From Promethearchaeota archaeon (GTDB lineage Archaea > Asgardarchaeota > Lokiarchaeia > Sigyniarchaeales > SOKP01), in contig JBHLME010000139.1 in NCBI GenBank assembly GCA_048938445.1, positions 1-11,459 of the forward strand: a stretch of DNA of 11,459 nucleotides, written 5' to 3'. Positions 1 through 11,459 of this stretch are shown here, piece by piece. The notes under the pieces were generated by a model that ran no database searches, was not told the origin of the DNA, and saw only the letters and a program-made list of their open reading frames with translations. Both the position numbers and the translations under genes were made by a program. Positions within the stretch are counted from its first letter, which is position 1; each line of letters opens with the position of its first letter.

Positions 1-2
1 AT

Positions 3-692
3 CGTGCTAATTTCTTTAAAGATGTCATCATTCACGATGTTAATAATATCTTTCAAGTCATTCGTTCCTCGGGAGAATTATATTCTATTTATAAAGAGAA
101 ATCACTCGATTTAGAAAAAATCGACGATTTATTAAATATGATTAATGAGGCAGGTGAAAGAGGAATAAAGCTAGTTCAAAATGCTCGAAAGTTATCCCAA
201 ATCGAAGAATCCGAAACTGTTATTCAAAGTATTGATCTATTTGACATTTTAAACGCTTCTATAAAAATCATGAAAAAACATTCGCAAGAACAACAAGTTA
301 ACATTCAAATAGATGCAATTAGTCAAAATGTCAAGGTTCGTGCAAATGAATTATTACAAGACGTATTTGAAAATATTTTGGCAAATAGCGTGAAATATAA
401 CCAAAATCCAACCTTAGAGATTACTATTAGGATTTCTAAAATTCAAAAAAATGACCAAAATCATGTTAAGTTAGAATTTATTGATAATGGAATTGGCATT
501 CCCGATTTTAAAAAGGAATTGATTTTTGAAAAGGGATCTAAGGAAAAAGGCGGGAAAGGCCTGGGTTTTGGATTGTCCCTCGTGAAAAAAATCGTTGAAA
601 GCTATAAGGGAAAGATTTGGGTCGAAGATAGAGTTGAAGGGGATTACACTAAAGGAAGTAATTTTGTTTTATTAATTCCTGAAGCACTTTAG
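3..692 (+). CDS. Two-component sensor histidine kinase, C-terminal HisKA + HATPase_c part (5' truncated by window)
   Basis: The frame is open from nt 3 (RANFFKDVIIHDVNNIFQ..., H-box His at 33-35), so ATG138 is internal. N-box ENILANSVKY, G1 DNGIGI, F-box IFEKG, G2 GKGLGFGL, and GKIWVE..GSNF are all present. Confidence 0.95.
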   Translation, partial: RANFFKDVIIHDVNNIFQVIRSSGELYSIYKEKSLDLEKIDDLLNMINEAGERGIKLVQNARKLSQIEESETVIQSIDLFDILNASIKIMKKHSQEQQVNIQIDAISQNVKVRANELLQDVFENILANSVKYNQNPTLEITIRISKIQKNDQNHVKLEFIDNGIGIPDFKKELIFEKGSKEKGGKGLGFGLSLVKKIVESYKGKIWVEDRVEGDYTKGSNFVLLIPEAL

Positions 693-939
693 TTGATTTT
701 TAAATGATATAAATTTTCAGGAAAAAGAAAAGACGGAACATTTTCCTAATGTCATTGATACTTTGTCATGTTTTTTTAATCAATTTTAGAATTTCAGGCG
801 AAAACGTGATCTCTAGTCTCCACATCATGTTTTATAAATTATTTAATAAATTTTATATGAAAAAATACTAGATAATATTTAATAATACTAAATATTATAT
901 AATATACATATCATTATTAATAATTAAAATAATTTTTAC

Positions 940-2556
940 ATGATCAAAATGAATGACAAAGATAATGATGAATTAATAAAAATTTCCTTAAATATTCCCA
1001 AGTCAATTGTAAACCTTGTTGATAGAGAGGCAGATATGGAGAGACCTCAACTTAACAGGACGCAAATGTTAATAAAAATGATCTTGGCTTACCAAGAACG
1101 ACATTTAAAAAAATTTGAGCAAAAAATGTATGAGAGTACATTAAATCATCCTTCTTTTAAAAGAAAAATGTATGAAACTGTATATGATTCACGGAACTCT
1201 GATGTATATGCATTAATATTTAAAATTATTTTTCTTAGAAGAAAACATAACATTAATGATTTTATCGGCAACAATTTAGATATTCTTACTTCTGATTACT
1301 TCAAACCTCTAATTGGAATCGATATTCAAATACTTTTAAGACAAGTACGGGGTATAAAACATACACTTCAGGTGTGGGATATTGATATGGAAGATAATTT
1401 TAAGAAATTGGTATCAGGATGGTCTGATGGGGCCCATGGTGCTATTATTATCTTAGATTTAACCTCTCCGGAAAATTTCGATGAAATTAAGGGTTGGATT
1501 GATGAATTAAGATTAAGTAAAAATAATTATGAAATTACCATACTTCTCATTGGATATAAGGCTAACGAGCACGAAGAATCTGTAATTGATTTAGAAAAAA
1601 TTGATAAATTTACGAGTGATAATAATATCTATTACATGGAACAATTAGGTTCTTCTCTTAACGATGAAATTGATTGCTTTAACGTACTCACTAGTCTCGT
1701 GGAAGGTTTAGATTTATTTATTAAAAAAGAAATAGTATTTAGACCAGGAGAAGTAATGAAGATTAGGGAACTTATACAAAAGTGGAATAACATACATTTA
1801 AAAAATAAGTTGCTGGATTTAGCCACTAAATATTCCCGCTTACAAGTAATCGAAATGGCAGAAGAATGCGATTTAGATGAGGAAAAGATTCTACCCATCG
1901 TGAAAGAAATGATTGAAAAAGGCGAGCTTAAAGCAAAATATTATGAGAGTACTCGATCTGTCGTATTTAGGCAAGATCTTTATCAAAATCGTGATGAAAT
2001 CGAGCAAGTTCAAAAAAAACAAATAATAACGAATTTTAAAATGAAAATACTAATAATAACACCTAGAAATGTCGACATAAACGAATTTCTTAATAGAGAT
2101 TTTAAAAATCGATATGTATCGAATCATATATTAACAACAGGTGTAGAGATTTTAAGAAGGGATGTAGAATTTGAACCAGGGGAAATCGCAATTCTTTCAG
2201 TTTGGTATGTTAAAGATGAATCCCGGTTTAGTTTTATTAAAAGCACTTTTTACAAGGGTTCTGCTGGTGCGATATTTTTCTTCGAACTAATGGCACCCGA
2301 CACATTCGAGGCGATTAAATTAATGATAGATGACGTTAAAAAAGCAATTTCGAATTTACCCTTTGTTTTAATAGGCCTAAAAGACGAAATATTGGATGAT
2401 TCTGGCGTCAAGCTTGATCAGGCTAAAATCAAAAAATATGTAAAAAAATTGGGTGGATTCTATTTAGAAACTGAATTAGATAAAAAAAATGAAATTGATG
2501 AGGCATTTCGAGAGCTAACTCGACGTATAATCGATTTTAGACGCAGGTATTATTGA
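940..2556 (+). CDS. Multidomain protein: ribbon-helix-helix + degenerate Rab-like small GTPase + PCI/winged helix + second degenerate Rab-like GTPase
   Basis: RHH pattern KISLNIPKSIVNLVD...NRTQMLIKMILAY (~976-1098). Rab-like domain 1 (~1216-1700): IGID, TLQVWD, GAHGAIIILDLT, ILLIGYK. PCI-like LKNKLLDLATKYSRLQVIEMAEECDL..VKEMIEKGELKAKY..VVF (1798-1968). Rab-like domain 2 (~2035-2540): LTTGVEI, LSVW, RFSFIKSTFYKGSAG, PFVLIGLK, YLET, EAFRELTRRII. Confidence 0.85.
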   Translation: MIKMNDKDNDELIKISLNIPKSIVNLVDREADMERPQLNRTQMLIKMILAYQERHLKKFEQKMYESTLNHPSFKRKMYETVYDSRNSDVYALIFKIIFLRRKHNINDFIGNNLDILTSDYFKPLIGIDIQILLRQVRGIKHTLQVWDIDMEDNFKKLVSGWSDGAHGAIIILDLTSPENFDEIKGWIDELRLSKNNYEITILLIGYKANEHEESVIDLEKIDKFTSDNNIYYMEQLGSSLNDEIDCFNVLTSLVEGLDLFIKKEIVFRPGEVMKIRELIQKWNNIHLKNKLLDLATKYSRLQVIEMAEECDLDEEKILPIVKEMIEKGELKAKYYESTRSVVFRQDLYQNRDEIEQVQKKQIITNFKMKILIITPRNVDINEFLNRDFKNRYVSNHILTTGVEILRRDVEFEPGEIAILSVWYVKDESRFSFIKSTFYKGSAGAIFFFELMAPDTFEAIKLMIDDVKKAISNLPFVLIGLKDEILDDSGVKLDQAKIKKYVKKLGGFYLETELDKKNEIDEAFRELTRRIIDFRRRYY

Positions 2557-2747
2557 TTAATAAAAATCTTGATTAACAGTTATCAATGCCCAATTATCTG
2601 AAAATAATAAATATTCAATATCATGCTCAAGTATTAACCTGACCAAACTCATAAATAGGAAATTTAATATTTCCAATTGATTTTATTATAAGCAACATTT
2701 GAAATGTAATTATTACAATCTAACAATAATGGAAGAATTTAGAAAGA

Positions 2748-2753
2748 AGGGGC
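2748..2753 (+). promoter_or_regulatory. Shine-Dalgarno-like purine motif AGGGGC
   Basis: Lies 7 nt upstream of ATG2761. Confidence 0.45.
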
Positions 2754-2760
2754 GATATAA

Positions 2761-3333
2761 ATGGGTAAAGAACAGTTAATCACCGCCTTAAAGTTAATAG
2801 AACGAGATTTGATTGAGAACTATACTTCATACGAGGAACCGCAATTGGCTCAAGTAATATCTCAGTTTCAACGCAAGATCTTGGAGCTCAGAAAAAAAGA
2901 TCGAGATGTCCACGATAAACTGGAAACGCTGAGCGCGAGCGATCTTACCACGGTCATGAATGAAATTGATTTATGTTTGCTGTCGCCACCGGCTCAAAAA
3001 GCCAAGCTCGTGTTGGTTCTCAACAGCTTGATCATCCAAGAAGGGAAAGAAACGCAATTATTACAGATGATCAACAAGTTTAATTTCTTGAGAACGTCCT
3101 TCAAGAAATCGATGGCGAATGAAACCGCAGCAATGGTAATTACTCCAGAGAACATTGATGAAATCAGGAGTGAGTGGTTGGCGCACGATTCACCCGAGGA
3201 CTTGGCGGAAGATATGATAAATATGAACTTGAAGGATTTAAGAACAATTACAAAACCTTGGAAGATCAAGAGCAGGTCAAAAGATGGATTGATTGATATG
3301 ACGATTAATTACCTCAAAACCCAAAAAGAATAG
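2761..3333 (+). CDS. Hypothetical alpha-helical protein with possible C-terminal SAP/HeH (Rho-N-like) DNA-binding motif
   Basis: 190-aa ORF with an SD-like motif. Its coding pattern is conserved in the second copy, which shows many synonymous changes. The C-terminus MNLKDLRTITKPWKIKSRSKDGLIDMTINYL fits a helix-extended-helix pattern; that domain call is tentative. Confidence 0.8.
   Translation: MGKEQLITALKLIERDLIENYTSYEEPQLAQVISQFQRKILELRKKDRDVHDKLETLSASDLTTVMNEIDLCLLSPPAQKAKLVLVLNSLIIQEGKETQLLQMINKFNFLRTSFKKSMANETAAMVITPENIDEIRSEWLAHDSPEDLAEDMINMNLKDLRTITKPWKIKSRSKDGLIDMTINYLKTQKE
2955..3318 (+). repeat. Direct repeat copy 1 (~360 bp) of segment at 6902-7266
   Basis: Hand alignment of 2965-3318 vs 6913-7266 is gap-free, with about 42 mismatches in 354 nt (~88% identity). 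Confidence 0.97.
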
Positions 3334-3560
3334 ACTAAATGATGATTTTAAAACATGAATAATTTGAGTTTGGAATATTAAAAAAAAAAATCCTTATAGA
3401 TTACGTTGCTTATTGAAAATGATTTTTAACCTTACTTTAATGGATTTTAGTGCTAGTAAAGCTATAAAATAGAGATTTCTATGTAAAAAATCCTAGATTT
3501 CTCTAATTAACTCCTTTTAAATTCAACAAAATAGAATTTTTTCCAACTTTTTTTTACTAG

Positions 3561-3697
3561 AATTAGGCCATCCAAATCCTTATTATATCCATTTAGTCAT
3601 TCCTAATTTGCCTATAATGTATTAATATAGGTTTTATTCTTATTAGATTGATTTAGGCTTTCCTAATTATTCTTAAATTTATTTGGCATGCCTAATT
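3561..3697. promoter_or_regulatory. Cluster of four palindromic TTAGG-N4-CCTAA-type boxes (DtxR/IdeR/SirR-family-like operators)
   Basis: 3561 AATTAGGCCATCCAAATC; 3591 ATTTAGTCATTCCTAATT; 3651 ATTTAGGCTTTCCTAATT (perfect core); 3680 TATTTGGCATGCCTAATT. Each is within 1 mismatch of the core. Confidence 0.7.
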
Positions 3698-3833
3698 TGA
3701 TATAAACATTTAATAATGAAGATTTTTTATATAAAAATATTTGATAAAATTAAGTTGTTTGAAAAAGAATCGATCAGATTCATGATTATCAAAAATAAAT
3801 GCTGATAATAAAATTAAAATTCAATGAGAGAAA

Positions 3834-4472
3834 ATGCTAAGCCGGTTCGAGATGCTATTTAATATATTAGGATATTATCTTTTATTCATCATTGCTCTTA
3901 TTTTCATGAGAAGGAGAACTAAATTACCTAAAGGATCAATTTTAGTCAAAAAGACGCCAACAAGTAGAGATAAACAAGCTCCTGGTAACCGTTGGTCTCA
4001 ATTAAGTCTAGCATTTGGAAATGGTTTTTTAATTGGAGTAGAAATGTATATTTTAATACTCACAATTTTCGATGCTTGGAAACCTGAATTTTCATTCTCG
4101 ACTATAAATTTCCCTATATTTATAAATTGGGCAGGGATTATTGGGCGGTGGCTCTCTATTTGCTGGGAAGCCTCAGTATTTTATTATAATGTCAATTATA
4201 CAGTATTTTGGAAACCAATACAAGATGAATACGTGCTAGCTACTGGTGGACCCTATAAATATATCCGACATCCGATGTATGTCAATAAAATGATAATATA
4301 TTTTTTCCTGTTTGCGGCTACGGGCTCATGGTTTATTTTTATCGGATTGCTCGGGTTCCTTCCGGTGCTTTACCAAGCTAAGCAAGAAGAAGCATTGATG
4401 CGAGAAACATTTGGTAACATTTACGAGGATTACATGTCCAGAACGGGACGTTTTCTACCCAAATTAAATTAG
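3834..4472 (+). CDS. Isoprenylcysteine carboxyl methyltransferase (ICMT/Ste14/PEMT)-family integral membrane methyltransferase
   Basis: Several hydrophobic segments, plus the hallmark LATGGPYKYIRHPMY and EEALMRETFGNIYEDYMSRTGRFLP motifs. Confidence 0.93.
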   Translation: MLSRFEMLFNILGYYLLFIIALIFMRRRTKLPKGSILVKKTPTSRDKQAPGNRWSQLSLAFGNGFLIGVEMYILILTIFDAWKPEFSFSTINFPIFINWAGIIGRWLSICWEASVFYYNVNYTVFWKPIQDEYVLATGGPYKYIRHPMYVNKMIIYFFLFAATGSWFIFIGLLGFLPVLYQAKQEEALMRETFGNIYEDYMSRTGRFLPKLN

Positions 4473-4731
4473 AAATTTTAGTAATATTTACTTAAGTATG
4501 GAGAAGACACTTTTTTTCAAAAAAAAATTTGTAGATATTGAGATTTTGAGTTTTTGAGATAAGTTATATTTAACAAAATTAAGAGTAATGAAAATCCTAA
4601 ACATTTTAATCAAACCTTGTATAAACTTTTTTCATTTCTATAGTGAAATAATTTATCTTCGATAAAAAGAAGCGATTTTTAAATACTATTATTTTATATT
4701 AATTATCACTGAAAGAAATGAGGTAATATGA

Positions 4732-5385
4732 TTGTCAAAAAGTTCAATATTAGATGATTTTAAAATAGATTTTCCTGGTGTTTATCGATTTATTGGATTT
4801 CATCAAATTTTAGAAGATTCAAATTATCCATTATATGTGGGAAAATCTGGAGATACTGAAAAGGTTTGGAATTATATCCGTGGTGGAAGAAAGGGAAATG
4901 GACCACAGATGCTAAAAGGACGGATTTTAAGACATTTAAATGATGATGCGGGTGTAATTAGTACGATTATTGATAAAATTAATTATTTAAAAAGCTTAGA
5001 ATATTGGATTGTCAATCCAAATGATTATGATCAAGTTGATTTATTTTTAGACGTGGTAAGGTATTTGGAATATTATATTAGAACTAATAAAAAAACATAT
5101 TATGATGAGATCATTAATGTACAAATTCAGGAAATAAAACCAAGTGTAGATGTAGAACAAATTGTTAAAAAAATTATTAAAGATAAACACGTTATTGAAT
5201 TCTCACAATTATTTTCGGATGAAGAAAGAGAATTTTTAAATTATTATTCGGTGATCACTTCAACACCCATTAAAAATTTGATTAATTTTAGAAGGTATAA
5301 TACTGCAAAAGATTTAATTGATCAATTCTTTGAAAGCTGGAAAAAAATAACAAAAGATAATTATTTCTGGCATAAAATTTCTTAA
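4732..5385 (+). CDS. GIY-YIG superfamily nuclease (stand-alone, UvrC-N-like motifs) with C-terminal extension
   Basis: PGVYRF...LYVGKS...LKGRILRHL...YLEYYI...IIN supplies the GIY, YIG, Arg, His, Glu and Asn elements. TTG start with GAGGT at 4720-4724. Confidence 0.75.
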   Translation: MSKSSILDDFKIDFPGVYRFIGFHQILEDSNYPLYVGKSGDTEKVWNYIRGGRKGNGPQMLKGRILRHLNDDAGVISTIIDKINYLKSLEYWIVNPNDYDQVDLFLDVVRYLEYYIRTNKKTYYDEIINVQIQEIKPSVDVEQIVKKIIKDKHVIEFSQLFSDEEREFLNYYSVITSTPIKNLINFRRYNTAKDLIDQFFESWKKITKDNYFWHKIS

Positions 5386-5610
5386 TCTAATGGTTAAAAG
5401 TGGCGATTTATCATGGTCTTTAGTATAATCTAATTACAAGCGTGCCAGATTCAAAAAGATATAAAGATTATCTTGAAATACTAATAATCGCATTGATTTG
5501 AATATTTAATATCTTAAAAAAAAATTAAGAGACGCACTTAAGTGAATTCCTCGCAATTTGATGGATAACTTTATTAATGCGCGTTATTTATCAAGAGTAA
5601 AGGTGAAATC

Positions 5611-6906
5611 ATGTCTAATCAACCTTACGAGATCAATGAAGCGGGACAGAAATTTATCGCAGATATGGAAGATATATTAAAACAAGAGATTAAAGTAGGA
5701 CGATATTCAAGAGAAATTCATGTGAGCGATGGGAACATAATTTCTGTTAATTTTTCATCAAGGAAAATAAGTAAACTTCCTGACAGCCTTTATTATCTAG
5801 AATCATTAGAAAATTTAAACTTAATGGAAAATAAAATTACTAAATTATCTGAATCAATTGGTAATTTAAAAAATTTAAAGAATTTAATAATATTTGGTAA
5901 TCCCATAAAAACACTCCCTGAAAACCTGTCTTCCTTAATAAAATTGGAAGAAATTAACGTGAGTTTTACAAAAATATCCATTATACCTGAATGGTTTGAA
6001 AACTTCACTAATTTAAAAAAATTAGAAGCTCTAAATATTAATTTAAAAGTCATTCCAGAATGCGTGAGACAGCTAAAGAATCTACGAAATTTAGAATTAG
6101 ATAGCAACAAGATACCTCAAATACCAGAGTGGATTGGTGAGCTTACAAATCTTAAAGTTTTAGGTTTATGCTCGAATCCTATCAGCACGATTCCTGATTC
6201 ATTAAAAAATCTTGTAAACCTTGAAACACTTCTTTTACATGCTTGTAAACTTGAGTTCCTTCCCGATTTCGTGTGTGATTTAAGTAACTTAGAATATCTT
6301 GAACTTGCAGGTAATAATCTTAAAACACTTCCTAAAGACCTCGGAAAACTACGCTTATTGAGAGATATCGACATTCACGATAATAAAATCACCAGCTTGC
6401 CAGAATCAATAAAATTGTTAAAAAATCTTGAAACGCTCAACCTTGAATTTAACAACTATAAAACCTTACCCGAATCATTAATGGGAATGAAAATAGCCCC
6501 ATCATTATGGTTGTGCAATAATAAGTTATCAAGTCTTCCCGATTGGTTTGCTCAAGACAATAAAGTAGGGGAATTATGTTTATCAGACAATTTGTTTGAA
6601 GAATTTCCGGAGCAATTAAAATATCTCCCTAACCTGGAAATTTTGTATATAAACAATAATAAAATCAAGGTAATTCCAGAATGGATAAGCGAGATACCAC
6701 TTTTGGAGGTATTGGACGTGTCAAACAACATGATCACGGAATTACCAGGTTTTTTAAAGGATCTTGAATTGGATGAACTTACTATAACAGGTAATCCAAT
6801 TAAAAATGTCCCTGAATGGGCCGCCTCATTAAACCGATTAGAAAGATTAAAGAAAGAACGCGAAGTATTCTCCCAGGAAAAAAAAAGAAACATAAAAAAT
6901 CCATGA
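5611..6906 (+). CDS. Leucine-rich repeat protein (~16 repeats of ~23 aa)
   Basis: Repeated LxxLxLxxNxIxxLPxxIxxLxx units. AGGTGA SD-like motif at 5601-5606. No signal peptide or TM segment is evident. Confidence 0.97.
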   Translation: MSNQPYEINEAGQKFIADMEDILKQEIKVGRYSREIHVSDGNIISVNFSSRKISKLPDSLYYLESLENLNLMENKITKLSESIGNLKNLKNLIIFGNPIKTLPENLSSLIKLEEINVSFTKISIIPEWFENFTNLKKLEALNINLKVIPECVRQLKNLRNLELDSNKIPQIPEWIGELTNLKVLGLCSNPISTIPDSLKNLVNLETLLLHACKLEFLPDFVCDLSNLEYLELAGNNLKTLPKDLGKLRLLRDIDIHDNKITSLPESIKLLKNLETLNLEFNNYKTLPESLMGMKIAPSLWLCNNKLSSLPDWFAQDNKVGELCLSDNLFEEFPEQLKYLPNLEILYINNNKIKVIPEWISEIPLLEVLDVSNNMITELPGFLKDLELDELTITGNPIKNVPEWAASLNRLERLKKEREVFSQEKKRNIKNP

Positions 6907-7266
6907 ATTGATATTGATTTATGCTTGTTATCACCACCGGCTCAAAAAGCCAAGCTCGTTTCGGTTCTCAACAGCTTGATCATCCAAGAAGGGAAGGAAA
7001 CGCAATTATTACAGATGATCAACAAGTTTAATTACTTGAGAATGTCGTTCAAGAAATCAACGGCGGAAGAGCCCGAAGCACTGGAAATTACTCCAGAGAA
7101 CATTGATGAGATCAGGAGCAAGTGGTTGGCATACGATTCACCCGAGGACTTGGCGGGAGAAATGGAAAGAATCAACTTGAAGGATTTACGAGCAATTACA
7201 AAGCCTTGGAAGCTCAAGAGCAGGTCGAAAGAGGGCTTAATTGATTTGACTATTAATTACCTTAAA
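6902..7266 (+). repeat. Direct repeat copy 2 of 2955-3318
   Basis: Homology begins at CATGAA (6902), overlapping the LRR stop codon. There is one extra T near 6908-6909; after that the alignment is gap-free at offset 3948. Confidence 0.97.
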
Positions 7267-7287
7267 AAAATAAATAATTTGAGTTAA
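6907..7287 (+). pseudogene. 5'-truncated paralog (about aa 66-186) of the 2761-3333 gene; may be translated from TTG6925 or by read-through from the LRR gene
   Basis: Reads IDIDLCLLSPPAQKAKLV... vs MNEIDLCLLSPPAQKAKLV... in copy 1. It lacks the first 65 aa, and the ATG equivalent to Met66 (6903) is out of frame by 1 nt. Confidence 0.6.
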
Positions 7288-7350
7288 TTAAGAAATTTGA
7301 GATAAATTAATAGCATATTTTTTTAATTTATTAAATGGATTAATCAAAAA

Positions 7351-7857
7351 TTAATATATTTTTATATCTGTCTTATTATTTAAATCTCTCTCAATCCAGT
7401 TATCTACAATATCATAAGCTTTATATAAATATTGATATAAAAAAAAACCATTATTATTTTCTTCACTTAGTCTATCATATAATTCATTAAAATCTCTAAT
7501 ATTATAATTTTCATAAATTTCATTAAGTGATAGCCTTGCAATTTTCTTATGACTCCATTTTCTCAACCTATTTTCTTTCTTGCTATCCATAGTATCAATA
7601 TCTTGCCATGCATTACATTCGATATTAATATCATATTCAGAAATGGTTATAACAATATTTCTTCCAATATGATTTTTATACCATCTTACCATTAATTCTG
7701 GAAGATCCCATCTCCATTTAGTATATTCAAAATCCTTTTCTCTCATATTAGGATTTTCTGCAATTTGAGCGGATATCATACTCTTTATTTGAATTTTAAA
7801 TAAGGTGAGTATTCGATCTAATTGATAATTTGTAAATTTTTTTGGATACTCGAACAT
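7351..7857 (-). CDS. Hypothetical Trp-rich protein; candidate antitoxin/immunity partner of upstream toxin-like gene
   Basis: 168-aa ATG ORF in very AT-rich DNA, starting 9 nt after the stop of 7867-8214. No family recognised; function is inferred from position only. Confidence 0.7.
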   Translation of the reverse strand: MFEYPKKFTNYQLDRILTLFKIQIKSMISAQIAENPNMREKDFEYTKWRWDLPELMVRWYKNHIGRNIVITISEYDINIECNAWQDIDTMDSKKENRLRKWSHKKIARLSLNEIYENYNIRDFNELYDRLSEENNNGFFLYQYLYKAYDIVDNWIERDLNNKTDIKIY

Positions 7858-7866
7858 ATTTTACAA

Positions 7867-8214
7867 TCATAACTCATAATTTTGATTACTAAAATTATAT
7901 AATCCAAAAATATCTAAACTATCTCTAGCACACGCTTCTATCCCCCCTCCTGGCTGCTCATACGCTGGCGCTACAGGTCTTAAATCTATTTTATCTAATT
8001 CAGGCATATTTTGAACGGGAATAGGTCCAATTCTAAATTTAGGAGTAAGAGGTAAAGCTAATAAATTTTTTGCCTTCTCTGAGGTTTCATATCGATGTGT
8101 AGTAAACCACGTACATCGAACTTTTTTGTTTAAGGTCTTTATTTGTCTATTCTCAATAATATTTCTTTTTTCTTCATCATCTGATATATAACGATAAAAA
8201 TTAATCCGAGCCAT
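7867..8214 (-). CDS. Small ADP-ribosyltransferase/NAD-glycohydrolase-fold toxin-like protein (Ntox10/TNT-like)
   Basis: FYRYIS..E (beta1 Arg), WFTT..Y (aromatic-T-T strand), AKNLLALP..PKFRI, and VAPAYEQPGGGIE, which resembles the TNT-family AP-x-F-x-QPGGG-x-Q motif but ends in Glu. Confidence 0.65.
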   Translation of the reverse strand: MARINFYRYISDDEEKRNIIENRQIKTLNKKVRCTWFTTHRYETSEKAKNLLALPLTPKFRIGPIPVQNMPELDKIDLRPVAPAYEQPGGGIEACARDSLDIFGLYNFSNQNYEL

Positions 8215-8411
8215 ATTTAATTTTTAAAATTTTTTAGATATATAAATAGAAGTGATATTTAGAAAAAATGAAATCATAGAGAAATAAATTTATTTTTATG
8301 ATGCACTAACAACAATTTATTAATTTGACACTAAATAATTAAATATTTATGAATAGTCTTTAAAGTCATATAATTTTTGAGTAATATTTTAAACAAAGAA
8401 TATTAAAATTA

Positions 8412-10133
8412 TCAACCTATTATTTGTCGAGCATTTTGTCTCCAATTATTCAGACTTGTTACTCCGACACCTTTTACTTGGCCTGCTACGAGTTTAACAT
8501 TGCAGTTTAACAAATCTTTTACAGTGAAAATATTTGCAGAATTTAATAATTTTACTTTAGCTTTTCCTATACCTGGAATGTCGGTCAGGGTATATTTTGA
8601 ATCTTTTATCAAAGTTAATTGAGGTTGCTCCTTTTTCATTAAATCAGGAGTAGAATCAATTTGAATTTCTTCGCTTGCATCAGAACCACATTCTGCACCC
8701 TTTAATCCTTGTTCTTTTAACATCTCAATATTTGATGAAGTATATTCAAATAATTTGATATTATTAGCATCTAAGACATCTTGAGCACCTGAAGTGATTG
8801 AGTTTGGTGGGCATATAAAGAATGCAAAGTCTCCTTTATCTGGTTTATATTCAATATTTTTCATTCGTAAGAGCCAATTCGCAAATTTTTCAATTTTGCC
8901 CTTCATTCCTGATCGATGCATCATTGAAACTTCTCCAAAAGCTCTTTCTCTATGTGTTGTTCGCTTAGTTTCGGCACTTGCTACTATATCTACATCATAT
9001 CCGCCAACTTTTTTTATTTCAGGTTCTACGTGATTGAATCCCCTCTTTAAAAGTTCAGTCTTAATGAAGTTTCGTGCATCTTCTTCGTAGATCTGTCTAA
9101 TATCGTAATCTGTATAACCAATATATCCCATACTATCAATTACATTTGCTATACACTTAAGGAGGTCTCTAGGTAAGTAATACAAAATAGAGCTTTTAAC
9201 TCGAGATATGAACGTATTGCGATCTTTGTAATCAAAGCCAATTTTATCAACAACTTGATTAATAATTGCGTCTTTTTCCCCTGCAGTCAAATTACCTAAT
9301 ATAATTTCTTTCCTATCAACAATAGTTCCGAAATTTTTACTACGACTTTTAAGCTCTGTCCACTCCATTTTGTTTGGGTTTTCTAAACACGAGACTAATA
9401 TGTAAAGTTTTTGTCTTGCAAATTGCTCCATTAAATAACGGATGAATTTTTCTAAAAATAATTTAAGTAGAACATTTGATCTATCAATTTCATTTAAAAA
9501 TTGTATTTCATCAAACGCTATTACCACCAAATAATCTAAATCTATAAGAAGCTTTATTAATCCATAGAATAAGTTACTTATCATATTGCTTTCGAGTTCA
9601 TCACCATAAAAGAATTCATATGCCGTATCTTGGTCATTTGGATCTAAAGATGAGAGCTTTATGAGATTATCAATTATTTTTTTGTTTTTAAAGATCTTAA
9701 ATAACTTATTTTTTCTTTTCGCAGCTGGAAGTTTTTCCATCACATCACGGATTGGATAGGATTCATTATTTACATCAAAAAGCTGTTCGATAATTTTCCC
9801 TATAAATATAAACCAAAATTCTTCAACATTTTCCGAGATAGCTTTAAAATCAAAAAAAAAGAATAAATTTGAACCCGGAGCGAGTTCTTCCATATAGTCT
9901 TTCACTTGAAATTTAATTAGAGTAGTTTTTCCTGCACCATTCGCTCCAATAATTGGTCGAATTTGTGTAACCTTTTGATTATACACATTAAGAATGTCTT
10001 GACGGAATATTTCTGAGATATCTTTATTTAAGAAATTAGAACTTGCCTTTATTCCCTCATCACTCGTAGATTTTAGGGGATGCATTACTTTACGTTCAAG
10101 ATAAATCCATTTTTGGGGAAATCCTTGCTCCAA
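8412..10133 (-). CDS. P-loop (AAA+/archaeal-ATPase-like) NTPase fused to PD-(D/E)XK/Mrr-like nuclease-fold domain and C-terminal helix-hairpin-helix domain
   Basis: Walker A GANGAGKT (9947-9924). Walker B VVIAFDEIQ (9528-9501). REase-like YEEDARNF..KRGF..GGYDVDIVA..AFGEVS..AFFICP..ITSGA..NNIKLF (~9089-8745). HhH LTDIPGIGKAKVKLLNSANIFTVKDL..VKGVG (~8590-8415). The true start may be upstream, at ATT10169. Confidence 0.85.
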   Translation of the reverse strand: MEQGFPQKWIYLERKVMHPLKSTSDEGIKASSNFLNKDISEIFRQDILNVYNQKVTQIRPIIGANGAGKTTLIKFQVKDYMEELAPGSNLFFFFDFKAISENVEEFWFIFIGKIIEQLFDVNNESYPIRDVMEKLPAAKRKNKLFKIFKNKKIIDNLIKLSSLDPNDQDTAYEFFYGDELESNMISNLFYGLIKLLIDLDYLVVIAFDEIQFLNEIDRSNVLLKLFLEKFIRYLMEQFARQKLYILVSCLENPNKMEWTELKSRSKNFGTIVDRKEIILGNLTAGEKDAIINQVVDKIGFDYKDRNTFISRVKSSILYYLPRDLLKCIANVIDSMGYIGYTDYDIRQIYEEDARNFIKTELLKRGFNHVEPEIKKVGGYDVDIVASAETKRTTHRERAFGEVSMMHRSGMKGKIEKFANWLLRMKNIEYKPDKGDFAFFICPPNSITSGAQDVLDANNIKLFEYTSSNIEMLKEQGLKGAECGSDASEEIQIDSTPDLMKKEQPQLTLIKDSKYTLTDIPGIGKAKVKLLNSANIFTVKDLLNCNVKLVAGQVKGVGVTSLNNWRQNARQIIG

Positions 10134-10461
10134 CCTTTGGATCTGTACTTTAAGCTTGCTTCGACTAATGTTAATAGCCCCTGGAAGTTATTTTATTTGA
10201 TAATTTTTTTATAGATAATAACCTCAGATTCATTCTCTAAAATTTAAAGGTATAATTATATTAACTGAGATCTTGTTTTTAAAATTTGAGTTAAATATTT
10301 TCAAATAATGTCATTCTATTTTCATATTTTAACCAATCATTATAAATTTTAATCTGAGAGAAAAAATTAGTGGTTTTTATAAATTTGATTTCTAACAAGC
10401 TATTAAGCTAGAAATTCAATTGAATTTATAAGAGAAAATGATAAATTTTATAAGATTTTAA

Positions 10462-10758
10462 ATGAAATTTAAGACAGAATATAAAAAATTAATATATTTA
10501 GATATTGGTGGGAATTGGGGATATGTTTTAATGCATATTCGTGATGATAAAGGAGTTAAAAAACTTAGATTATCCAAATGTAGAAAATATCCCGGTTTTC
10601 CTAAAACTGAAAAATATCTTTGGCAAGAAATAGACCCAGTCCATATAGAACATCTCAGCCAAGTAGGTAAAATTAATTTTAAAAAAGAACAAGAAATTGA
10701 AACTATATTTCAAAAACTTAAAGAAGAGCTCAAACTATTATATGATGAAAAGGAATAA
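10462..10758 (+). CDS. Small hypothetical protein, possibly PC4/YdbC-like ssDNA-binding fold
   Basis: 98-aa ATG ORF divergent from the ATPase. Apparent beta-strands, then KINFKKEQEIETIFQKL leading into a C-terminal helix. The fold call is weak. Confidence 0.65.
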   Translation: MKFKTEYKKLIYLDIGGNWGYVLMHIRDDKGVKKLRLSKCRKYPGFPKTEKYLWQEIDPVHIEHLSQVGKINFKKEQEIETIFQKLKEELKLLYDEKE

Positions 10759-11207
10759 TTCTAGTAATTATTTGACTTTATAATTACACCAATATGAAAT
10801 TACAGTCAGTTGAAGTTTTCCTTAATCAAACAGCAATATTTTAATATCTTGTATTAATAATAAAATCCTCCTTAAATGAGATCTAATTTTTTGTAGGTAC
10901 AAAACGATTCAATCTAAATTTTAATTTCAATAAAAATAATTTATTTATCATGAATATGTCAATCTTATTTTCAGTTGTATAATGCGACAATTGCTAAATC
11001 AAATACGCTTCTCTTAGATTTTAAGTTAGTAATAAAATTTATAATATGGAGATATTAGGTCTACGGTTCTGGGAAGTGAAAAATTACAAATGTTTTATAT
11101 AATTATTCAAATAAAGAAGTACGTAAAATGTTAGCTACTATTCACATGGTGATGAAAAATTCCTCAAGGAATTTAAAAAGGTATTTTTAAAATACTAGTA
11201 GAGAATT

Positions 11208-11236
11208 TATACAGTAAATATACAGGAAAACTGTAT
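11208..11236. promoter_or_regulatory. Candidate operator: tandem TATACAGKAAA x2 plus inverted half-site
   Basis: TATACAGTAAA (11208-11218) and TATACAGGAAA (11219-11229), plus ATACAG-N5-CTGTAT (11220-11236), about 50 nt upstream of an RHH gene. Confidence 0.4.
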
Positions 11237-11284
11237 TTTTCAGCACCTAAATTAAAATTACACTAAATAGGTGAAATATGAATA

Positions 11285-11459
11285 ATGACTAATAGTAAAA
11301 ATTCCGTTAAGAGACCAATTCAAGTGTATTTTTCGGAAGAAGAAAAAGAAGCAATAAAGAAACATGTTGAGAACATAGTTCCCAAAACGAACTATTCTCA
11401 ATTCATAAGGGAAGCGATTTGCGAAAAGATGAGAAAAGCTGAACATCCTGAAATATTTA
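11285..11459 (+). CDS. Ribbon-helix-helix (CopG/MetJ/Arc-like) protein, 3' truncated by window; not in ORF track
   Basis: Own translation: MTNSKNSVKRPIQVYFSEEEKEAIKKHVENIVPKTNYSQFIREAICEKMRKAEHPEIF..., i.e. strand IQVYF, helix, then the SQFIREAI helix. AGGTGA at 11269-11274. Confidence 0.85.
   Translation, partial: MTNSKNSVKRPIQVYFSEEEKEAIKKHVENIVPKTNYSQFIREAICEKMRKAEHPEIF

What the first reader, a model, noticed from the sequence alone, without database searches (positions are those of the whole stretch)
940..2556. DNA-binding RHH fused to two apparently dead Rab-like GTPases bracketing a PCI domain
Seen: both Rab-like domains keep Rab-family surface motifs (IGID / TGVEI, TLQVWD / LSVW, RFSFI, DGAHG / FYKGSAG, IILDLT) but have lost nearly all the nucleotide-binding motifs. 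G1 GxxxxGK[ST] becomes RRKHNIND / TPRNVDIN; G3 DxxG becomes DIDM / YVKD; G4 NKxD becomes YKAN / LKDE; G5 is degenerate. There is no C-terminal Cys for prenylation. Known: Asgard archaea have expanded Rab-like GTPases and PCI domains, RHH domains are dimeric prokaryotic transcription factors, and pseudoGTPases act as scaffolds in eukaryotes. Inference: a one-component regulator in which eukaryote-like pseudoGTPase and PCI modules act as protein-interaction sensors or decoys for GTPase partners and control DNA binding. I do not recognise this architecture.
Basis: partly seen in the sequence, partly recalled or inferred. Interest (0 to 1): 0.85.

Follow-up and report, generated by a model that had tools for sequence, protein, structure and literature searches.

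The report
DNA-binding protein with two dead Rab domains
This is a real, very rare archaeal gene that joins a small DNA-binding domain to two Rab-like domains that have lost their GTP-binding motifs and to a proteasome-lid-type winged helix, so it probably links gene control to protein contacts rather than to GTP.

Summary
ORF 940-2556 (538 aa) has two Ras/Rab-family domains and a PCI hit above Pfam's cut-off.

- **Lost G motifs.** Aligned to Rab35 and to intact paralogs in the same genome, both Rab-like domains lack G1, G3, G4 and G5.
- **Domain 2.** It derives from a stand-alone GTPase whose 12 orthologs are 83-97% identical to each other. It is only 38-43% identical to them. It matches 3 of 21 G-motif columns against 70 of 152 other columns.
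- **Domain 1.** It groups with a second GTPase family.
- **N-terminus.** No Pfam ribbon-helix-helix (RHH) model hits it. It is nevertheless predicted to form an RHH-type dimer and aligns weakly, in register, to RHH_1 domains of the same genome.
- **Winged helix.** Its nearest structural matches are signalosome, proteasome-lid and eIF3 entries.
- **Rarity.** The N-terminal profile finds four clusters in 5.8 billion proteins. The other three (357-363 aa) end after the winged helix and share the domain-1 motif loss. This argues against simple decay.

DNA binding, absence of nucleotide binding and any partner remain inferred. I rate it a new variant of known kinds, of moderate to high interest.

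The parts
940..2556 (+). Whole coding sequence, 538 aa (alternative start at Met4, position 949)
   Evidence: A 608-base contig from a second study spans 1795-2402, across the winged-helix/domain-2 junction, with no differences. A 535-aa copy with 2 substitutions lies on a separate 26,853-base contig.
970..1098 (+). N-terminal ribbon-helix-helix-like (RHH-like) domain, aa 11-53: strand IKISLNIP, helix 21-33, turn, NRTQ cap, helix from 40
   Evidence: Best conserved part of the family, 56-60% identity. K14, S16, N18 and N39-R40-T41-Q42 are invariant in all 4 members. Homodimer prediction gives an antiparallel strand pairing centred on S16. hhalign to 9 own-genome RHH_1 domains gives P 7.7e-4, in register. 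No Pfam RHH hit.
1099..1212 (+). Helical linker, aa 54-91, poorly conserved
   Evidence: 8-18% identity to family members. pLDDT is under 50 for residues 59-90.
1213..1725 (+). Pseudo-Rab domain 1, aa 92-262; all five G motifs degenerate
   Evidence: The Rab1b fold match has E 2.6e-11. The P-loop/helix-1/switch-I stretch has pLDDT under 50 at residues 100-102 and 112-126. In the tree it groups with the C111-type GTPases.
1726..1755 (+). Conserved V-F-x-P-G linker after domain 1
   Evidence: V266, F267, P269 and G270 are invariant in the family. The linker is shared with C111-type GTPases.
1756..2025 (+). Long helix, PCI-type winged helix (Pfam 273-344) and a C-terminal helix, aa 273-362
   Evidence: Pfam PCI 25.5 bits against a cut-off of 22. 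AlphaFold2 core pLDDT 82-96. 41 of 44 listed Foldseek rows are signalosome, proteasome or eIF3-complex entries. 45-50% identity in the family.
2029..2544 (+). Pseudo-Rab domain 2, aa 364-535; G1, G3, G4 and G5 replaced, switch-I Thr kept
   Evidence: It derives from the C5-type stand-alone GTPase. The other three family members lack it.
693..939 (.). Very AT-rich upstream intergenic region; presumed promoter and possible operator (not shown)
   Evidence: The 10-mer shared with the upstream region of the L022 homolog is not above chance.

Best explanation
The gene encodes a dimeric DNA-binding protein. Its N-terminal ribbon-helix-helix (RHH) domain is tethered to a protein-interaction platform. 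That platform consists of a nucleotide-free, class-i-type pseudo-GTPase derived from a Rab-like GTPase, a PCI-type winged helix, and, in this genome only, a second pseudo-GTPase derived from a different Rab-like GTPase.

Most likely mode of action:
1. Two chains pair through the RHH strand. They read DNA with the invariant K14, S16 and N18 and with the NRTQ helix cap.
2. The pseudo-Rab and winged-helix modules bind other proteins, or each other, in place of GTP. Candidates are partners of the parental GTPases and other PCI-type winged-helix proteins. This sets the oligomeric state and so the occupancy of DNA sites.

In short, it would be a one-component transcription regulator whose input is a protein contact.

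Shown here: domain make-up, motif loss, the origin of each G domain, and conservation of the family.
Inferred: dimerisation, DNA binding, absence of nucleotide binding, partner binding and a regulatory output.
For: **Domain make-up.**

**Motif loss is specific.**
- Domain 2 is 38-43% identical to 12 stand-alone orthologs. Those are 83-97% identical to each other (median 91%) with invariant G motifs.
- Identity is 3 of 21 in G-motif columns against 70 of 152 elsewhere, p 0.004.
- Retained identity is concentrated in switch I, the interswitch strands, switch II and the last helix.

**Origins.**
- Domain 1 of all three family sequences included forms a clade (SH-aLRT 96) inside the C111-type GTPases (97).
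- Domain 2 falls inside the C5-type clade (99).

**The loss is old and kept.** The four family clusters share GY[KR] in place of GNKxD and EQ in place of ET, and none has GK[ST].

**Constraint.** Identity to family members is 56-60% in the RHH, 45-50% in the winged helix, 27-30% in domain 1 and 8-18% in the linker.

**RHH.**
- Homodimer prediction scored 0.55 against a best of 0.00 in 3 controls. The tool's mark was reached by 20 of 30 proteins solved as pairs of one chain and by 1 of 23 solved as single chains.
- The runs agree in at least 89% of contacts and partner pLDDT is at least 72. The counts hold only roughly, because my own 3-row alignment was used.
- Contacts form an antiparallel strand (16 with 16, 18 with 14, 20 with 12-13) plus helix-2 packing.
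- Many RHH dimers are solved, so this pass shows likeness to them. It does not show that this copy binds.
- hhalign to own-genome RHH_1 domains gave P 7.7e-4, with strand and helix cap in register.

**The gene is real.** It is a 538-codon open frame in DNA of 25-34% G+C. It was recovered in contigs of a second study and in a second NCBI contig.

**Possible partners exist in the same genome.** There are 97 small-GTPase-like domain hits, 17 Roadblock/LC7 hits and 6 further PCI-type matches in other ORFs.
Against: - No Pfam RHH model matches any of 3 family N-termini at E up to 10.
- A PDB profile search found no RHH.
- The hhalign probability is only 25%.
- No conserved upstream motif was found, and there is no conserved gene neighbourhood between this window and L022.
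- No RNA data are available.
- The retained switch and interswitch identity also covers core strands, so it may reflect folding rather than a kept binding surface.
- Population variants are few and not decisive: 4 synonymous and 6 non-synonymous, pN/pS 0.37, p 0.12, from contigs with depth under 5.
- The family has only four known clusters, so conservation rests on few sequences.
- Structure models are of moderate confidence (mean pLDDT 69.6 and 73.4).
Confidence: 0.5

Rival explanations
1. DNA-anchored scaffold rather than a transcription regulator. The ribbon-helix-helix (RHH) domain serves as a dimerisation or DNA-tethering handle, as in RHH centromere-binding proteins or RHH antitoxins. 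The rest of the protein recruits or sequesters proteins at DNA, or neutralises a partner.
For: The domain facts are the same as for the main reading. The winged helix is of the PCI type, and one paper describes that type as an oligomerisation module (PMC10936438, passages read). The C-terminal part of about 480 aa is far larger than usual sensor domains.
Against: No ParA-like or toxin-like neighbour is present. Upstream lies a histidine-kinase C-terminus and downstream, after a gap of about 200 bases, an unknown 190-aa ORF. None of 9 window proteins gave a convincing PADLOC hit; the only hit is a weak AbiLi match on another gene. The neighbourhood is not conserved in L022.
Confidence: 0.2
2. 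The Rab-like domains are not empty. They still bind a nucleotide or another small ligand in a non-canonical way, and the protein is an ordinary ligand-sensing RHH regulator.
For: Domain 2 keeps the switch-I Thr and a well-conserved switch II. The tools used here cannot measure ligand binding.
Against: The P-loop Gly, Lys and Ser/Thr, the DxxG Asp and Gly, the NKxD Asn and Asp, and SAK are replaced in domain 2. All five motifs are replaced in domain 1. In the model of domain 1 the P-loop/helix-1/switch-I stretch has pLDDT under 50 at residues 100-102 and 112-126. Loss of these residues is what defines class-i pseudoGTPases in PMC12490416 (passages read).
Confidence: 0.15
3. A recent, functionless gene fusion on its way to decay. 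Two GTPase genes were captured behind an RHH gene and are degenerating.
For: The two-G-domain form was found only in this genome and near-identical copies. Domain 2 sits on a long branch of 1.25. pN/pS is not significantly below 1.
Against: The frame stays open for 538 codons in AT-rich DNA despite about 60% divergence of domain 2 from its parent. Three other clusters at 35-37% identity keep the RHH, pseudo-Rab and winged-helix core as complete ORFs with the same derived motif states. Changes avoid the fold's core, and the models stay Rab-like.
Confidence: 0.07

Closest known systems
Eukaryotic class-i pseudoGTPase domains: p190RhoGAP pG1/pG2 (PMC5593906, search listing and abstract only) and the AAGAB pseudoGTPase domain (PMC12490416, passages read)
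   Same: G-domain fold with lost G motifs, embedded in a multidomain protein and used for protein contacts. p190RhoGAP also carries two such domains.
   Different: Those are eukaryotic, derive from other GTPase lineages, and are not joined to a DNA-binding domain or a PCI-type winged helix. Absence of nucleotide binding was measured for them and not for this protein.
Small ribbon-helix-helix (RHH) regulators of the MetJ/Arc/CopG superfamily, including archaeal CdrS (PMC7439475, search listing and abstract only) and two-domain RHH regulators such as NikR (recalled, no call)
   Same: A strand-helix-helix unit of about 45 residues with a polar/hydrophobic alternating strand and an N-R-[ST]-x cap on helix 2. 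It is predicted to form an intertwined dimer.
   Different: It is not recognised by Pfam RHH models. Its C-terminal partner is about 480 aa of pseudo-GTPase and winged-helix modules instead of a small ligand-binding or toxin-binding tail.
Rab-like small GTPases of Asgard archaea and their fusions to Roadblock or longin domains (PMC10933270, passages read)
   Same: Both G domains derive from Rab-like GTPase families of this lineage: C111-type and C5-type. The genome holds Roadblock-GTPase fusions.
   Different: Those proteins keep their G motifs. In that paper the search terms 'pseudo', 'PCI', 'winged' and 'ribbon' had 0 occurrences.
PCI subunits of the COP9 signalosome, proteasome lid and eIF3
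   Same: A winged-helix subdomain with a preceding and a following helix. Pfam PCI scores above its cut-off and these are the nearest structures.
   Different: The helical-repeat half of the PCI domain is missing, with only one long helix, 272-297, in its place. No MPN partner or lid-like complex is implied.
Rab-like domain plus PCI-type winged-helix proteins from metagenomes (P0072, P0083)
   Same: The same winged-helix module follows a Rab-like domain.
   Different: They have no RHH. Their P-loop is only partly changed (G-x4-G-R) and DxxGQ is kept in one of them. A long coiled region separates the two domains.

Membership tests
Ras/Rab small GTPase superfamily (Pfam PF00071) | Sequence and fold similarity of the G domain | tested here: met
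   Pfam Ras E 6.1e-34, two stretches. Rab35 E 6.1e-17 and Rab39B E 5.3e-13. Foldseek Rab1b E 2.6e-11 for the model of residues 1-362.
Ras/Rab small GTPase superfamily (Pfam PF00071) | G1 P-loop GxxxxGK[ST] | tested here: not met
   Domain 1 reads LRRKHNIND and domain 2 TPRNVDIN at the aligned place. A regular-expression check found the P-loop in 89 of 97 G-domain hits of the genome. The 8 without it include these two domains, 3 truncated fragments, one AxxxxGKS variant and two other degenerate genes.
Ras/Rab small GTPase superfamily (Pfam PF00071) | G3 DxxG and G4 [NT]KxD | tested here: not met
   DIDM and YKAN in domain 1; YVKD and LKDE in domain 2.
Ras/Rab small GTPase superfamily (Pfam PF00071) | GTP/GDP binding and hydrolysis | not testable with these tools
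   Needs mant-nucleotide binding, ITC or DSF, and a GTPase assay.
Rab family in the strict sense | C-terminal prenylatable Cys | tested here: not met
   The protein ends ...RRRYY and domain 1 is internal.
Class-i pseudoGTPase (no nucleotide binding, no hydrolysis; definition as in PMC12490416) | GTPase fold with G-motif residues absent | tested here: met
Class-i pseudoGTPase (no nucleotide binding, no hydrolysis; definition as in PMC12490416) | Measured lack of nucleotide binding | not testable with these tools
   Biochemistry is needed.
Ribbon-helix-helix (MetJ/Arc/CopG) superfamily | Match to curated RHH sequence models | tested here: not met
   0 RHH families at E up to 10 for 3 family N-termini. 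The PDB profile search gave only an unrelated hit at E 1.3.
Ribbon-helix-helix (MetJ/Arc/CopG) superfamily | Profile-profile similarity to bona fide RHH domains | tested here: inconclusive
   hhalign of the 3-row N-terminal profile against 9 own-genome RHH_1 hits gave P 7.7e-4, probability 25%, 36 columns, correct register.
Ribbon-helix-helix (MetJ/Arc/CopG) superfamily | Strand-helix-helix topology forming a dimer through an antiparallel two-stranded ribbon | tested here: met
   This is a prediction only. The score was 0.55 against a best control of 0.00 (3 controls), with symmetric strand contacts over residues 12-21 and helix-2 packing. Helices 21-33 and 40-68 appear in the monomer model. 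The result may reflect likeness to solved RHH dimers.
Ribbon-helix-helix (MetJ/Arc/CopG) superfamily | Sequence-specific DNA binding | not testable with these tools
   EMSA, SELEX or DAP-seq is needed.
PCI domain (Pfam PF01399) | Score above Pfam's gathering cut-off | tested here: met
   25.5 bits against 22 and 28.8 bits in the genome scan. The precomputed Pfam list carries PF01399 for 2 of the 4 family clusters.
PCI domain (Pfam PF01399) | Winged-helix subdomain structurally closest to PCI subunits | tested here: met
   41 of 44 listed Foldseek rows are signalosome, proteasome/lid or eIF3-complex entries, 2 are an entry titled Plant-Complex-C-5b and 1 is a MarR. The best E is 4e-4. The tool names the chain as a PCI subunit only for a few rows (eIF3a/c, Rpn6, CSN4).
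PCI domain (Pfam PF01399) | N-terminal helical-repeat subdomain preceding the winged helix | tested here: not met
   Only one long helix, 272-297, lies between the G domain and the winged helix.

The most novel reading that the evidence does not exclude
An archaeal transcription factor is wired directly into the Rab-like GTPase network. The two dead Rab domains keep the switch and interswitch faces of two different active GTPases. Through these faces they capture the regulators or effectors of those GTPases, for example Roadblock or longin proteins. The state of a trafficking-like GTPase system would then be read out at DNA through the ribbon-helix-helix dimer, with the PCI-type winged helix building a higher-order assembly. 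This would be a prokaryotic forerunner of pseudo-enzyme decoys in eukaryotic signalling.
Probability: 0.15. Interest if true: 0.8.

Novelty: new variant of a known kind. Interest (0 to 1): 0.55.

Why it matters
Small GTPases of Asgard-type archaea are studied as forerunners of eukaryotic membrane-traffic switches. How they are wired into the cell is unknown.

This protein shows three things:
- The lineage also makes Rab-derived pseudo-GTPases and keeps them under selection.
- It combines them with a PCI-type winged helix.
- It attaches them to a prokaryotic DNA-binding domain.

In the held library no paper contains both 'Asgard' and 'pseudoGTPase'. The two papers with 'archaea' and 'pseudo-GTPase' are on unrelated subjects.

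If the protein binds DNA and a GTPase partner, it offers a simple handle for finding what the parental GTPases talk to: one soluble protein and one pull-down. It would also be an example of pseudo-enzyme signalling outside eukaryotes.

The limits are rarity and missing data. Only four clusters are known, there is no expression data and there is no cultured host.

Tried and rejected
**Searches for relatives**
- Word-indexed protein searches with the whole protein and with residues 1-110 returned only the protein itself.
- A pattern scan of genome contigs found no relative.
- Forty relatives searched with the whole protein gave only single-domain or other GTPases.
- Four hundred genomes of the phylum were searched with the profile running from the N-terminus through the winged helix (alignment A2). 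This gave only C111-type GTPases. No match free of internal stops begins before model position 57, and matches starting at 19-49 all contain 1-4 stops.
- The same 400 genomes searched with the N-terminal profile gave 5 partial matches at E 0.002-0.01 and 18-19 bits. I treat these as chance.
- NCBIfam found no family.
- The protein atlas on residues 1-90 gave scores of 0.78-0.80, below the tool's level for a lead. One of the four rows was an RHH_1 cluster.
- A search of the own genome with the winged helix alone found only a weak second match at E 0.0035.

**Operator search**
- The upstream region 693-939 has many AT-only repeats.
- It shares the 10-mer AGATAATATT with the upstream region of L022.
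- In 95 of 500 dinucleotide-preserving shuffles of the proximal 120 bases, a shared word at least as long occurs. For the whole regions the figure is 169 of 500. I reject it as evidence.

**Expression and population data**
- No RNA holder is listed among 9 runs.
- Laid contigs of 4 runs from a second study left 940-1364 without cover.
- They gave 10 substitutions, 4 synonymous and 6 non-synonymous, pN/pS 0.37, binomial p 0.12, all from contigs with depth under 5. A 1-base and a 2-base gap sit in one partial record. The result is inconclusive.

**Structure**
- Full-length structure prediction was given up. MAFFT placed every single-domain GTPase, and the family's domain 1, on domain 2. I modelled residues 1-362 and 260-362 instead.
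- Domain 2 was therefore not modelled.

**Context**
- PADLOC gave no hit for this protein.
- The neighbourhood of the parental C5 gene holds no obvious partner: a 900-aa coiled-coil ORF, an aspartate-kinase-like ORF (my reading of the printed sequence; no family scan was run on these ORFs) and others.

**Supplements**
- Supplementary files of papers were closed. Supplementary domain-architecture tables of PMC10933270 and PMC10936438 could list this architecture, and I could not check them.
Full report
**What is there.** The window is AT-rich, with 25-34% G+C. It carries an uninterrupted 538-codon ORF at 940-2556 on the + strand.
- Pfam finds the Ras family twice (E 6.1e-34; best stretch 370-531 on profile positions 2-161 of 162).
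- Pfam also finds Roc (125-207) and a PCI hit at 273-344 that passes the curated cut-off, 25.5 against 22 bits.
- NCBIfam has no model for the protein.
- Against PDB sequences, residues 119-254 align to Rab35, Ypt1 and Rab1 (best E 6.1e-17). Residues 365-536 align to Rab39B, Rab23 and Rab11 (E about 5e-13).

**The motif loss is real and specific.** In the Rab35 alignment WDTAGQ is WDIDME and GNKND is GYKAN.

The genome that holds the window has 4.6 Mb in 256 contigs and is 96.5% complete. It gave 53 matches to this protein and 97 G-domain hits by jackhmmer.

Two intact paralogs are informative.
- A 174-aa stand-alone GTPase on contig C5 is 41% identical to domain 2. It reads GAAAVGKT, DIGGQ, NKAD and SAK where domain 2 reads TPRNVDIN, YVKDE, LKDE and ELD.
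- The N-terminal GTPase of a 660-aa protein on contig C111 is 36% identical to domain 1 and is also intact.

Twelve C5-type sequences (the own-genome copy and eleven from relatives) are 83-97% identical to one another (median 91%) with invariant G motifs. Domain 2 is 38-43% identical to each of them. Against their consensus it matches 3 of 21 G-motif columns and 70 of 152 other columns (p 0.004). Among columns invariant in the 12, it matches 3 of 20 against 54 of 107 (p 0.003). Retained identity clusters in switch I, the interswitch strands, switch II and the last helix.

In domain 1 the switch-I Thr is also gone. In the model the P-loop/helix-1/switch-I stretch has pLDDT under 50 at residues 100-102 and 112-126.

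A crude motif check found a canonical P-loop in 89 of 97 G-domain hits of the genome. The 8 without it break down as follows:
- these two domains;
- three truncated fragments;
- one harmless AxxxxGKS variant;
- two further degenerate genes, on C92 and C30.

**Origin.** I built a quick maximum-likelihood tree of 68 G domains. They comprised 56 from this genome, taken in order of E-value with 3 truncated fragments left out, plus family members and orthologs.
- Domain 1 groups with domain 1 of two other family members (SH-aLRT 96), inside the C111-type GTPases (97).
- Domain 2 falls inside the C5-type clade (99).
- Domain 2 pairs with the stand-alone degenerate gene on C92 (95). The tool flags this as a meeting of long branches, so I do not rely on it.

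**A small family exists.** The exhaustive representative search listed one partial look-alike, P0003 (357 aa). BLASTP gives E 1e-51, collinear from residue 7 to 344.

A metagenome scan gave L022 and L023, identical in the aligned gene. There the homolog is a complete 368-codon ORF inside a 7.8-kb contig. It stops right after the winged helix, and the next ORF starts 550 bases later. tblastn with domain 2 finds no second G domain there.

A profile of the N-terminus, searched over proteins longer than 105 aa, found four clusters among 5.8 billion sequences. They are this protein (538 aa, 4 members) and three proteins of 357-363 aa.

All four clusters share the N-terminal domain, a degenerate domain 1 and the winged helix. 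They share the derived states GY[KR] for GNKxD and EQ for ET, and none has GK[ST] or DxxG. The loss in domain 1 therefore predates their divergence at 35-37% identity and has been kept.

Identity to the other members is 56-60% in the N-terminal domain, 45-50% in the winged helix, 27-30% in domain 1 and 8-18% in the linker.

Nothing similar was found in three further searches:
- 40 relatives, including 5 genomes of the same genus that are 68-94% complete;
- 400 genomes of the phylum;
- Genome contigs.

**The fusion is not an assembly artefact.**
- A 608-base contig from a second study spans the junction between the winged helix and domain 2 without a difference.
- A 535-aa copy with two substitutions, A165T and E212D, lies on another contig of 26.9 kb.

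**The N-terminal domain.** No Pfam RHH model and no PDB sequence matches it. The pattern still fits a ribbon-helix-helix (RHH) fold:
- a strand with alternating hydrophobic and polar residues (I-K-I-S-L-N-I-P);
- helix 21-33, a short turn, an N-R-T-Q cap and a second helix from residue 40.

K14, S16, N18 and N39-Q42 are invariant in all four clusters.

A homodimer prediction of residues 1-60 passed the tool's mark.
- The score was 0.55 against a best of 0.00 in 3 controls.
- The mark was reached by 20 of 30 proteins solved as pairs of one chain and by 1 of 23 solved as single chains. These counts hold only roughly, because my own alignment was used.
- The runs agree in at least 89% of contacts and partner pLDDT is at least 72.
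- The contacts form a symmetric antiparallel strand centred on residue 16, plus packing of helix 2 on helices 1 and 2 of the partner.

Many RHH dimers are solved, so this shows likeness to them rather than proof of binding.

A profile-profile comparison with nine RHH_1 hits of the same genome aligns strand to strand and NRTQ to SRSE (P 7.7e-4, probability 25%). I take the RHH call as likely, about 0.8, but not settled.

**The winged helix.** A model of residues 260-362 has mean pLDDT 69.6, with 82-86 in the core. It shows a long helix, then strand-helix-helix-strand-strand, then a C-terminal helix. In the 1-362 model the core reaches 84-96.

Foldseek against the PDB lists 44 rows:
- 41 are entries of the COP9 signalosome, the 26S proteasome or lid, or eIF3-containing complexes;
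- 2 are an entry titled Plant-Complex-C-5b;
- 1 is a MarR regulator.

The best E is 4e-4. The helical-repeat half of a full PCI domain is absent.

The same module occurs after Rab-like domains in P0072 and P0083. It occurs in tandem in P0081 and P0095. In the own genome the PCI model matches 6 further places in four other ORFs. One paper describes the PCI variant of the winged helix in archaeal proteins as an oligomerisation module (PMC10936438, passages read).

**Context.** I infer an Asgard-type archaeon from about 94 non-truncated G domains, 17 Roadblock/LC7 hits and an ESCRT-II EAP30 hit above cut-off.

Neighbours in the window are a histidine-kinase C-terminus upstream and an unknown 190-aa ORF downstream. 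The L022 homolog has different neighbours: an AAA ATPase, an unknown ORF and an ORF with a Fic-like motif (my reading of the printed sequences, since no family scan was run on the L022 ORFs). There is no conserved operon to lean on. No defence-system model matches this protein.

**How it most likely works.**
- Shown: the architecture, the loss of the nucleotide-binding residues, the separate origin of the two G domains, and long-term retention of the core architecture.
- Inferred: the RHH pairs two chains and reads DNA. The dead Rab domains and the PCI-type winged helix bind proteins, or each other, and so control assembly on DNA.

This makes it a regulator whose input is a protein contact rather than GTP. 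I put this at about 0.5. The rivals are a DNA-anchored scaffold or antitoxin-like role (0.2), non-canonical ligand binding (0.15) and a decaying fusion (0.07).

**Known relatives of the idea.** Tandem pseudo-GTPase domains are known in p190RhoGAP (PMC5593906, listing and abstract only). A class-i pseudo-GTPase that binds partners is known in AAGAB (PMC12490416, passages read). RHH regulators and PCI scaffolds are textbook.

I found no paper with this combination. No paper in the held library contains both 'Asgard' and 'pseudoGTPase'. The two papers with 'archaea' and 'pseudo-GTPase' are unrelated. Wider searches gave nothing on this architecture. The Asgard GTPase survey PMC10933270 has 0 occurrences of 'pseudo', 'PCI', 'winged' or 'ribbon' in its main text. 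Supplements could not be read.

**Verdict.** This is a new variant built from known kinds of parts. It is rare, with four clusters known, and its function is untested. Interest 0.55.

Noticed in passing
G000:C92:5355-5879 (-), locus L053; orthologs in L054-L057: A stand-alone 175-aa pseudo-GTPase, also derived from the C5-type GTPase. Open-frame orthologs at 44-60% identity occur in 4 of 5 same-genus genomes. All lack the P-loop, DxxG and NKxD. Dead Rab-like genes therefore recur in this genus.
   Followed up: partly
G000:C30:5180-5965 (+): A 262-aa ORF with a degenerate G domain (GGESSLEKNS, WDLNPAKD, no NKxD) followed by a Cys-rich, zinc-ribbon-like tail.
   Followed up: no
G000:C111:25178-27166 (-), locus L004; orthologs L025-L035: The parent family of domain 1. 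It has an intact Rab-like GTPase, the V-F-x-P-G linker, a long Pro/Glu/Lys-rich repetitive region and a C-terminal zinc-ribbon-like CxxC...CxxC. Matches of this kind occur in 118 of 134 genomes of the same family.
   Followed up: partly
window 2961-3260 and 6909-7208: A 300-base direct repeat, 88% identical. It gives two paralogous ORFs of unknown function (2761-3333, 190 aa; 6925-7287, 120 aa). These bracket the methyltransferase-like, unknown and LRR genes.
   Followed up: no
window 3834-4472 (+): A membrane protein with PEMT (E 1.4e-7) and weak ICMT (isoprenylcysteine carboxyl methyltransferase, E 0.0014) matches. It is an odd neighbour for Rab-like genes that lack prenylation sites.
   Followed up: no
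window 5611-6906 (+): A 431-aa protein made almost wholly of leucine-rich repeats (LRR_8, E 9.2e-38).
   Followed up: no
window 8412-10133 (-): A 573-aa protein with a P-loop (GANGAGKT), weak STAND/AAA-type matches (NPHP3_N, E 2.4e-4) and a C-terminal helix-hairpin-helix domain (HHH_5, E 8.7e-7). It has a weak PADLOC AbiLi match at E 0.0013.
   Followed up: no
window 3-692 (+): The C-terminal part of a histidine kinase (HATPase_c, E 1.3e-21). It lies on the same strand, 247 bases upstream of the gene studied.
   Followed up: no
G000:C127:16325-17242 (-): An 812-aa ORF with three PCI-type winged-helix matches in tandem (39.9, 35.2 and 22.9 bits). It is a possible oligomerisation partner for the winged helix studied here.
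   Followed up: no
proteins P0072, P0083 (metagenome representatives): Rab-like domains with a P-loop Lys replaced by Arg (G-x4-G-R), followed by a coiled region and the same PCI-type winged helix. This suggests a wider link between weakened G domains and this module.
   Followed up: no

Follow-up and report, generated by a model that had tools for sequence, protein, structure and literature searches.

A candidate toxin–immunity gene pair with a minimal ADP-ribosyltransferase-fold protein in bacteria and an Asgard-type archaeal genome

Toxins with the ADP-ribosyltransferase (ART) fold that are held in check by an inhibitor are a well-known theme, represented by Tne2–Tni2, TreTu–TriTu, TNT–IFT and DarTG. 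In DarTG, the toxin gene comes first, and the antitoxins that accompany DarT, ParT and MbcT are macrodomain hydrolases or Xre-type proteins. Tne2 is a T6SS NADase effector of Pseudomonas protegens (with its immunity protein Tni2, PDB 6B12) and forms the C-terminal tip of a PAAR/T6SS effector. TreTu is the ART toxin of Salmonella Rhs1 (PDB 7ZHL/7ZHM), again a tip, and the Tox-ART-HYD1 toxins (PF15633), which are found with Imm-My6CBD, are tips of Rhs, T6SS or T7SS proteins.

The TNT-type NADases (TNT, Tse6, Tne2 and AfNADase) share a strictly conserved Gln in the catalytic cleft, according to PMC10539506, and PMC3482391 gives the conserved pattern of HYD1 as H, [RK], [FY] and [DE].

A two-gene locus and its relatives

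The window, meaning the whole stretch of 11,459 nucleotides that was analysed, contains two minus-strand open reading frames (ORFs), each starting with ATG, that encode a putative toxin of 115 residues and a partner of 168 residues (Table 1). The first-pass annotation had placed the second gene 9 nt downstream of the first, as is indeed the case, and every motif that it quoted is found in the two ORFs: FYRY, WFTT, GGGIE and VAPAYEQPGGG (residues 81–91) in the toxin, and WRWDLP, NAWQD and AYDIVDNW in the partner. A gene upstream on the same strand encodes a P-loop NTPase with a weak match to AbiLi (E 0.0013). Actin-family matches reach 424 bits in the same genome, which also has an EAP30 match; both are consistent with an Asgard host.

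Table 1. Positions of the two genes and their main features in the window
Feature	Position	Strand	Basis or remark
Putative toxin gene (115 residues, stand-alone ART/NADase fold)	7867..8214	-	ORF; single domain makes up the whole protein
Gene for the 168-aa partner (putative immunity protein/antitoxin), alpha/beta sandwich	7351..7857	-	ORF, profile, model
9-nt spacer from toxin stop codon to partner ATG	7858..7866	-	
R8 codon (FYRY), strand beta1; position 1 of putative R-[ST]-E triad	8191..8193	-	
T38 codon (TWFT, in TWFTT), strand beta2; triad position 2	8101..8103	-	
Loop VAPAYEQPGGG-I-E, toxin residues 81–93	7936..7974	-	Centre of predicted interface
E93 codon (GGGIE), strand start; putative catalytic Glu	7936..7938	-	
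Partner motif WRWDLP, residues 48–53	7699..7716	-	Conservation, predicted interface
Partner motif NAWQD, residues 82–86	7600..7614	-	Conservation, predicted interface

The label “orphan” is wrong for either protein. HMMER retrieved 72 cluster representatives related to the 115-residue protein at E ≤ 1e-3, 30 of them at E ≤ 1e-10, and the partner matches a profile of its family that was built without it at 59.3 bits (E 1.9e-20). Both ORFs are therefore real genes rather than chance reading frames, and the partner belongs to a conserved, unnamed family. A word-indexed search recovered a single relative for the toxin and, for the partner, none, which reflects the insensitivity of that search and not a want of relatives. 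Pfam, NCBIfam, PADLOC and PHROGs contain nothing that either family matches over threshold; at E ≤ 1, no PADLOC-DB 2.0 family corresponds to either protein, and the sources name both families merely “hypothetical protein”. Queried by sequence with the toxin, the partner, the toxin-family profile and the relative P0070, the solved structures returned no match at E ≤ 10, and tblastn with the toxin returned none in the plasmid and phage collections.

Stand-alone proteins in which the domain fills the whole length from the Met start make up nearly all of the 72 representatives; their lengths lie between 94 and 131 residues, and nearly always between 105 and 120. The ART domain likewise fills the 115 residues of the window protein, in agreement with the earlier remark that it carries no delivery domain. 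Rare fused relatives are P0074 (631 residues, with a TadE-like N-terminus and the domain at 520–619) and P0070 (257 residues, with the domain at the C-terminus), and in P0061 the domain is fused to pentapeptide repeats and a TIR domain (TIR_2, E 4.5e-23).

To follow the two genes across genomes, loci were collected by degenerate DNA motifs; the toxin motif gave 51 loci, 7 of them true by HMM, and the partner motif 32, of which 24 were true. Eight toxin-anchored loci were clear, the window and seven from genomes of different bacterial groups, and in each of them a clear member of the partner family follows the toxin immediately, on that strand. The toxin lies immediately upstream at 22 of the 24 metagenome loci anchored on the partner; one more is cut by the contig end and one has no toxin. 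With 8/8 and 22/23 evaluable loci paired, the two genes co-occur at these loci instead of turning up independently. Each of five genomes checked has exactly one copy of the partner, adjoining the toxin, and, measured from the toxin stop codon to the first residue aligned to the partner profile, 30 of 31 pairs are spaced by −13 to +64 nt. At single loci, the partner gene stands alone (L095), the toxin is divided between two frames (L070) or the partner is present as two tandem copies (L082). The two families evolve at different rates: mean identity is 29% for the partner and 47% for the toxin, and partner identity was below toxin identity in all 171 comparisons among 19 unique pairs. Two candidate toxin–partner fusions, P0064 (246 residues) and a 329-residue frame in genome G124 (L004/P0099), were rejected as unsupported, with weak hhalign results (E 0.11 and 0.43, respectively) and no match to the partner HMM.

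Genomes from two phyla, 801 in all, were examined in addition to the motif-selected loci. Occurrences were sporadic: 3 among 400 genomes from the host phylum and, in a sampled search of the other, 2 among 401, both of the latter already among the known loci. The pair is mostly bacterial, and archaeal copies are sporadic. In the related archaeal genome G151 (L003), the gene downstream of the toxin is marginally partner-like (7.0 bits in a leave-one-out comparison, BLASTP not significant), and its match to the partner profile is not independent because that profile included the G151 sequence. The surroundings, 76 flanking ORFs at 30 loci, consist of variable housekeeping genes, along with transposases at four loci, a DNA methylase, Uma2 and RepA_C. 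No T6SS, T7SS, Rhs, CDI, PAAR, VgrG or LXG genes were found among these 76 ORFs, and the window itself contains no secretion-related families. Small, adjacent, co-directional, tightly spaced and co-inherited, the two genes are organised like a type II toxin–antitoxin (TA) module.

Predicted fold and conserved residues of the toxin

The AF2 model of the toxin (pLDDT 92.7, pTM 0.85) predicts with high confidence the ART-superfamily fold that the first-pass annotation had proposed, and its nearest solved neighbours are NADases and ART toxins. A fold comparison with 48,161 solved chains put the NADase Tne2 in first place (Z 8.8, rmsd 3.0, 97 residues aligned), and nearly all of the 50 matches listed are ART, NADase or Tpt1 folds. 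Other matches were KptA (Z 6.2), Scabin (5.5), TreTu (5.5) and Rhs1-CT (5.3), with DarT (4.9), TNT (3.2) and MbcT (3.2) being weaker; KptA/Tpt1 chains together span Z 5.5–6.2. Foldseek also ranked Tne2 first (prob 0.94, TMq 0.58), with no PDB match at E ≤ 1e-3 (best E 0.12), and only weak matches among viral models (best E 0.018). ESM Atlas neighbours of the toxin include Tox-ART-HYD1, TreTu_C, TNT and Rhs tips.

In the model, strands 5–10, 35–38 and 92–96 carry R8, T38 and E93. The R-T-E order, first noted in the single protein, turns out to be an R-[ST]-E pattern conserved throughout the family (86, 89 and 90 of 94 members at its three positions). Of the 94 unique members, 83 have R and 3 have H at position 8 on β1; at position 38, T occurs in 70 and S in 19. 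The E93 position is E in 90 and Q in 1, and G89 is kept in 93. With a conserved R on β1, S or T on β2 and E at the start of β5, the family has the features of the R-S-E clade, and its three residues fit the β1/β2/β5 placement of ART triads given in PMC13285283. Judging from their strand positions in the model, R8, T38 and E93 are probably the spatial equivalents of known catalytic residues. The earlier remark that TNT NADases carry Gln, where this protein has Glu, agrees with what PMC10539506 says of that residue.

The toxin itself does not match Pfam TNT (PF14021), and no member of its family reaches the 27-bit gathering threshold. Of 50 family members scanned, 6 have TNT matches below threshold (best E 0.016), as do P0070 and P0037; the best Pfam ART/TNT score in the family is 16.7 bits (P0070) against the cut-off of 27. 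In P0070 and P0037, these matches fall on the PGGG-x-E half of the domain. None of the 50 scanned members matches Pfam Tox-ART-HYD1. A weak HYD1 match (E 0.078, 14.1 bits against a threshold of 25) comes from P0065, whose β1 position is H.

The partner and the predicted complex

The partner is modelled as a helix–sheet–helix (α/β) sandwich (pLDDT 88.1). Foldseek found no match to this model at E ≤ 1e-3, and in the fold search (VIA) the best Z was 7.6, which lies below the level that the tool treats as informative and corresponds to a common α/β sandwich. TriTu and frataxin were tied at Z 6.9, followed by AvrPphF ORF1 (5.2) and Spa15 (4.6). In view of these uninformative structural matches, no fold family was named for the partner. 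None of nine partners scanned matches HTH, RHH or AbrB models. A DNA-binding domain, which most type II antitoxins carry, is thus not detectable in the partner, and Pfam immunity models do not match it.

The partner family is marked by the motifs WRWD.P, RN, NAW.D and R.W. In 26 sequences, D51, W84 and D86 are invariant, and W48, R49, W50, P53 and N82 are nearly so. The predicted toxin–partner complex scored 0.85, compared with 0.00 for the best of three controls; 58 of 80 solved complexes attain this mark, as do 2 of 110 mismatched pairs, counts that hold only roughly because custom alignments were used for the complex. The runs share at least 95% of contacts, with a partner pLDDT of at least 85. 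The multimer prediction that had been suggested for the pair thus passes its controls, and it places the interface on the putative active site. Toxin residues 80, 82–86, 88–91 and 93 touch the partner in the model. On the other side, partner residues 48–52 lie at the interface, W50 touching toxin W36, L52, L54 and E93, and residues 82–84 and 86 contact toxin residues 82–85 and 89 with the lowest expected errors. Conserved motifs of the toxin are thereby predicted to meet conserved motifs of the partner, which appears to represent a new inhibitor family with clear contact motifs, inhibition itself being predicted.

Interpretation and comparison with known systems

The fold, the co-occurrence, the complex model and the conserved R-[ST]-E support the earlier overall reading of the pair as an ART/NADase-fold toxin with its partner. 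Probably, it is an autonomous cytoplasmic toxin–immunity module of the type II TA kind, using NAD+ and inhibited by occlusion of the active site. The 115-residue protein would be a minimal ART-superfamily enzyme with the conserved triad that consumes NAD+, either by hydrolysis (as an NADase) or by ADP-ribosylation of a universally conserved target. Its partner, presumably co-translated from the same operon, is predicted to bind it 1:1, with the face of its β-sheet that bears WRWD, RN, NAW.D and R.W laid over toxin loop 82–93 and E93. Occlusion of this loop and of E93 would block access of NAD+ or substrate, and loss or titration of the partner would release the toxin. The binding and the interface come from prediction; that the protein is toxic, acts on NAD+ and is set free upon loss of its partner is what we infer from them and from the family.

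A sub-case of this TA-like reading, contrasted with TA of the plasmid-addiction type, is an abortive-infection or defence module in which the partner senses phage or is degraded upon infection, freeing a toxin that depletes NAD+. The TIR and pentapeptide fusion of P0061, the DNA methylase, Uma2 or transposases that adjoin some loci and the AbiLi-like P-loop NTPase upstream in the window all point this way, but neither protein matches a PADLOC model, the phage and plasmid collections yielded no homologue and the neighbouring ATPase is not kept beside the pair at other loci. This more specific role is conceivable but doubtful.

Delivery to competitors, with the partner protecting sibling cells as in a secreted polymorphic-toxin cassette, is improbable. 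The gene order is the same, toxin first with immunity directly downstream, and the nearest neighbours of the ART domain are tips of T6SS, Rhs and T7SS proteins (Tne2, TreTu, Rhs1-CT, HYD1 and Rhs clusters); the fused forms P0074 and P0070 also fit, and the tandem partners of L082 and the orphan partner of L095 resemble immunity arrays. Nearly all representatives, however, consist of the domain only, the window protein has no space for a delivery domain, and no secretion or delivery gene was found among the 76 flanking ORFs of 30 loci or in the window.

Slightly less probable still is a non-toxic housekeeping or regulatory NAD+-dependent enzyme, performing a reaction such as the removal of 2'-phosphate in the manner of Tpt1/KptA or a reversible ADP-ribosylation, with the partner as substrate, chaperone or specificity factor: the KptA/Tpt1 matches and a partner fold as near T3SS chaperones and frataxin-like sandwiches as immunity proteins would suit it, but the sporadic distribution and the variable, partly mobile context disfavour a housekeeping role, a predicted interface over the conserved loop and E93 suits inhibition more than substrate presentation, and sequence divergence is much faster in the partner than in the enzyme.

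As a putative stand-alone catalytic core of about 110 residues, TNT/Tne2-like in shape and equipped with an R-[ST]-E triad, the toxin could reveal what determines NAD+ hydrolysis as against ADP-ribosyl transfer, and the pair is small and easy to synthesise. The module is also present in an Asgard-type archaeal genome, where toxin–immunity biology is little explored. One may speculate, with considerable reservation, that it is an unrecognised cross-domain conflict module that targets NAD+ for abortive infection or addiction in Asgard archaea, Acidobacteriota, Chloroflexota and other bacteria. Were that so, the toxin would rank with the smallest R-S-E ART enzymes (about 110 residues) and the partner would have an immunity fold of its own; the same cassette would work in both domains and its target would therefore be universal, the candidates being NAD(P)+ itself, a conserved nucleic acid and a conserved translation component.

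Among described systems, Tne2–Tni2 provides the best structural match of the toxin. At about 119 residues, the Tne2 domain is about as small, and its immunity gene is adjacent. The two toxins share 10% sequence identity, the 115-residue protein stands alone rather than ending a larger effector, and its family has Glu after the GGG loop instead of the Gln of TNT-type NADases, Tne2 included, the two positions being taken as equivalent and the Gln as given in PMC10539506. Tni2 has no detectable relation to the partner.

TreTu is also minimal (about 113 residues) but, as an Rhs tip, differs from the stand-alone toxin, and there is no sequence-level match between TreTu and the toxin or between TriTu and the partner. 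The TriTu match is among the tied best for the partner fold (rmsd 3.0, 85/87 residues), within the range that the tool rates as a common arrangement. Likeness to TNT consists of the sub-threshold matches in toxin relatives and the structural Z of 3.2, with Glu in place of the conserved Gln and R/H on β1. HYD1 is both an ESM Atlas feature and a structure neighbour of the toxin; where the HYD1 pattern of PMC3482391 has H, 83 of the 94 members of the toxin's family carry R, and HYD1 toxins are tips, unlike the stand-alone toxin.

DarT, ParT and MbcT are larger (about 180–220 residues) and belong to other ART clades, and the partner is neither a macrodomain nor an Xre-type protein, unlike DarG, ParS and MbcA. 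What DarT–DarG, ParT–ParS and MbcT–MbcA have in common with the proposed module is its logic, that of a cytoplasmic, NAD+-using ART toxin neutralised by the product of the adjacent gene.

Fold and putative active site of the 115-aa protein

The first-pass annotation took the 115-aa protein for an orphan toxin of the ADP-ribosyltransferase (ART)/NADase fold and its 168-aa partner for a novel antitoxin. The motifs named there are all present: FYRY (R8), TWFTT (T38), VAPAYEQPGGG and GGGIE (E93) in the toxin, and WRWDLP, NAWQD and AYDIVDNW in the partner. The window spans an entire contig of 11,459 nt. The two ORFs are separated by 9 nt, have a GC content of 24–26%, near that of the AT-rich window, and neither product matches an over-threshold model in Pfam, NCBIfam, PADLOC or PHROGs. 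Between positions 7867 and 7855, the toxin stop TGA, the triplets TTG TAA AAT and the partner ATG share one reading frame. The partner frame opens straight after the toxin stop at 8 of 31 loci, roughly one in four, close to what chance sharing of a frame would give.

Features of the window around the gene pair
Feature	Positions	Strand	Remarks
115-aa ORF (putative toxin), ATG start	7867-8214	minus	ORF call on window
168-aa ORF (partner), ATG start	7351-7857	minus	ORF call on window
573-aa P-loop NTPase	8412-10133	minus	197 nt upstream of toxin gene, same strand
538-aa protein	940-2556	plus	two Ras/Roc GTPase domains either side of a PCI domain
431-aa leucine-rich-repeat protein	5611-6906	plus	
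190-aa ORF	2761-3333		no family match
120-aa ORF	6925-7287		truncated paralogue of the 190-aa ORF; adjoins the pair directly, on the opposite strand; no family match
Direct repeat	2961-3260 and 6909-7208		300 nt, 88% identity

An AlphaFold2 model of the toxin from a 50-sequence alignment reached a pLDDT of 92.7 and a pTM of 0.85. Foldseek found no PDB match to it at E ≤ 1e-3; the first row was the T6SS NADase Tne2 (6B12; E 0.12, probability 0.94, TMq 0.58), and below it stood fungal NADases, CC0527, TreTu, TNT, Scabin and Tpt1. An aligner independent of Foldseek, run over 48,161 chains, also placed Tne2 first (Z 8.8, rmsd 3.0, 97 aligned), with the next row at 6.4. Almost every one of its 50 listed rows is a member of the ART superfamily, including protein 6b, KptA/Tpt1, Scabin, TreTu, Rhs1-CT, CARDS, CopC, DarT and TreX, the pertussis, diphtheria and LT A chains, and Tse6, Arr, TNT, MbcT and SPN. 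The nearest neighbours in the ESM Atlas are Tox-ART-HYD1, TreTu_C, TNT and Rhs-tip clusters. Since the model, both structural searches and the Atlas neighbours agree, the predicted ART/NADase fold is well supported.

Among 94 unique members of the toxin family, R8 is Arg in 83 and His in 3, position 38 is Thr in 70 and Ser in 19, and E93 is Glu in 90 and Gln in 1; R61 (90), G89 (93) and E15 (86) are likewise conserved. In the model, R8 lies on strand 5–10 and T38 on strand 35–38, and E93 opens strand 92–96 after the GGG loop. ART triads sit on β1, β2 and β5 and are divided into H-Y-E and R-S-E classes (PMC13285283); a rare replacement of Arg by His at position 8 is expected at such a site. From their strand positions, R8, T38 and E93 would be spatially equivalent to known catalytic residues. 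Gln is described as strictly conserved in TNT-type NADases (Rhs1-CT, Tne2, Tse6, AfNADase; PMC10539506), whereas the toxin family keeps Glu at the putatively equivalent position, in line with the contrast drawn earlier. The shape is thus nearest to an NADase and the residue pattern to an R-S-E transferase, and the odds between the two chemistries are roughly even.

Two conserved families that travel together

The label “orphan” did not survive: an exhaustive HMMER search of 1.84 billion representatives found 72 relatives of the toxin at E ≤ 1e-3, 30 of them also passing E ≤ 1e-10, where a word-indexed search had found one, at 45% identity. Below-threshold Pfam TNT matches in 6 of 50 members scanned singly (best E 0.016) and, in addition, in the 257-aa P0070 (16.7 bits, cut-off 27), and a weak Tox-ART-HYD1 match (E 0.078) in P0065, which has His in place of R8, are leads rather than established membership. 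In the 455-aa metagenome protein P0061, the toxin-family domain precedes pentapeptide repeats, and a TIR domain (TIR_2, E 4.5e-23) forms the C-terminus, placing two NAD+-using folds within a single protein. C-terminal extensions of 130–200 aa follow a toxin-like domain in the P0064 cluster (246 aa; 235–246 aa in four of five members), where the extension is unexplained, and in L004:1342-2328 from G124, a genome of the host's phylum. By eye, these extensions recall partner motifs (W-D, G-R, W..D); profile comparison did not identify them as partner homologues (E 0.11 and 0.43).

Nor is the partner a lone unknown gene, although the single 168-aa sequence found no relative in a word-indexed search. 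A degenerate toxin motif run over genome contigs gave 51 loci, seven of them true by the toxin-family HMM: a Lambdaproteobacteria MAG, a Fischerbacteria MAG, Pyrinomonadaceae, Thermoanaerobaculaceae, Dehalococcoidia, Chloroflexia and an unclassified bacterium. At all seven, as in the window, the next same-strand gene after the toxin encodes a protein of 139–185 aa, and these proteins share the motifs WRWD.P, RN[IL], NAW.D and R.W. The resulting profile recovered 20 proteins at E ≤ 1e-3; none has a Pfam domain, and each is either unnamed or labelled “hypothetical”. Built without the window's partner, the profile matched that protein at 59.3 bits (E 1.9e-20). The 168-aa protein therefore belongs to a conserved, unnamed family.

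The coupling of the two genes was borne out in a partner-motif scan of metagenome contigs, which gave 32 loci, 24 with a partner-family ORF. A toxin-family ORF lies directly upstream on the same strand at 22 of these 24. The loci of both scans were chosen by motif (toxin W-[FY]-T and PGGG.E; partner W-R(CGN)-W-D and NAW.D), so divergent or unpaired members may be under-sampled. L088 duplicates L068, and L065/L085 and L077/L090 score identically, giving about 19–21 independent loci. Of the other two, L073 stops at the 5′ end of the partner and is not judgeable; at L095 (1842-2285, minus) the toxin is absent upstream, where a contig-end ORF, by eye possibly a fragment of a RelE/ParE-type toxin, is followed by a 98-aa ORF. 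Each of five bacterial genomes has a single partner copy, adjoining the toxin, and the offset between toxin stop and first profile-aligned partner residue is −13 to +64 nt in 30 of 31 pairs. Among 400 genomes from the host's phylum, three matched the toxin profile (the host's own, G151 and, weakly, G124) and two the partner profile, the host's own and G151; the latter match is not independent, as its sequence sat in the profile, and it scored 7.0 bits on leave-one-out and was not significant by BLASTP.

In 19 unique complete pairs, mean identity is 47% for toxins and 29% for partners, and in each of the 171 comparisons the partner shows the lower conservation. Toxin and partner distances correlate (Spearman 0.78), a correlation that common descent could explain by itself. 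Two loci depart from the simple arrangement. L082 has tandem partner-family ORFs (80-553 and 674-1108, plus) downstream of one cut toxin gene, which resembles an immunity-gene array. At L070 (759-1157, minus), the toxin gene is broken over two frames (profile positions 1–71 and 71–113) beside an intact partner, reflecting either decay or a sequencing error.

A predicted complex and the readings of the pair

The toxin–partner complex was predicted with a score of 0.85, against 0.00 for the best of three controls. In calibration, 58 of 80 solved complexes attained this mark, as did 2 of 110 mismatched pairs; these counts apply only roughly here because custom alignments were used. At least 95% of contacts agree between runs, with a partner pLDDT of 85 or more. 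The interface comprises Y9, W36, 50–55, 80, 82–86, 88–91 and E93 of the toxin and 48–52 (WRWD), 65/67 (RN), 82–84 and 86 (NAW.D), 97, 99 and 101 (R.W) and the last strand of the partner. The conserved motifs would thus face each other, with the partner covering the putative active-site loop and catalytic Glu. Since solved ART–immunity complexes exist, the prediction may carry some memory of them; by sequence, no solved chain is detectably related to the partner. The prediction supports binding, short of demonstrating it. The partner model (pLDDT 88.1) has a long N-terminal helix, a five-stranded antiparallel sheet, more helices and a last strand. Its fold matches are generic α/β-sandwiches (best Z 7.6), and TriTu, the immunity protein of the ART toxin TreTu, is among the tied rows (Z 6.9, 85/87 residues), a match uninformative when taken alone.

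We consider it likely that the pair is an autonomous two-gene toxin–immunity module. The toxin would be a minimal cytoplasmic enzyme of the ART fold, acting by NAD+ consumption or by ADP-ribosylation of a universal target, and its co-expressed partner would block the active site and so neutralise it. As the module occurs in archaea and several bacterial phyla, the target would be common to both domains, with NAD(P)+ itself the simplest candidate.

An abortive-infection role, a sub-case of the toxin–immunity reading, is a minority possibility. The 573-aa NTPase, whose matches to NPHP3_N/AAA/NACHT-like families are weak, carries a helix-hairpin-helix (HHH_5, E 8.7e-7) at its C-terminus and weakly matches AbiLi in PADLOC (E 0.0013); it may be a defence gene. 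In the flanks of 30 loci, it is absent beside the pair elsewhere, and no toxin homologues were found in phage or plasmid collections. A secreted polymorphic-toxin cassette is improbable. The toxin-family domain is C-terminal in P0070 and in the 631-aa P0074, which has a TadE-like N-terminus, while relatives are nearly all 94–131 aa and filled by the domain from their first residues. The 76 flanking ORFs of the 30 loci are unrelated from locus to locus and include no secretion-system, Rhs or CDI genes; among their products are tRNA synthetases, ribosomal protein S20, Trp synthase, transketolase, G6PD, a DNA methylase, Uma2, RepA_C, HFX_2341_N and, at four loci, transposases. A non-toxic enzyme with its regulator or substrate is likewise improbable.

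Host and relation to known systems

Eukaryote-like Ras/Roc and LRR signalling proteins, both encoded in the window, are typical of Asgard genomes. Together with actin-family matches in the host genome, the strongest at 424 bits, and an above-cut-off EAP30 match there, they are consistent with, though not proof of, the Asgard host suggested earlier.

A description of the pair was not found in literature on ART toxin–antitoxin systems in Asgard archaea and on Tox-ART-HYD1, including PMC3482391, which is not proof of absence. The pair should be easy to test.

ART-fold toxins with adjacent inhibitors are already known, as in Tne2–Tni2, TreTu–TriTu, TNT–IFT, DarTG and MbcTA. Compared with these, both sequence families of the present pair are undescribed in the libraries searched (Pfam, NCBIfam, PADLOC, PHROGs). 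The toxin consists of a free-standing catalytic core, some 110 aa long, in which a shape like that of Tne2 and TNT is combined with an R-[ST]-E pattern. Its partner represents a new family, which has a motif set of its own and lacks a DNA-binding domain.
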